Below, in pieces: positions 1-64,000 of a DNA stretch of 64,000 bases. A program made the translations under genes and the position numbers. The DNA lies in NCBI GenBank assembly GCA_965248435.1, contig OZ252100.1:3392001-3456000 (forward strand), read 5' to 3'. A model generated the notes under the pieces. The model saw nothing but the letters and a program-made list of their open reading frames with translations, made no database searches and was not told the DNA's origin. The stretch comes from Candidatus Latescibacterota bacterium. GTDB lineage: Bacteria > Latescibacterota > UBA2968 > GCA-2709665. Numbering within the stretch: the first letter of the stretch is position 1; each line of letters starts with the position of its first letter.

Positions 1-49
1 TTGAAGCCGTCCTCTGAAAATCCTGGTGGAAAGCCGTTTAGAGGGAAAA

Positions 50-78
50 ACTTTAACCAAACTGGAAAGCTGTGTCAA
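50..78 (-). promoter_or_regulatory. sigma70-type promoter overlapping the rng stop codon, pointing out of the window
   Basis: Minus strand reads TTGACA-17bp-TAAAGT. Confidence 0.6.
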
Positions 79-1616
79 GTTTTAAATTCGTCAGTTATGT
101 CCTGTTTTCGCTTTCTGGAATAAACTCTATACTCGTCTATCGCCAAATCCGGATCCATCTCTACGTTCAACCAGACACGCGTGGACCTGCGCAGCCGTTT
201 TAGTCTATCTCGCCTGTTTTCCAGTATGTATTCGCCCAGGGTCGGGTTGACGACGACCGAAAGTCGGCGCTCGGTCGAGGCGGCTCGTGACCGTCTAAGC
301 CACCGCTCGATCCTTGCGAGCGTGGTTTCTCTCGTCGCTACGCGGCCAGTTCCCTCGCAGGTTGGGCACGCTTCACTGAATGTGAAGAGGAGACTCGGAC
401 GGACGCGCCGCCTAGTCATCTCCATAAGCCCGAACTCGCTCAGTTCCGAGGTCCGGGGACGGGAGCGATCTCGACGGATGGCCTGCCTGAACTCCTCTTC
501 CAGTTTCTTTCTGTTTTTGGAAAATGCCATGTCGATAAAATCCATCACAATGATGCCTCCGATGTCTCGGAGCCGAAGCTGTCGGGCGATTTCTCGGGCT
601 GCTTCCAGGTTGATTTTGAGCGCTGTCTCTTCTTGGTCACGCCGACCCACGTAGCGTCCGCTGTTGACGTCGATCGCGACTAAGGCCTCGGTGTGGTCGA
701 GGACCAGGTATCCTCCGCCCTTAAGCCATACCTTTCGCTCCGAGCACTTTTCGATTTCCTGCTCGATCCCGAATGCATCGAAGATCGGTCGTTTCTCATC
801 GTGATATTCCACTTTTTCTCGAAGTTGTGGGGAAGTTCCCTTGAGATAGGACAGGATCTGCTTGTACTCTCGTTTCGAGTCGACAACCACGCGATCAACC
901 TGCTCGGTGAAGAGGTCTCGGATGAGACTGGAAGTCATTCCCATTTCCTTGTGCAGGAGGACCGGAGCTTCCGCTTTCTGCGACTGCTTTTGAATCCGCT
1001 GCCATGTGCTCACGAGGTTCTTAAGGTCTCGCGTAAGTTCCCGATCTCCCTTCCCCACCGCTTCCGTCCTTACGATCACCCCATATCCGTCCGGCTTCAT
1101 TCCACGAGCCAGGTCCTTCAGCCGGCGTTTTTCACTCCAATTGGCGATCTTTCTGGAGACACCCACCTTCTCACCGTTTGGCACCAGGACCATAAATCGT
1201 CCCGGGAGGGAGGGCACGGCCGTGACTCTTGGTCCCTTGGTGCTGATCGCTTCCTTCGTGATCTGGACTAGAATCTCTTGCCCCTTCTCGATCATCTCCT
1301 CTATCGGGACGACCGGTTTTCCCCTGGCGTTCGTACGCACATCGGCTTCTTCCAGGATCTCTTCATCCAATTCGACCATCGATCCTGGCGACCCAGGCAT
1401 GTCGGAGACGTGGAGAAAGGTAGACTTTTCGCCTCCGATATCGACAAAGGAGGCCTGCATGCCGGGGAGGACGGCCGATACCGTCCCCTTATAGATGTTT
1501 CCGACCATCCGCTCGTTTTCGGATCTTTCGACGAGGATCTCTACGAGCCTATCGTCTTCGAGGATGGCAATCCTGACTTCGTTTGAGGCTTCGTTGATGA
1601 TGATTTCCGTTTTCAC
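75..1616 (-). CDS. rng: Ribonuclease G/E (Rne/Rng family)
   Basis: S1 domain (VGNIYKGTV..VLPGMQASFVDIG), DVNSG, LRDIGGIIVMDFIDM, CPTCEGTG Zn-link; 513 aa with no RNase E scaffold tail. Confidence 0.93.
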   Translation of the reverse strand: MKTEIIINEASNEVRIAILEDDRLVEILVERSENERMVGNIYKGTVSAVLPGMQASFVDIGGEKSTFLHVSDMPGSPGSMVELDEEILEEADVRTNARGKPVVPIEEMIEKGQEILVQITKEAISTKGPRVTAVPSLPGRFMVLVPNGEKVGVSRKIANWSEKRRLKDLARGMKPDGYGVIVRTEAVGKGDRELTRDLKNLVSTWQRIQKQSQKAEAPVLLHKEMGMTSSLIRDLFTEQVDRVVVDSKREYKQILSYLKGTSPQLREKVEYHDEKRPIFDAFGIEQEIEKCSERKVWLKGGGYLVLDHTEALVAIDVNSGRYVGRRDQEETALKINLEAAREIARQLRLRDIGGIIVMDFIDMAFSKNRKKLEEEFRQAIRRDRSRPRTSELSEFGLMEMTRRRVRPSLLFTFSEACPTCEGTGRVATRETTLARIERWLRRSRAASTERRLSVVVNPTLGEYILENRRDRLKRLRRSTRVWLNVEMDPDLAIDEYRVYSRKRKQDITDEFKT

Positions 1617-1696
1617 ACGCCCTGCACCCTTGCCCCTGCTTCAATTCAGGCAGACCTAAGAGATAAGCATCTGATATATATGAGGGTTATATGGTA

Positions 1697-1725
1697 AGGA
1701 TAACAAAATGGAGCAAGTCTGACAA
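1697..1725 (-). promoter_or_regulatory. putative sigma70 promoter for rng
   Basis: TTGTCA-17bp-TATCCT on minus strand in an AT-rich intergenic region. Confidence 0.45.
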
Positions 1726-1761
1726 GTCAAATTCTTCAGAAGTGGCCGATTCTGCACGAGG

Positions 1762-2499
1762 TCACGCCTCCACGACCTGCCTCGGAAAGACCGTAATCTC
1801 TTCAACGATCGCCCGGTCTGGCATCAAAGCGACCATCAGTGCCGCCGATGCGATATCATCGGCCTGGAGCATCACATCCAGTTTCCGCCTGGAGGGGGCC
1901 GTGGGCCGGGATTCGAGGATGGGCGTTTCGACCTCGCCAGGAAAGATCACGCACGCCCGGATTCCTATTTCTCGGAGTTCCTCGTTGACCGACTGGGCGA
2001 GGGAGACCATGCCGAATTTCGAGGCAGAGTATGCCGCTCCAGAGATCACGTGGGCACGCTTCGCACACATTGACGCGATGTTGATGATGAGACCCCCTCG
2101 CTGCTCCTTCATGCGGGGGAGCAAGGCCCTTATGCAATTGAAAGATCCTGTGAGGTTGACCTGGATGACCTGGTCCCAGGTCTCGGGAGGGATGTCCTCG
2201 AGGCCTCTTTCGGGGGTGTTGATGCCGGCATTGTTGACCAGGACGTCGACCCTTCCGAACTCAGCCACCGTTCGGTCGACGAGGTCCTGGACCGATGTGC
2301 GATCGGTCACGTCGGCGGTGACAGACAGGGCCTCTCCACCCCGACTTCGGATCTGCGATACCGTGTCTTCGAGAGGGGCAGGTCGTCGTCCGGCCAGTGC
2401 GACCGCGATCCCACCCTCGGCAAACCTCAGGGCTATGGCCCGGCCGATGCCGGTGCCGGCACCCGTTACGATCGCGGTCATTCCTTCCCGGCCTCCCAC
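1762..2499 (-). CDS. Short-chain dehydrogenase/reductase (SDR)
   Basis: TGAGTGIG, NNAG and YSASK motifs; start placed at GTG 2499 after AAAGGG rather than the ORF-track start at 2583. Confidence 0.9.
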   Translation of the reverse strand: MGGREGMTAIVTGAGTGIGRAIALRFAEGGIAVALAGRRPAPLEDTVSQIRSRGGEALSVTADVTDRTSVQDLVDRTVAEFGRVDVLVNNAGINTPERGLEDIPPETWDQVIQVNLTGSFNCIRALLPRMKEQRGGLIINIASMCAKRAHVISGAAYSASKFGMVSLAQSVNEELREIGIRACVIFPGEVETPILESRPTAPSRRKLDVMLQADDIASAALMVALMPDRAIVEEITVFPRQVVEA

Positions 2500-2720
2500 G
2501 ATTGCAGTTCCCTTTCCGTTTTCGTGCCACCTCAAGGGTTTAGGGGGAAGGCCGAATGTAAAGATTCTGATTTGGGGCGTCAAGGGCGATTCGTGAACCG
2601 GTCTGTCAATGGACGTGACATCTTGACAGTGATTTTGTATATTACTTTATACCTTGCAGTTAGGCAGTTCTGACCCCTTTCGGGTCGCATTCCCGCGTGT
2701 GAGGGCTAGATCTGGCTGAA

Positions 2721-3941
2721 ATGATTCCGATGGACGAGGCGGTTCGGATCGTCCTGGAGCATACCCGGACTGTCGACGCGATCTCAGCCGATTTGATGGA
2801 TTCCCTCGGTCGAGTCCTGGCTGAGGACGTGGCATCGGACGTCGATATGCCGCCCTTCAACAAATCGATGATGGATGGTTACGCTGTCTTCGGGGAGGAT
2901 CTACGAGAGGCGTCGGCGGAACGTCCTGCCGTTCTGGAGGTTATAGAAGAGATCCCGGCCGGGACCGTCCCAAAGAAGCCCGTTTCAGGGGGGCAGGCGG
3001 CCCGAATCATGACGGGCGCCCCCATCCCCGAAGGTGCCGATTCGGTCGTCATGGTCGAGGACACTGCGGACGAGGCGGACGGCAAACGGGTGAAAGTCTT
3101 TGAGCCGACGGAAATCGGCGAAAACGTCATCCCCCTGGGTGAGGATCTCCGTCAGGGCCAGGTGGTGCTCAGATCCGGCAAAGTGATTCGTCCCCCGGAA
3201 GTTGGAATCCTCGCGAGTGTCGGGGCAGTGACGGTCGCCGTCTATCGGCAGCCAACCGTTGCTGTGATCGCGACGGGGAGCGAAGTCGTGGAGCCTAAGA
3301 ACCGACCCGAGCCCGGCCAGATCCGAAATAGCAACGCCTATTCCATGATGGCTCAGGTCGAGCGCGCCGGAGCGAAGGCCCAGTATCTAGGGATCGTGGA
3401 AGACCGTGAGTCAGATCTGGAGCGTGTGATTGCGGAAGGGCTGGAGGCGTGCGACGTGGTGCTTCTCTCGGGAGGCGTGTCGGCGGGGGTGTATGACCTT
3501 GTGCAGACTGCGATGCGGGCGTGCGGGGTGGAGGTGCTCTTCGAACGGATTCGAATGAAGCCGGGTAAACCCTTGACGTTCGGGGTGAGGGGGAACCAAC
3601 TCGTGTTCGGACTGCCAGGGAATCCTGTTTCGGCCGTAGTCGGTCTGGAGCTGTTGGTCCGGCCGGCGATTCGAAAGATGCAAGAGATGGAGGAGATCCA
3701 CCGACCGATCGTGCGCGGGATCTTGACGGAAGGGTTCAGGCAGACACCGGGCCGGAAGCAGTACGTACCGGCCTTGTGCAAGGCCCACAACGGCGTCTGG
3801 GAAACTCGCTGGGTCGGCCATCACGGGTCGGGCGATCTGTTTTCACTTTCACGAGCCAACAGCCTTTTTGTTGTGGAAGCAGAAATAGAGCGACTCGATG
3901 AGGGTGACGCCGTCGACGTCATTCTGCTTGAGGAGTGGTAG
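2721..3941 (+). CDS. moeA: Molybdopterin molybdotransferase MoeA
   Basis: PPFNKSMMDGYA, RIMTGAPIPEGADSVVMVE, SGGVSAG, MKPGKP, GLPGNPVS. Confidence 0.96.
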   Translation: MIPMDEAVRIVLEHTRTVDAISADLMDSLGRVLAEDVASDVDMPPFNKSMMDGYAVFGEDLREASAERPAVLEVIEEIPAGTVPKKPVSGGQAARIMTGAPIPEGADSVVMVEDTADEADGKRVKVFEPTEIGENVIPLGEDLRQGQVVLRSGKVIRPPEVGILASVGAVTVAVYRQPTVAVIATGSEVVEPKNRPEPGQIRNSNAYSMMAQVERAGAKAQYLGIVEDRESDLERVIAEGLEACDVVLLSGGVSAGVYDLVQTAMRACGVEVLFERIRMKPGKPLTFGVRGNQLVFGLPGNPVSAVVGLELLVRPAIRKMQEMEEIHRPIVRGILTEGFRQTPGRKQYVPALCKAHNGVWETRWVGHHGSGDLFSLSRANSLFVVEAEIERLDEGDAVDVILLEEW

Positions 3942-4007
3942 CGGGTGTGATGCCCGGACAGGATTCCTCGAAAGGCGAGCGCGAGAGATTTTCGGACCGG
4001 GGGTTCT

Positions 4008-4481
4008 ATGGCGAAACTGACTCACGTGGATTCCGATGGGGCTGTGCGGATGGTCGACGTTACCGACAAGAAGGTGACGAGGCGTGAAGCGGTGGCTGCA
4101 GGTGAGATCCACCTGAATCCTGAAACGATCGAACTCATCACTCGCGGCAAGGTGCCCAAGGGCAATGTGTTGGAGACGGCCCGGATTGCGGGCATCATGG
4201 CCGCGAAACGTACGGCGGACATCATTCCCCTCTGCCATTCCCTGTCTGTTACTGGCGTGGAACTGGCCTTTGAGGTGGGCTTGGATCGGATTGAAGCGAC
4301 GGCGCGTGTGGCCGTTCCCGAACGAACCGGCGTAGAAATGGAAGCCTTATCGGCCGTGTGTGTGTCACTTCTCACTGTGTATGATATGTGTAAAGCGGTG
4401 GACAAAGAGATGGTCATCGGACAAATCAGGCTGTTAGAAAAGACCGGTGGGAGTGCCGGCGCCAACACCCGGAAAAACTGA
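4008..4481 (+). CDS. moaC: Cyclic pyranopterin monophosphate synthase MoaC
   Basis: LTHVD..G.VRMVDV, IIPLCH, TGVEMEAL, YDMCKAVDK, LLEKTGG. Confidence 0.97.
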   Translation: MAKLTHVDSDGAVRMVDVTDKKVTRREAVAAGEIHLNPETIELITRGKVPKGNVLETARIAGIMAAKRTADIIPLCHSLSVTGVELAFEVGLDRIEATARVAVPERTGVEMEALSAVCVSLLTVYDMCKAVDKEMVIGQIRLLEKTGGSAGANTRKN

Positions 4482-4493
4482 AACGAGGCTGCT

Positions 4494-4790
4494 ATGGACT
4501 TCGATTTTTCTCTCGATTGGATCTTTATGGTGCTCACGTTGGCCAGTGTGGTCTTCCTCCTTCAGATTATGGTGGACTATAACAGGAAAGCATCTGTGAT
4601 GAGCCCTCAGCTTCGGCACGCCAATCAGATTCTGGCAAGGCACGCGGAGGAGATGGAAAAGATCGAGGGCCTGATGGAGGAGGCCCGGAAGGAGGCAGGT
4701 GAACTAGACGCGCCTCTCGCGACCCTCGAGGCGCGCAACGATGAGTTGGATTCGAAGCTAAAGGCGCTCGAGAAACAGAGCGAAGAGTAA
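4494..4790 (+). CDS. Small hypothetical protein with N-terminal TM helix and coiled coil
   Basis: GAGG RBS, 12 bp after moaC; hydrophobic residues ~9-27, then E/K/L/A-rich heptad pattern. Confidence 0.75.
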   Translation: MDFDFSLDWIFMVLTLASVVFLLQIMVDYNRKASVMSPQLRHANQILARHAEEMEKIEGLMEEARKEAGELDAPLATLEARNDELDSKLKALEKQSEE

Positions 4791-4813
4791 AAGGCTGGAT
4801 TCAGGGAAACCGC

Positions 4814-4842
4814 TTGACAATGGTTTGTTCCGTATTTAGATT
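4814..4842 (+). promoter_or_regulatory. sigma70 promoter for tRNA-Lys
   Basis: TTGACA-17bp-TAGATT. Confidence 0.7.
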
Positions 4843-4900
4843 TTTCAGGTTTTACAGGTGTTTTTCTCCGAGACAGCCGTCTCGATTTATTTTGCGATGG

Positions 4901-4973
4901 GCGCCCATAGCTCAACAGGCAGAGCAGCTGACTCTTAATCAGAAGGTTCGGGGTTCGATTCCCTGTGGGCGCA
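4901..4973 (+). tRNA. tRNA-Lys(CTT), CCA not encoded
   Basis: Acceptor GCGCCCA/TGGGCGC, D-arm GCTC..GAGC, anticodon loop CT-CTT-AA, T-loop TTCGATT. Confidence 0.95.
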
Positions 4974-5108
4974 ATTTTTTAATTCCAAGCAAGGTTCGAT
5001 TCAATTCTGCTGCAAAGGTTGAGGCTGGGTCCTTTCAATCCAGGTCCAGCCTCTGCTATTTAGACCTTAGGAAAAATTCCGCTGATTCAGATCTGATTGG
5101 AGATCTTG

Positions 5109-5972
5109 ATGGATCGTGAAGACATACGGCTGAGCATCCGAAATATCAAGAATCTGCCGACGCTTCCCATTATCGTGGGTCGAATCCTTGAGGTGGCGGA
5201 CGATACGGGGGCGAGCGCGAACGAATTGGCAGAGATCGTTTCCAAGGACATGTCGGTTTCGGCGAAGGTCCTGAATCTGGCCAACTCGGCTTTCTACGGG
5301 TTTTCCAGGCGTATTACGACCATTCCTCAGGCCGTGGTTGTTCTCGGTTTCGACACTGTTCGAAGCCTTGCGCTAAGCGTCTCCGTGTTCGAAACTCTGA
5401 AGGCATCAGAGGAGGGAGTGAGCTTCGACCGGGAGGCCTTCTGGATTCATTCGATCGGATGCGGGTCTGGTGCCAAACTGATCGCTAAGGGACTGGGATA
5501 CAAAGACACAGGGACTTTTTTCGTGGCGGGCCTGTTGCACGACCTGGGAAAAGTGATCCTGGATACCTATTTTAACGAGTTGTATCAGGAAGTCGTCGAA
5601 GAGATGGTGGAGGAAGAACGCTCGGCGCTGGATGCGGAAACAGATATCCTGGATATTGATCACGCGGAAGTCGGGGGCTGGCTGGCCGCGCGTTGGAAGT
5701 TTCCAGAGGTACTGGTTTCGCCGATTGCCTACCATCATAACCCCATCGCGGCCGAAGAGCAGTATCTCAAAGAATGCCTGATCGTCCACCTCGCAGACAC
5801 CCTGATCAAGCGGGCCAAGATCGGGCTCTGTTATGAAACCGAGATCTCGGAGCCGCACGACATGGTGCATTCTCATCTCAAGCTTTCTTCTCAGGACATT
5901 TCCGGCCTCGAGGAGGCGATCCATAGTGAGCGGGATCAGATCAACGAGTTCTTCGGCCAGCTGTCTGGATAG
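5109..5972 (+). CDS. HDOD domain protein
   Basis: LPTLP, D..VSAKVLNLANSAFYG, FWIHS, AGLLHDLGK, DHAEVGGWLA.RWKFP, YHH; ATG 5109 after GGAG. Confidence 0.92.
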   Translation: MDREDIRLSIRNIKNLPTLPIIVGRILEVADDTGASANELAEIVSKDMSVSAKVLNLANSAFYGFSRRITTIPQAVVVLGFDTVRSLALSVSVFETLKASEEGVSFDREAFWIHSIGCGSGAKLIAKGLGYKDTGTFFVAGLLHDLGKVILDTYFNELYQEVVEEMVEEERSALDAETDILDIDHAEVGGWLAARWKFPEVLVSPIAYHHNPIAAEEQYLKECLIVHLADTLIKRAKIGLCYETEISEPHDMVHSHLKLSSQDISGLEEAIHSERDQINEFFGQLSG

Positions 5973-5987
5973 GAATAAGGGAAGACC

Positions 5988-7523
5988 ATGAGTGACACCC
6001 CGGAGGTCCTGCAATTTCAGGAGGAGTTGAGGCGGGCGAAGGCCCAGCGGGACCTCTACGTCAAGGAGTTGGCCAATACGACGCACCGGTTCGAGGAGAA
6101 AGTCCGGGAGCTGTCGGTCGTCAGACGGATCGGGGAGTCGCTGAAGTACACTCGCGAGGTCCGTAAGGTCTTCGAGGTGATTATCGCCACGATTATAGAC
6201 GAAACCAATGCCGAGAACTGTTCATTGATGCTGGTTAATCGGGAAAAGACTGAGTTGACGTTGAAAGCAGCGCGGGGTCAGCGAGATCCAGACAGCAGCT
6301 ACTTCCATACGCCCGAAAGCGGAGCCGCTCGCACATTCCGCATCGGTGAGGGCGTTGCAGGCTGGGTCGCCCAACACGGTGAAGCGATCTCCATTCCGGA
6401 CATCGCTTCCGGTGCTGCGGTCCGTCTCTACCCGGAAATGGATGAAGAAGGAGAACCGATTTCCCTACCTGACATGCCTAACGCGCAATTCGTTACGCGT
6501 GCCTCTCCAGACAGGCGAATCGGCTCGATCCTTTGCCTGCCCCTGGTCATCGACAATGAAATCGTCGGGGTGGTGAACATGAGCCACCCGAGGGCCAAGG
6601 CCTTCAGCCTGGAAGACCAGCGGCTGATGACGATCATTACCGACCAGGTGGCGATTGCGCTGAGCAGCGTGCAGGTGTTCGACGATATGCAGCAGCTCAA
6701 CGTGGTCCTGGAAGACGAGGTGGCGAAAGCCACGAAAGAGCTGCGCAAGACCAACCAGGAGCTTCAGCTCGCTTATGAGGAGATCCAGGCCGCGAGCCAG
6801 ATGAAATCGCAGTTTCTGGCGCACATGTCCCACGAACTCCGAACCCCGCTCAATGCGATTATCGGGTTTTCGGAGATTCTGGAAGATCGCACATTCGGCC
6901 CCGTGAACGAGAAGCAGGCAAGGTATGTCCAGAACATCCTGACGAGCAGCCGCCATCTCCTTGAGTTGATCAACGATATCCTCGACCTGGCGAAGGTAGA
7001 ATCGGGGAAGATGGAGTTGAGTCTTGATCAGTTCCTGGTGCAGGACTGTCTGGCTCAGGTTGGTGATGTCGTGCTGCCCCTCGCGCAGAGCAAAGGGATC
7101 GTCATGGAGAACCACATCGGTGATGGGCTGGGGCTCGTCGCGGCAGACGAGGCCCGATTCCGGCAGATCCTCTACAACCTCCTGTCGAATGCGATCAAAT
7201 TTACCAACGACAAAGGGAGGGTGGACATCTACGTGCACGTTCGCGAAGATGACGCAGTGGAGATTGCGGTGACTGACACGGGAATTGGGATCAAGAAGGA
7301 GCATCAGGACCTGATCTTTTCAGAGTTTCGTCAAGTCGATGAGAGTTTTGCGCGGCGTTATGAGGGAACAGGTTTGGGCCTGGCGCTCACCCGCCGACTC
7401 GTGGAGCTTCACGGTGGACGCATATGGGTGGAAAGCGAGGAGGGGAAGGGGAGTACCTTCAAGTTTACGATTCCTCGAAAATCTCACCAGCACCAGGGCG
7501 GCACCAAAGAGGCACCGGTTTAA
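5988..7523 (+). CDS. GAF-domain sensor histidine kinase (soluble)
   Basis: GAF (GEGVAGWVA, LCLPL..VGVVN), H-box MSHELRTPLN, NLLSNAIKFT, DTGIGI, GTGLGL, HGG. Confidence 0.93.
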   Translation: MSDTPEVLQFQEELRRAKAQRDLYVKELANTTHRFEEKVRELSVVRRIGESLKYTREVRKVFEVIIATIIDETNAENCSLMLVNREKTELTLKAARGQRDPDSSYFHTPESGAARTFRIGEGVAGWVAQHGEAISIPDIASGAAVRLYPEMDEEGEPISLPDMPNAQFVTRASPDRRIGSILCLPLVIDNEIVGVVNMSHPRAKAFSLEDQRLMTIITDQVAIALSSVQVFDDMQQLNVVLEDEVAKATKELRKTNQELQLAYEEIQAASQMKSQFLAHMSHELRTPLNAIIGFSEILEDRTFGPVNEKQARYVQNILTSSRHLLELINDILDLAKVESGKMELSLDQFLVQDCLAQVGDVVLPLAQSKGIVMENHIGDGLGLVAADEARFRQILYNLLSNAIKFTNDKGRVDIYVHVREDDAVEIAVTDTGIGIKKEHQDLIFSEFRQVDESFARRYEGTGLGLALTRRLVELHGGRIWVESEEGKGSTFKFTIPRKSHQHQGGTKEAPV

Positions 7524-7616
7524 CCGTTTTTTTTGTTCTGCGATTCCCTCAGTTTTCTTCCTGTTGACCTTCCCTGTTCCTCGAATCCCGGAATTGTTCA
7601 AATAGGGTTGACCTCT

Positions 7617-8873
7617 ATGGCAGATCTCATTCCCTTCCACGGAGGGTTGGCGGAACCCGTGGACTGCAGCATACCCGAAGGGGAGGCAGCCGCTTTTCGT
7701 GAAGGGGCCGCGGGGCTGGTTCAAGTTCCGGTCAGTGACGCAGATCTATCCACGGTCTATCGGTTCGGAGACGGTGCCCTTAGCCCGTTGATGGGGCCGA
7801 TGAGGGAGGCCGTCTACACAAAGGTCCTCGATGACGGCGTGATCGAATCGAACGGGGCCCTCTACGCCTGGACGATTCCGCTGGCGTTGCCCGTCACATC
7901 GGATCTTGCATCGAAGCTCTCGCGCGGCGATCGTGTTGCACTCGTAGATTCCCGGCGTGAAGTCGTGGCGAGTCTCGATGTTTCTGACGTCTATGTCTGG
8001 GATAAGGACCGTTACCTAAAGAACGTCTACCTCACCGAACGTAAAGACCATCCCGGCGCCGATATGGTGCTGAATGCAGATGGGGAGAAGACCTTCCTCC
8101 TGGGAGGTGAAATTCGTGTCCTGCCACAACCCCGGCACTCAAAGTTCGGTCACTTTCTCCGGACGCCCAAAGAGGTCCGTCAGCTGCTCGAGACACAGGG
8201 ATGGGAGCGCGCCGTGGCCTTTCAAACGCGGAATCCGCTTCACCGTGCGCACGAGTACGCCCTGATATACGGGCTGGAGAGCTTGCTGCGAAGAAAGTTT
8301 CACGCGATCGCCTGCCTGAATCCCCTGGTCGGGGAGACGAAGGCGGACGATGTAAGCGCAGAGATCCGGATGCAGACCTACGAAGCCCTGATCAGTTCCG
8401 GCGAGCTGGGTGAAGGAGACAGCGATCCCGACTTGTGGCGCGACCTGGTCGACCGGGTGGCGGACCGGGTGATGTTGATGGGCCTGGATATCAAGATGTT
8501 CTATGCGGGGCCCAAAGAGGCAGTTATGCACGCCATTTACAGACAGAACTATGGCTTTACAGACATCATCATCGGGCGCAAACACGCCGATGCCCCCTAC
8601 CACGACGGCGACCCGATCTGGGGCGATTTTGAGGCCCAGGAGATATTCGACAACCTGGGTGGACAGCTGTCGATCGAACCACTGAAGGTGGGGTTTGCCG
8701 CCTACTATGAGTCGATGGGTAGGGTCGACCTGATGGAGAACCACCCCGACGAGAAACCGGTTTTCATCTCGGGAAAACAGGTGCGAGAGATGCTTCAGAA
8801 GGGGGATCCGGTCGATCCACGCATCATGAGGGAGACAACCTCTGAAATTCTGAGGCGTGCGATGGCGGGGTGA
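7617..8873 (+). CDS. sat: Sulfate adenylyltransferase (ATP sulfurylase, Sat type)
   Basis: N-terminal [53 protein letters not shown]. Confidence 0.92.
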
Positions 8874-8905
8874 TACACGCGTAAAGCGCTTTTCTAAAGC
8901 ATAAT

Positions 8906-8938
8906 GCCCGTGGGATGGTTCCCACGGGCGCTTTTTTT
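8906..8938 (+). terminator. Rho-independent terminator of sat
   Basis: GCCCGTGGGA-TGGT-TCCCACGGGC stem followed by T7. Confidence 0.85.
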
Positions 8939-9070
8939 GCCCAAATCTGGGGACTTGGGGAAAGAAATTTCCAATCTCTCTCAAAAGACCAAAGGTCGTC
9001 GGTTAGTAAATACAGCGCACAGCATTGTTTTTATTGATACTTATACGAAGTCTGGCAGGTCCTGGCGGTA

Positions 9071-9086
9071 TGGCACACGAGTTGCA
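9071..9086 (+). promoter_or_regulatory. sigma54 (-24/-12) promoter
   Basis: TGGCAC-ACGAG-TTGCA matches TGGCAC-N5-TTGCW, in an AT-rich intergenic region, oriented toward the 9198 CDS. Confidence 0.8.
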
Positions 9087-9197
9087 TCTGGAGTCGGTAT
9101 GATTTTAGATTATTTAATCCTTAGATATGTCGATAAATATTATATAGGATCAATAATCGCCCTGGCGCTTGTCCAAACTAGATTTGAGAGGTAAGAG

Positions 9198-10637
9198 GTG
9201 CTCGCCAAGATATTCAAGAAGAGCGGACGCCGCTCTGCAGCCAGTCAGTCGGCGCTGCATCGGCTCGCCAAGTTCGATGCACGTTACGCCGAGTGCACTG
9301 TTGTGCGTAGCGCGGACGGCAAGAAGATTCAGGATGAGGTGGGCCCGGTCTCGTTTTATCGCCGGGAGAATCGTCTCTTTACTCGAGGCCAATCGCTGTA
9401 TCTGGCACCTCCAGAGGGATTCAGGCCGGACGAGGTCCCGTTCTCAGGCCGCGGCGAGGTCTTGAACCTGCGGTTTTACCACGGGAGCATTCCCTACAGT
9501 CTGGACTGCCAGGTGGTGCAGCGGGTCCGGTTCTCCGAGCGGCTGCTCGGGGGACTCGAACCCAGGGCTCCAGTAGGCTACAAGCTTACGCCGGTCAACG
9601 ACGTTGAAAGAAACGAGAACAGACGCGCGCTTCGCTTCTCCAACGCTCGAGGGGCCAAGGGTACTCGGGTCCTCCCGTATTTTCGGTTTGATCTCTTCGT
9701 GGAGCTGGTTCGTCAAGGAGGTCTGCCTCACGAGACGCCGCCAGAGGTGGTGCCTTACCCGGGCGACGACCCCGTACCTGACGAAGTGAAGGCGTGCGAG
9801 TCTCCGGAAGAACTGGTCAGGTTTTTCCACTGCATGCTCCTGGCCAATCCTCCTCACCTCCAGCAGGTCCACCTGACAAAGATTCTGTCCAATTCGAAGA
9901 CCGGAACCACGGAGTTCTTAGATCTTGGGTATCGTCCCGTCCTCGGATTGAAAGGGGAGAAGAAAGGGAGTCAGATTCACGTTCGGAGCCCGGTTGCCTC
10001 TTCCCGAAAAGAGAAAATAGCGCCTGAAAGTCTGCGTGACGGAGACCTTGTTGTTGTTCGTTTTGTGGGGCGATGCCTGATCGACGGGATGGACACGCAC
10101 TACAGCTGGGTGTGCAGGGTGTTCAAACGTGGACTGGAGGTGGTCGTGATCCGTCCCCGCGGCAAGATCACCAGGCAGACGGGGCTCGCCGTCGCACTGC
10201 GAGATTTTAGCCTGAGCGGCGTTCGAATCCAGAACAACCCGCTTCTCGAGACATACCTTGTGGGTGAGGACGAGATTCCGGACGACCCAGAGGCGGTTCT
10301 GGAGCGTCTTGAAGAAACCCGAATCCTACTCCACTTCCATCCCAGGATGCATTTTCCGAACGAGCTTGGGATCTATCGACCGCACGTCCCAGCGGCATTC
10401 TCCATTCTAGGGGAGATAGTACGGGGCCGCGTCGAGACACGGAAGGATAAGGACACTATTTCGGACCTTGGGATCGCATTCCGTTATGATCCCGCGGACT
10501 ACGATGGTGATCAGTTCGAGGTCACGGCCTGGGAGCCTCTTCGCAACCTGAGAGAAAATGTGGAATTCAAAGAGATCAACCGGGCATTGAACGGACTCGT
10601 GGCGTGCCTAGAGATGAACAAAGCAAGGCCGAAATAG
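9198..10637 (+). CDS. Hypothetical protein, putative split PilZ/YcgR-like c-di-GMP receptor (paralog A)
   Basis: 479-aa ORF with GAGG RBS; RRALR and DFSLSG motifs; co-linear similarity to 44264-45721. Coding is near-certain; function is inferred. Confidence 0.6.
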   Translation: MLAKIFKKSGRRSAASQSALHRLAKFDARYAECTVVRSADGKKIQDEVGPVSFYRRENRLFTRGQSLYLAPPEGFRPDEVPFSGRGEVLNLRFYHGSIPYSLDCQVVQRVRFSERLLGGLEPRAPVGYKLTPVNDVERNENRRALRFSNARGAKGTRVLPYFRFDLFVELVRQGGLPHETPPEVVPYPGDDPVPDEVKACESPEELVRFFHCMLLANPPHLQQVHLTKILSNSKTGTTEFLDLGYRPVLGLKGEKKGSQIHVRSPVASSRKEKIAPESLRDGDLVVVRFVGRCLIDGMDTHYSWVCRVFKRGLEVVVIRPRGKITRQTGLAVALRDFSLSGVRIQNNPLLETYLVGEDEIPDDPEAVLERLEETRILLHFHPRMHFPNELGIYRPHVPAAFSILGEIVRGRVETRKDKDTISDLGIAFRYDPADYDGDQFEVTAWEPLRNLRENVEFKEINRALNGLVACLEMNKARPK

Positions 10638-10657
10638 AAGCCGAAGCACTGTTATCC

Positions 10658-10702
10658 AAAAAAAAGTCGCCCATCTGATTCAAGGAATCGGATGGGCGTT
10701 TT
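10658..10702. terminator. Bidirectional terminator between convergent genes
   Basis: A8 then CGCCCATCTGATTC-AAG-GAATCGGATGGGCG then TTTT. Confidence 0.8.
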
Positions 10703-10747
10703 CGATTTGTCCGTTCGCGATGTAAAGGCTGTCTCCGGCTCTGGGGA

Positions 10748-13700
10748 TTACTCCCTGGCGCCGATGAGCCCGTTGATCCAATCCGTAGCGCGCCACACCA
10801 CCCTTCGCACCTTCAACCACATAGCGACTCGATCTGCTTCATTTACCTGGGCCGGATCCGCCTGGACCAGGTCGGTCCAACGGTCCCAATGTCTGAGCGC
10901 CTCTTCCACGTTGCCGAGTGCTTCCTGGCTCGAAGCCAACGCCAGGTGGACCTCCGGATTGTCTCCGTGGCGCTCCAGGGCCTGCTGATAGGCCTCAACT
11001 GCGCGCTCGTTCTCACCCCTCGCCTGTGCGATGTTCCCCAAGAGGAGATGTGCTTTCAAGGATTCCGGTTCACGCTTCAGGTGTTCTTTGCAGTGAAACA
11101 GCGCCGCATCATACTGTCCCGATTTGTAATAAATGACCGAGAGGTTGAGATAGATGCCTGGGTCATCGGGCGACCGCTCAAGGGCTTCGCCAAGTTCGCC
11201 GAGTGCCTCCTCGAGATGCCCCCCTGCTGTATATAGCGAGCCCAGGTTGATGTAGGGCACGGGATCGTCTGAATCGAGCGCTTTGGCCTCCCTGTAGTGC
11301 CCGAAGGCGCGTGTTGTATCACCACGGGAGAGTGAGACGTTGCCGAGGCCTATTTCCACTGCTACAGATTCAGGATCCAGATTCCGTGCAGATTCAAAGG
11401 CCTCCTGGGCCGAAACGAGTTTACCCTGCCGAAGACGGGCGCTGCCGAGGCTGACGTAGAGGTCAGCGTTTTCCGACCTGGTTTCCAGGCCGCGCTCGAA
11501 CAGGTCCACCGCCCCTTCCACTTCCCCTCTAGCCAGGTGGACCGCGCCGAGACCGAGCAACGCCGGGACAAACGAAGCGTCGCGCTCAAGGCAAAGCGAA
11601 TAGGCTGAGGCCGCCTCTTTTGGCAGACCCTGGAGATCATACAATCGACCCAGATTGTAGAGCGGCTCGGGATCCGCTGTGCCCAACTCTGCGGCCTTCT
11701 TGAAGGCAGCCTCTCCCTTATCGAGTCTTCCAAGGCCGGCATACACTGCACCCAGGTCGTTCCAAAGATCCGGGCGTCGGGGTGAAAGCGATACGGCCTT
11801 TTCGAGTGAGGTCTCTGCACGTGCAAAGTCCCCTGAGGCTGCCGCCTCTCGACCTCGCCTGGCGTAGGTTTCCGGTCCAGGCTTTCGCGGCGGAATAGCC
11901 GCCCGTGTCCTTGCCAGACCAGAGAGGGCCTCTGGGTGCTGGGAATTCAATTTCAATGCCTGCCGATAGGCATAGAGCGCCGCTCGGTTGTTTCCCAGCA
12001 ACTCCTCGGATGCGGCGATACCCACATACAGTTCGGGCGTTTGCTGACCCAGGTCCAGGGCCTTCAGGAAGGCCTCCCGGGCCAGTTTGGCTTCTCCGGT
12101 TTCAAGATATACCCTGGCCAGTGGAGCCGCTGCACGAGGATGGCCAGGTTCGATTTCGAGCGCTCGCTCATACTGCCGCCTTGCCTTCTCCAAGTCGCCC
12201 GCTGCAAGGTGTATCTCTCCCAACAGGTGATGGACCTCACTGACATCGGGGTCGAGTCGCGCTGCCATTTCCAGACTTTCCTGGCCCTCCCGCTTGTTCC
12301 CCTGCACCCAAAGGAGCCTGCCCAGAGACAGATGGATGTCCGCACGCTCTGGCGCGTGCGCGAGGGCCTGTCTGTAGGCTGTTTCCGCCTGATTGGTTTG
12401 GCCCAGGCGATCCAGCGTCCTGCCCAGCCAGAGGGAGACCTCAGGCTGTGTGGACTTTATAGACAGGGAATTCTGGAAGCGCTCTGCGGCCTCCGAAAGC
12501 TGTCCCTGAGCCGAGTAAACCTGGCCCAGCACGGTCTGGATATGGGGGTTTCCCGAATCCAGCTTCGAGGCTTCTTCCAGGATGGCGGCCGCCCGTGTCA
12601 GATCGGCCAGTTTCAGTGCCAGCTTTCCTTTGACGAAGAGAAGATCGGGATCGTGGTCCCCCTGAAGCGCCTCAGCTCTCTGTATGGCCTTCCCGGCCTC
12701 ATCGTATCGACCGGTCTCCAGGTATGCGGATGTGAGAGCGGTGTGGGAAACCGGATCGCCAGGCGAGAGTTCAACGGCTCTTTCCAGGGCGTCGACGGCC
12801 CATTGCCCGCGACCCTGTTGGAGATACAGCTTACCGGCCTGATAGCGTGTGGCGTGCTGATCCGGGTGAAGCTGGATGGCCCGCTCGAAGGCCACGAGGG
12901 CCTGGTGCGGCTCGTTCAACTCAAGGTAAACCTCTCCGAGCATCTGAAACGCACGGTCATCCCAGGGGGTGGCTTTAGCCGCGCGCTCGAGCATTTGGGC
13001 CTGCTTCCGGAAGTCTCCGCTCCCACGGGCAAGTTCCGCCAATCCGTAGTGGGCGACCGCGAGGTGCGGGTCGAGTTCGACGGCCTGTTCATAGGTGGCT
13101 GCGGCAGCCGTTGGAAGATTCTGAAGGGTATAGACCGCTCCCTGGAGTAGATAGGTCATCGGGTAGTCCGGGTCCGCCTTTTGCGCTTTTCGAAGGTGTT
13201 TCAACGCCTGCCTCAAGCTGCGCTCCCGTCTCTTTCCTTCCGGCATCGCCTGAATTTCCAGGAGCAGGCGCTCGGCATCTACGGCGAGTTTGTGGGCCTT
13301 CTGCGAAGGGGTGGCCCATCTAGAGGCAGGCTGGAAGGCTTCCTTGTCGATGGATAGGTCCAGGGCATCGAGCAGCTGAACGGTAATCTCGTCCTGAATT
13401 GCAAACAGATCAGAGGCCTTCCCGGTCCTGTAGACAGACCCGACGACCTCTCCAGACGCAGCCTTGACGAACTGGCAAGCGATCCATATGTCTGCGCCTT
13501 TCTGCTTGGGCGGAGGAGCGCTCCACTGGAGGAAACTGGCGGCTTCCTTCCGGTCTTTCGGGGTGCCCACGAGGCCGATCAGGAACCACTCCGTGTCCAG
13601 CCAGCGGCCAAGGGGCTGCATCGCCGCAGGTGGAATCCAGGCCGCCTTTTCCGGTTTTATCCCTGCATCTCCGAGCCCGTCGAGGACCTCACCCGAAGGG

Positions 13701-13888
13701 ATGATTCGAACCGGAGGAAGTCGCCTGAGTTTCTCGGTCAGGGATGAGGTCGTAGCCATCCCGTGCCATCGCATCTTGGCGCGATCTTTCGCGATTCCGA
13801 ACGGGAGGACTGCAACGGACGGACGGTCGGCTGCGAGCCCGGGCTGGAAGGAAAGCAGGAGCAGCATTCCAGCGATCCAGGGCCGCAT
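10748..13888 (-). CDS. Exported TPR-repeat protein with N-terminal TolB-N/CsgG-like alpha/beta domain
   Basis: Signal peptide MRPWIAGMLLLLSFQPGLA, RPSVAVLPF motif, then many 34-aa TPR units (LG..Y...G...A...F..A..LDP). Confidence 0.85.
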   Translation of the reverse strand: MRPWIAGMLLLLSFQPGLAADRPSVAVLPFGIAKDRAKMRWHGMATTSSLTEKLRRLPPVRIIPSGEVLDGLGDAGIKPEKAAWIPPAAMQPLGRWLDTEWFLIGLVGTPKDRKEAASFLQWSAPPPKQKGADIWIACQFVKAASGEVVGSVYRTGKASDLFAIQDEITVQLLDALDLSIDKEAFQPASRWATPSQKAHKLAVDAERLLLEIQAMPEGKRRERSLRQALKHLRKAQKADPDYPMTYLLQGAVYTLQNLPTAAAATYEQAVELDPHLAVAHYGLAELARGSGDFRKQAQMLERAAKATPWDDRAFQMLGEVYLELNEPHQALVAFERAIQLHPDQHATRYQAGKLYLQQGRGQWAVDALERAVELSPGDPVSHTALTSAYLETGRYDEAGKAIQRAEALQGDHDPDLLFVKGKLALKLADLTRAAAILEEASKLDSGNPHIQTVLGQVYSAQGQLSEAAERFQNSLSIKSTQPEVSLWLGRTLDRLGQTNQAETAYRQALAHAPERADIHLSLGRLLWVQGNKREGQESLEMAARLDPDVSEVHHLLGEIHLAAGDLEKARRQYERALEIEPGHPRAAAPLARVYLETGEAKLAREAFLKALDLGQQTPELYVGIAASEELLGNNRAALYAYRQALKLNSQHPEALSGLARTRAAIPPRKPGPETYARRGREAAASGDFARAETSLEKAVSLSPRRPDLWNDLGAVYAGLGRLDKGEAAFKKAAELGTADPEPLYNLGRLYDLQGLPKEAASAYSLCLERDASFVPALLGLGAVHLARGEVEGAVDLFERGLETRSENADLYVSLGSARLRQGKLVSAQEAFESARNLDPESVAVEIGLGNVSLSRGDTTRAFGHYREAKALDSDDPVPYINLGSLYTAGGHLEEALGELGEALERSPDDPGIYLNLSVIYYKSGQYDAALFHCKEHLKREPESLKAHLLLGNIAQARGENERAVEAYQQALERHGDNPEVHLALASSQEALGNVEEALRHWDRWTDLVQADPAQVNEADRVAMWLKVRRVVWRATDWINGLIGARE

Positions 13889-13981
13889 CCTCAGACGGCA
13901 GGCTCGGTGCGATCGAAGAAAGGTAAAAGATCCCATATCTTTATGAATATCGGCCGGTTATGCCGGTTTCTCCACGAAAAT

Positions 13982-15334
13982 TCAGCCTCTTTCGAAGCGC
14001 GCGGCAAATGCACCGTCACAGCCGTGGCGCTGAGGCAGGGTCTGAAGGTAGGGTCCGGAGACGTCCGGGTTCAGGAGGTCGGGAGCCGAATCCAGGCGAA
14101 AGTCAGCACGGGCGTCGAGGAAGGCCTCTACGACACCTTCATTCTCTTCGGGTTCCAGGCTGCACGTGCTATAGACCAGCACGCCGCCGGGGAGGACCTG
14201 ATCGGCGGCTGCCTTGATGAGTTCGAGCTGACGGTCGATAAGTCCCGGGAGATCGGATTCCTCGAGTGTCCAACGGCGTTCGGGGTGGTGTGAGAGCACC
14301 CCGATCGCGGAGCAGGGGGCATCGACGAGGACGCGGTGAAAGGCAGGGCGCGTGGGCAGAAGGCGCCCATCAGCGATCACAGGGACCACGGCCGTCTGTC
14401 TAAGGCGCCCCAGGTTCTGTCGGAGCCTGCGGAGGCGTCCGGCGTGGAGGTCAACAGCCAGTACCAGGCCCCGCTGCTTCATCTTTTCGGCGGCAGCGGT
14501 GGCCTTTCCGCCCGGTGCGCTGCAGAGGTCGAGGATCCGCTCTCCTGGTCGGGGGTCTAGGCACGCGACGACCAGCCCTGCCCCCTCTCCCTGAACAGAG
14601 AACCAGCCGGAACTGAAGGCCTGCGTTCGGAACAGCGCCCCGACTTTGGGGACAATGAAGTAGCCCTCGACGAGGGATGAAGGCTCTACGCTTATGCCTT
14701 CTGTCTTCAGCTGAGACTGGAGGGCCGCCGGGCTTGCGAGGGAGGGGTTCGCGCGGATCGTGACCGACGGGCGCGCGTTGTTGAACTCGCAGAGCCTCCG
14801 GGTCTCCTCGAATCCCCAGCGGCGTATCCAGCGCGCGACCATCCACTCCGGGTGAGAGGTCTCCAGGGAGAGAAACCGGGAGGGGTCGGATTCTGAATCG
14901 GGAAGCTGGACGGGTTGCCTGTCTTCGGATACTCCCCTGAGTACCGCGTTTACGAACCCGGCAGCTCCGTCTCCATCTCTTCCTCGAGCTGCGTCGACCG
15001 ACTGAGAGACGACGGCATAGGCTGGTATCCGATCGAGGTAACGAAGCTGGTAGACGCCCAATCGGAGGATGTTTCTGAGGCTGGATGAGAGCTCGGAGAG
15101 AGGCTTCTTCAAGTAGGGCGAGAGGAGGTGATCGATCGTTCCCTGCCAGGTGAGCGTCCCGAGGACCAGCTCCTGCAAGAGGTTGGAATCGGAGGGATTC
15201 AGCTCCTGGGAGCTCCGGGACGATTCGATGAGCGGGTCGGCATAGGCTCCGTTTTCGACACGACAGAGGATGTCGAGTGCGCATCTGCGGGCACCTGACT
15301 CTGACTTCGTCGTTTGTCGCTCGTTGTTCGTCAT
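13982..15334 (-). CDS. rsmB: 16S rRNA m5C967 methyltransferase RsmB/Sun
   Basis: NusB-like N-terminus (GFVNAVLR), SHPEWM, LDLCSAPGGK, DAPCS, YSTCS. Confidence 0.93.
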   Translation of the reverse strand: MTNNERQTTKSESGARRCALDILCRVENGAYADPLIESSRSSQELNPSDSNLLQELVLGTLTWQGTIDHLLSPYLKKPLSELSSSLRNILRLGVYQLRYLDRIPAYAVVSQSVDAARGRDGDGAAGFVNAVLRGVSEDRQPVQLPDSESDPSRFLSLETSHPEWMVARWIRRWGFEETRRLCEFNNARPSVTIRANPSLASPAALQSQLKTEGISVEPSSLVEGYFIVPKVGALFRTQAFSSGWFSVQGEGAGLVVACLDPRPGERILDLCSAPGGKATAAAEKMKQRGLVLAVDLHAGRLRRLRQNLGRLRQTAVVPVIADGRLLPTRPAFHRVLVDAPCSAIGVLSHHPERRWTLEESDLPGLIDRQLELIKAAADQVLPGGVLVYSTCSLEPEENEGVVEAFLDARADFRLDSAPDLLNPDVSGPYLQTLPQRHGCDGAFAARFERG

Positions 15335-15340
15335 TTGTCT
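15306..15340. repeat. Five degenerate tandem heptamers overlapping the rsmB start
   Basis: TTCGTCG TTTGTCG CTCGTTG TTCGTCA TTTGTCT. Confidence 0.65.
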
Positions 15341-15375
15341 TCGGAGTCCGGATGGATCATATCGTCACACAAAAG

Positions 15376-15409
15376 AAACCTCACCGCTGAGACGCAGAGA
15401 CCGCAGAGA
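15376..15409 (+). repeat. 9-bp periodic repeat (CGCAGAGAC type)
   Basis: AAACCTCAC CGCTGAGA CGCAGAGAC CGCAGAGA; its 13-bp head AAACCTCACCGCT recurs at 50252. Confidence 0.65.
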
Positions 15410-15561
15410 TTTTATGCAAAAAGAACGACAGATCGAAATCATTCCTTGCTTCTCTTAAATAAGTGTAGAGTCGCGCGGACTGTCAAGAAGGGTTCCTGAA
15501 AGAGAAGAAAGCCTGACAGGGCACATCTCGCCCTCTGGATGTCTATTCTCTGAAACCGCCC

Positions 15562-15590
15562 TTGACTTTGAATCAGACCTAGGATAAATT
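15562..15590 (+). promoter_or_regulatory. sigma70 promoter for clpP
   Basis: TTGACT-17bp-TAAATT. Confidence 0.65.
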
Positions 15591-15638
15591 GAGCGCAGTT
15601 TGTTTCGTTTTTGAAGTCAAAAAGCGTGAGGAGGCCTG

Positions 15639-16262
15639 ATGCGTGAAGAGCGTTGGATGCTAAGCGAAGAGGAGGAGGAGGAAGAGGAAGAGGAGAAGCA
15701 GGAGGACGGTGATCGAGCGTTTCTGGGTCGCAGCCTGATCAAGGCTCGGACCATCCTTATTTCGGATCCCATCGACCACCGTCTGACGACCCGGGTCATC
15801 GCCCAGCTCCTCTTGATGGACCACGATGACCAAAAAAAGCCGATTAAGATATTTATCAATTCCCCTGGGGGAAGCGCAGATGATGGGTTTGCGATTTATG
15901 ACATGATTCGCTTCGTCAGGCCGGACGTAAAGTTGATAAGCGTCGGGCTCTCGGCGAGTGCCGCTACTGTGATTATGCTCGCGGCAAGGAAGGAGAACCG
16001 CCTCGCGCTGCCAAACGCGCGGATCATGATCCACCAGCCGTCGATGCGATCGTTCGGGGCGGCAGAAGACATCAAGCGGACAGCGGAGCAGATTTTGAAG
16101 TTGAGGGAACGGATCAACCAACTCTATGCGGAGGAAACGGGACAGGCCCTGGACAAGGTCAAGGAAGATACGGATCGAGACTACTGGATGTCGGCAGATG
16201 AGGCCGTCGACTACGGTCTAATCTCACGAATCGTGCGTGACTATTCTGAGCTGGGTGAGTAG
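15639..16262 (+). CDS. clpP: ATP-dependent Clp protease proteolytic subunit
   Basis: FINSPGGS, GLSASAA (Ser), MIHQP (His), DRDYWM (Asp), A..YGLI. Confidence 0.95.
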   Translation: MREERWMLSEEEEEEEEEEKQEDGDRAFLGRSLIKARTILISDPIDHRLTTRVIAQLLLMDHDDQKKPIKIFINSPGGSADDGFAIYDMIRFVRPDVKLISVGLSASAATVIMLAARKENRLALPNARIMIHQPSMRSFGAAEDIKRTAEQILKLRERINQLYAEETGQALDKVKEDTDRDYWMSADEAVDYGLISRIVRDYSELGE

Positions 16263-16267
16263 CATCT

Positions 16268-17434
16268 TTGTCCGTGGATTGTAAAACAGGGGACCCCGTG
16301 GAACTATCAACTGATCCTGTCGGGACGAGCGAACCGGTCAACACCCGTATTCTGGCGGTGTCGGAAGACAGAATTCAGGGATTTCAACGGGATCCGCTGG
16401 GCCAGATCTCAAAAGAATCCGGCGTGGAGCTGCCGCTGGTCGTTGAGCGGATTCGGGCTATGCTCGGGGGGGGGACGATTCGCCGAGTGCGGCAGACGTT
16501 GATGTCGACGAACCTGGCTCACGGGGCCCTTGTCGCCTGGCGTGTGTCCAAAGAGCGGCTACAGGAAACGTTTGACCGGATGTTTCGAGAGGATCCTTTC
16601 TCCGGGCACGTGGTGATTCGATCGACGGACAGTGAAACGACAGGCTCGGCCTACCGGCTCTGGACGACGCTCAAGGTTCCTCAGGGGTATTCTCTTGAGA
16701 AGCATTGCGAACACCTCAAGCGCTGGACCGGCGCCGAGCAGTTCTGTGCGATGCCCGCCAAGTGTATTTTTGCCCTCGGCGTCGGGCACGTCCGTCGCCG
16801 GGGAATGCAGGTTGGAAGCAAGACCGAGGCCCTGGGGGATGTGAAGTTCCCCGGGCTCGTGAAGCTGAGTGAGCTTGAATGGCGTGTCCTGATGGCCATC
16901 AAGTCGGAGTTCTCGTCAGAAGAGATCGGAAGTGAGATCTGGGAGGGGCGTGCCAAACAGGCCGACCTGCCTGTTGAACGTTTCTATGAGGTCGCGGAGG
17001 AACTGGACAGGAAGGGCGTCATCGGTCGGTTTTCCACCTTTCTCGAGCACGTTAAACCGCTCGAGAGCGGAGAACGGGTCACCCGCTACAACGGCCTCTT
17101 TCACTGGGCGGTTCCACAGGGTCGGGAGGTTGAGGCCGGACGCGAAGTGGGCAGGCATCACGTTCTGACGCACTGCTATTGGCGAGAAGGCGGGCCCGAG
17201 TTCGGCAACGTGAACCTGATGGCCGTTGCACACGGGATGGAGCGCGATCTGGTTTACGAGCACAAGGCCGCGATCGATCAACACCTGGATGACGTGGGGA
17301 TTCCGGTGAGCTACACGAACGTCTTTTGGGGGGGACGGAGTGAGATCAAGCCGTCAGAGATCTCCCCGATCGCGTATCAAAGCTGGTGCGTGGAGATGGG
17401 CATCGATCCCGAAGATATGAGGGAAGGTTCGTAG
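16268..17434 (+). CDS. Fused AhbA/AhbB (NirD/L/G/H)-like siroheme decarboxylase family protein, Lrp/AsnC fold
   Basis: Two wHTH+RAM repeats; GTIRRV..GALVAWRV in the first half; GVIGRF, LTHCYWR and NLMAVAHG in the second. Confidence 0.7.
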   Translation: MSVDCKTGDPVELSTDPVGTSEPVNTRILAVSEDRIQGFQRDPLGQISKESGVELPLVVERIRAMLGGGTIRRVRQTLMSTNLAHGALVAWRVSKERLQETFDRMFREDPFSGHVVIRSTDSETTGSAYRLWTTLKVPQGYSLEKHCEHLKRWTGAEQFCAMPAKCIFALGVGHVRRRGMQVGSKTEALGDVKFPGLVKLSELEWRVLMAIKSEFSSEEIGSEIWEGRAKQADLPVERFYEVAEELDRKGVIGRFSTFLEHVKPLESGERVTRYNGLFHWAVPQGREVEAGREVGRHHVLTHCYWREGGPEFGNVNLMAVAHGMERDLVYEHKAAIDQHLDDVGIPVSYTNVFWGGRSEIKPSEISPIAYQSWCVEMGIDPEDMREGS

Positions 17435-17466
17435 GGGCCTGGAGAAGAGGTCGAGGAAGTGAACAG

Positions 17467-17494
17467 GGGCTCGCCGCAGGCGGGCCCTTTTTTT
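17467..17494 (+). terminator. Rho-independent terminator
   Basis: GGGCTCGCC-GCA-GGCGGGCCC followed by T7. Confidence 0.85.
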
Positions 17495-17686
17495 ATGTCG
17501 TCGAATTTCGGAAAACCCCGGGGGAGGAGAAACGACGCTGGTTGCCAGAGAGTCGCACACTGCGGCCCTGTTGGTTTTGAGCGATGCATTTCTCGCGATT
17601 CAGGGACGCCATTAACCATTGCTTTAACCGCAACGTTTCGGTGAAGAACCAAAGAAGAAGCGTGCTGCTTTTCCCTTTCGAGAGGA

Positions 17687-18562
17687 TCATGCCCGTTTTG
17701 CGACCATCAAAATCGTGTCGTATAGATTTACGTCTAATGCCTTCTTGATGAAAAGAGATGCGAAGTAGAGGCATCCGTGAGCGATTTTCGAGATTCCTGC
17801 TGCGGAATAGTAGGGATCCAAGGTATCCTCTACTACGGTGAAGTTTTCGTTCGACAGCCATCTTTTGAGGCTTGAAACGGTAAAATGCGACAGGTGTATT
17901 TCTCTCAAGGTGCCGTCCAGCGTCAATCTTGGAAGCCCGAATGTTCCGTAGTTTTTGAATTTTCCGATTTTCAAGATTGAAAGCGTCCGTCTAACCGGAC
18001 GTTTTATGAAGGAATGGATTTCATTCGGGACTGCAATAATGAGAACGCCGTTCGGGGTCAACAAGCTGTAGCATTTTTTGATGACGAGAGAGGGGTTCGG
18101 TACGTGCTCCAATACGTGGAACAAGGTTATCACGTCGAACCTGCGGTCACCAAAGTCGATATCCTCTACCTGGCCTTTTTCCAGGTCCAGGTCGTATTTT
18201 TCCTTCGCTATGTTTATCGCGCTTTCCGAGACCTCAGTTCCTTCCACCTGAAAATGATCTCTCGCGAAATGCAGAAACTGTCCTATTCCTGTGCCGATGT
18301 CCAGAAGCGCGCCGGTGCTCTTGAACCGCTTCACCATCCTTGTCCGTCTCAGCCAGAGGGCGTCGCGCCCCCTTTCTTCCCTAAGCCACGAATCGTATTG
18401 GCTTTCTCGTGAGTAAAACTCTTCGATTTCACCGAAGGTAGGTCTTGGATTGTCGAATATGCATCCGCAACCGTGGCATTTAAACAGATTGTGACGGACG
18501 TCTACGGCAAATATTTTCGCACTATTGCACAGGCTGCACTTGTCCAGGAATTCCAATTTCAA
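17687..18562 (-). CDS. Class I SAM-dependent methyltransferase with N-terminal Zn-ribbon
   Basis: CSLC..CHGCG, LLDIGTGIG, FDVITLFHVLEHV, L.PNG.LIIAVPN. Confidence 0.88.
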   Translation of the reverse strand: MKLEFLDKCSLCNSAKIFAVDVRHNLFKCHGCGCIFDNPRPTFGEIEEFYSRESQYDSWLREERGRDALWLRRTRMVKRFKSTGALLDIGTGIGQFLHFARDHFQVEGTEVSESAINIAKEKYDLDLEKGQVEDIDFGDRRFDVITLFHVLEHVPNPSLVIKKCYSLLTPNGVLIIAVPNEIHSFIKRPVRRTLSILKIGKFKNYGTFGLPRLTLDGTLREIHLSHFTVSSLKRWLSNENFTVVEDTLDPYYSAAGISKIAHGCLYFASLFIKKALDVNLYDTILMVAKRA

Positions 18563-18616
18563 AGACGGTGTTCCTCGTGGGATTCGGGATGATGCCAGCG
18601 AATAAGCGGGGCTGAG

Positions 18617-19891
18617 CTATCGCACAGGTTCGAGGATTTCCCTCGAGCCCACGTAGGGGCGCAGCGCTTTTGGAATGACCACACTTCCGTCTTCCCGCTG
18701 ATGGACCTCAAGGAGCGGAATGAGGATTCGAGGTGATGCGACGACGGTGTTGTTCAGCGTGTGAGCGAAACGCAGCTTTCCTTCCGAGTCGCGGTAGCGG
18801 ATGTTCAAGCGGCGGGCCTGGAAGTCCTGGAAGCTGGAACAGGAGTGTGTTTCACTATAGCCATCCCTGCTCGGCATCCAGCACTCTATGTCGTGCATAC
18901 GATATTTTCCGAGGCCCATCTCCCCCGTGCAGACCTCCACGACTCGGTGGGGAAGCTCCAGCTTGCGAGTGACTTCCTCGGCGTTCTTCAACAGGGTCGC
19001 GTGCATCTCCTCCGAGGCCTCGGGGTTATTCTCACAGATGACCACTTGCTCGACCTTGTCGAACTGGTGAATCCTGTAGACACCACGGGTATCTTTCCCG
19101 TACGTGCCGGCTTCTCTGCGGTAGCACGGACAGTTGCTGACGAACCTGGCAGGGAGGTCCTCAAAGCTCAAGATTTCGTCGGCATAGTATGAGGTGAGGG
19201 AGACCTCCGCAGTACCCACAAGAAAGAGTTCATCCTTTTCCATTTCATAGGCTTGATCCCGCCCCTGCGGGAAATAGGTCGTCCCGACCATAAAAGGCTC
19301 TCTGACCATGACCGGCACAGTGAGGGGGACGAACCCCTGATCCAGCATGTGATCCATGGCGAGTCTCAGGATGGCCCAATGTAACAGGGCGCCTTCTTTC
19401 TTGAGGATGTAGCTTCTGGATCCGGCCAGTTTTACACCTCGTTCGATGTCGAGGATGTCCAGGCCTTCAGCCAAATCGATGTGATCTTTGGGCGTAAAGT
19501 CGAAGTCGGGCGGATCGCCCCATCGACGCACTTCGACGTTGTCCTCGTCGGACTCCCCCTCGGGTACGTCTTCGGCGGGAGGCAGGGGGCAGTAGAGCAT
19601 TAGGTCGTTGATCTCTGCTTCAAGCTGACCGTATTCAGGCTCCAGTTCCTTGAGGGTCTGGACGACCGTCTGCATGCTCACGATCGCGCGACCTTTCTCA
19701 TCACCCTTGAGCGTCGCGATCTCTTTTGACCCTTGGTTTCGCTTCGCGCGCAGGTCATCGATTTCTACACGGAGCTTTCGCAGCCGCGCATCTTTTTCCA
19801 GGAACGCATCCAGGTCAAACTCCAGGCGTTTCTTGCGAGCCGATTCCCGAATCATTTCGGGGTTTTCCCTGATCAGTCGAATATCAACCAT
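18617..19891 (-). CDS. serS: Serine--tRNA ligase
   Basis: VDIRLIRENPE, FTPKDH, LVGTAEV, CYRREAG..GKDTRG.YRIHQFDKVE, DFQARRL.IRY, HTLNNT. Confidence 0.97.
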   Translation of the reverse strand: MVDIRLIRENPEMIRESARKKRLEFDLDAFLEKDARLRKLRVEIDDLRAKRNQGSKEIATLKGDEKGRAIVSMQTVVQTLKELEPEYGQLEAEINDLMLYCPLPPAEDVPEGESDEDNVEVRRWGDPPDFDFTPKDHIDLAEGLDILDIERGVKLAGSRSYILKKEGALLHWAILRLAMDHMLDQGFVPLTVPVMVREPFMVGTTYFPQGRDQAYEMEKDELFLVGTAEVSLTSYYADEILSFEDLPARFVSNCPCYRREAGTYGKDTRGVYRIHQFDKVEQVVICENNPEASEEMHATLLKNAEEVTRKLELPHRVVEVCTGEMGLGKYRMHDIECWMPSRDGYSETHSCSSFQDFQARRLNIRYRDSEGKLRFAHTLNNTVVASPRILIPLLEVHQREDGSVVIPKALRPYVGSREILEPVR

Positions 19892-19912
19892 CTGCCGGGT
19901 TGGACTCCTTCC

Positions 19913-20482
19913 TCAACGAAACGGGACAGGCTCCTCTCGCCCGAGGATTCTGAGAAAGGCCGCAATCTTAACGGCCTTTTCCCGATTCAGCTGTCCAAGC
20001 ACTTCTGCAAGTTGATCATCGTCAAGTTCAAGCAGTAGCGCTGCGGCCTCCCCTGGTTCGCGTTCCTTACAGACTGTGACATACTGGCTCAGAATGTTCT
20101 CCTGGCTGGCCAACTCTTTATTCAAATCCCGTTGTGTCTCCGCTTTGTGTAGATCCAGCGCACGTAACTCCTGCTGCAGTGCTTTGAGAAGGCGTCTGCC
20201 CGCGACCGGTGCGGGCCGGGGTGGCGGAGGAACTGCGTTCACCTTCGGGGGCGCCTCGGCCGGCACCAGGACCGAATCTGCTGAGATTTGGACAGGCGAG
20301 GAGGAGATGACCGAGTCCTGACGGCCCGGATCGACGAGATGTGCCGACCTTTTCTCGGCCTCTACGGACTTTCGAGCCGATGTCTGGGGTCCGGGGTGGT
20401 AAAGGACGATCATGATGGCCAGAACGATCGCAAAGGAACCGAACATGGTGGCGATTAGCAGCGATGCGTGATTTCGACGCAT
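19913..20482 (-). CDS. Membrane-anchored MotE/FlbB/MgtE-N-like coiled-coil protein
   Basis: N-terminal TM, Pro-rich linker, coiled coil, C-terminal EPGEAAALLLELDDDQLAEVLGQLNREKAVKI helical repeat. Confidence 0.6.
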   Translation of the reverse strand: MRRNHASLLIATMFGSFAIVLAIMIVLYHPGPQTSARKSVEAEKRSAHLVDPGRQDSVISSSPVQISADSVLVPAEAPPKVNAVPPPPRPAPVAGRRLLKALQQELRALDLHKAETQRDLNKELASQENILSQYVTVCKEREPGEAAALLLELDDDQLAEVLGQLNREKAVKIAAFLRILGREEPVPFR

Positions 20483-20499
20483 GTTGAAATGGCTCTATG

Positions 20500-20583
20500 C
20501 TACAGCCTTTTATAGAGATAGTAGATGAGTCCCAGTTCGGCTGCCATGAGGGATGCGATGAGCAGGACGAGGGTGGGGCTCAT
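20500..20583 (-). CDS. Uncalled 27-aa single-TM peptide MSPTLVLLIASLMAAELGLIYYLYKRL
   Basis: Hand translation; GGGGG 7 nt before ATG; hydrophobic span then KR; stops 17 bp before the next gene. Confidence 0.55.
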   Translation of the reverse strand: MSPTLVLLIASLMAAELGLIYYLYKRL

Positions 20584-20702
20584 GTGGACGCCCCCGCCTG
20601 GCAGATTTTACCATTTGATGGCTCCATTTGACCAGATTTTATCGATTTCATCAGAACGGTTCGAATGTCCAGGAAGGTGTGAGGTAACCTTAAGTAGTAT
20701 AT

Positions 20703-20715
20703 TAATAGGTTGATA
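20703..20715 (-). promoter_or_regulatory. IHF binding site
   Basis: TATCAA-CCTA-TTA is a perfect WATCAANNNNTTR, 29 bp upstream of a sigma54 -24 box. Confidence 0.6.
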
Positions 20716-20744
20716 TGGAACGCTGTCCTGCATTGTTGGAATGC

Positions 20745-20760
20745 TGGCATACTAATTGCT
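20745..20760 (+). promoter_or_regulatory. sigma54 (-24/-12) promoter
   Basis: (C)TGGCAT-ACTAA-TTGCT. Confidence 0.8.
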
Positions 20761-20817
20761 ATTAAGAATAGGCGTAAGGTAGCTTAAACAAACCGCCCCA
20801 ACAGCGAGGACATTCTC

Positions 20818-20991
20818 ATGATTCCACCGACCGATGTTGAAAGGCGAAACCGATTGGCCTACATGGCCCTTTATTGTGCGATTCAAGGGGATGAGGTCCA
20901 GTCGGAGCAGATGCGGCACATGGTTCGGTTGTTTGACGAGAATACCGAAGTCAACCAGATGCCAGCAGTTGCTGAGCTGGTTTCGGTATAG
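20818..20991 (+). CDS. Uncalled 57-aa protein MIPPTDVERRNRLAYMALYCAIQGDEVQSEQMRHMVRLFDENTEVNQMPAVAELVSV
   Basis: Hand translation; GAGGA RBS 7 nt before ATG; directly downstream of a sigma54 promoter; fills the gap without overlapping the convergent gene. Confidence 0.7.
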   Translation: MIPPTDVERRNRLAYMALYCAIQGDEVQSEQMRHMVRLFDENTEVNQMPAVAELVSV

Positions 20992-21007
20992 CCGCTCCGT
21001 TCCGAGC

Positions 21008-22105
21008 CTACGTGTCACGAAGTAAATCTGCGATCCACTCTATCTGATCTTCCTTCAGTTCGGCGTAGAGCGGCAGGGAAAGAATCTGCGCTACTTGTGA
21101 CTCTGCAACCGGAAGATCTCCCTTCCTGTATCCGAGATGCCTGTAGGCTGTGTGGAGGTGAAGCGGGATCGGGTAGTGGACCTTGGCATCGACGCCCGCC
21201 TTCCTCAAGCGCTGCATCGCAGTGTCCCGGTTCTTGATCCGAACCACATAGTAGGTATAGACGTGGCGGGCGTAAGCGGCCTCGAATGGCGCCTGGACGT
21301 CACTTGCGTCAAATAACGAATTGTATCGCCCCGCGAGCTGTCTCCGCTTTTCGATCCACGCCTCAAGGTGTCGCAGTTTGACGCTCAGGACTGCGGCCTG
21401 AATCCCGTCAAGCCGGTAATTGAATCCCGGCATCTGCTGTTCCCGATTGTCCTCCGTACCGTGATCGCTCAGTATCTTCATTCGCTTCGCGAAATCCGGA
21501 TCTGTAGTGACCACGATCCCCGCATCCCCGTAGGCACCAAGTATTTTTCCAGGATAGAAACTGTAGGTTGCCGCGGTCCCAAAGTGGCCTGCGCGCTTTT
21601 TTTTGTATTCAGCGCCGTGTGCCTGGGCCGCATCTTCAACCACGGGCAGGTCGTGTTCTCGAGCGATTTCGAGGATCGGGTCCATGTCTGCCATGTGCCC
21701 GTAGAGGTGTACAGGCACGATCGCACGTGTCTTCTTTGTGACTGCCGCCCTCACCTTCGATTCATCCAGGTTGTAGGTATCCTCCTCTACATCGACAAAG
21801 ACGGGCCGTGCCCCTGTTTGCGCGATCGTTTCGGCGGTGGCCATGAAGGTGTTGGGCGCGGTGATGACTTCGTCGCCGGGACCGATACTCAGCGCCGCGA
21901 AAGCCAGGTGTAATGCGGTCGTGCCAGAGCTTGCACCCACAGCGTGCGGAAGGCCGCAGTAATCTGCAAAGGCCTCCTCGAATGCGAGCACACGGGGACC
22001 GCGCACAAAACTGTTCTCCCGGATCACATCCTGAATCGCCTGGTTGATCTCGTGCTGGATGGTCTGGTATTGCGCCGTAAGGTCTACGAGCGGAATTTGA
22101 TCCAT
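21008..22105 (-). CDS. DegT/DnrJ/EryC1/StrS family PLP sugar aminotransferase
   Basis: IPLVDL.AQY, SGTTALH, PVHLYG, EDAAQAHGA, SFYPGK.LGAYGD, NYRLD.IQAA. Confidence 0.93.
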   Translation of the reverse strand: MDQIPLVDLTAQYQTIQHEINQAIQDVIRENSFVRGPRVLAFEEAFADYCGLPHAVGASSGTTALHLAFAALSIGPGDEVITAPNTFMATAETIAQTGARPVFVDVEEDTYNLDESKVRAAVTKKTRAIVPVHLYGHMADMDPILEIAREHDLPVVEDAAQAHGAEYKKKRAGHFGTAATYSFYPGKILGAYGDAGIVVTTDPDFAKRMKILSDHGTEDNREQQMPGFNYRLDGIQAAVLSVKLRHLEAWIEKRRQLAGRYNSLFDASDVQAPFEAAYARHVYTYYVVRIKNRDTAMQRLRKAGVDAKVHYPIPLHLHTAYRHLGYRKGDLPVAESQVAQILSLPLYAELKEDQIEWIADLLRDT

Positions 22106-22135
22106 GCGTGCTCGCTCCTCAGGATGCGACCTGGG

Positions 22136-23323
22136 TCAGGTACACGATCTATACTCCTCGACCAACAGGTCTGTGATCCTATCCCAACCGAAGAAATCCT
22201 GAGAGAACCGATAGCCCTCCTCTCCCAATCGTTTCGCTAAACTGTCGTTTGTCAGCACGCGGACGATTGCGTCTGCGAGTGCTTCCGGATCTTTTTGAGG
22301 AACCAGCAGTCCGGTCTCACCATCCTTTATCACATCCGGAATTCCTCCCACGTTCGACCCGATGATCGGCTTTTTGTATGACATCGCCTCTAGAAAGACG
22401 ACCCCGAGCATCTCTGTGTCGCCCCGTGAGTCGACGATCGCCGGAAGCACGAAGACATCGCACTCCTGGTAGCGTTGCGGCAGCTCGTCTGAGGGCACGC
22501 CTCTTTCCATGGTGACGAAGTCGGAAACGCCGGCCTGTTGGATTGCCTCCTTCACGATTTCTTCGCGGTCTCCGCTGCTGTAGACGATCCTCAAATGGGC
22601 ATCGATCCCGCGCGAGCGGACAAGGGGAAGCGCGTTCACGAGGACCTCAGGCCCCTTTCTCTCGATGAGACGGGCAACGAACAGAATCTGTTTCCTGCGG
22701 GAGGGCTGCTTAGGGACCTGGCCGTCGGTCTCGATTTTGAAGGATGAACCGAAAGGGATGATGTTGATGTTGCGGTCGTGGATCGCCTTGGCCTTGGAGG
22801 CCGGAAATGTGGTGATCGCGTCGACGACGTCCGCTTTTTTCATGAAGAATCGAATGAAGGCCCTCGCGGGCGCGAAGCGCTCTGCCAGCATCAGTTCCGC
22901 GCCGTAGAACCGGAGTCCGAACCCGGCCCTTTGCAGTCGGGACCCAACCCAGGCGAACAGGGCGTGAGGAAAAGGCCAGTGGGCCTGAAACAAATCGTAG
23001 CGCCTCGTCGCGCAGAGCCGAATCATGGCCAATGTCCCGAACAGAATGTAGAAAACGGCGAGGAGGGCGTAAAGGGGAGAGCGTCTAATTTTGTTCGGTG
23101 CCCCCTCCTGGTGAGTGAGGATCTCCCATCGCCGGAAGAAGTATCGAAATCTGTGAACCTGAGCCCCCGAGATGGTGTGTGACTTGATCCCCTGGTAGGA
23201 GGGCGCAAAGATTTCCACGACGACCCCGCGTTTGCGAAGGCGCTTGACCGATTCGAGAAGCCAGGGTACTTCCGAATCGCCGTCGAATCGAGGAAACGTT
23301 GAAACCGCGTAACAGACTCTCAT
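22136..23323 (-). CDS. Glycosyltransferase family 4
   Basis: FVARLIERKG, DVFVLP, E.LGVVFLEAM, NVGGIPDVI..GETG. Confidence 0.9.
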   Translation of the reverse strand: MRVCYAVSTFPRFDGDSEVPWLLESVKRLRKRGVVVEIFAPSYQGIKSHTISGAQVHRFRYFFRRWEILTHQEGAPNKIRRSPLYALLAVFYILFGTLAMIRLCATRRYDLFQAHWPFPHALFAWVGSRLQRAGFGLRFYGAELMLAERFAPARAFIRFFMKKADVVDAITTFPASKAKAIHDRNINIIPFGSSFKIETDGQVPKQPSRRKQILFVARLIERKGPEVLVNALPLVRSRGIDAHLRIVYSSGDREEIVKEAIQQAGVSDFVTMERGVPSDELPQRYQECDVFVLPAIVDSRGDTEMLGVVFLEAMSYKKPIIGSNVGGIPDVIKDGETGLLVPQKDPEALADAIVRVLTNDSLAKRLGEEGYRFSQDFFGWDRITDLLVEEYRSCT

Positions 23324-23375
23324 CTGGAGGCTTCGATTGAGGTGGCGCCACCTGGATGGAACGGAAGAAGGGGAG

Positions 23376-24308
23376 TCAGGACAGGATTCTTTTGACGTTG
23401 AAGTTTTCGTGTGCCTTCGAACTCTTTGCGATCATGTCGGCGATCAAACCGGTACAAACGAACTGGACCCCCAGGACGGTGAGCAGTACACCCAGAAAGA
23501 GGAGCGGGTAGCGGTGCTGGACATTTCCGAGGCGGATCCAGAGTGATGCGATGTACGCATTAATGATCGATCCGAAAGTAGCCAAGATGACGCCCACCAT
23601 ACCGAAGAGGTGAAGCGGGCGTCCCATGTAGCGTCCGAGGTACATCACCGTAAGCAGGTCAAGGAAGCCTTTCAAGAGCCGAGTCCATCCGTACTTGGTG
23701 ACTCCGAATTTGCGGCGATGATGCTGAACTTCGAGTTCGGCGATGCGATATCCCTCCAAATGGGCCAGCACCGGAATATACCGGTGGAGCTCTCCATAGA
23801 TCTTTATGTCTTTGACGACCTCAGCCCGGTAGGCCTTCAAGCCGCAGTTGAAATCGTGGATGGGAATCCCGTAGAGGATTCCCGTCACCCAATTGAAGAA
23901 CCGGGAAGGAATGACTTTTCGGAGGGGATCCAGTCGTTTCTTTTTCCAGCCCGACACGAGATCATAACCCTCTTCGATTTTTGCGATTAATGAGGGGATC
24001 TCTGCAGGTTCGTCCTGCAGGTCAGCATCCATCGTGATCACGTATTTTCCGGCTGCGCGCTCGAAAGCCGCCGCGTAGGCCGCGGCTTTGCCGAAGTTGC
24101 GACGGAACTGGATCACCTTCACCTCTGAGTAGGCTTCGTGAAGTTCCTCGAGTACATCCGCAGAACCATCCCTGCTTCCGTCGTCAACGAAGATCACTTC
24201 GTAGGACCGTTCGTAGGCAGCCATGGCGGTCTGAATCTTGTCGTGGAGAGGCCGAAGGCTCTCCTTCTCGTCCAGAAGGGGAATGATAATGGTGATCTCA
24301 ACCGACAT
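23376..24308 (-). CDS. GT2 polyprenol-phosphate glycosyltransferase (ArnC/GtrB-like), two C-terminal TMs
   Basis: FVDDGSRD, RNFGKAAA, MDADLQD, DFNCGLKAYR, GELHRYIP. Confidence 0.9.
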   Translation of the reverse strand: MSVEITIIIPLLDEKESLRPLHDKIQTAMAAYERSYEVIFVDDGSRDGSADVLEELHEAYSEVKVIQFRRNFGKAAAYAAAFERAAGKYVITMDADLQDEPAEIPSLIAKIEEGYDLVSGWKKKRLDPLRKVIPSRFFNWVTGILYGIPIHDFNCGLKAYRAEVVKDIKIYGELHRYIPVLAHLEGYRIAELEVQHHRRKFGVTKYGWTRLLKGFLDLLTVMYLGRYMGRPLHLFGMVGVILATFGSIINAYIASLWIRLGNVQHRYPLLFLGVLLTVLGVQFVCTGLIADMIAKSSKAHENFNVKRILS

Positions 24309-24409
24309 AACGAACCCACAATTCCGTTTGAGATTTACGCATGCGATCGAATTGAAGATAGCAAACCAGGTTTGGTTTTACAAGCCCCTGAGGGCAGTGA
24401 GGCGGCGGT

Positions 24410-25411
24410 CTATCCGTCTATCTCGGCGAGGAGGCGATCGAAGGCCTCGGTGACGTGATGGACCTGGATCCAGCGCATGGCCTCGGCGTTTCGGGGGATT
24501 TCGGGTGGGGGCTGGACAACGATGCTGTGCTGCCCATTCGGATAGGGCCCCCACTGGCGACTGCACGTCGGGCCGAACAGGGCGACCATCGGGGTGCGAA
24601 CCGCCGCGCCTAGGTGCATGGGAAACGAGTCGATCGTAACCAAACAGGTGCTCCCTTTTAGCAGCTCCGCAGATTGGAGGAGGCTGAACCTCCCCGCAAG
24701 ATTCAGGGCCTCCGTCCGCATATGGCTTCTGATCGCTTCCACGTAATCTCGCTCGGAAGGACCCCCGTTGATCAGGACGTGATATCCGCGATCGGCGATG
24801 TGGTCCGCGACACTCGCCCATCGTGTTGTTGCCCAGTGTTTTGAAGGTTTGCGGGCAGTGACCCCGAGTACGACAGCAGGCGAGACGTCGTTCAAGAGAT
24901 CTCTGACAGGCGCCTGATTCTCGGCCTCGGGAAAGAGGCGAAAACAGGGCGAGGGTTGGGCCCCATCCGACCCCGGGATGAGGTCCATGTAGCAATCCAC
25001 AACGTGTTTTTCCCACGAATAGGAGACGATGTGAGACCACGCCCAGCAAGACTTCGGCGTGTTGAACCCCCATCGCTCTCGTCCACCGCAAAGACGGGCA
25101 AATGCCGCGGTCTTGAACGAAACAGGGAGTGTGAAAATTCGATCGAAACTACGAGCTCGAACCTGGCTGAGGGAAGGCAACAGGCACTTCCAGGGGCCCA
25201 TCGCGCCGTTTGCGAGCCAGGGCAGGTCACAGGCGATGATCTGATCGGCGTCAGGATTTCCTCTGAGGAGATCGGTTGACCAGGACCCCAAAAGGACACA
25301 AAGGTGAGCATCCGGAAACCTCTTGCGCGTGCCGTGGATGAACGGCGTGGAGAGCAGCACGTCTCCGAGGTGATTCGGCTGAAGGATCAGAATCTGTTCG
25401 CGAGTGGTCAA
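24410..25411 (-). CDS. Glycosyltransferase family 9 (heptosyltransferase-like)
   Basis: HLGDVLLSTP, K.W...RW, DSFPMHLGAA..TP.VALFGPT...WGP. Confidence 0.88.
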   Translation of the reverse strand: MTTREQILILQPNHLGDVLLSTPFIHGTRKRFPDAHLCVLLGSWSTDLLRGNPDADQIIACDLPWLANGAMGPWKCLLPSLSQVRARSFDRIFTLPVSFKTAAFARLCGGRERWGFNTPKSCWAWSHIVSYSWEKHVVDCYMDLIPGSDGAQPSPCFRLFPEAENQAPVRDLLNDVSPAVVLGVTARKPSKHWATTRWASVADHIADRGYHVLINGGPSERDYVEAIRSHMRTEALNLAGRFSLLQSAELLKGSTCLVTIDSFPMHLGAAVRTPMVALFGPTCSRQWGPYPNGQHSIVVQPPPEIPRNAEAMRWIQVHHVTEAFDRLLAEIDG

Positions 25412-25492
25412 ATGAGTTGATCGCGGCCTGTCTGGAGGTGTACAGACAATCCGCTGCAGTCCTTGCCTTTGGAAAAACGTGTCTTGTAGACC

Positions 25493-26980
25493 TTACGAAG
25501 GATCCGGTCTGCGGACGATCGCCACGATGGAGAGACCTGGTAGAGGAAGTATCTGATCCAGGATTCGCCAGAGCCAGACGAAACTGTCGAAGAACTTCAG
25601 CTGAAGTTTTCCAAACCTCCTCCGCCTGAAAATCTTCCCATTGATCAACCACGCGATAAGCCCGATTCGATTCAGGGAAAAGAGGCGTTCAACCCTGAAT
25701 CCCACCTCTTCGCACGCAGCCTGCAACGTCTTCCTGGAGTATCGCCGCCGAAACTGGAGCACGCGGTCGAGGGATCCGTAGAGCCACTGCCCTTGTGACG
25801 CGAGAATGATGGCCGTCCCACCGGGCATCAGAGCCTGGTGAATGTTTGTGAGCGCCTGTCGATCATCCTCCAGAAGTTCGAGGACGTTCAAACAGAGGAC
25901 GGTGTCGACCCTTCGAACGGGATCCGGCGCCTCGCTCTTCTCAGGATCGATTTCCTTCACGTCCATCCAATCGTAGGCCCCGAACCGACTCTGCAGATAC
26001 TCGACATTCAGAGGATCGGAATCACTCAACGTGTATGAGCTTCGAGGAAGCAACTTCATCGTGATGCTGCCGAGCCCGGCATTGATCTCCCAGACATTTT
26101 CTCCGACCCAAGGGGAGACAGTTTCTGCAACCCACTTTCTGGCGCGATGTGTTTGAGAAAGGCTGTAGAGGGCCGCGCGCCCGTGATGTTCGGTGTAGAT
26201 GTCGTCTACGAGCCAGAAATAGATGATTGTCCACAAGGCCCCGAAGCCGTCGCGCCACTTTATCTTTTTTCCTTCATCCTGACTTCGTCCACGATACGAG
26301 ATAGGCACTTCGTAGATTCGGCATCCTCTCTTGGAGAACTTGGCGGTCAACTCGGGTTCGATGTTGAATCGGTGAGACCGGAGTGGTATGGATTTCAGGA
26401 TGCTGCTTTTCACTGCCTTGTAGCAGGTCTCCATATCGGTGAGGACCAGGTCTGTGAAAATGTTGGATACGACTGTGAGGAACCAGTTTCCGAACGCGTG
26501 CCAGAAGAAGTGCACTTGGCGATATTCACTGGAGAGGAATCGTGATCCATATACGACGTCTGCGTCTCCGTTGATGATCGGCAAAAGCAGACTTCCGTAG
26601 TCCCTGGGATCGTATTCCAGATCGGCGTCTTGTATCAAGCAGATGTCGCCTGTCGCGTGCTGGATTGCGGTCTGAATCGCAGCGCCCTTTCCCTGATTGC
26701 TCTCGTGGCGGAAGAGTCGCAGCGACCCGGGCTTGCTGGCCCGCAATCTCCCCAGTATTTCCCACGTCCCGTCTTCTGAGCAATCATCGACGATGATCAA
26801 TTCCCTGCTCATTCCAGCGGGAAGGGGCGCATCCAGGACCTGCTGGATGAGCTGCTCGATGAAATAGCGTTCGTTGAAGACGGGAATCAGGACACTTACG
26901 CTGCGAAAGTCCACGTAGGGAACCCCTGTATCTCGTGTCTCATGACGTTGCTCAATCAGGTCGTGTCGAACACTCTGCAT
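25493..26980 (-). CDS. GT2 (DPM1-like) fused to class I methyltransferase domain
   Basis: VDDCSEDGT, NQGKGAA, QDADLEYDP, DMETCYK, YRGR...EGKKI.W.DG; C-terminal LNVLELLEDD..L.PGG. Confidence 0.87.
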   Translation of the reverse strand: MQSVRHDLIEQRHETRDTGVPYVDFRSVSVLIPVFNERYFIEQLIQQVLDAPLPAGMSRELIIVDDCSEDGTWEILGRLRASKPGSLRLFRHESNQGKGAAIQTAIQHATGDICLIQDADLEYDPRDYGSLLLPIINGDADVVYGSRFLSSEYRQVHFFWHAFGNWFLTVVSNIFTDLVLTDMETCYKAVKSSILKSIPLRSHRFNIEPELTAKFSKRGCRIYEVPISYRGRSQDEGKKIKWRDGFGALWTIIYFWLVDDIYTEHHGRAALYSLSQTHRARKWVAETVSPWVGENVWEINAGLGSITMKLLPRSSYTLSDSDPLNVEYLQSRFGAYDWMDVKEIDPEKSEAPDPVRRVDTVLCLNVLELLEDDRQALTNIHQALMPGGTAIILASQGQWLYGSLDRVLQFRRRYSRKTLQAACEEVGFRVERLFSLNRIGLIAWLINGKIFRRRRFGKLQLKFFDSFVWLWRILDQILPLPGLSIVAIVRRPDPS

Positions 26981-27013
26981 GAATAACGCGGTAGCGTAAG
27001 GCCTTTGTTCGGC

Positions 27014-27745
27014 CTATTTCTCTCTCCGCAGGTAACCGCTGGGATTGCACGTCATCAGGAGCTTTTCTCTCGTCCGGTCAACCCTAAATCCGTCATTCAC
27101 CTGAATGAATTCTTCGATTGCTTCCATCGGGCCCGGCCCATGTTCGGGAAGAACCGGATGTCCATTGACGTTAGAGTCCTCGACGATGAGGTAATTTCCT
27201 ACGGTCACGAGCTTGCTGTAAATAGCCAACTCTTTGAGCACATGGTCCTTCTTGTGATCTGAATCCAGAATGACCATAACGTTATTGGAGTTGCCCTCTA
27301 TCTCCTGGTAAAGCCTCTGCAGGGTATGATCGGCTGTTGACGATCCGGTGATGTATGTGATGCGTTTATGTTCCGGGCGAGGTTTGCTGTGATCTATGTC
27401 GATCGTCACGATTCTGCCGTGATCCACCAGATCACAGACGGATGCAATGTAGAGCGCGCTTCCACCGTAGCAGGTTCCCGTTTCGATGATGACGTCGGGC
27501 CTCAGTTCGAAGATGATCTCCTGGTAGATCCACAAGTCCAGTGGGCATTTGGTAATCCTCACGCCCAGGAACGTCGTGTTGTTCCACGTCTCGCCGAACG
27601 CTTCAGATTCGTAGTAGAGCCGATGGAACTGATTGATGACATCATCCCGGACTTTAGGTCTGAGGTAAGCGGCCTTGAGGAGAGAACGACGAAATGTTCT
27701 TGCCTCAGCAATTACACGCTGAAGCAGGTTCGCTGCGATTCCCAT
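27014..27745 (-). CDS. CmcI (cephalosporin hydroxylase) family methyltransferase
   Basis: K.PLDLWIYQEII..LRPDVIIETGT..GGSA, VILDSDH, G.YLIVED, GPMEA, NPSGYL. Confidence 0.88.
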   Translation of the reverse strand: MGIAANLLQRVIAEARTFRRSLLKAAYLRPKVRDDVINQFHRLYYESEAFGETWNNTTFLGVRITKCPLDLWIYQEIIFELRPDVIIETGTCYGGSALYIASVCDLVDHGRIVTIDIDHSKPRPEHKRITYITGSSTADHTLQRLYQEIEGNSNNVMVILDSDHKKDHVLKELAIYSKLVTVGNYLIVEDSNVNGHPVLPEHGPGPMEAIEEFIQVNDGFRVDRTREKLLMTCNPSGYLRREK

Positions 27746-27778
27746 GGGGTTCCACCTCCCTTTAGCGGCGATCCCGGA

Positions 27779-28897
27779 CTAAACCGCATCCAGTACCGTC
27801 TCGAGTTCTTTTGCCAGGACCCGATATTCAAAGAGACGTTTCGCGACGCCTACCCGCTTGTCCGCTCCTTCAAACAGGCTTCTATCCTGAATCAGGGTTC
27901 TGAGTGTATCGGCCAGTCTTGGGGGATATGTATCGTCCTTCACGCCGTCGTATGGCAAGAGCTTTCCGATCCGTTCGTCCTTGAGGATCGTTGCTGCGGC
28001 TCCGACTTCCGTCGAGACGATGTAGCGGCCTAGCGCGAGGTATTCAGGTAGTTTCCCGGTCGTTCTTACCCATCCACACGGGTTGTTCGGTTGTGTCAGC
28101 AGACAGATGTCGATCAGACTCAAGTGGTCCGGAAGGCGCTCGTAGGGAACCCTCCCGAAAAACTTGAACCGATCACCAATCTCGAGTTGGTCCGCACGCC
28201 GTTTGAGCATGGGGAGACCGGTTCCGTCTCCGATCAAGAGACCTACCACTGGAAGGTCCCTCAGCAGGGAGATCGCCTCCACGAGTTCCCAACCGTTGCA
28301 CGCCTGGGTCTTCCTGTTCCAGTGGGTCGTCCCGACCAGACCTATCGTCGTAACATCCTGAAGTCCGAGGTGTTCCCTGAGTTCCGTTACTTCTCTGGGA
28401 TAGGAAAAAGCGGTATCCACCCCGTCGGGGATGTAGGAAACGTTTCGATAACTTTGTTTCTGCAGCAGCTTTTTGTGTAGAGTCCCACGTACGACGATCG
28501 CATCAGAAAGGAAGAGCGACAGATCTTCAGTAATTTTCTTTATCGCACGACGAAGGATGGAGTTTCCTTCCGCGACGGCCAGATCGTAGACCAGATCTCC
28601 CGTGTCGATGACAAAGCGAACTCTGAACAGGTATTTTGCCGCGACGCCTGCGAGCAGGTTGATCGGTCCGATGTCGATCACGTAGAGGAGGGCGATCCTG
28701 TTCCAAAGCAGTCGATGGATCAAAGACGAAAGGCCCAGCAGTCTTCGCCACGGGCCGGGGCGCACAGAAAGGCACTCTGCTTTCGCGAGGTATCGTGCGC
28801 TGACTCCATTGAGATGTCGCGCAAACCCTTGTGACCGGCTTGCCATCGGGTGCAACGCGTGAGATACAAGAAACAAGACTTTCCTGACTTGCGGCAA
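27779..28897 (-). CDS. Glycosyltransferase family 4
   Basis: IPDGVD, LIGDG, GRVPYE, KLPEYLALG..IVST.VG. Confidence 0.83.
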   Translation of the reverse strand: MPQVRKVLFLVSHALHPMASRSQGFARHLNGVSARYLAKAECLSVRPGPWRRLLGLSSLIHRLLWNRIALLYVIDIGPINLLAGVAAKYLFRVRFVIDTGDLVYDLAVAEGNSILRRAIKKITEDLSLFLSDAIVVRGTLHKKLLQKQSYRNVSYIPDGVDTAFSYPREVTELREHLGLQDVTTIGLVGTTHWNRKTQACNGWELVEAISLLRDLPVVGLLIGDGTGLPMLKRRADQLEIGDRFKFFGRVPYERLPDHLSLIDICLLTQPNNPCGWVRTTGKLPEYLALGRYIVSTEVGAAATILKDERIGKLLPYDGVKDDTYPPRLADTLRTLIQDRSLFEGADKRVGVAKRLFEYRVLAKELETVLDAV

Positions 28898-28935
28898 TCG
28901 TTTCTCCAGATTCCCAGGACGAGAGGCCGTTTAGA

Positions 28936-29994
28936 TCAGGCGAATCCGGCCGCAGCGTAGGCCTTGTCCAGCAGATGTCCCACGTGATCCCAGCGGAAAA
29001 CCCTCCGGGCGTAACGTTGTGCCTCTGGATGAATTTCGGCCTGAAAGGTTTCGAGGACGACCCTGCGGATGTCAGCGGGCGAGCGGGGATCGAAATAGGC
29101 TGCATACTCCCGGAAGTATTCTTCGGTCGTTCCACGACGGGTGATCGCCACTTTGGTCGCTGCCAGCAGGGCCTCCATGGCCACCATACAGGGGTACTCA
29201 AAATAGCTGGGAATCACAAGGGTATTCGCCGCAACGAGGGCCGAAGCCAGGATAGGGTCGGCTGGATCCAGAACCCCGATGAAAAGTGTGCCCTCCGGTG
29301 CCTCACGCCTGCATTGTTCATAATAGCCTTCCTGACCGTCGGCCGGTCCGCCGATGAAGACCATCGGCAGGCCGGTCTCTCCCAACGCACGGACCATTCC
29401 GAGCTGGTTCTTCTGCGCAGAGTCGAAACGTCCGACGCACAGAAGAAAGTTCGAGATCCCGAATTTCTGTTCGAACGGCTCCGCGCTTGAATGACCGAAT
29501 CGATCATCGACGCCGCACGGGACGATGTGCATCTTCTCCTCAGAACAACCAAACAGATTTATGAGGAGCTGTTTTTCTCCTTCGGAGTTCGGCAGGATCA
29601 GGTCCGCCATTTCGAGCATCTGCCGCGTCTGAACGGGGGGCAATTTCAGGTATGGGATTCGGCTAAGCAGCTTTCGATACAGGCGCTCGGTAAAAGGGTC
29701 TTCCGGGATCCAGTACATCGTGGTCACTGCCAGACGTTTATTGAACCTCTTTATCGTCTTGAACCATTCCCAATTGCTGTAATGAAATCCGAAATGATGG
29801 ATCAAGTCAAAGTCGGACAGATCCTGTTTCCACGGATCGAAGCGTTCGACATCGCGTCCGGAGTCGCGTAGGTATTCGTAGGACTTCGTCAGGGTCATCA
29901 GGCCGCCGCCGAATCCCAGAAGCATGGATGGATTTCCAAAAATCCCGATTTTCACGGATGCCTTTCCCGGTGATGACTTAGGAAGCTCGTTCAA
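28936..29994 (-). CDS. Glycosyltransferase family 4
   Basis: LPNSEGE, VPCGVD, VGRF...KNQ, PSYFEYPCMVAMEA, YFDP. Confidence 0.85.
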   Translation of the reverse strand: MNELPKSSPGKASVKIGIFGNPSMLLGFGGGLMTLTKSYEYLRDSGRDVERFDPWKQDLSDFDLIHHFGFHYSNWEWFKTIKRFNKRLAVTTMYWIPEDPFTERLYRKLLSRIPYLKLPPVQTRQMLEMADLILPNSEGEKQLLINLFGCSEEKMHIVPCGVDDRFGHSSAEPFEQKFGISNFLLCVGRFDSAQKNQLGMVRALGETGLPMVFIGGPADGQEGYYEQCRREAPEGTLFIGVLDPADPILASALVAANTLVIPSYFEYPCMVAMEALLAATKVAITRRGTTEEYFREYAAYFDPRSPADIRRVVLETFQAEIHPEAQRYARRVFRWDHVGHLLDKAYAAAGFA

Positions 29995-30041
29995 CCGCTC
30001 TTCAAAGGTCCTTCAACTGGTAATCGATCGTGACCCACCCC

Positions 30042-30078
30042 GTCCCGGCTTTGCCGGGACACCCCTCCCTTGGAGGGG
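30042..30078. repeat. REP-like double hairpin
   Basis: GTCCCGGC-TTT-GCCGGGAC A CCCCTCC-CTT-GGAGGGG between co-directional genes. Confidence 0.65.
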
Positions 30079-30200
30079 ATTTGGTGACGAGATAAACTTC
30101 ACAAGATGCAGGATACGGATTTACACACCGCAGCCCAGATGGCATTCAGCGGCGCAATAGAGGTCATTACCTTAGCCTCAACATTCGGCGAAGAACTTTT

Positions 30201-31670
30201 TCATACAGGGTCGGTCCCCGCCCTCAAGGCGGTCCAGACCGTTCGCAACTCTTCCACGAGCGTACGACGTTCGATCGAAAAGAGGGCGGCCGCATAGGCC
30301 AGGGAAAAGATGAGACCTCCCGCGATCACTTCGATCAGGTCAGGGAGGTGTGCAATGGGTTCAGCGACGGCCAGACGGACACCCAGACCCACGCACGCCG
30401 CTATGAGCGGGGGCACGAAGGTGGGTGCCAGAGGCAAGTCCACATATTTTCGAGTGTAACGCAGGGCCAACGCGAGGCCGATCAGGGCCATCACGTCCAT
30501 GCTGATCGCGGTGCCCTCGACGCCTAGTCTGGACGTGAGAATCGGGGCAACGATCAAAAGGAGGCCAGCCTGTACGGAGGCAAACCCGGCGATGCTCTTG
30601 GACGCACCTACTGCCAGGAACAGCGTATGGATGTCATCCAAGAGCGGCCTGCAGAGGGAATATAAGATCAGGTACCGGAGGACAGGGACCATCGGCAGCC
30701 AGTTTTCTCCCAGGAGAATTCGGGTCAGGGCCGGGGCTTCCAGGACAAGAACGAGCGAAATTGCGATCGTGGATCTCAGGACGAGCCTCAGGGCGCGGCG
30801 AAACGCAGCAGAAAGCCGCTTCCTGTCATCTTGATACCGTGCATAGACGGCGCCTGTCACACTCAGGATGGTGTGGGTGACGGCTCCACTCGGGATTTGC
30901 GAAAAGGTATGCGCCCGTGCGTAGAATCCAAGAACTGCCGTCCCGAGCACCGTGCCCACGATGAATTTATCAACCTGCAGGATCAGGACCTGCAAAACCC
31001 CCCCGATCCAAAACCATAATCCATATCCGATCAGCTTCCGTGCTCCTTCCGCATCGAACTCACGGAGTCGACGCAACGGCAGCGGGCGAAAGCGCCAAAC
31101 GACACTACAGTAAACCACAACGTAGCCGATGCTGTTGGCCCAGTATCCGAACATAAGTGACCAGATCCCGCCACCCAGATAGGCCACGGCCGCGGCCACG
31201 ACTGCAGCTGTGACTGTTCCCATGGCGTGCGAAAGGGCCAGGGGGCCGAATTCGAGGTCCCGTCTCAGCTGCGTCTCAGAAGTCACAGCTGCCGTTCTGA
31301 AGAGGTCGAAGACGGCAAAGATGACCAGGGCAGTCGCCGTTGTCCCGCTGTAGGTGAAGAAGGCGAGCCCCACGGCCGCAAACGCACTTAATGAGCCCAG
31401 CCCCATGTTGAGAACGAGATGGGTCGGGGCGAGTTCGTCGACGCGATCGTGTTCGTGGAGCAACGCAAAATGGAGGCCGAGGCTTCGCAGGGAAACGAGA
31501 ATGGCGAAGACGGCCAGGGAGAGATCAACCTGACCAAACTCCTCCTCAGTCAGCGTGCGCGCGAGTAGAAAAAAGGCCGCCAGGTTGGTCAACCGGCCGA
31601 CGTAGGCGCCGCTCATGGTTTGAAAAGCGCCTCTGACGATCGGGCGGACTGGGACCGGCTCTTCACCCAT
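30201..31670 (-). CDS. Wzx/MOP-family polysaccharide flippase
   Basis: LARTL..EEFG, multiple TMs, Q.DKFIVG..LG...LGFY..A, LLGENW; ATG 31670 overlaps the upstream stop. Confidence 0.88.
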   Translation of the reverse strand: MGEEPVPVRPIVRGAFQTMSGAYVGRLTNLAAFFLLARTLTEEEFGQVDLSLAVFAILVSLRSLGLHFALLHEHDRVDELAPTHLVLNMGLGSLSAFAAVGLAFFTYSGTTATALVIFAVFDLFRTAAVTSETQLRRDLEFGPLALSHAMGTVTAAVVAAAVAYLGGGIWSLMFGYWANSIGYVVVYCSVVWRFRPLPLRRLREFDAEGARKLIGYGLWFWIGGVLQVLILQVDKFIVGTVLGTAVLGFYARAHTFSQIPSGAVTHTILSVTGAVYARYQDDRKRLSAAFRRALRLVLRSTIAISLVLVLEAPALTRILLGENWLPMVPVLRYLILYSLCRPLLDDIHTLFLAVGASKSIAGFASVQAGLLLIVAPILTSRLGVEGTAISMDVMALIGLALALRYTRKYVDLPLAPTFVPPLIAACVGLGVRLAVAEPIAHLPDLIEVIAGGLIFSLAYAAALFSIERRTLVEELRTVWTALRAGTDPV

Positions 31671-34038
31671 ACTTGACATCCCGCCGGCCCCACCACATCC
31701 AGGCGAACGCGCCGGCCAGTAGCAACAGCGTTGAGGAGAGGGTAATCCACGCAGAAACGGCGGCGACGGGGTCGTGATATCGAAGTTCCACACGGTGGTT
31801 TCCCGCGGGTAGGGAAACGGCCTTCCACAGATAGTTGGCCCGGACCAACCGGGTTTCAATTCCATTTACAAACGCGCGCCAATTGGGATGGTAATTTTCG
31901 GAAATAACCAGCACTCTGGGGCCGGGGGTCTCAACCTGGAGATCGATAAGACCTCGGCGGGAGTCGTAATCCGTGCGCCGGATCTGTGCTTCTCCTGTCT
32001 TGTCGTTCACGAAGGGTATGGGAGGATCTTCCTCCAACACGACGACCCGAGCAGGATCGTGTTTCGGGTCTCTGAGGCGTTCGAGGATACGGTCCTCGTC
32101 CGTTTCAACCAGGTAGTCGGTTGCGAGATAGAACCAGGGCAGGGCCTTCGGGTTTTTGTAGATGTAGAGTCCGTCGGCCTGCCCCACTTCCGGAATATTG
32201 GGCAGAGAAAGGCGTTTCTTCGAGATGATGTATTTCGTGTTCAAGAGGTTCAGGATAGGGATGTGATTGAGGTCGCCTGACTTCATGATGTGGTCGTAAC
32301 GGCGGATGGCAAAGTCGTTGAACCCGGTCACGAGGTCGATCCCTTTCAGGGGGACCTGCCGTCTGTTGGGGAGGGGGAGGACCCGGAAGAGGTCCTTGTC
32401 CTGCCTAAGGAATTGAAGGACGTTGGGATTGACGCGATCCGCAGGGAGGACACGACTCGGGTTCGCGTAGTTCAGGAACTGTTTGTCGATCCGCCAGGTA
32501 TCGAGAATCAGGATGCCAAGCAGACAGACAACAAAGGCCGAGATTTGCATCCGCCCTTTGATGCGCAGGAAAACAAGAAAGGTCAGGAGGGCGACCCAGA
32601 GGGCTGCCATCAGGGCGCCGTTCTGTATATCGGGCAGACTGGCGAGGGCGATCTGGAGGCGTTGATCGGGCATATCGTGCCAGACCGTTCCACGCCACAG
32701 GCTGAGCAGGGTTTGCGGGTTGACCGCGATGAGAGTCAAAATCAGAGCGACGAGTCCCCCTCCAACACACAGCCTTCTCAGAAACTCGCCGCTGATTTGA
32801 GGTTTTGGTTGGAGGAGTCTGTTCAGCCCGAAGGCAGCGAGGGCACAGAGTGCGAATGAGAACAAGAAAGCCATCAGCCCAGGTACGCGAAGCACCTTCA
32901 TCCCTGGAACATAGCTGTAACAGAGCTTGTGGACGGGGGTGTGCGGACCCAGCGTAAATGAGACGGCCAACAGGAAAAGGAAGAGAAGGAATGGGATTCT
33001 GGGATCGTTTCGGAACTGGCCGAGGGACAATACGGCAAAAAAGAGGGCAACGATTCCGACGTACTCGGAGTTGAACTTGATTGCGTTGCGACCCCAGTAG
33101 CGGTGACTTCGAACGTCGAAACCGCCAAACTCCGGGATGATGAAGGCAGCCATTTCCTCGGGGTGTAAGGACCAGGACACGGCGTAATCGTATCCTCCGC
33201 CCTGTTGCTCCTTTCCGGCGCGTTTGGAAACGGTGCTCGTGTTCCAGAACTGTGGAACGAGGCCATCGGCGCCGATCGCGAGGCCCACGCAGACGGCGCC
33301 CGCCGCCAAGAGGGCGCGCCGAAGGGCGTTGATACGATCCCTTTCACGACGGTAGAATCGGACGAGTTTGAACATGAAGAGGAGGCCGAGCGCCCAGAGG
33401 GAGAAGTAGACGATTTGGAGGTGCGGTGTATAGATGCCGATCCCGAGCGCGGCGGAAAAGATGCCGAAGTAGATGACTCGCCCGGTCTCCATTCCACGGT
33501 CGAGTGACCAGTAGAGGAGCGGGAACAGGCAGATGGCCGACATCTTCGCAAACTGTCCGGCGTGAGTGAAGGTGAGGAACGCGGGTGCGCACGCAAAAGC
33601 AGTTCCGGTGACCAGGGCGGCGATGGGGTGCAGGCCAAATCCCCTGGCGCACAGAAAAAAGAAATAGCCCGCGCAGAACGTAGCGATGATGTATCGCCAC
33701 AGGAAGTAGCGGTGTTCGCTCGTAAACAGGGAGATGAACGTAAGGGGATGATACTGGGCTCGGAGACCGCTGGATTCCGGCGTTCCTCCCATGTAGCGAC
33801 TCCAGTTGGCCGGCGGCAAAGATTCGAGCTTTTCCAGGAAGGGTTCTTTGCCTTTGTGGAATTCCACACCGGAGTCCGAGCCGAGGATCACGTCGTTCGT
33901 AAACACACCTCCCGCGAAATAGATGATGCTGAGGAGGGCGAAGAAGAGGACGGGCACCCACGGAGAATCGAAGAGCGCGCTGTGCCGCTTTGGGGTCTGG
34001 CGGCGTTCGGACGGCCCATCCCTGCGCCTTGCCTTCAT
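31663..34038 (-). CDS. YfhO-family (GT-C fold) integral membrane protein
   Basis: Many TMs, W..Y.GGTP, SWSLHPEE, YVG, ILNLLNTKY, SENYHPNWRAFVNG..ANY...AV.LPAG.H.VEL.Y. Confidence 0.82.
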   Translation of the reverse strand: MKARRRDGPSERRQTPKRHSALFDSPWVPVLFFALLSIIYFAGGVFTNDVILGSDSGVEFHKGKEPFLEKLESLPPANWSRYMGGTPESSGLRAQYHPLTFISLFTSEHRYFLWRYIIATFCAGYFFFLCARGFGLHPIAALVTGTAFACAPAFLTFTHAGQFAKMSAICLFPLLYWSLDRGMETGRVIYFGIFSAALGIGIYTPHLQIVYFSLWALGLLFMFKLVRFYRRERDRINALRRALLAAGAVCVGLAIGADGLVPQFWNTSTVSKRAGKEQQGGGYDYAVSWSLHPEEMAAFIIPEFGGFDVRSHRYWGRNAIKFNSEYVGIVALFFAVLSLGQFRNDPRIPFLLFLFLLAVSFTLGPHTPVHKLCYSYVPGMKVLRVPGLMAFLFSFALCALAAFGLNRLLQPKPQISGEFLRRLCVGGGLVALILTLIAVNPQTLLSLWRGTVWHDMPDQRLQIALASLPDIQNGALMAALWVALLTFLVFLRIKGRMQISAFVVCLLGILILDTWRIDKQFLNYANPSRVLPADRVNPNVLQFLRQDKDLFRVLPLPNRRQVPLKGIDLVTGFNDFAIRRYDHIMKSGDLNHIPILNLLNTKYIISKKRLSLPNIPEVGQADGLYIYKNPKALPWFYLATDYLVETDEDRILERLRDPKHDPARVVVLEEDPPIPFVNDKTGEAQIRRTDYDSRRGLIDLQVETPGPRVLVISENYHPNWRAFVNGIETRLVRANYLWKAVSLPAGNHRVELRYHDPVAAVSAWITLSSTLLLLAGAFAWMWWGRRDVKYG

Positions 34039-34060
34039 GGGTCGACCCGACGTCGATGCT

Positions 34061-34657
34061 TCATTTGATCGCCTGCAAGCGGAACAAGATATCCCGAGCT
34101 GGGATCACGAAGGTGAAGAAGGCTTCATACAGTTCCGGATAGAGGTTCACGGCCGACTCGACACCAAGTTTCCGCAACAGGGGGTTGAGGGTGATTCGAA
34201 GATCGGTCACCTGGAACTTCTGGGCGACCGGTAGACCGTATTTGATTTCGTCGATCCTGTAGAAGCATTCCAGGAGACGTCGCATCCTCGGCTTCTTCCT
34301 GGACGGTCTGGCCAGGAAGTGGAAAGTACGGATGCTGAGATGGTGCCGATGGGTTGGGTCGGCGTAGGAACTCGCAGAGGAGAAGTGGGGCGTCGCTCCC
34401 TCTACAGCGGCGCCCGGCGTGGCGATTCTCCAGATCTCTTCCATGGCATCCGGGATGTCGGTGATATGCTCGATCACGTGGGTAAGGACGATCAGATCGA
34501 ATGCGCCGTCCCTGAACGGATAGTAGCGTCGGTTCAGATCGGCGATCACGTCTGCTGCAGATCCGCGCGTGAGGTCTGCGCCGATGGCCCCTTTCCGTTT
34601 GCTGGATCCGCATCCCAGGTCGAGAATTCGCACGGCGTTTGCTCTATCCTTCTGCAA
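34061..34657 (-). CDS. SAM-dependent methyltransferase (type 11-like)
   Basis: LDLGCG, YPF.DG.FD, HVIEH, E.WRI..PG, DPTH. Confidence 0.85.
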   Translation of the reverse strand: MQKDRANAVRILDLGCGSSKRKGAIGADLTRGSAADVIADLNRRYYPFRDGAFDLIVLTHVIEHITDIPDAMEEIWRIATPGAAVEGATPHFSSASSYADPTHRHHLSIRTFHFLARPSRKKPRMRRLLECFYRIDEIKYGLPVAQKFQVTDLRITLNPLLRKLGVESAVNLYPELYEAFFTFVIPARDILFRLQAIK

Positions 34658-36260
34658 GGTTCGAGGACCGAGACCATTTGATCAGGGCTCGGGCAGTGAG
34701 GACCGATCCGAGGAAAAGCGCCGCAACCGCAGTGTAGACGACGACTGTGGCAAGGTTTCCAAGGAAGCCCGTGTGCAGGGCATTGACCCACCATACGTCG
34801 ATCAGATCGTAGGTGCTCATGGAGACCAGCACACCCTCCGATCCGGACGAGGGGATGGGATAGTTCAGGGAGTGTCCACCCGTCAGTCTGGAGACGGCAG
34901 AGATGAGCTGGAAGAAGGTGCCTGCGATGGGAGAGAGTCCCGGGGAAAAGACCAGGTCTGTAAAATGCCTTGGGTCGTAGGTGAAGTGTCCGATCCGGTT
35001 TTCGATCACAAAACGGGTGAAGAAGTGAACGTTCATGAGGGTTGCGGGGAGCTGAATCAATCCCCCGATGACGGCAAGTGTTTTGATGACGGCTTCCCTC
35101 GCTCCCCCGTTCTCGATCAGGCCGCCCAAGGGGAGAACGAGGAACGGCAGTATGGGCACCAAATACCGTGGACCCCACGAACCCCCGTGCCACGCTCGGA
35201 AGCAGGCGAAAAAGATCAAGTGAACTGCGATGAGCGCCGTGAAGAGCATCGCTTCTTCCCTGTGAGCTTTGCCGAACCGTAGTATCGCGATCGGAACGAA
35301 GAAAGCGGCCGGGAGGAAAAGGAGCAGTCCTCGACCCGCACTGAACAGCAAGCCGTAGACCGCGGTCACGATGTTAAACGGTGAGAAACTGAAGTAGCCC
35401 CCCTCCGCACCCGTCCAGAATTCGGATGCCACATCGTCCAGGTGATAGCCAGTTTTCAGGATGCTTCCATAACGCACCCAGTTGTGCCAGGCGATGAGCA
35501 GCCCGAACAGGATCAATGGGATGAGCAGGGCCGCCCAGGCCCTGAGCTGCCGGCCGCGCGTCAAAGATTTCGTGCAAGACCAGAGGTAGACGGCAAGACA
35601 GGGCAGGACGATCACGATGTAGAGTTTGGTCGCCGCTGACAGGCCCAACAAAGCCCCGGACCACGCCAAGCAGGACTGGGCTCCGGACTGGCGATACTGG
35701 TGAAGGGCCGTGACCGTGCCCAGCAGGGTGAGGCCAATCAGGGGTTCAGAGAAGCCGTATCCGGCATAGGGGAATACCATGGACCCCACGCCGAAGACCC
35801 CCGTTATCCAGATGAGTGTGGGCCGCCCGAAGGAGAGCTGACGCGCCAATTTGAAGAAGACGATGCACCAGAGTGCGCAGACCGCGACGTTCGTGATCGA
35901 GGTCGTGAACATCGTGACATAGTCTCGAGGAACGCCTGGAACGAGTCGGGCGATCAGACGACCTACGGCATAGAATGGAACTTCGACCAGGGCTTGTCCG
36001 AGGCCATACTTCGAATAGCTTCTTCCACTCCCGGCAATCACCCCGCCTCCCTGATCGTGGGTGTACTGGTTGTACATCTCTTCAATCAGGAATGGGCGGT
36101 CGCCGATGATCAGGTCGCCATCAAGGACGATACTTTCAGCGGTCAGGTAGTTCCAGAAGCCGTCCCCACCGTAGTGGCCGCCGGCGGTGAGGAGGTAGAT
36201 GGAAAAGAAAAACGCCCCTATGCCTAAAGGGACGGATCGCCGCTCACCCGTGTGCAACAT
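34644..36260 (-). CDS. Polytopic membrane protein, probable GT-C (ArnT/PMT-like) glycosyltransferase
   Basis: YGGDG first loop, SKYG.GQ, FSEP, G.LFS.GRG, W.GG.WGPRYL.P. Confidence 0.7.
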   Translation of the reverse strand: MLHTGERRSVPLGIGAFFFSIYLLTAGGHYGGDGFWNYLTAESIVLDGDLIIGDRPFLIEEMYNQYTHDQGGGVIAGSGRSYSKYGLGQALVEVPFYAVGRLIARLVPGVPRDYVTMFTTSITNVAVCALWCIVFFKLARQLSFGRPTLIWITGVFGVGSMVFPYAGYGFSEPLIGLTLLGTVTALHQYRQSGAQSCLAWSGALLGLSAATKLYIVIVLPCLAVYLWSCTKSLTRGRQLRAWAALLIPLILFGLLIAWHNWVRYGSILKTGYHLDDVASEFWTGAEGGYFSFSPFNIVTAVYGLLFSAGRGLLLFLPAAFFVPIAILRFGKAHREEAMLFTALIAVHLIFFACFRAWHGGSWGPRYLVPILPFLVLPLGGLIENGGAREAVIKTLAVIGGLIQLPATLMNVHFFTRFVIENRIGHFTYDPRHFTDLVFSPGLSPIAGTFFQLISAVSRLTGGHSLNYPIPSSGSEGVLVSMSTYDLIDVWWVNALHTGFLGNLATVVVYTAVAALFLGSVLTARALIKWSRSSNLAEG

Positions 36261-37377
36261 CCCGTTTCCTCAATTCTGAAAGGACCTCTTCGTAAACGCT
36301 CTCCTGGTCTCGGGCGATTCGATCCCAGGAAAAGCGCTTTGCCCAGAGTTTGCCGGACCGGCCTAGCCGCCGGCGATATTCCGAGTCCTCTGTCAGCTGA
36401 CGCATGGCTTCCTGGAGGGCATCCGTGTCTTCGGGGGGCACCAAGATTCCTGTCTTGCCGTGCACGACGGCATCGGTCAGCCCCGGGATGCGGGTTCCGA
36501 TTACGGCCTTCCCGGCCGCAGCCGCCTCGACGGCCGTGATGCCCCATCCCTCATACCGGGAGGGCATGCACGTAAACAACGCACCGCCTAGGAGTTCCCG
36601 TTTCGTTTCCTCGGAGACCGTACCGCGTATCTCGACGTGTTCGGTGATCTCGAGGGCATCACACAGGGATGTCAACTGTCGTAGCCGCTTCGGGGTGGCC
36701 CGACCGGCCAGCACGAGGCGCACATCCGGGTAATCTGCACGGAAACGGGTGAAGGCCTTTAGAAGGAGGTCGATGCCCTTGACATACACGTCGAAGCGGC
36801 CGACGTAGAAGATGTAGTCCTGCTCTGAAACCGGGACGTCGAAACAGGCGTTATCGACACCTGTATAGACCAGGTGAAGGCCCTGCGTACCCCGCGCTCG
36901 CGAGATCTGTTTCGCCACGCTCGGGGAGATCGTCACGAGATGGTCGAAGGATCTGAGGGTGTATTCTTCCGCGATTCTTGCTGGAAGACCGAGAAGGGGG
37001 AACTTCCTGACTGCGTGACCCGCGATCCGGTGAAAAAACTCCAGGACGCATCTTCGTCGGAGGCCCGCAGACGCGAGAATGGGGGAGAATGCAGAGAAGT
37101 TGTAGACCCAGAGGTCGAAGGTTTCCCGGGCCAGAAGGGATGACGCGAGAGCCGAGAAACTCAGCCGGCTGAGGAGATAAGATCGGTCGGTGCCCACGCG
37201 ACGGATTCTGACCCCGTGGCGGATCTCCTGGGCGGCCGCGCCTGGATAGGCACCGGAAAGAAGGGTAATGTCGTGCCGCTGGGCCAGGCGGCGACTGATT
37301 TCGAGGGCCCTTACCGCGCCTCCGCCTCCGCACCAGGGGTTCTGCACATCGTCGTATATGGCGTGTAGAATCCTCAC
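36244..37377 (-). CDS. Glycosyltransferase family 4
   Basis: GGG, YVGR....KGID, PSRYEGWGITAVEA. Confidence 0.9.
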   Translation of the reverse strand: MRILHAIYDDVQNPWCGGGGAVRALEISRRLAQRHDITLLSGAYPGAAAQEIRHGVRIRRVGTDRSYLLSRLSFSALASSLLARETFDLWVYNFSAFSPILASAGLRRRCVLEFFHRIAGHAVRKFPLLGLPARIAEEYTLRSFDHLVTISPSVAKQISRARGTQGLHLVYTGVDNACFDVPVSEQDYIFYVGRFDVYVKGIDLLLKAFTRFRADYPDVRLVLAGRATPKRLRQLTSLCDALEITEHVEIRGTVSEETKRELLGGALFTCMPSRYEGWGITAVEAAAAGKAVIGTRIPGLTDAVVHGKTGILVPPEDTDALQEAMRQLTEDSEYRRRLGRSGKLWAKRFSWDRIARDQESVYEEVLSELRKRDVAHG

Positions 37378-38390
37378 GCATTCAGACCATCGGCGGCCTG
37401 CAGCAGCTCCTGTTTGGAGATGGCCGCGACACCGATTTTTCGGACGACAACGCCGCCTGCAAGGTTGCCAACACAGGCTGCTTCCGCGTGCGTCGCCCCG
37501 GATACGAGCGCCGTTGTATAGACCGCGGCGGTCGTGTCTCCAGCGCCGGAGACGTCGTAGACGTCGCGTGCTGTCGCCTCGAGGTGTGCGACCTGCCCGC
37601 CCTTTTCAAACAGGCTGACGCCCTTTTCACTCCGGGTCATAAAGACCGCCTGGAGCTCGAACCGTTTGACGAGTTCGTGTCCAGTGGCGACGACGATGGC
37701 CTCGTCGTCGCCGTCCAGGTTGAGCGCCCCGAGGGCCTCGGCCTGATTGGGAGAGATGGCCGTCACGCCGTGATACTTGTCAAAATTTCTACCTTTTGGA
37801 TCGACGACCGTCGGTCGGTTCAGTCGGCGAAACAACGCTCTGACCGCATCCATCATTCCCTGCGTCACGACCCCTTTGGCGTAGTCTGACACGAAGACGG
37901 CGTCGATGTCCTCGACGTTCGAAATGTTCTCGATCAAGCGCCGCTCGACGGCTCCGGAAACTTCATCGCACACCTCCCGGTCCGCCCGGACGATATGCTG
38001 TCCCCTCCCTCTTTCCCCACCGTGCTCCAGAATTCTACGGGCGATGATGCGGGTCTTGGACGTTGTCGGCCGGGCCGGATCGGTGACGACGCCGCTCAGG
38101 TCGACCCTTTCAGCGGCCAGGAGATCCTCGAGTTTCTTTCCATCTCCATCTTCGCCGACGACGCCGACCGCGGCGATCTCCGCGCCGAGTTCGTGCAGGT
38201 TGTGGATGACGTTGGCTGCCCCTCCCGGTCGAAAAGTTTCCGACTCGATCTCGACCACAGGGACCGGCGCTTCGGGTGAAATTCGATCTGCGCGACCCCA
38301 TAGATAGTGGTCGAGCATCAGGTCGCCGATCACCAGGATGCGTTTGCCTGAGGCCAGTGAGAGGATCTCGCTAAGGCGTGACCGATCCAA
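37374..38390 (-). CDS. rfaE1: D-glycero-beta-D-manno-heptose-7-phosphate kinase (RfaE domain I / HldA)
   Basis: LVIGDLMLDHYLWG...RISPEAPVPVV, GGAANV, SDYAKGV, VDPK, DVSGAGDT; TTG start at 38390. Confidence 0.92.
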   Translation of the reverse strand: MDRSRLSEILSLASGKRILVIGDLMLDHYLWGRADRISPEAPVPVVEIESETFRPGGAANVIHNLHELGAEIAAVGVVGEDGDGKKLEDLLAAERVDLSGVVTDPARPTTSKTRIIARRILEHGGERGRGQHIVRADREVCDEVSGAVERRLIENISNVEDIDAVFVSDYAKGVVTQGMMDAVRALFRRLNRPTVVDPKGRNFDKYHGVTAISPNQAEALGALNLDGDDEAIVVATGHELVKRFELQAVFMTRSEKGVSLFEKGGQVAHLEATARDVYDVSGAGDTTAAVYTTALVSGATHAEAACVGNLAGGVVVRKIGVAAISKQELLQAADGLNA

Positions 38391-38397
38391 GCGCCTG

Positions 38398-39828
38398 CTA
38401 CCTCCCGCCCTCGAGGATGTCGCGGACGATGTCGCTGGTTGAACTGCCTTCCACAAGGGGCACGGTGGCCACCTGACCGCCTGCAGCCTCCACCTCCTCA
38501 CGGCCTACGATCTGGTCTTTGTCGTAGTCGCCGCCTTTGACGAGGGTATCGGGCATCAGCGTTTTGATCAGGTCTATGGGCGTATCTTCTTCGAAGACGC
38601 AGATGTGGTCCACGGCAGTCAGGCCGGCGAGGACCGTGGCCCTGTCCTCGACAGAGAGGATGGGCCGCCCCTTGCCTTTCAGGCGGCGGACGGAGTCGTC
38701 GCTGTTGAGTCCCAGGAAGAGCACGTCCCCGAACGCCTTGGCCTTCTGGAGGTAGGTGACGTGACCTCCGTGTAAAAGGTCGAAACAGCCGTTGGTGAAG
38801 ACCGAACTGGCTCCGAGGGATTTCAGGTTTTGTCGGATCTCGACCGCACGATCCTGGGAGACGAGCTTCTTCCGTGCGGTTTCTGACGGATCCCCCAACG
38901 CCTCGGCAAGCGCCGCTGCCAGCAGGGGGAGGAGAAATTCGTGATGTCCCGTGAACGCGTAACCCCTCCCGCCTTTGAGCGTGGGTCTCTGCACCACGTT
39001 GACCCGTGGACGGTAGTGCTGGATCATGTCGAAATTCGCGGTGATGAATCCCGAGGGAGTACTCTTGAGATTGCGGGCGACGGTGAGCGCCTTCAGGAAG
39101 ACTTCGGGCAGGAGGACTGCCGAACCGATGTTCACGTATGCGCCGCCCTCCAGGCTTGCCACGACCGAACATAGGGTGCGAAAGTCGTCATACGAGGCCC
39201 GGCCGATCGCGGCCCCGTCGGCGGTCGGATGCTGGTGGACGATGTCGGTCCCGACGGCGACGTGGACGGTGGCGGGGAGCCCCAGCTCGAAGGCGGTGGC
39301 CAGGAGGCTCTTCCCCCTGAAAGGCAGATCCTGCTCGACGATTCTGCGGCCCAGGGCGGCGCCGTAGCCGGTGTCAACATCGTGCGCGGCGCCGTTTACG
39401 AATTCCCCCGTTTCGCGCGCCATTCCGAAGGACCCATCCTCCAGACCTTCGGCCACGTCTTCCGATGTGTTTCCGGACAGCGCGATTTCCACGTCGTGGA
39501 TCGCCGTGGCGCCGTTCATCGCCAGGGCGGAGATCCAGCCTCGGTGCATCGCGTCGATCAGGATGGGACTCAGGCCGCATTTTACGACGTGCCCGCCGAC
39601 GCCAAAGAGGACCGTCTTCTCTAAACGAACCGCATCTGAAAGGTCGCGTACGAAGCTTCTGAATTCGGCGCCGGCCAGGATCTCGGGCAGGCCGATCAAG
39701 AAACCGCGAAAAGAGGCCCCTGACGCAGACGAACGTGCAAAGCCTGCCGTGGAGACCTTGCTGGCGCGCGCATCGAGAGGTCGCGTCTTGACGTCAGACA
39801 GGTCGAGGGGCTCGAACTTTCTTTTCAC
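38398..39828 (-). CDS. Fusion of a deoxyhypusine-synthase-fold domain with heptose-1-phosphate adenylyltransferase (RfaE domain II / HldC)
   Basis: C-terminal VFTNGCFDLLHGGHV.YL..AK..GD.L..GLNSD.SVRRLKG..RP, KGGDY, SSTS; N-terminal ~310 aa DHS-like. Confidence 0.8.
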   Translation of the reverse strand: MKRKFEPLDLSDVKTRPLDARASKVSTAGFARSSASGASFRGFLIGLPEILAGAEFRSFVRDLSDAVRLEKTVLFGVGGHVVKCGLSPILIDAMHRGWISALAMNGATAIHDVEIALSGNTSEDVAEGLEDGSFGMARETGEFVNGAAHDVDTGYGAALGRRIVEQDLPFRGKSLLATAFELGLPATVHVAVGTDIVHQHPTADGAAIGRASYDDFRTLCSVVASLEGGAYVNIGSAVLLPEVFLKALTVARNLKSTPSGFITANFDMIQHYRPRVNVVQRPTLKGGRGYAFTGHHEFLLPLLAAALAEALGDPSETARKKLVSQDRAVEIRQNLKSLGASSVFTNGCFDLLHGGHVTYLQKAKAFGDVLFLGLNSDDSVRRLKGKGRPILSVEDRATVLAGLTAVDHICVFEEDTPIDLIKTLMPDTLVKGGDYDKDQIVGREEVEAAGGQVATVPLVEGSSTSDIVRDILEGGR

Positions 39829-39852
39829 CGAACGTTCCTCTCAGCCGGCACT

Positions 39853-40446
39853 CTACAGCACACCCTTCGTAGAGGGGATACCGGATACTTCGGGATCTCG
39901 CCTGACGGCACTCCTCAATGCCCTGGCTACGGCCTTGAAGATGGCCTCCACTTCGTGGTGGGCGTTCGAGCCCCTCACGAGGTCGACGTGCAGGTTGATC
40001 ATAGCGTGATCTGCGAGCGCGCGGAAGAATTCCTGGGCGAGTGCCGCAGGGAACGCACCTACTGTTTCTTCTGACAGGGTGACATCGTAGACAAGATAGG
40101 GCCTTCCTGAAACGTCCACGACCGCCCGCGCAAGCGTTTCGTCCATGGGGACGTAACTCTGCCCGAAACGTGTGATGCCGGCCTTGTCTCCCAAGGCTTG
40201 CGCGAGCGCCTGTCCCGCGCAGATGCCGATGTCTTCCACGGTATGGTGCGCGTCGACCTCCAGGTCACCCGAACAGGTCAGCTGGAGGTCGAAGAGCGCG
40301 TGCCGCGCAAAAGTCGTGAGCATGTGGTCGAAGAATCCGATACCGGTTTTGCCGCGGCAAAGACCGGCACCATCCAGGGTTAGAGACAGGTCTATGTCGG
40401 TTTCGGTGGTCTTTCGCTTGACGCGCGCCGTACGTGGGCTGGACAT
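39853..40446 (-). CDS. hisB: Imidazoleglycerol-phosphate dehydratase
   Basis: RKTTETDI, TGIGFFDHML, DAHHTVED, PMDE, NAHHEVEAIFKA, PSTKGVL. Confidence 0.97.
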   Translation of the reverse strand: MSSPRTARVKRKTTETDIDLSLTLDGAGLCRGKTGIGFFDHMLTTFARHALFDLQLTCSGDLEVDAHHTVEDIGICAGQALAQALGDKAGITRFGQSYVPMDETLARAVVDVSGRPYLVYDVTLSEETVGAFPAALAQEFFRALADHAMINLHVDLVRGSNAHHEVEAIFKAVARALRSAVRRDPEVSGIPSTKGVL

Positions 40447-40457
40447 GAGGAACCTCT

Positions 40458-41561
40458 CTAACTCTCTTTGAGCGCTGTTTTGAGCGCAGAGAGAAATCGG
40501 TCGTTCTCCTCCGGCGTGCCGATGCTCACCCTGAGCCCGCGGGAGAGCAGGGGATAGCCGGTGACATCGCGGATGAGTACGCCCTGCTCGACCAGACTGT
40601 TGAAGACCCGCTTGGGTTCGGAGACCTCGAAAAGGATGAAGTTGGCGCTCGAAGGATAAACGCTTAGCCCTTCTGTATCCTGGAGGGCCTTAAAGACCCT
40701 GTCACGCTCGCTGCAGATGGCGGCGACTCGCTCTTTGAAGAGGTCCTTGTGCTTCAGGATCTCCAAAGCCGCCGCGTGCGAAAAGAGGTTGACGTCAAAG
40801 GGCACTTTTCCTTTCAGGATCTCGCGCGTCAGCTCGGGATGGGCCAGCAGGTAGCCGATTCGGATCCCAGCAGACGCGAACGCTTTGGAAAGCGTTTTCA
40901 AGACGATGAGGTTGGCGTGCTCTGCGAGCAGGTCGACAGCGGTGCTCCGGTTGAACTCACCGTAGGCCTCATCGACCAGGACCAGGGCGTCGGTCTCCTC
41001 GAGGATGGACCCGAGGTCCTCGTTCGACAGCGTGCATCCGGTTGGGCTGTGAGGCGAGCAGAAGAGCATCACGTGCGCCTTTTCCCGAACGGCGGCGGCG
41101 CTGATAGCGGGAATATCGAAGGTGAACCCCTGAGCGAGGTCGACCGATATGATGTTTCCACCGAAGATCCGAGCGTAGAGTCCATACAGTGAGAAACTGG
41201 GTGATGGGATGACCACGGGAGTCCCCGGTCCGACGCTGACGGCCAGGACGAGCTGGAGCAGGGTGTTGGAGCCGTTGCAGACGATCAGTCCTTCAGGATC
41301 CCAGCCCACGTGCTGTGCCAGCGCACTCACGAGGTCCATCGGCATGGGTGCAGGATAACGCGACCAGGGGCGCGCCTGGACGGACTCCAGGATCTGCCGC
41401 TTTAGATCGTCCGGCACGTCGAAAGGACTCTCGTTCTGGTTCAGCTTCACGGCGCTGTCGTGGGTCTCGAGGTGATAGCCGTCGATCGCACGAACTTCAG
41501 GTTTAATTCGGTTCAATGGGGACGATTTCAAGTCTGTTCCCAACATTAGAAGGTTCTTCAC
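40458..41561 (-). CDS. hisC: Histidinol-phosphate aminotransferase
   Basis: KLNQNESP, RYP, NGS, VDEAY.EF, KTLSKAF..AGIRIGY, RVSIGTPEEN; start uncertain. Confidence 0.92.
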   Translation of the reverse strand: MKNLLMLGTDLKSSPLNRIKPEVRAIDGYHLETHDSAVKLNQNESPFDVPDDLKRQILESVQARPWSRYPAPMPMDLVSALAQHVGWDPEGLIVCNGSNTLLQLVLAVSVGPGTPVVIPSPSFSLYGLYARIFGGNIISVDLAQGFTFDIPAISAAAVREKAHVMLFCSPHSPTGCTLSNEDLGSILEETDALVLVDEAYGEFNRSTAVDLLAEHANLIVLKTLSKAFASAGIRIGYLLAHPELTREILKGKVPFDVNLFSHAAALEILKHKDLFKERVAAICSERDRVFKALQDTEGLSVYPSSANFILFEVSEPKRVFNSLVEQGVLIRDVTGYPLLSRGLRVSIGTPEENDRFLSALKTALKES

Positions 41562-41667
41562 CCAACTTCGGGTTGGGCGTAGCAGATTACGACGAGAGAA
41601 TATTCATCCTTTTGAATCCCTAAGCCCTTCGCCCGACCCCACAACCCTATGCCTCCGGCGGCCGCAC

Positions 41668-41705
41668 AATTGCGGATTGCGGATTTGGGATTGCGGAATG
41701 AAAGG
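41668..41705 (+). repeat. 38-bp heptamer-periodic repeat, copy 1
   Basis: AATTGCGGATTGCGGATTTGGGATTGCGGAATGAAAGG, identical to 50327-50364. Confidence 0.9.
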
Positions 41706-41854
41706 CAGAAGGACGTGCTTCTCGAAGCGGCTGTTTGCAAGGGAGTCGCACACCGCGGCCCCGATGGCTTAGAGCGATTCTTTTCGCAAGTTTCAAAGAC
41801 GCCCGATTTAGCGAAGAATCTGCTAGGTTTCACGGGACGCCTTGTTTCTCAGCG

Positions 41855-43156
41855 CTACTTCTGCTGCCGGACCCGAATGGCATTGGCGTGGGCATCGAGA
41901 CCTTCCGCCTCAGCCAGCGCGATGATGTGGCCTGCGGTTTTTCGAAGTCTCCGGTCCGTATAAGAAACGACATTGATCGTTTTGAGAAACGTCTCGACTC
42001 CGACCGAAGAAGCGAATCTTGCTGCTCCGACGGTCGGCAGGATATGGTTCGTGCCGGCGTAGTAGTCGCCCACGGGCTCCGAGGAGGCCGGGCCGAGGAA
42101 GACTGCACCTGCGTTTCTAATCGCTTCGAGGTGCTGCCAGGGATCTTCCACGAGCAGTTCGATATGTTCGGGAGCGATCTGGTTCGACAGATCGATGCCT
42201 TCAGCGAGGTCCTCTACGACGACGATGGCGCCGAAGGCGTCCAATGCCTTTTGGATTGCGTCCCGATGTGCCAGGTCGGTCAACTGTCGCTGAGTTTCCT
42301 CATCCACCTGTCGTGCGAGGTCCCGCGAAGGGGTGATGCAGATCGAGGCCTCGAAGCCGCTGCCGTGTTCCGCCTGAGAGAGGAGGTCTGCCGCCACGTG
42401 ACGAGGATCGGCCGAGTCGTCTGCAAGGACGACGATCTCACTCGGGCCGGCGATCATGTCGACTCCGACTGTCCCGAAGACGATCTTCTTCGCGATCTGC
42501 ACCGCTGGGTGCCCGGGGCCGACGAGCTTGTCCACCCTGGGAATGGTTTCCGTACCGTAAGCCAGTGCTGCTACCGCCTGCGCGCCGAAGACGCGGTAGA
42601 TCTCGTTCAGGCCCAGGATGTGTGCAGCCGCGAGGACCACAGGATGTACCGACCCGTCTTCTCGGGGAGGTGTAGCCACGCACAGGTGGGGCACGCCGGC
42701 AATCTGGGCCGGGATGACGCCCATCAGGAGCGTGGAAAAGAGCGGCGCGCTGGCACCCGGGATGAGGATCGCGGCCCGGTCGATGGGCAGGACGCGCTTC
42801 CCCAGGGAAACCCCGTCGCCGTCTTCGATGAACCAGGAGGTCTCCCGATGAGATTCGTGAAACCGACGGATGTTGTCGGCTGCCGCTTTGAGGATTTCAA
42901 CGAGGCCGACGTCGGCATCCCGGTAGGCTGCTTCGATTTCGCTTTCTGAAACCCGGAGGTCCTCCTCGCCGAGCAAAGCGCCGTCGAACTGCTGTGTGTA
43001 CTCGATGACGGCATCGTTTCCCCTGATTCGGACATCGGCAACAATTTCCCTGACCGCGGCCTCGAGCTCAGGGTCGTAGTCTGCAGTCCTTTCCAGAATA
43101 GTCTTGATCCGCTCGGGCATCCGATCACGCTTGTAGGTCACAACTTCCATGATCAA
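41855..43156 (-). CDS. hisD: Histidinol dehydrogenase
   Basis: GAQAVAALAYGTE, DMIAGPSE, DLLSQAEH, APEH, GDYYAGTNHILPT, EGLDAH. Confidence 0.97.
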   Translation of the reverse strand: MIMEVVTYKRDRMPERIKTILERTADYDPELEAAVREIVADVRIRGNDAVIEYTQQFDGALLGEEDLRVSESEIEAAYRDADVGLVEILKAAADNIRRFHESHRETSWFIEDGDGVSLGKRVLPIDRAAILIPGASAPLFSTLLMGVIPAQIAGVPHLCVATPPREDGSVHPVVLAAAHILGLNEIYRVFGAQAVAALAYGTETIPRVDKLVGPGHPAVQIAKKIVFGTVGVDMIAGPSEIVVLADDSADPRHVAADLLSQAEHGSGFEASICITPSRDLARQVDEETQRQLTDLAHRDAIQKALDAFGAIVVVEDLAEGIDLSNQIAPEHIELLVEDPWQHLEAIRNAGAVFLGPASSEPVGDYYAGTNHILPTVGAARFASSVGVETFLKTINVVSYTDRRLRKTAGHIIALAEAEGLDAHANAIRVRQQK

Positions 43157-44031
43157 TAGATCACTTTGTTGAGTGGATACTCGATGATTCCGGTGGCGCC
43201 CGCTTTGATAAGCGCCGGTATCACGTCCCTCACGATCTTTTCATCCAGGATGACTTCCACGGCGATCCATTGCTCGTCGAGCAGGTTGGATATCGTCGGA
43301 TTGTTGAGCGCGGGCAGGTGTTTCACGACCGCTTCGAGGTCGGCGCGTCGCACGTTCATCTTGAGACCGACCTTGGCTTCCGCCTCGAAGGCACCGACCA
43401 GCAAGGTGGCTATGTTCAAAGCCTTTTCCTTCTTCCAGGGGTCATCCCACGCCTGGCGATTCGCGATAAACCGCGGAGTGGACTCGAACAAAGTTTCTAT
43501 GACTCTGAGCCTGTTCGCGCGAAGTGAAGAGCCGGTCTCGGTCAGTTCCACGATCGCGTCCACGAGACCCGGAACCCTGACCTTGGCCTCCGTCGACCCC
43601 CAGGAGTATTCGACTTCGGCCTCCAACCCCTTTTCCTTGAGGAAGCGGCGCGTCATTCCTACGAGCTCCGTCGCGATTCGCGTTCCCTCGAGGTCCTGGA
43701 TCGTTTTTATGGGCGACTCGTCGGGGACGGCGATCACCCAACGCACGGGCTGGGCGGTGGACCTGCTGTAGCTCAGATCGGCGATTTCAACCACGTCGGC
43801 GTCGTTTTCGAGGATCCAGTCCTTGCCGGTCAAGCCCACGTCCAGCAGCCCCCGCTCGACGTAGTGAGCGATTTCTTCCGCGCGGAGGAGCAGGCCCTGC
43901 AGCTCTGGATCATCTATGGCAGGGGTATAAGACCTGGGGTTGATTCGGATCCGGTAGCCGGCCCTGGAGAAAAGCTGCAGAGTTGATTCCTGGAGGCTTC
44001 CAGAGGGAAGGCCGATTTTTAGCGAGGACAT
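43153..44031 (-). CDS. hisG: ATP phosphoribosyltransferase (long form)
   Basis: LKIGLP.GSL, DVGLTGKDW, RIAT, GSTE, DAIVELTETGSSLRANRL, C-terminal regulatory domain. Confidence 0.96.
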   Translation of the reverse strand: MSSLKIGLPSGSLQESTLQLFSRAGYRIRINPRSYTPAIDDPELQGLLLRAEEIAHYVERGLLDVGLTGKDWILENDADVVEIADLSYSRSTAQPVRWVIAVPDESPIKTIQDLEGTRIATELVGMTRRFLKEKGLEAEVEYSWGSTEAKVRVPGLVDAIVELTETGSSLRANRLRVIETLFESTPRFIANRQAWDDPWKKEKALNIATLLVGAFEAEAKVGLKMNVRRADLEAVVKHLPALNNPTISNLLDEQWIAVEVILDEKIVRDVIPALIKAGATGIIEYPLNKVIY

Positions 44032-44263
44032 GGTGGCTCCCGATCGTTACTGCAACGACGAGCTTCTCAACAGGTGTGGAACTGGATCGATACCTCTAAT
44101 CAGACAAGCGTCACGATTTCTTTAGTAGAGGAAGTCGTGCGGTTACCGGACGTCCGGATGGACGTGGTGGGAGGGAGCGATGGGGAGAGGGTCGTTGAGG
44201 CTCCGAATATCGGAATATGGGCAGAATCGATTCATGGTCCTGTGCAGAGTCAAAAAAGTGTGT

Positions 44264-45721
44264 TCATCCACGAGTCTGGCTTTCGAGAAATCCGATCAGT
44301 CCGTTCAGGGAGTTGTGAATTTCCCGGAAGTGCTTGTTCTCTTTGAAGTCGCGGATGAGTTCCCACCGATCGTAGGTGAAGGTATCTCTAGAGTATTCAC
44401 TGGGGTCATAGTAGAATTTCATCCCGAAACCGGTGATCTCCGCCGCCTCCTCTTCTTCCTTCGGGGGCTTCATCTCGGTCCGGACGATCTTTGAAAGGAT
44501 CTGGATCCTCATCGGGACTGCGGGTTCGTAGACCTCGGTCTCCCGATTAAACCTGAGCTTCGGATAGAAGTTGAGGAGATAACAGAGCCCCTCGAGGGCC
44601 TGGATCTTGTCCTCGACTGGCATCTCTTTGTGGTCTTCACCCAGCGCGTAATCGAGGAAGGCCTTCGACGCCGAGATCTTGACCCCCCCCACGCCGAAAT
44701 CGAGCATTTCAGCCCCGATTCCTGCCTCCTTTCGGATGTCTCCGCTCGTCCTGACCGTCATGTTCTCGGTCCCGACACGGGTGATTTCTGAAATCAGGTC
44801 GTAGTATTCGGTGGGGTGATCTGAGGAGATACGCGTATAAAAGCCCAGGACGATCGTGTCTCCGTCGCCCAGCCCAAATGGGTCATCCCGACTGCTGGAC
44901 ATGTTGGAAGGTTTCCGGATGTAGAATGTGCGGGAATCCTCCTTGGACGTTTCCAGACCCAGGACGTCTGATTTGTTCATCTCCAGAAGGGAAACCTTGT
45001 TTGATTTCTCGTCCATGTGAGGCTTTCCAACGAAGACGACTCGGCCATCCCTCGTGTTGGCCCTCAGGCCGTTTTTCATGAATTTGACGACATCCTCAGG
45101 CTCCTGACCGTTCAGGTCTGTATCGGTGTCGTAGGGTATCAACTGAAGTTCGCTGATGTTCGTGGGCAGGCTGCCTGTTTCCGGAAATTCCATGTCCGTT
45201 TTCGAGATGTAGAGATCGAAGAGGACCTGAGAGTAGACACGCATTCCGCCGTGTCCGGGCTTGTGGGAATACCGGAGAAACTGGCGTTTATCGCTCTTCC
45301 GGATGACCCCAATCGGTCTTACCGCGTAGCCCGTCGGGAGTCGGGGGTCAAGATCTCCCCGGATCTCATTGGGGAAATTGATCCGCCCCATCACGCGGCA
45401 GTCCAGGGTGTGCGGAATACGGTTGTGCAGGAACCAGAGGTGGACAATCTCGTCTTTCCCCTTGAAGAAGGACTGATTATCCTCGGCCTTGATGGCGTCG
45501 GGCGTGCTGATATAGAAGGCCTTGTTTTGAACGAGGGGCTTCTCGCCGTGCTTGAAAATGAAGGCCCGGCCCAGGTCCTCGGTAGATTCCTCCCCCTCTG
45601 GGGTCTTCAGGAGGCTGCAGTTGGCCGAGCTTGGCTCCATGTCGACCAGCTTTTCGAGGATGCTGTCGACCGAGGGTTTTTTTCGCCCTCCTGCACCCTT
45701 TTTGAATGGGTTGAATGGCAT
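44264..45721 (-). CDS. Hypothetical protein, putative split PilZ/YcgR-like protein (paralog B)
   Basis: RQFLR and DFGVGG motifs; aligns along its length with 9198-10637; start set at ATG 45721 because the ORF-track TTG is the promoter -35 box. Confidence 0.6.
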   Translation of the reverse strand: MPFNPFKKGAGGRKKPSVDSILEKLVDMEPSSANCSLLKTPEGEESTEDLGRAFIFKHGEKPLVQNKAFYISTPDAIKAEDNQSFFKGKDEIVHLWFLHNRIPHTLDCRVMGRINFPNEIRGDLDPRLPTGYAVRPIGVIRKSDKRQFLRYSHKPGHGGMRVYSQVLFDLYISKTDMEFPETGSLPTNISELQLIPYDTDTDLNGQEPEDVVKFMKNGLRANTRDGRVVFVGKPHMDEKSNKVSLLEMNKSDVLGLETSKEDSRTFYIRKPSNMSSSRDDPFGLGDGDTIVLGFYTRISSDHPTEYYDLISEITRVGTENMTVRTSGDIRKEAGIGAEMLDFGVGGVKISASKAFLDYALGEDHKEMPVEDKIQALEGLCYLLNFYPKLRFNRETEVYEPAVPMRIQILSKIVRTEMKPPKEEEEAAEITGFGMKFYYDPSEYSRDTFTYDRWELIRDFKENKHFREIHNSLNGLIGFLESQTRG

Positions 45722-45779
45722 TACATCTGTCCCAAGTTCCGAATCTATACGGGCATACGTCAACCGAGGGTATTTGTAA

Positions 45780-45808
45780 ACCTTACAATAATATATATCG
45801 TTTGTCAA
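45780..45808 (-). promoter_or_regulatory. sigma70 promoter for paralog B
   Basis: TTGACA-17bp-TAAGGT. Confidence 0.6.
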
Positions 45809-45830
45809 TCACAAACTTTGAGCGATAATG

Positions 45831-45859
45831 TTGACAAACATGGGGCTCGGGTTTAAGTT
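45831..45859 (+). promoter_or_regulatory. sigma70 promoter for the phosphoesterase-uvrC operon
   Basis: TTGACA-17bp-TAAGTT. Confidence 0.6.
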
Positions 45860-45941
45860 TCGAGACGCGCGACCCCGTAAACGGAGCGCTTACGTAGAAG
45901 CCCCAAGACCTGAAAAAGCTGATACCTGGAGACGATTCGGG

Positions 45942-46433
45942 ATGTCGAACCTGGTCGGCCTGGTGGCCGATACCCACGACAACAGGGATTCTGTGGAGAA
46001 GGCGGTGGCCCTGTTCAATGCCAAAGGTGTGGGTCTCGTGCTCCACGCGGGGGATTTCATCGCTCCGTTCAACGCCAGGTGGATGGCCGATCTCAGGGCG
46101 CCAATGATCGGGGTTTTCGGGAACAATGACGGTGAGCGGTTCGGGCTGCAGGCCCAGTTCGAGAAGATCGGGCCGATCCACCGACCCCCCTATCGGTTTG
46201 AAACCCACGGGAAGCGGATACTGTTGATGCACGAACCTGATGAAATCAATGCACTTACAGAAAGCGGAGCCTACGATGTGATCGTCTACGGACACCTTCA
46301 CGAGATCGACGTTCGCCCCCAGGGACCGACACTCGTCGTGAATCCAGGGGAGGCCGGGGGCTGGACGACGGGCCGGACGACCGTAGGTCTGCTCGATCTG
46401 GATTCACTTTCTGTCGACATCCTCGATCTGTGA
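45942..46433 (+). CDS. YfcE/Vps29-family metallophosphoesterase
   Basis: DTHDN, HAGD, GNND, MH, GHLH, NPG; GGAG RBS before ATG 45942. Confidence 0.9.
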   Translation: MSNLVGLVADTHDNRDSVEKAVALFNAKGVGLVLHAGDFIAPFNARWMADLRAPMIGVFGNNDGERFGLQAQFEKIGPIHRPPYRFETHGKRILLMHEPDEINALTESGAYDVIVYGHLHEIDVRPQGPTLVVNPGEAGGWTTGRTTVGLLDLDSLSVDILDL

Positions 46434-46452
46434 TTGGGGTGGCCGATGCGGG

Positions 46453-46914
46453 GTGTGTGTGTGGTCTATCCACGAGCTTAGACGTGCTGTGATAGGTCTG
46501 TTGCCCTGGCGACGGCGGAACCCACGCAGGGCTCGGCGGTTCAGCGGCAGAAGGACCGCGGGACTCGAAACCGCTGCTGAAGCCTACCATCGGTCCGTGA
46601 AGTGGGGCGATCGGTTGACTCGGTATGCGAACGAACCTGTGGATGTGCCGCCTTATGAGGTGGGGGCACTGAAGGGAGAGCGGCCGCCGCACCGGCTTCG
46701 GTGGCGGGGCCGGTGGTATCGGCTCGGGGGAGAGACCGCCTCGTGGAAAGACGGACGAAAGCCGGTGAGGGGAAGGCCGGAGTACGGGCGTCTGTATTTC
46801 CTGGTCGAAACGGAACGGAACGGGTTTTTTCAGATCTACTTCGAACGATCCGACAAGCGAAGAGGAACGGGCAAATGGGTTCTCTACCGGCGGACACAAC
46901 TCCGACCCGCGTAA
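46453..46914 (+). CDS. DUF6504-like small protein
   Basis: NEPVDV...P.RLRWRGRWY......W.....YF.V.T....FQIYF.R....W.L pattern; start uncertain. Confidence 0.6.
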   Translation: MCVWSIHELRRAVIGLLPWRRRNPRRARRFSGRRTAGLETAAEAYHRSVKWGDRLTRYANEPVDVPPYEVGALKGERPPHRLRWRGRWYRLGGETASWKDGRKPVRGRPEYGRLYFLVETERNGFFQIYFERSDKRRGTGKWVLYRRTQLRPA

Positions 46915-48770
46915 GTCTGAGTCGGGGAGAGGCCCACAAAAACATCGAAGAGATCCTGGACCACCTCCCGAAGGCACCCGGTGTCTATCTGATGAAGGAT
47001 GGGGAGGGGAAGATCTTCTACATCGGAAAGGCCAAATCCCTTCAGAGTCGGGTTCGATCCTACTTTCGGCCACTGGCGGACGATGGCCGACCCCAGTTCA
47101 GGGCCCTCATCAAGCACATCCGGGATCTGGAAACGATCGTGACAGATACCGAGATGGAGGCGCTGATTCTGGAAGCCAACCTGATCAAGGCACACAAGCC
47201 CAAGTACAACATCAATCTGAAGGACGACAAAAAATACCCATTTGTTCGGATTACGCAGGAGCCGTTTCCCAGAATCATCGTGACCCGAGACGTGGTTCGG
47301 GACGGCTCTCGCTACCTGGGTCCCTATTCTGATGTCAAATCCCTGCGGCGAACGATGGACACGATGCATCGCCTCTTCAGGGTTCGGAGCTGTGATTTCG
47401 CTCTTCCTTCCGCAAATGTTCGAGTTTGCCTGGACTATGAGATCGGGCGATGTGACGGTCCGTGCGAAGGGCTGATCTCGCAGGATGAATACAGGAAGAT
47501 CGTTGAAGAAGCCGTGCTCTTTCTGACCGGCAGGCACACTGAGGTAGTACGGGCCTTGAAGGGGCGCATGCAGACGCTGTCGGAGGGCAGGCGATTCGAA
47601 GATGCGGCGATCTGTCGAGACCGGATTCGTGCCCTGGAGCAGACGACAAGGCGCCAGAAGGTCGTTTCGAACGAATTTTCGGACTGGGATGCGATCGCTG
47701 TTTCGCGCGAAGACGAGGAGGCCTGCGGGGTCGTGATGGAGGTCAGGGAGGGGCGTCTGATCGGTCGGCAGCACTACTTCATCGGAGGCGTTCTTCACGC
47801 ACAGATGAAGGAAATCGTTTCGGCGTTCGTGAGACTTTTCTACGTGACTGCCTCGTTCGTGCCCAGGGATATCCACCTGGCGTGTGACATCGACGACCGG
47901 GAAACGGTCTCGAACTGGCTGCGGGACAAGGCGGGAAGAAACGTCGAGATTCACGCACCTCAAAGGGGCGATAAGGCGCGTCTCTTGAAGATGGCGGAGA
48001 GCAACGCGGCCCTGCTCTTGTCCGAGCGCCGTCTGAAGCGGGACCGGCGGCGTCAACAGGTCCCGGCGGCGGTCACCGCCCTGCAGAGGGACCTTCACCT
48101 GGACCGTCCTCCACAGCGGATCGAGGCCGTGGACATATCCAACATTCAGGGGAGCGATCCGGTCGCCTCTCTGGTTTCTTTTGTGGGTGGGCGGCCTCGG
48201 AAAAAAGAGTACCGGCATTTCCGGATTACGGGAATCGCTGGACCCAACGACTTTGCAATGATGAAGCAAGTCGTCACGCGCCGGTTCAGACGACTTTCAG
48301 AAGAGGGCCAGCCCTTTCCAGACCTGCTCCTCGTAGATGGAGGCAAGGGCCAGCTTTCTTCCGCGCTGTCCGCGCTGAAAGCCCTGGGATTTGTAGAACA
48401 GCGGGTCGTCGGTTTGGCCAAACGGCTCGAAGAGGTCTTCCTCCCAGGGCATCCGGATGCCCAGAATATCCCGAAGACCTCCTCCTCCCTCCGGTTGCTC
48501 CAGGCCCTTCGCGACGAGTCGCACCGTTTTGCGCTTACATATCACAGGAAACTGCGCAAGCGGCGGACGCTTACTTCTGAGCTGGACGACATCGCGGGCG
48601 TTGGCCCCGCGCGCCGTCGGGCCCTTCTTCGTCATTTCAGTTCCTTGAAGCGGGTCAAAGAGGCAGCGGCTGAGGAAGTGGCCGCCGTGGAGGGGATCGG
48701 ACCGAAGCTTGCACAGCAGATTCACGACGCGTTAAGCGCTGAATCTTCGAAAACATCAGGAGAGGCGTAG
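46875..48770 (+). CDS. uvrC: Excinuclease ABC subunit C
   Basis: LPKAPGVYLM, YIGKAKSL..RVRSYF, PKYNI.LKDDK.YP, RIE.VDISN, PDLLLVDGGKGQL, RDESHRFA, HhH. Confidence 0.96.
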   Translation: MGSLPADTTPTRVSLSRGEAHKNIEEILDHLPKAPGVYLMKDGEGKIFYIGKAKSLQSRVRSYFRPLADDGRPQFRALIKHIRDLETIVTDTEMEALILEANLIKAHKPKYNINLKDDKKYPFVRITQEPFPRIIVTRDVVRDGSRYLGPYSDVKSLRRTMDTMHRLFRVRSCDFALPSANVRVCLDYEIGRCDGPCEGLISQDEYRKIVEEAVLFLTGRHTEVVRALKGRMQTLSEGRRFEDAAICRDRIRALEQTTRRQKVVSNEFSDWDAIAVSREDEEACGVVMEVREGRLIGRQHYFIGGVLHAQMKEIVSAFVRLFYVTASFVPRDIHLACDIDDRETVSNWLRDKAGRNVEIHAPQRGDKARLLKMAESNAALLLSERRLKRDRRRQQVPAAVTALQRDLHLDRPPQRIEAVDISNIQGSDPVASLVSFVGGRPRKKEYRHFRITGIAGPNDFAMMKQVVTRRFRRLSEEGQPFPDLLLVDGGKGQLSSALSALKALGFVEQRVVGLAKRLEEVFLPGHPDAQNIPKTSSSLRLLQALRDESHRFALTYHRKLRKRRTLTSELDDIAGVGPARRRALLRHFSSLKRVKEAAAEEVAAVEGIGPKLAQQIHDALSAESSKTSGEA

Positions 48771-48773
48771 CCA

Positions 48774-49280
48774 TTGGATAAGACTGTTGAACTGCGGACA
48801 GGGTTGGGTGGGGTCACGGCAGCCTGGGACAACGGAAGGTTGGACCGAGTTCGCCTGGGGACATTTGAGCCGGATGGGGAGCGCAACCGGCCGTGTCTCG
48901 TGTCGGGAACCGTTCCGGACGCGGATGCCCACGGGCTGGTTTCGGCGATCCTGGATTATTTCTCAGGGGCGCCTGTCACGTTCGCGTGGCAGCCTACGTA
49001 TGGCGGGACCGAGTTCGAGCAGGAGGTGTGGCGGGCCGCGCAGGGGATTCCCTATGGAGAGACGCGAAGCTACGGTTGGCTCGCAGAAAGGATCGGCCGA
49101 AGCGGGGGCCCTCGAGCGGTGGGAGCAGCGCTAGGGAAGAATCCGTTCCATCTGGTCGTGCCCTGCCACAGAGTCCTGGCCGCATCAGGCGCCTTGACCG
49201 GCTTTGCGTGCGGGCTGGAATGGAAGGCAGCGCTTCTAAAACTCGAGCGGAGCGCCGATGAATCAGTCGACCAAAACTGA
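48774..49280 (+). CDS. ogt: Methylated-DNA--protein-cysteine methyltransferase
   Basis: GT.FEQ.VW, IPYGETRSY, RAVG.A.GKNP, PCHRV active site. Confidence 0.92.
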   Translation: MDKTVELRTGLGGVTAAWDNGRLDRVRLGTFEPDGERNRPCLVSGTVPDADAHGLVSAILDYFSGAPVTFAWQPTYGGTEFEQEVWRAAQGIPYGETRSYGWLAERIGRSGGPRAVGAALGKNPFHLVVPCHRVLAASGALTGFACGLEWKAALLKLERSADESVDQN

Positions 49281-50187
49281 GGCGGAGATCCCCCCGACGT
49301 GGCAGGATGCGCTCAGCCGGTTTCTGGACTTCGTCGTGCTGGAGCGCGGCCTCGCGGCGAACACTGCTGACGGTTACGGGCGGGACCTCGCTCGCTACCT
49401 GATGCTGCTGACCGACCGTGGCATCGAAGATCCGAAGGAGGTGTCGAGCGAAGATGTGTCTGCCCTGCTTCGTTCCCTCGGAGACGTGGGCCTGGAGGCC
49501 TCCAGCGTCGCACGGAATCTGACCGCGATCAGGATGTTCCACCGGTTCCTGGTAGCTGAAGGGCTTGCGGATGAGGATCCTACGGAACACCTGAAACCCC
49601 CAAAGCTGGGGAGGAAGCTTCCGAGGGTTTTGAATGTCGAGGAGGTCGAGCGGTTAACGCTCGAACCGGACGTCTCGACACCCCTGGGTCTTCGAGACAA
49701 AGCGATGCTAGAGATGCTCTACGGGGCGGGACTGCGTGTCTCGGAGCTGACCGGGCTGGAACGGACCCACCTGCTTTTCGAGTTGGATGTCCTGCGCGTG
49801 GTCGGGAAGGGGAGTAGGGAACGGGTGGTTCCGATCGGACGGGAAGCGAAGACCTCGGTTACACGATACTTGAAAGAGGGACGTCCGCAGCTCGAGCGGG
49901 CCGGTTCCGGCCAATCGGTGTTCCTGAATCAACGGGGGGGACGTATTACACGGATGGGCGTGTGGAAGCTCCTGCGTCAACACGCGAGATCGGCCGGGAT
50001 CGAAAAGGACGTCAGTCCTCATATCCTGCGACATACCTTTGCGACGCATCTACTCGAGGGAGGCGCCGACCTGCGCGCTGTACAGGAGATGCTCGGCCAC
50101 GCAGATATCTCCACGACGCAGATCTATACACACGTGGACCGGGAATACTTGAAGGAGGTACACCGGACGTTTCATCCGAGAGCGTAA
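49258..50187 (+). CDS. xerD: Site-specific tyrosine recombinase XerD
   Basis: ERGLA.NT..GY.RDL, RD.AMLE.LYG.GLRVSEL, GKG..ER, SPH.LRHTFATHLLEGGADLR.VQEMLGHA.ISTTQIYTHV, FHPRA. Confidence 0.93.
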   Translation: MNQSTKTEAEIPPTWQDALSRFLDFVVLERGLAANTADGYGRDLARYLMLLTDRGIEDPKEVSSEDVSALLRSLGDVGLEASSVARNLTAIRMFHRFLVAEGLADEDPTEHLKPPKLGRKLPRVLNVEEVERLTLEPDVSTPLGLRDKAMLEMLYGAGLRVSELTGLERTHLLFELDVLRVVGKGSRERVVPIGREAKTSVTRYLKEGRPQLERAGSGQSVFLNQRGGRITRMGVWKLLRQHARSAGIEKDVSPHILRHTFATHLLEGGADLRAVQEMLGHADISTTQIYTHVDREYLKEVHRTFHPRA

Positions 50188-50189
50188 AT

Positions 50190-50364
50190 CCGTTGATCGC
50201 TGGTCGCGTCCAGAAGGACACGACCGAAGCGTCGTTCGTGGATCGTAAAGCAAACCTCACCGCTAGAGGCCGTTGATCGCTGGTCCTCACCGGAGAGATC
50301 GTAGAGAAAGAACCGGGTACCGTAGAAATTGCGGATTGCGGATTTGGGATTGCGGAATGAAAGG
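50190..50364. repeat. Cluster of short periodic repeats, including copy 2 of the 38-bp repeat
   Basis: CCGTTGATCGCTGGTC at 50190 and 50270; AAACCTCACCGCT at 50252; 38-mer at 50327-50364. Confidence 0.8.
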
Positions 50365-50528
50365 GTCACGGTAGACTTCGCGGAGGTCGCAGTAACTCGG
50401 AGAGATTTTCCAGACGTCTGGAAAATTAGTCTAACTCTAATATTTACAATAATCGGAAAAGAATAACCACGGGCATGTCCCCGCACCTCACATTCGTTGG
50501 GCATAAACTCCAGCAGGGGTCGTAGAGA

Positions 50529-51665
50529 TCAGACTTCCAGCTGCTTGGGATAGGTCGTCAGGTTTTCGCACCCGGAGTCGGTGACGACGACGAGGTCTTC
50601 GATCCTTACCGCTCCCCGACCTATGTAGTAAAGCCCCGGCTCTACGGTGACAACGTGGCCTGACTGGAGTTCGGTGTCGGCCTTGCTTATGCGCGGGGGC
50701 TCGTGGATTTCGAGGCCCACGCCGTGGCCGGTGCCGTGAAAGAAGCCCTGCATCCGCCCTTCCAACTCGCCTGTACGAAACCCCCTGCCTTTAAAGAGGT
50801 CCATCACCGCACGATGGATCTCTCTTCCGTTTACACCCGCGCGAATGGAATCCAATGCGAGGTTCTGCCCTTCCAGGACGACATCGTAGAGTGTCTTTGC
50901 GTCCTCCTGGATCGGTCCCTTACCGACGGTCCGGGTGAGATCGCCGAAGTATCCGGTATGATCTGAGCGAGGGAAGATGTCTATGATGATCGGCAACCCG
51001 GCCTGCAGGGGGCCGGAACCCTGATTGTGAGGATCGCAGGCCTGGTCTCCACACGCCACGATCGTGTACCTCGCAGTGCACTCCCGTTCCAGCAGTGTGA
51101 GCGCGATCAACCGCTTGATCTCTTCCGAGGTGAGCAGTGCGCCGTTTCGGTAGAGCATGCCGTCCCGCACATCTGCCTCTTCGATGGCTGCGATCGCCAC
51201 CTCCATGGCGGCTTCCGTGTGCTGCTGCACCTGACGGATGTGCTGAATCTCCTCGGTGGTCTTGCACTCCCGTTCGGGAAAGAAAGGGCCCGGAGCAAAA
51301 CGAACGTCATACTCCGCATTTCGAAGGTAGTCCGTGGCCTCTATGGAAAAGGTTCGGGGGACGAGGAGACTTCGAACGTGAAGCTCCTGCAGGAGTGCAT
51401 CTAGGGCGGTGAACGGCGTCGGCTCCGCCGATTCGGACGGACGGGCCTGATCCAGATATCTGGTGAGGGAAAGGACGCGATCTACACGGGCGACGGCTCG
51501 CGCGCGATCCAGTTCCAGGTCCGACACGAGGAGAAGCTTCTCGGCTTCCGTTTCGATGAAGATAAAGGGGTCCGGGGCGAGGAACTTCGTCGCGTAGTAG
51601 AGATCGGCGTCCACTTCGCTCGCGGAGATAATGAGGCGAGCTTCGGCAGCTTGCAGGTCGGACAC
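50529..51665 (-). CDS. Xaa-Pro aminopeptidase (M24 family)
   Basis: R..KT.EEI, PH, IIIDIFP...GYFGDLTRT, FFHGTGHGVGLEIHEPP, TVEPGLY, RIEDLVVVT. Confidence 0.92.
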   Translation of the reverse strand: MSDLQAAEARLIISASEVDADLYYATKFLAPDPFIFIETEAEKLLLVSDLELDRARAVARVDRVLSLTRYLDQARPSESAEPTPFTALDALLQELHVRSLLVPRTFSIEATDYLRNAEYDVRFAPGPFFPERECKTTEEIQHIRQVQQHTEAAMEVAIAAIEEADVRDGMLYRNGALLTSEEIKRLIALTLLERECTARYTIVACGDQACDPHNQGSGPLQAGLPIIIDIFPRSDHTGYFGDLTRTVGKGPIQEDAKTLYDVVLEGQNLALDSIRAGVNGREIHRAVMDLFKGRGFRTGELEGRMQGFFHGTGHGVGLEIHEPPRISKADTELQSGHVVTVEPGLYYIGRGAVRIEDLVVVTDSGCENLTTYPKQLEV

Positions 51666-51671
51666 GGGGGG

Positions 51672-53120
51672 CTACTCCGGAATCTTCATCGTGAGAAACC
51701 CGCGGCTCTTCCCTCGCCTGACCGAAAAGGCCGCATTCCGGCCTTTCTCAAGTCGACCGATCGCCGTGTTGAAATCCTTCACAGATCTGATGTCCTGTTC
51801 GAAGTTCCCCTGCCGAACCTTGAAGATGATATTCCCTGGCCGAAATCCCGCCTCGCGGGCAGAACCGGGGTCGACCTTTACGACGACGATCCCCTCTGTG
51901 TCACCGTCCAGGCTAAAGCGGCTTGCGGTTTCCGGCGTGAGGTCCTGGACAGTAATTCCGAGGTGTTCCTCTTCTTCGATCGGACTCTCCGGGGGAAGGG
52001 ATGCGCTTTCTGAGCTGGGCTCTCGCTCACCGAGCGTGGCTTCGACCGTCAACGTCCTGCTGCTGCGTCTCACCTCGAGGCTCACCTTGTCTCCCGGGTG
52101 TTTTCTCGCAATCAGGCTCTGAATCTGGTTAGGCCGGTTGACGGGCTGTCCATCGATGCTCAGGAGGATGTCTTCCGGCCTGAGTCCCGCAGTCTCGGCG
52201 GGCTCACCGACGACATCGACGACCAATACACCTTTCGGCCTCTTTAGTCCTACGGCATCTGCCACCGACGCATCCACCTGACGGAGGGACACGCCAAGGA
52301 ATCCTCTCCTGACATACCCGTGGGCAGCTATATCGTCCATGACTTTTTTGGCCAGGTTGATGGGGATGGCGAATCCATAACCTTCAAAGCGACCGGTCGA
52401 GGTTGCGATGGCGGTGTTGACCCCGACGACCTCACCTTTGAGGTTGACGAGCGGGCCCCCTGAGTTGCCCGGATTGATCGCCGCATCGGTCTGAATGAAG
52501 TCTTCAACGCCGAAGCCGTCCTGGATGATATTCAGATTGCGTCCAATCGCACTCACGATGCCTGAGGTGACGGTCGATCGAAAACGAATGCCAAGCGGGG
52601 CACCGACCGCAAGCACCCACTCGCCGATCTCTATTTTGTCTGAGTCCCCGATCCTGGCCGGCTGGAGGTTTTGCTCTTCGATCTTGATCACGGCCACGTC
52701 GGTCAAGGAGTCCGACCCGACGAGCCGTGCTTCGAATTCGCGATTGTCGTAGAGGAGTACAGTGATTACGTCTGCCTTGCCCGCGACGTGGTGGTTGGTC
52801 AAGATGTATCCATCTTCGGTCACGATGATCCCCGATCCCAGGCCTTCCCGCTGTCTTGGCGCGTTTTCGGGCATCCGGAAGAAGGGGTGAAACCTGGACC
52901 CCGGGTCGTCCCGCTCCCACGTTTCTGCGTCGAGGGTTTGCTTCGTACTGATCGTGGTTACGCTTGGTGTGATCTGCCTGGCGATGCTTGTAAACGCCCT
53001 GTTGAAGACTTGAAGCTGAGCCAGCCCCGCGTCTTCTTCGGCCCTCGCAGGGGTATGGCCGGCAAGCCACAAAAGGCAGACGCAGACCAGGTGAATCTGG
53101 ATTCGAGAGCGTCGGTTCAT
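51672..53120 (-). CDS. degP: DegP/HtrA (Do) serine protease with two PDZ domains
   Basis: Signal peptide, GSGII..DGYILTNHHV, TDVAV, IQTDAAINPGNSGGPL, two PDZ domains. Confidence 0.92.
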   Translation of the reverse strand: MNRRSRIQIHLVCVCLLWLAGHTPARAEEDAGLAQLQVFNRAFTSIARQITPSVTTISTKQTLDAETWERDDPGSRFHPFFRMPENAPRQREGLGSGIIVTEDGYILTNHHVAGKADVITVLLYDNREFEARLVGSDSLTDVAVIKIEEQNLQPARIGDSDKIEIGEWVLAVGAPLGIRFRSTVTSGIVSAIGRNLNIIQDGFGVEDFIQTDAAINPGNSGGPLVNLKGEVVGVNTAIATSTGRFEGYGFAIPINLAKKVMDDIAAHGYVRRGFLGVSLRQVDASVADAVGLKRPKGVLVVDVVGEPAETAGLRPEDILLSIDGQPVNRPNQIQSLIARKHPGDKVSLEVRRSSRTLTVEATLGEREPSSESASLPPESPIEEEEHLGITVQDLTPETASRFSLDGDTEGIVVVKVDPGSAREAGFRPGNIIFKVRQGNFEQDIRSVKDFNTAIGRLEKGRNAAFSVRRGKSRGFLTMKIPE

Positions 53121-53246
53121 GAACGGTAAACTCCTTCTTGATATCGCAAGCTTTGCTCCACTTAAACAAATGTGGATAGGTTGGGCCCAGGATCCTGGGA
53201 AGTTTAACAGATGTGAGATGCCGAGGAGGCGATCCCGGACAGCGCT

Positions 53247-54797
53247 CTAGAGGTCGTACTGCTGAATTTTTCGATACAACGTGCGTTCGGGCATATCGAG
53301 GAGTTTTGCGGCCTTCTTTCGATGTCCGCCGGTCGTCCTGAGGGCGAGTGCGATTGTCTCTCGTTCGACCTCTCGGAGGGGTTTAACCTGTTTGTGCATA
53401 GACACGGAGGAATCGGCCTCTTTGTACTCTACCTCCGTGCCCCTTTCGGGAAAGGAAGGCGCATCGGAGGCGTAGACCGGCAGAGACTGCACCTCTGTCC
53501 TGGCGCCCTTCAGGAAGGCCTTCAACTCCTTTACGTCACGTGCCACCTCGAGGATCGCCCAGTAAAGGAGGTCTCGCTGAGATTCCTCAGGCGTTTTGGA
53601 CAGGTGAATCGGGAGGTTCGGCACGGCCTCGCCCAGAGACACATTCCCGTCGAGATCCTCGAGATGTCCAACGACGTCATCTCTTCCGATCTGGCGCTTT
53701 ACCGAGAGGATCATCAGGCGCTCGACCAGGTTTTTGAGTTCACGCACGTTGCCGGGCCAGTTGTAGCCTTGGAGCGTTTCGAGGGATTCGCTATCCAGTT
53801 CGATTGGAGCTACGCCGTGCTCCTTGTGATACAGCTCGACGAAGTGTTGGATGAGGATCGGGACGTCTTCCGGTCTCCTCCGCAGTGGAGGAATGGAGAT
53901 CTCCACAACCTTGAGCCTGTAGTAAAGGTCTCTGCGGAACCCGCCATCTACGACGGCTTGCTGGAGATCTCTGTTCGTGGAGGCGATCAACCTCACGTCG
54001 ACTTTTCTCGCCCGCGTGCTGCCTAGGCGGGTGATCTCGCGGGCCTCGAGCACCCTGAGGAGTCGGACCTGGGCCGAAGGGGACATTTCTCCGATTTCGT
54101 CGAGAAAGACCGTCCCGCCGTTTGCCGCTTCAAAGATACCCTGGCGGTCGGTCCGCGCATCGGTAAAGGCCCCCTTTTCGTGACCGAACAGTTCGCTCTC
54201 CAACAGGGTTTCGGGAATTGCGCCACAGTTGATTGTCAGGAAACGCGCATCCCTTCTTGGACTCGATTCGTGGATGACCTGCGCGATCAGGTCCTTTCCG
54301 GTCCCGCTTTCGCCGGTGACGAGCACACTGACAGGGGTCGGGGCGATCTGGCCGATCGTCTCCCAGATCTGTCGAATCGCCTCTGACCGACCCAAAATCC
54401 TGGACTCCCTGTCGTGGAAGCGGTTCGTCTCGAATCGCCGGAGGGTTTCTGCAAGCTGGCTGGCGTCGAACGGGTGGTCCAGGATCGCACTGGGTTCGAG
54501 TCCCCGAAGATCCGCCTTTTCGCCATTCTGGGCTGACAGGACCAGGAGCGTGGTCTTGTCGGACACGGATTTCAGCGGGCTCGAGAGGTGGAGGGAGGCA
54601 TCGGCCAGATGCTCTCCGTCCAAAACGAGAAGGTCGATGTTCCCACGCTTCAGCAGTTTTTTCGCCGGCATCACGTTGTTCGTTGCGACCGTTTCCCACC
54701 CCTGAGCCTCGAGTTGGGTGCGCAGGGATCCGATCAGATCCTGGGCCTCAGAAATGATGAGCGCGTTCCGTTTGGATTTCGTCGTCTCGGATTTCAT
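53247..54797 (-). CDS. Sigma54-dependent transcriptional activator (atypical receiver, AAA+, Fis-type HTH)
   Basis: GESGTGKD, ESELFGHEKGAFTDA, FLDEIGE, FRRDLYYRL, WPGNVREL, AAKLL....RTLYRK. Confidence 0.92.
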   Translation of the reverse strand: MKSETTKSKRNALIISEAQDLIGSLRTQLEAQGWETVATNNVMPAKKLLKRGNIDLLVLDGEHLADASLHLSSPLKSVSDKTTLLVLSAQNGEKADLRGLEPSAILDHPFDASQLAETLRRFETNRFHDRESRILGRSEAIRQIWETIGQIAPTPVSVLVTGESGTGKDLIAQVIHESSPRRDARFLTINCGAIPETLLESELFGHEKGAFTDARTDRQGIFEAANGGTVFLDEIGEMSPSAQVRLLRVLEAREITRLGSTRARKVDVRLIASTNRDLQQAVVDGGFRRDLYYRLKVVEISIPPLRRRPEDVPILIQHFVELYHKEHGVAPIELDSESLETLQGYNWPGNVRELKNLVERLMILSVKRQIGRDDVVGHLEDLDGNVSLGEAVPNLPIHLSKTPEESQRDLLYWAILEVARDVKELKAFLKGARTEVQSLPVYASDAPSFPERGTEVEYKEADSSVSMHKQVKPLREVERETIALALRTTGGHRKKAAKLLDMPERTLYRKIQQYDL

Positions 54798-54802
54798 GTC
54801 GA

Positions 54803-55480
54803 TCAGTGCGGTTGGTCCCTGTCCAGCCCGACAATGAGGAGGTCTTTGTTCTTGTGGACGATGTAGCCCTGGTTTTCGAGCCGCTTGAGCACGCGCGAAA
54901 CCGTTTCACGCGTCGTGCCTGACATGTTTGCCAGGTCTTGATGTGTCGGTCGATTTCTTATCAGGACCCCGTCGGGGGAGGGCACACCCTGATCTTCTGC
55001 GAGCTGCAGCAGGGTTTGGGTAATCCGCCCTGTGACGTCCGAAAGGGCAAGGCCTTCTATCTTTCGGTCGGTCTTTCTGAGGCGGCCGGCGAGCACCGAG
55101 AGGAGTTTTATCGCGATTTGCGGCGTATTCATGACCAGTCTCAGAAAGTCCGCCCGCCGGACCATCAAGAGATCTGTTTCCTGCATCGTCGTCACGTTGG
55201 CCGAACGGGGATGTCCATCGAGCAAGGACATTTCGCCGAAGAAGTCGCCTTCGGCAAGGATAGAAAGGATGACTTCACGTCCGTCTTCGCTCACGATGCT
55301 GACCTTGACCTGACCCCTGGAAATGACAAAAAGGGTGTCGCCTTCGTCTTCGGCCATGATTACGACCCGGTCTTTTGGAAAGACCCGGGACAACGCCACG
55401 TCCGACAGCGCATCGAGCTCCTCATCGTTGAGTGCTTCGAAGAGCGTGACCCGTTTCAGAAGCTCCTTACGTGTGGGCAT
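54803..55480 (-). CDS. Crp/Fnr family transcriptional regulator (cNMP-binding)
   Basis: GDFFGEMSLLDG.PRSA cNMP cassette; THQDLANMSGTTRETVSR HTH. Confidence 0.93.
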   Translation of the reverse strand: MPTRKELLKRVTLFEALNDEELDALSDVALSRVFPKDRVVIMAEDEGDTLFVISRGQVKVSIVSEDGREVILSILAEGDFFGEMSLLDGHPRSANVTTMQETDLLMVRRADFLRLVMNTPQIAIKLLSVLAGRLRKTDRKIEGLALSDVTGRITQTLLQLAEDQGVPSPDGVLIRNRPTHQDLANMSGTTRETVSRVLKRLENQGYIVHKNKDLLIVGLDRDQPH

Positions 55481-55564
55481 CTTCCCTCCGGAATTGGGGG
55501 CTGGATTCACGGACCCGACGTATCAACGTCACTATCATAGGGGCTCAGAGAATCCAAAGGGATG

Positions 55565-55591
55565 AAAATCGGTCGGTCAGACCGACCGATT
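55565..55591 (-). terminator. Probable terminator/hairpin after the large TPR gene
   Basis: AATCGGTCGGTC-A-GACCGACCGATT palindrome with a short T-run on the minus strand. Confidence 0.5.
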
Positions 55592-55644
55592 CCTTCGTGG
55601 GGTGCTGTTACGATCTCGAGCACGAATGATGACAGCTCAGCGAA

Positions 55645-58600
55645 CTATTCGCCCTTCGAGCGTTTCTCCAAGTCTTGGATCCGATTCTGTGCGTGCACGC
55701 CGAAATCGCTGGCTGAACCGAATCGATCTTGTATTTCTTCCAGTTCCTGAATCGCCAGTTTGTAGTCGCCCTGGGCTTCGTAGCTTTCCGCCAGACCATA
55801 CAGGGCGCTCGCCAACCAGTTGGCGCTGCCTTTGAACTTGTAGCGGAGTTTCAAGAATTCCCTTCTCGCGCTCTCGTGCGCTCCCATCTTGAGGTAGCAC
55901 TGGGCGATCGTGTATTGGACGCTGGACCACTCGTTCTCATCGAGGTCACGAAGCTGGGGTGTTAACTGCTCGATGGCCTGCTCGAAGTTTCCGTTTCTGT
56001 GAAGCATATCTCCGATGTTGATTCGCGCGTCTTTGGCATTCTTGTGATGAGGGAATTCCTGCACGAGCTGGCGCGCATAATCGATCGCGGTGCTGTAGAG
56101 TTTCAAGTTGCTGTGGACTTCGGCAAGTTTACCGAGGACGAGTGGCTTCTCCTCCTCGGCAAGCCCATTGCCCAGGGCCTTCTGGTAGGCCCTTGTGGCG
56201 CTGGCGAAATCTTCATCCTTGTAGTAGAGGTCGGCGAGTTCGAGCGTTGCACTCGACCAGTGTTGATTCTTGGGGTGGCGATTCACGAACGAAAGCAGCG
56301 CTTCGAGATATTCTTCCGCCTTGCCCGCCCTGTGGAGGGCGCGAATCTGATAATAGCGTGCTTCCGCGATGGCCTTCGTGCCTGGATAGCGTTTGATGAC
56401 AGCCTTGAAGACCTGATCGGCCTTCTTGAAATTGCCCACCTTGAGGTAGTGCTTCCCCTCTTCAATGTCAAAAAAGGCAAGCCATTGATCGGCATCCTTG
56501 TATGCCTTTCTGAACTTCTTGACCCCTTTGCGCGCCTGCTTGATCTGTGCGAGGTGGAAGTGGCTCAAGACCTCGTGAGCGGCAACGGTCTGCGTTCGAG
56601 CCGCTGGGGGGATCTGTCGGTAAACGGAAAGCGCGTTTCCATACTCCCCGGACTGAAAGAGCAGGTTTCCAACGGTGCGTGTCGCTTCCTCTTTGAGCGG
56701 ACTGTGAGCGAACTTTACGGAGAACTCTCGGAAAGCGCCGATGGCCTCGGACGTGCGGTTCAGATAAGAAAGGAGCTCGGCTCGCACGAAGGCCACGCTG
56801 TCCACGTCCGCGGCTGCGGGAAAGGTGCGCGTGTAGACGGAGTAGGCCTCGATCGCTTTGGCCTCCTGGCCAGATTCCTGATAGGATCGACCGAGTCTCC
56901 GGAGGAGGGTGGGGTCCTCTCCCTTCGAGAGGAGTGCGCTGTAGATCTCAATGGCCTTCTCATAATCGCCCGATCGAAAGTAACACTCTGCCAGCAATGT
57001 TCTACTGGATCGCCCGAGCAAGAGGGTCGACGGCGCGTTTAGCAGCTCTGAGAATTCCTCGGCAGCGCTTCTATGGTAACCCCTATCGAGTAGAATGCGA
57101 CCGAGTTGAAATCGAGCGTGGTCGGCCAGGCTGCTTTGGGGGAACGCGAAGAGAAAGTCACGCAGCGCTTCTTCGGCTTCTATATAGTCCCCGGAGCGCG
57201 CAAGGCACAGCCCGATGCCGTAGTGGGCCTGTTCGAGATGCGGGCTCTGTGGAAAGCGTTCGGTGAGGTCGCGATAGGCCTTCAGCGCTTTCCCATAATG
57301 TGACGCGTCTGTTTCCCCGAGCAGGAAGTGGCCTTCGGCCGTTCCGAGGAGGGCGGCGTCCAGGCGGTCACTCTTTGGATAGGTTTCCTGAAACCCCTGG
57401 TAGGCTTCGAGCGTACGGACTGCACGCGTCGTGTCGGGTTCCAGGTCGGCCAGCTCGGCACCGATCAATCCCAAGGCGGCATCGTCGCCCCACTCGCTCT
57501 CCTGAAAGTTGGAGACGACGTCCCGATGCGCGGACAAAGCGAGAAGAAGGTATTCGTCGGCCTTTCCCCTTCGTCCTTCGAGCCTGGCCCTGGATGCGAG
57601 TTTCTGATAACACTTGCCGAGCAGAAGCCCGGCCTCCGGGGCAAAGGGAGGAGGCGTGTCGCCCGACAAAGAAGCCAACAGGCGCTGCGATGCGAGCTGA
57701 TAATCTCGTCGCTCGTAGAGAAACCGTCCGATCATAAATTGCGCGTGTGCATCTCCGGAAAGGGCCGGGAGGTTCGTGAGCAGTTCGAGAAGGCCTTCCG
57801 GCAGAGTGCCTCCGCCGTGGGGGGCGAATTCTCGGAGAATCTTGATCCGCGTTTCTGCTTCGGCCGCTCGATCCCCATCCGGATGGTGCGCGAGGTAGTT
57901 CCTGTATTCGCGAATGGCGAAGTTGGGATGCCCCATCTTTTCAAAGGTCGCCGCGAGCCCGAATCTGGCCTGGGAAGCGTAGGGTGCAGACGCCCCCAGG
58001 AGCTGCTCGTAGCTTCTCACCGCGTGATCGTACCAGCCAAGATGCCGTTCCTGGATCGCTGCGATACGAAGCCTTGCAAGGGCCTTCATTTCAGGATCGG
58101 TCACGCGATCTTCGTAGTTTCGGTATGCGGTGAGGGCCTTTTGTGGCGTTCCGACATCGCGCCAGAGGTCACCCATCTCTTTGAGGGCTTCCGTTGCCGT
58201 CGGGCTACTCGGAAACTCTTCGCGGAGGCGCTTGAAGGCCTCCAGTGCGCTCCTGAAGTCGCGCAAATCGGCATAGGCGCAGCCCAACCCCAACCAGGCT
58301 TCCGGAGCAAATGGGCTGGAGGGGTAGACTTTGAGAAATTCCCCGTATAGCGTACGGGCCTCAGCGTTTTTCCCCATCTTTCTGAAGACGTCGGAAAGGC
58401 CGAGAACGGCCTGCTGGCGGCGCTTGTTTCTGGGCAGTGCCGAGCGGGCCTCGGCGTAGATCTGGGCCGCCCTCTGCCAATCTTCCTGCGCAGAGAACCA
58501 GCGTGCGCGAACAAGGTAGGACCTCTCCGCGGAAGTGCTCTTCGGGAAGTTCTTCCTTAGCTGCGAAAATACACGCTCAGCCTCGACAAGGTCCTGCCTG

Positions 58601-59283
58601 GCGAGGGCCAGTTCCCCGATCTGGAGGAGCGCGTCCGGTTTGCGTTCCGTCGTTCCCTGGAACTCACTGAGTGTCTGAAACTGGTCGAGTGCCTCCGTGT
58701 GGCGATCCGCCTGGAGCAGGACGAGTCCGAGATTATAGACGGCTTCGTGGAAGAGGGGTGTTCCGGGGTATCGGTCGATCAGCCTGCGAAAGGCGGATCC
58801 TCCACTATCGAGGTCTCCGCCCTTGTGGTAATTATAGCCTGCTGAAAGGAGGTCTTGAGCGGCGTACTCACCCGCGGGGAATGCGTCGTGCACCTCTTGG
58901 AAGGCCGCACCGGCTTTGGTATATTGACCGAGCCTCACGAATGACTGGGCCTTGCGACGCATGGCGCTCGCGACCTGCAGATGCTTGGGGAACCTGTCCA
59001 CAAAGTCGGAGAAGACCTGGACGGCCTCGGGATAAGACTCACCCTGGAAGTGAGATTCGGCCAGGCGGAAGATCGCTAGAGGAAGCCTCTCGCTCGTCGG
59101 AAAGTTGAGGATGAATCGCCTGAATTCTTGTGCCGCATTGACATACGATGCATCCTCGAACAGCCTCTGGGCCAGCTCGAAGCTGTCTTTCTCATCCTTT
59201 GGGCCCTGGGCCACCAGCGCCGGGTTCAGGGCCGTAAAGAAGAGGAGTCCAGCAAGGCCCAACGAGCTCAGAAATTGGGGCAT
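55645..59283 (-). CDS. Large exported TPR protein (YbgF/CpoB/BamD-like repeats)
   Basis: Signal peptide; many repeats of type A...F......FP.S....A...LG. Confidence 0.87.
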   Translation of the reverse strand: MPQFLSSLGLAGLLFFTALNPALVAQGPKDEKDSFELAQRLFEDASYVNAAQEFRRFILNFPTSERLPLAIFRLAESHFQGESYPEAVQVFSDFVDRFPKHLQVASAMRRKAQSFVRLGQYTKAGAAFQEVHDAFPAGEYAAQDLLSAGYNYHKGGDLDSGGSAFRRLIDRYPGTPLFHEAVYNLGLVLLQADRHTEALDQFQTLSEFQGTTERKPDALLQIGELALARQDLVEAERVFSQLRKNFPKSTSAERSYLVRARWFSAQEDWQRAAQIYAEARSALPRNKRRQQAVLGLSDVFRKMGKNAEARTLYGEFLKVYPSSPFAPEAWLGLGCAYADLRDFRSALEAFKRLREEFPSSPTATEALKEMGDLWRDVGTPQKALTAYRNYEDRVTDPEMKALARLRIAAIQERHLGWYDHAVRSYEQLLGASAPYASQARFGLAATFEKMGHPNFAIREYRNYLAHHPDGDRAAEAETRIKILREFAPHGGGTLPEGLLELLTNLPALSGDAHAQFMIGRFLYERRDYQLASQRLLASLSGDTPPPFAPEAGLLLGKCYQKLASRARLEGRRGKADEYLLLALSAHRDVVSNFQESEWGDDAALGLIGAELADLEPDTTRAVRTLEAYQGFQETYPKSDRLDAALLGTAEGHFLLGETDASHYGKALKAYRDLTERFPQSPHLEQAHYGIGLCLARSGDYIEAEEALRDFLFAFPQSSLADHARFQLGRILLDRGYHRSAAEEFSELLNAPSTLLLGRSSRTLLAECYFRSGDYEKAIEIYSALLSKGEDPTLLRRLGRSYQESGQEAKAIEAYSVYTRTFPAAADVDSVAFVRAELLSYLNRTSEAIGAFREFSVKFAHSPLKEEATRTVGNLLFQSGEYGNALSVYRQIPPAARTQTVAAHEVLSHFHLAQIKQARKGVKKFRKAYKDADQWLAFFDIEEGKHYLKVGNFKKADQVFKAVIKRYPGTKAIAEARYYQIRALHRAGKAEEYLEALLSFVNRHPKNQHWSSATLELADLYYKDEDFASATRAYQKALGNGLAEEEKPLVLGKLAEVHSNLKLYSTAIDYARQLVQEFPHHKNAKDARINIGDMLHRNGNFEQAIEQLTPQLRDLDENEWSSVQYTIAQCYLKMGAHESARREFLKLRYKFKGSANWLASALYGLAESYEAQGDYKLAIQELEEIQDRFGSASDFGVHAQNRIQDLEKRSKGE

Positions 59284-59352
59284 CAGATTCTCTAAAGGGT
59301 TAATATTTTCAAAATTTTACGCTGGTTATCGGGCGTACGACCGATCAACTCC

Positions 59353-59381
59353 AATTTAGAATATTTGTGGATGACGGTCAA
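59353..59381 (-). promoter_or_regulatory. sigma70 promoter for the large TPR gene
   Basis: TTGACC-17bp-TAAATT. Confidence 0.55.
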
Positions 59382-59492
59382 TCTATAATTTTTGAATGAG
59401 CCCCCTTACGATCAAGGCTCATCAGCGAAAGACCCACGCTATGTGACCGAGCTTGCTCGGTCTGCAAGTTTGGCAGAATGAGAGGGGAATAT

Positions 59493-59572
59493 CGTATCTC
59501 GCATCTCGTGAAGCGTATCTCGTCGGATGTATTCCGGGATGGAATGATACGGAATACGAGATACGAGATACG
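59493..59572. repeat. Inverted heptamer arrays (CGTATCT)n / (AGATACG)n
   Basis: CGTATCTCGCATCTCG...CGTATCTCG facing GATACGGAATACGAGATACGAGATACG. Confidence 0.75.
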
Positions 59573-59621
59573 GTGTGATGGTATATGATGAGTCGAAATC
59601 AAGTTGATAGGAAGGGGACCT

Positions 59622-60488
59622 ATGCAGGTCTTCACTGAAAAGGCTTACGCGAAGATCAACCTGGGACTGAAGGTACTCAAGCGAAGACCGGACGGCTACC
59701 ACGACATCCTATCCGTTCTTCAGACGGTCGACCTTTCAGACAGCTTGACGTTTGAACCGGCCGAAGGGGGCGCCATTGAGGTCGTGTGCGAGGACAGACA
59801 CATCCCTGCTGGGCGCGGCAACCTGGCCTATCAGGCCGCAGAGGCCATGCAGGCGGCGTGTCGCGAGCAGAAGGCTCGAGGGGTACGCATCGATCTGAGA
59901 AAGCAGATTCCAGTTGGCGCGGGTCTTGGAGGAGGGAGTTCCGACGCCGCGGCTGTGCTTCTTGCTCTTGACCGAGCGTGGGAATTGAACCTGTCGCGAG
60001 ACGAGCTGGGCGCGATCGCTCTGGGACTCGGCTCCGATGTTGGTTTTTTCTTGCAACAGGGTACGGCGATCGTGTCGGGGAGGGGTGACAAGATGAGGTA
60101 TGTTCAGTGGGATGGGGAGTTCACCTACCTGCTGGTCGATCCCGGTTTCCAGATTTCCACAGGGTGGGCTTATGATTCTTTGAAAATTGAGTTGACAGCA
60201 GAGCCGCTGTACGTTACGTTTCTGAACTCTGTAAAAAATCGAAGACGATTACCACCGGCTACCCTGTTTGAATGTCTGGAAAACGATTTTCTCCCCCTCG
60301 TCGAATCGTCTCATCCGGAAGTGAGGGGGATTCTGGACGCACTCGAATCAGCAGGGGCACTGGTTCGCTCTCTTTCCGGAAGCGGCTCGACGCTCTATGG
60401 TGTATTTAGTGAGGGTGGGCAGGCCTCTGAGGCGGGCAGGCGTCTGAGACAGGTCGGTTATCGGAGTTTTCTCTGCCGCGCAGTGTAG
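59622..60488 (+). CDS. ispE: 4-diphosphocytidyl-2-C-methyl-D-erythritol kinase
   Basis: AYAKINLGL....RPDGYH, KQIPVGAGLGGGSSDAAA, LGSDV.FF, NDF, SGSGST. Confidence 0.95.
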   Translation: MQVFTEKAYAKINLGLKVLKRRPDGYHDILSVLQTVDLSDSLTFEPAEGGAIEVVCEDRHIPAGRGNLAYQAAEAMQAACREQKARGVRIDLRKQIPVGAGLGGGSSDAAAVLLALDRAWELNLSRDELGAIALGLGSDVGFFLQQGTAIVSGRGDKMRYVQWDGEFTYLLVDPGFQISTGWAYDSLKIELTAEPLYVTFLNSVKNRRRLPPATLFECLENDFLPLVESSHPEVRGILDALESAGALVRSLSGSGSTLYGVFSEGGQASEAGRRLRQVGYRSFLCRAV

Positions 60489-60551
60489 GAAACGGGAGCC
60501 CTCGCTAGAAGACGAGCAAGATATGGTGGGGCCGGTCGAAATCGATTGGAT

Positions 60552-60622
60552 TGCCGGGTCGTCTAATGGCAAGACCGCGGCCTTTGGCGCCGTTAATCGG
60601 GGTTCGAATCCCTGCCCGGCAG
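60552..60622 (+). tRNA. tRNA-Gln(TTG), CCA not encoded
   Basis: Acceptor TGCCGGG/CCCGGCA, D-arm GTCT..AGAC, anticodon stem GCGGC/GCCGT with TTG, T-loop TTCGAAT; typical position after ispE. Confidence 0.93.
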
Positions 60623-60681
60623 GTCCTACTGTTCCGGCAGCTTTCGAAGGAAGGCTGCCGATTAAGCCCTGGGATGTGGAA

Positions 60682-61371
60682 ATGGCTGAGACCCTTCTAA
60701 AATTCGAACCCCGAGAGAAGGCGGGATCGCAGGGGGCCCGGCGCATGCGGCGGAACGGCCAGGTTCCGGGCGTCGTCTATGGTGATGGCGGACCCCCGTC
60801 GACCGTTTCTGTGGACCATAAAGCCCTGTGGGACCTCCTTCATCAGCGGGGTCGAAACGTGATCGTTTCTCTGGTGCCTGGTGATGATGGGGAGAAGGGC
60901 GCCCAGACAACGATCATAAAAGAACTCCAGCATCATCCGATTCGGGCGGAGATTCTCCACGTGGATTTTCACAGAATCTCCCTGACTGAGAAGATCGTTG
61001 TGGAGGTAGCCTTGGTGGTGGTCGGATCGGCGGTCGGTGTCCGAGAAGGGGGTGGGGTGCTGGAGCACATGCTGCATCGCGTGGAAGTAGAATGTCTGGC
61101 GGGGGAGATCCCGGATCGGATCGAAGTGGATGTTGCGCCGATGAACGTTGGCGACGCTCTTCACGTGTCCGACCTGGTTTTGGAGGGAGACGCGAGGATC
61201 GTTACCGAAGGGGATCGATCCGTTCTCGTCGTCGTCCCGCCGACGGTGGCTAAAGAACCGGAAGAGGAAGCCGAAGCCGAGGTGCTGGCTGAGGAAGAGG
61301 AAATGCTGGAACCCGAGGTAATCGAGAGAGGCAAGAAGGAAGAGCCTGACGAGGAAGGTGAGGAGAAGTAG
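60682..61371 (+). CDS. rplY: 50S ribosomal protein L25/Ctc (long form)
   Basis: ARRMRRNG.VPGVVYG, IKELQHHP...ILHVDF, G..EGG.L, IP..IEVDV, acidic tail. Confidence 0.95.
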   Translation: MAETLLKFEPREKAGSQGARRMRRNGQVPGVVYGDGGPPSTVSVDHKALWDLLHQRGRNVIVSLVPGDDGEKGAQTTIIKELQHHPIRAEILHVDFHRISLTEKIVVEVALVVVGSAVGVREGGGVLEHMLHRVEVECLAGEIPDRIEVDVAPMNVGDALHVSDLVLEGDARIVTEGDRSVLVVVPPTVAKEPEEEAEAEVLAEEEEMLEPEVIERGKKEEPDEEGEEK

Positions 61372-61382
61372 AGGCGGGCAGC

Positions 61383-61949
61383 GTTCTCAAGGCCGCGGTT
61401 GGGCTGGGCAACCCGGGAAATCGGTACGCGTCGACACGTCACAATCTTGGCTTCCGGGTGGTCGACCTGCTGCAAATGGAAAGTGGAGTCGGCTGGTCGA
61501 AGGCGCCAAGTTACCATTCGTGCGAGGTGCCCTGCGGTTCGGATCGGCTTCTCCTGGTCAAGCCGATGACTTTTATGAACGGGAGCGGTGTTGCGGTGGC
61601 GAATGTCGTGGAAGATTTCGGCTTGGGGCCCGTGGATATGCTGATGGTCGTTGACGACGTGAACCTGGATTTGGAGCGGATTCGCTTCCGTCGGGCGGGG
61701 AGTCACGGGAGGCACAATGGCCTGCGCTCCATCATCGACACCCTGGAGGTTTCAGGTTTTCACAGGCTCAGGATGGGCATCGGCGGGCCGCCCGCGGGCA
61801 CTGACCTGATCGACTTCGTGCTGAGTGGTTTCACCGAAGAAGAAGAAGCTTCTGTTGAGGCCTCTGTTCGTTCAGCCGCAGACGGGGTGTTTACCTGGCG
61901 GACTGAAGGTCTGGAGGCAGCTATGAATCGTTTCAACGCAGTTTCATAG
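61383..61949 (+). CDS. pth: Peptidyl-tRNA hydrolase (start codon non-canonical, position approximate)
   Basis: In-frame VGLGNPG..Y..TRHNLGF upstream of the ORF-track start; KP.TFMN.SG, VDD, GSHG.HNGLRSI, RLR.GIG, FVL..F. Confidence 0.92.
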
Positions 61950-61966
61950 GATTAAACACTGGTGAG

Positions 61967-63982
61967 GTGGATGTGATTATATGGCCTCCGATACTGGGAG
62001 TGATTGGCCTTCTGATTGCGGTGTTGGTCTATCTCTACATTTTGAAGCAACCGGTTGGAACCGACCGGATGCGAGAGATTTCAGAGGCCATCCAGGAGGG
62101 TTCGATGGCCTTCCTGAAGCGTGAATACGGTGTTCTCGCCATTTTCATCGCGTTGGTATTCGTCCTGCTCTATCTAGGCATCAACCCCGCGACTGCCGTG
62201 GCTTTCCTCGGGGGAGCGATCTGTTCGATCGGCGCGGGTTTTATTGGAATGCAGGCGGCGACGCGCGCGAACGTCAGGACCTCTTGGGCGGCCAACCAGA
62301 AGGGCGAGGCAAAGGCCTTGGAAGTGGCCTTCGCCGGTGGCACGGTGATGGGTCTTGCGGTCGCCAGCCTCGGCATGTTCGGTGTCGGCGTGTTGTTTTA
62401 TTTCTACGGCACTCCCTCGCAGGCGGCGATCATCAACGGGTTCGCGATGGGCGCGAGTTCTATCGCGCTCTTCGCTCGCGTGGGAGGCGGCATCTACACC
62501 AAGACAGCCGACGTGGGCGCCGACCTGGTGGGTAAGGTGGAGTTAGGCATCCCGGAAGACGACCCGCGCAATCCGGCGGTGATCGCCGACCACGTGGGCG
62601 ACAACGTGGGTGATGTGGCGGGAATGGGCGCGGACATTTTCGAGTCTTACGTGGGCTCGATCGTGGCAACGATCGCGATCGCCGCAACGGCAGGTTCGGC
62701 GCTGCTGAATAAGCTGGGCGGCGACGGGGTTCTGGAGGAGTCCGCGATCAAGGCGCTGGCGATGCAGCTGCCGCTTATGGTGGTGATGATCGGTCTGGTT
62801 GCCTCTCTGGTCGGCGTGCTTTCGATGCGGGTGCTTCAATACCTCAGTCCCGCTGCCGCACTGAGGTATGCCTCTTTTATTGCTGCTTTTCTCATGTTTC
62901 TGGGCAGCTACTTCGCGATCCGGGAGATCGGTTTGTCGATGGGGGTGTTCTGGGCGATCCTGTCCGGCGGGCTGACCGGGATCACGATCGGCCTGCTGAC
63001 CGAGTACTATACTGGAGGCGCTCCGGTCCGTAGGATTGCTGAGGCCTCCCAGACAGGACCTGCGACCAATATCATCTCAGGTCTGGCGGTAGGGATGGAG
63101 AGCACAGCGCTTCCCGTGCTCGGCATCTGTATCGCCATCGGTCTGGCATTCCACTTTGCGGGACTTTACGGGATCGGCATTGCGGCGGTAGGGATGCTGG
63201 CCACGGTGGGCATCACGATGGCCGTGGATGCGTATGGACCAATCGCGGACAACGCGGGCGGGATCTCCGAGATGTCTGAGTTGGGGCCCGAGACGCGGAA
63301 GATTACAGACGGGCTGGATTCCCTGGGGAATACGACGGCGGCCATTGGCAAGGGGTTCGCGATCGGGTCGGCGGCGCTGACCGCACTGGCCATGTTTTCT
63401 GCCTACACGGCGGCGGTCAAGCTGGACGTAATCAACCTGACTTCGCCGATCGTGGTGATCGGTTTCTTTATCGGCGGGGTTATCCCCTTTCTCGTGGCCG
63501 CACAGACGATGACTTCGGTGGGGCGGGCGGCCTTTTTGATGGTAGAAGAGGTTCGGCGTCAGTTTCGGGAGATCCCGGGGTTGATGGAGGGAACCGGCAA
63601 GCCGGATACCCGGCAGTGTGTGGACATCAGCACGGTCGCGGCCCTCCGGGAGATGATTCTTCCGGGACTGGTTGCGGTCGTCGCGCCGGTGGCCGTCGGA
63701 TTCGCGCTCGGTCCAGAGGCGCTCGGCGGAATGCTTGGAGGGGCGACGCTGACCGGCGTCCTGATGGCCCTGATGATGGCGAACAGCGGCGGAGCGCTGG
63801 ACAACGGGAAGAAGTGGATCGAGGAGGGAAATCTGGGCGGCAAGGGATCGGAGGCCCACAAGGCGGCGGTGGTGGGAGATACGGTGGGAGATCCGTTGAA
63901 GGATACCTCTGGACCCTCCATGAACATCCTGATTAAACTGATGTCCGTCGTCTCGCTGGTGCTGGCTCCCCTTTTGGTTTGA
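61967..63982 (+). CDS. hppA: Membrane-bound ion-translocating pyrophosphatase, K+-dependent type (probably Na+-pumping)
   Basis: [64 protein letters not shown]. Confidence 0.95.
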
Positions 63983-64000
63983 AACCCGAGGTAGGATGGA

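Follow-up and report, generated by a model that had tools for sequence, protein, structure and literature searches.

What does a domain with the fold of deoxyhypusine synthase (DHS) do when it is joined to an enzyme that activates heptose? ADP-heptose and its precursors are building blocks of the LPS inner core as well as innate-immune signals, and the ADP-heptose pathway as it is taught consists of GmhA, HldA, GmhB, HldC and HldD. The question is raised by a single gene within the window, i.e., the whole 64,000-nucleotide (nt) stretch of Candidatus Latescibacterota DNA that was analyzed. The first-pass annotation of this gene had described a DHS-like domain fused to a heptose-1-phosphate adenylyltransferase and had proposed that the former performs an NAD-dependent step in nucleotide-heptose synthesis.

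The gene (38398..39828, negative strand) is one unbroken open reading frame (ORF) of 476 amino acids with a GTG start, as had been reported, and all three sequence blocks quoted in the first-pass annotation are present in its translation. NCBIfam models divide the product into two domains. The C-terminal portion, previously read as RfaE domain II, matches TIGR02199 (rfaE_dom_II) over residues 333 to 471 (38416..38832, negative strand) with 191.1 bits against a curated equivalog-domain cutoff of 181.5, an assignment that makes it a D-glycero-beta-D-manno-heptose 1-phosphate adenylyltransferase (HldC). A nucleotidyltransferase signature of the HxGH type is expected near the start of such a domain, and HGGH lies approximately 10 residues inside the PF01467 match (55 bits), which begins at residue 344. 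The N-terminal portion, residues 7 to 306 (38911..39810, negative strand), matches NF052581 with 394.6 bits against a cutoff of 250 over profile positions 1 to 301 of 301, and a genome-wide profile search placed the NF052581 match at the same coordinates (396.2 bits). An assembly artifact as the origin of the fusion was ruled out, since 44 among the 120 homologue clusters listed share the architecture at 64 to 97% identity; several of these homologues sit on contigs of 4.7 to 8.1 Mb. The arrangement differs from that of the bifunctional HldE of Escherichia coli, in which the kinase is fused N-terminally of HldC, whereas here this place is taken by the NF052581 domain and the kinase has a gene of its own. 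The likeness to HldC and HldE lies in the C-terminal 140 amino acids, which score above the equivalog-domain cutoff, and the kinase half corresponds to the adjoining gene.

This adjoining gene (37374..38390, negative strand) encodes an HldA-type heptose-7-phosphate kinase, in agreement with the first reading of the locus (TIGR02198, 344.1 bits with a cutoff of 345; PfkB, 130.6 bits). Its ORF in full spans 37374..38501 on the negative strand; the likely start codon is the TTG at 38390, which is located 7 nt past the TAG of the fusion gene and is preceded by GGGAGG. The next gene in the same-strand run encodes a GT4 glycosyltransferase (36244..37377, negative strand; PF00534, 134.4 bits), and the same minus-strand glycan cluster includes a GT9 heptosyltransferase (24413..25411, negative strand; PF01075, 124.8 bits; C1:3416515-3417165 in the genome-wide search), a likely user of nucleotide-heptose. 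The genes gmhA, gmhB and hldD had been noted as absent from the window, and a search of the whole genome extended this observation. A single GmhA-like match was found at C1:118213, outside the window. TIGR00213 (GmhB) had no match anywhere in the genome, which contains a weak HAD-IIIA match of 52.5 bits. With all 36 candidates scored, none reached the HldD (TIGR02197) cutoff of 274.6 bits, the best score being 139.2 bits, and none of the 25 SDR matches in the genome falls inside the range of the window.

NF052581 is the uncharacterized "GSU2086 family" of NCBIfam, whose type gene is GSU2086 of Geobacter sulfurreducens. Because the family already has a name, though without an assigned function, it is unstudied rather than unrecognized; 2,564 clusters at 50% identity match it at an E value of ≤1e-3. 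Judged by its sequence, the domain is not a DHS. The DHS model NF002630 matches it weakly at residues 70 to 120 (E value of 6.2e-4; 19.1 bits against a cutoff of 364), Pfam DS (PF01916) has no match in the fusion protein at an E value of ≤0.01, and the SWGK string of the catalytic lysine, reported missing at the first pass, is absent from the entire 476-residue protein. Neither SDR nor HldD models are found among the 9 NCBIfam matches of the fusion or among its Pfam matches, and PF21570, the AgrE/ArgZ C-domain, reached 16.4 bits against a Pfam gathering cutoff of 27. Across 28 aligned sequences, 47 columns are invariant, many of them His, Asp, Glu, Lys, Arg or Tyr at strand ends, a pattern of conservation such as would be expected of an enzyme. 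Stand-alone members of the family share 53 to 63% identity across phyla.

The parallel with DHS drawn earlier for the N-terminal ~310 residues, weak in sequence, was borne out by the modeled structure, which is a DHS/AgrE-like Rossmann fold. The AlphaFold model (pLDDT, 89.6; pTM, 0.87) was searched with Foldseek, as the first-pass annotation had proposed, and deoxyhypusine synthases ranked first (probability of 1.00 and TM of 0.61 to 0.64; for 7cmc_A, E value of 4.6e-8, TM of 0.61 and 12% identity). VIA-align gave Z scores of 21.2 for AgrE, 19.8 for 3c2q and 18.9 to 19.6 for DHS, with the next fold at 12.7. Approximately 256 to 259 residues align with DHS (PF01916; PDB 1dhs, 7cmc and 8put); however, identity is only 11 to 14%, the scores lie below every DHS family cutoff, and DHS belongs to a translation factor or polyamine context, whereas the context here is heptose. 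The best structural matches, the AgrE/ArgZ C-domain (PDB 6lrf and 6juy; PF21570) and the archaeal LOR/SDH-like protein 3c2q, were also the best, albeit weak, hits of a PDB sequence-profile search (E values of 0.0045 to 0.03, profile positions 57 to 120). In both the AgrE C-domain and DHS-type enzymes, NAD+ serves as an oxidant that is regenerated, and the likeness of fold suggests that the GSU2086 domain may likewise depend on NAD. The chemistry of AgrE, described in the available text of PMC8262935 as an arginine dihydrolase/ornithine cyclodeaminase, concerns amino acids, unlike the sugar role proposed here.

The fusion partners and neighbors of the domain across bacteria connect it with heptose. 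In a domain scan of 17 multidomain GSU2086 representatives, the partners were HldC in four (in both orders), GmhA in two (in both orders), and the whole HldE, HldA, a GmhB-like HAD-IIIA domain and a DUF89-type phosphatase plus HldC in one each. Among the 120 long forms listed, 77 contain a GmhA-type SIS domain, 5 combine HldC with HAD, KdsB-like or DUF89 domains, and 1 is fused to LpxK; SDR family PF01370 is carried by none of these 120, and no SDR/HldD fusion was seen. A heptose gene is present within 7 kb at ≥47 of 80 GSU2086 loci from many phyla, and gmhA is ≤300 nt away at 37 of them; these counts are lower bounds because the greedy ORF caller put an antisense ORF in place of the true gene at some loci. 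A co-located alternative SDR epimerase was considered and rejected, as an SDR-epimerase-like ORF was seen within 7 kb at only 4 of the 80 loci. NF052581 also takes in paralogue types with non-heptose neighbors, namely, a PfkB kinase and a HAD gene at locus L094 and sulfotransferase/sulfatase genes at loci L093 and L095, and these subtypes retain the invariant residues.

The type gene of the family provides a further link. Like the domain in the window, GSU2086 is a full-length NF052581 match in a heptose-operon context, although it is a stand-alone protein and not fused to HldC. The sole paper found to name it is a Geobacter Tn-seq study, in whose table it is a hypothetical protein. According to the supplement of that paper, the gene order is GSU2084 (gmhB), GSU2085 (hldE), GSU2086 and GSU2087 (gmhA), and the Tn-seq values given there are −3.1 for hldE, −3.2 for GSU2086 and −3.7 for gmhA. 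The strings hldD, rfaD, gmhD and 6-epimerase occur in none of the six supplement files searched, and the available portions of PMC8824477, PMC11316326, PMC2996986 and PMC13252051 contain nothing on the heptose configuration of Geobacter LPS. Collectively, the recurrent fusions to heptose enzymes, the conserved gmhA/hldE neighborhood and a fitness value in Geobacter like those of hldE and gmhA support the view, put forward in the first-pass annotation, that the domain acts in nucleotide-heptose synthesis; homologs are linked to heptose genes both by fusion and by neighborhood.

Which step the domain might take over was addressed by the profile comparison proposed in the first-pass annotation, and the anti-correlation pointed to hldD and not to gmhA or gmhB. 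In three phylum samples, HldD was counted by scoring the best 10 to 13 first-look candidates per genome. The first sample (n = 201) contained GSU2086 in 131 genomes, HldD in 46, both in 9 (30 expected) and neither in 33, corresponding to an odds ratio of 0.066 and a naive Fisher P value of 4e-13 with related genomes counted as independent. The respective numbers for the second sample (n = 151) were 49, 31, 2 (10 expected) and 73, with an odds ratio of 0.107 and a Fisher P value of 4e-4, related genomes again being counted as independent. The window's own phylum had GSU2086 in 108/151 genomes and, with the best 10 to 13 candidates scored per genome, HldD in 0/151, so this profile gives no contrast. 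HldD exceeded the cutoff in 3 of 50 GSU2086-positive genomes; all counts of GSU2086-positive genomes mix subtypes because NF052581 includes the non-heptose paralogues. HldC was found in 192/201 genomes of the first sample, 29 of these 192 having neither GSU2086 nor HldD, and an HldC-like match was found in 147/151 genomes of the second; since many HldC-bearing genomes have neither gene, neither is obligatory. GSU2086 and HldD are thus mutually exclusive well beyond expectation, by statistics that treat kin genomes as independent. As the Fisher tests do so, the same tables could arise from a single ancient replacement or from a few, and the mutual exclusion could also mirror two different tailoring reactions.

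The explanation that we favor, with a confidence falling slightly short of an even chance, is that the N-terminal domain is an NAD-type tailoring enzyme that replaces HldD, probably as a heptose C6 epimerase. From the fold, the partners and the distribution, we infer a cofactor, a reaction and a choice of substrates. The GSU2086 domain would be a fifth, catalytic member of the ADP-heptose pathway, its DHS/AgrE fold would probably hold NAD(P)+, and C6 of D-glycero-D-manno-heptose would be inverted via a transient 6-keto intermediate, which elsewhere is the job of HldD. The substrate might be either the ADP-heptose that the attached HldC domain makes or a heptose phosphate taken straight after GmhA; a role early in the pathway fits at least as well as one on ADP-heptose because GmhA, and not HldC, is the commonest partner. 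The operon in the window leads from the GSU2086-HldC fusion to the HldA kinase and then to glycosyltransferases, and the GT9 gene lies 13 kb further on the same strand. HldD (TIGR02197, ADP-L-glycero-D-manno-heptose 6-epimerase), whose place in the pathway the domain would occupy, has an SDR fold, whereas the domain is DHS-like, and the two have no kinship in sequence or fold. Against such a replacement stand the GSU2086-positive genomes in which both genes occur together (9/131, 2/49 and 3/50).

The same heptose linkage could equally serve some other NAD-type tailoring of heptose, such as oxidation, deoxygenation or epimerization at another carbon, that would yield an alternative nucleotide-heptose and not L,D-heptose. 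Exclusion of HldD is equally expected if the two enzymes direct one precursor to alternative fates, genomes with neither gene mark both as optional steps, and the paralogue subtypes keep the invariant residues in other sugar contexts. However, the recurrent partners beside the gene in the 80 loci include no aminotransferase, dehydratase or reductase. The value of GSU2086 in the supplement of the Tn-seq study, on a par with those for hldE and gmhA, suggests a step that is needed for heptose use in Geobacter, as HldD is in E. coli. We consider such other tailoring rather unlikely. It is less probable still that the domain is a noncatalytic partner which binds a nucleotide or sugar phosphate and regulates, scaffolds or channels the GmhA, HldA and HldC steps. 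This would agree with its being fused or adjacent to all four core enzymes with no preference naming one step, and some DHS-like-fold domains in other proteins, e.g., the middle domains of ThDP enzymes among the structural hits, are nucleotide-binding modules. Nevertheless, the very high cross-phylum identity of the stand-alone forms and the composition of the invariant columns look more like an active site, and a scaffold is not expected to avoid HldD.

Two further explanations fare worse than a stand-in for HldD. Replacement of GmhB, the heptose-1,7-bisphosphate 7-phosphatase, would be in keeping with the lack of a TIGR00213 match in the window's genome and with the many invariant His and Asp residues, and joining a phosphatase to HldC, which acts next, would be sensible. 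However, GmhB-like genes (E value of ≤1e-10) are present in 46/50 GSU2086-positive genomes, the domain itself is fused to a GmhB-like HAD domain in P0224, P0305 and P0307, the Geobacter operon as given in the supplement contains gmhB as well as GSU2086, and the fold is unlike that of known phosphatases. On the basis of the co-occurrence and these fusions, the replacement of GmhB was rejected as very improbable. An ordinary polyamine enzyme of the deoxyhypusine/homospermidine synthase type, to which the HldC fusion would be incidental, is hardly to be expected at all. It is favored by the fold and by a stand-alone NF052581 paralogue in the same genome, which lies beside, and is transcribed divergently from, a spermidine-synthase-like gene (PF01564, 31.7 bits), but it is contradicted by the failure of the DHS models, the missing SWGK string and the heptose/LPS genes that make up the fusions and neighbors in many phyla; in the 30 largest neighbor clusters, from which 19 representatives were scanned, polyamine genes do not recur.

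The GSU2086 family is large, is welded to heptose enzymes and fills a gap where HldD is missing. Because the domain travels with heptose genes, mostly where the usual epimerase is missing, it may represent an overlooked step in the making of outer-membrane sugars. We put it at not quite one chance in two that an enzyme of DHS fold acts as the heptose C6 epimerase, or forms a nucleotide-heptose not described so far, across a substantial portion of the Gram-negative phyla, including Thermodesulfobacteriota (with Geobacter), Nitrospirota, Acidobacteriota, Planctomycetota, Omnitrophota, Poribacteria and the window's own. If so, a non-orthologous enzyme would have displaced HldD, and the five-enzyme pathway of the textbooks would be only one of two solutions. 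A literature search found no work linking deoxyhypusine synthase with heptose and none on a non-orthologous ADP-heptose epimerase. Should the domain be the epimerase, sugar-nucleotide chemistry would be added to the DHS fold, and genome annotations that read D,D-heptose LPS from the lack of HldD would be mistaken in many lineages. As regards current labels, the matches of the domain in the ESM Atlas are either unnamed clusters or clusters labeled "putative deoxyhypusine synthase."

The fusion gene occupies positions 38398..39828 of the minus strand as one open reading frame of 476 aa with a GTG start, and the three sequence blocks quoted for it in the first-pass annotation all lie within its translation. 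Residues 7-306 matched the NCBIfam model NF052581, "GSU2086 family protein", with 394.6 bits against a cut-off of 250, covering positions 1-301 of the 301 in the profile. Residues 333-471 matched TIGR02199, the HldC adenylyltransferase domain (191.1 bits; cut-off, 181.5), in agreement with the RfaE domain II previously recognized at the C terminus. Among Pfam families, only the cytidylyltransferase-like domain exceeded its threshold, an ArgZ-like match remaining below it (16.4 versus 27 bits). When the N-terminal region was searched, 7,996 of 8,000 scored candidates matched at E ≤ 1e-3. PF01467 was carried by 44 of the 120 listed homologues, most of them 473-480 aa long and 64-97% identical, and several of these sit on contigs of 4.7-8.1 Mb; the remaining 76 were stand-alone proteins (311-354 aa, 53-63% identity) in records labelled with many phyla. 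Open frames of ~480 aa are also recurrent in the window's own phylum. The GSU2086-HldC fusion is real. The GSU2086 family has already been named by NCBI without an assigned function, and in source records its stand-alone members are annotated as "hypothetical protein" or "deoxyhypusine synthase". Within open-access text, the term GSU2086 was found in one paper (PMC5585712), and no link between a deoxyhypusine synthase (DHS)-like protein and heptose was found.

The next gene, listed at 37374..38501, encodes a heptose-7-phosphate kinase, as had been proposed (TIGR02198, 344.1 bits against a cut-off of 345; PfkB, 130.6 bits). The fusion ends with a TAG stop at 38400-38398, with GGGAGG shortly ahead of it, and the TTG at 38390 is likely the kinase start, which would make the two genes tightly coupled. 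Farther downstream lie genes for a GT4 glycosyltransferase, a 538-aa protein, a methyltransferase, a YfhO-like protein, and further glycosyltransferases, including a GT9 heptosyltransferase (24413-25411). The 538-aa protein of this glycan cluster (34644-36260, minus strand) is apparently membrane spanning and gave no Pfam match at E ≤ 0.01. Directly upstream of the fusion, across a 24-nt gap, are hisG, hisD, hisC, and hisB (IGPD part only) at 39853-44031 on the minus strand. A 514-aa ORF (44264-45808, minus strand) separates hisG from the uvrC region and gave no Pfam match at E ≤ 1e-6.

All 1.84 billion representatives were searched, and 2,564 clusters matched the GSU2086 domain at E ≤ 1e-3; 17 multidomain ones were scanned for partner domains. 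The partners were HldC, placed C-terminally (P0131 and P0136) or N-terminally (P0182 and P0250), whole HldE (P0181), the HldA kinase (P0219), GmhA (P0139 and P0215), a GmhB-like HAD-IIIA domain (P0224), and a damage-control-type phosphatase together with HldC (P0205); three proteins contained two GSU2086 domains and four no second family. A search for longer forms yielded 240 at E ≤ 1e-20. Among the 120 listed, 77 carried GmhA-type SIS domains, 5 HldC with HAD, KdsB-like, or DUF89 domains, and 1 LpxK; 7 were miscellaneous, and none was fused to an SDR epimerase family. The other 30 (P0269-P0298; 658-909 aa, Paenibacillus/Bacillus-type records) showed weak ArgZ/DS matches only, and the one scanned, P0122, contains two tandem GSU2086 domains; such hosts are devoid of LPS. 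In eight genomes whose loci bear Nitrospirota-type labels (G022, G024, G025, G027, G032, G036, G041, and G042), a GmhB-like match falls within open frames of 541-649 aa, which suggests further GmhB fusions.

Relatives were encoded in 597 genomic stretches, of which the best 80 loci were kept; their ORFs were called and clustered anew, and cluster representatives were named by NCBIfam. GmhA formed the largest neighbour cluster (40 of the 80 loci); in 37 of these it was no more than 300 nt from the GSU2086 gene, usually immediately preceding it in the same orientation. HldE, HldA, or HldC adjoined the GSU2086 gene in about ten loci, and at least 47 had some heptose gene within 7 kb. No SDR epimerase recurred next to the gene, such an ORF being present in 4 of the 80 loci. 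Downstream, hemC recurs in 21 and a cobA-hemD fusion in 27 Desulfobacterota-labelled loci (L012-L091), which is probably lineage synteny. In PMC5585712, the tabulated Geobacter fitness values are -3.1 for hldE, -3.2 for GSU2086, and -3.7 for gmhA. GSU2084 is given as gmhB in its supplement file 2, and the terms hldD, rfaD, gmhD, and "6-epimerase" did not occur in the six supplement files searched.

An AlphaFold model of the GSU2086 domain, built on a 28-sequence alignment, reached a mean pLDDT of 89.6 (pTM, 0.87) and contained a six-stranded parallel sheet. The top Foldseek ranks against the PDB were deoxyhypusine synthases, ArgZ, and 3c2q (E, 4.6e-8 to 1e-7; TM, 0.52-0.64; 12-16% identity). 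VIA-align against 48,161 representative chains gave Z scores of 21.2 for AgrE, 19.8 for 3c2q, and 18.9-19.6 for three DHS entries, followed by a sirtuin at 12.7. The DHS fold assigned in the first-pass annotation was thus correct, whereas membership in the DHS family failed (19.1 bits against a cut-off of 364); the SWGK motif reported missing is indeed absent from the protein. Among the 47 invariant alignment columns, many hold His, Asp, Glu, Lys, Arg, or Tyr and closely follow a predicted strand. DHS binds NAD at such strand-end positions. In passages of PMC8262935, the sole description of AgrE is that of a bifunctional arginine dihydrolase/ornithine cyclodeaminase.

The proposed check for anticorrelation with the heptose genes gave a clear answer, namely, that HldD is the avoided step. 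Among the 50 GSU2086-positive genomes behind the loci, HldD exceeded its cut-off in 3, with bimodal scores (417-443 versus ≤152 bits), and GmhB-like matches (E ≤ 1e-10) were present in 46. For the three phylum samples, the top 10-13 first-look HldD candidates were scored per genome. In an even sample of 201 genomes from the phylum of genome G001, GSU2086 was above cut-off in 131, HldD in 46, and HldC (E ≤ 1e-30) in 192; GSU2086 and HldD overlapped in 9 against 30 expected (odds ratio, 0.066; naive Fisher p of 4e-13, genomes being taken as independent despite shared ancestry). The 192 HldC-positive genomes comprised 9 with both, 117 with GSU2086 only, 37 with HldD only, and 29 with neither. In the phylum of genome G038 (151 genomes), GSU2086 was found in 49, HldD in 31, both in 2 (10 expected), and neither in 73 (p of 4e-4, shared ancestry ignored); after removal of three genomes flagged unpublished, the corresponding table was 2/46/29/71. 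The window's own phylum had the GSU2086 family in 108 of 151 genomes and HldD in 0 of 151; in the window's genome, with all 36 candidates scored, the best HldD score was 139.2 bits versus a cut-off of 274.6.

The GSU2086 domain accompanies GmhA, HldA, GmhB, and HldC, occurs fused to every one of them, and avoids HldD only. The simplest account, to which we give slightly less than an even chance, would be that it does the job of HldD, C6 epimerisation. The reaction would proceed via an intermediate briefly oxidised with the help of a bound nicotinamide cofactor, which fits the chemistry of the structural relatives; in both the AgrE C-domain and DHS, NAD+ serves as an oxidant that is regenerated. 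The fusion to HldC suggests ADP-heptose as the substrate; GmhA, more often found as fusion partner and neighbour, suggests heptose 7-phosphate. Because of the sizeable "neither" classes, both HldD and the GSU2086 family are dispensable for having HldC, which marks both as tailoring steps. The main rival, a different tailoring reaction providing an alternative to L,D-heptose, would share this feature and is appreciably less probable. Against a strict one-or-other rule, GSU2086 and HldD occur together in 9 genomes from the phylum of G001, 2 from that of G038, and 3 of the 50 behind the loci. In the 2 such genomes from the phylum of G038, HldC adjoins HldD and the GSU2086 match has stand-alone-type length, which hints that splitting NF052581 into sub-types would sharpen the exclusion.

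A non-catalytic partner of the heptose enzymes, which the many fusions would accommodate, is unlikely in view of the invariant strand-end residues. Substitution for GmhB seems very improbable: the window's whole genome has no TIGR00213 GmhB match and a weak HAD-IIIA match (52.5 bits, C1:4297440), but GmhB-like matches accompany the family in most of the positive genomes. The GmhA-like gene of the window's genome scored 120.4 bits (cut-off, 209.45) and lies 3.3 Mb away. The least credible reading, an ordinary polyamine enzyme, would accord with the DHS-like fold and with the surroundings of a second family member in this genome. That stand-alone gene of the ~330-aa type lies outside the window (C1:2990020-2990946; L002:1486-2460), divergently adjoining a spermidine-synthase-like gene, with citrate synthase and an ion channel nearby. 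Its score is 380.3 bits; it shares 39% identity with the fused copy and retains every one of the 47 invariant columns.

NF052581 includes sub-types, and beyond the fused type the window's own phylum has a stand-alone type of ~330 aa and a type of ~370-395 aa, whose neighbours (loci L093-L099) are not heptose genes. The ~330-aa type is flanked by a PfkB kinase and a HAD hydrolase in L094 and in L093 and L095 has genes for a sulfotransferase, a sulfatase, and a TIM-barrel protein as neighbours; the ~370-aa type adjoins thiI in L097 and L099.
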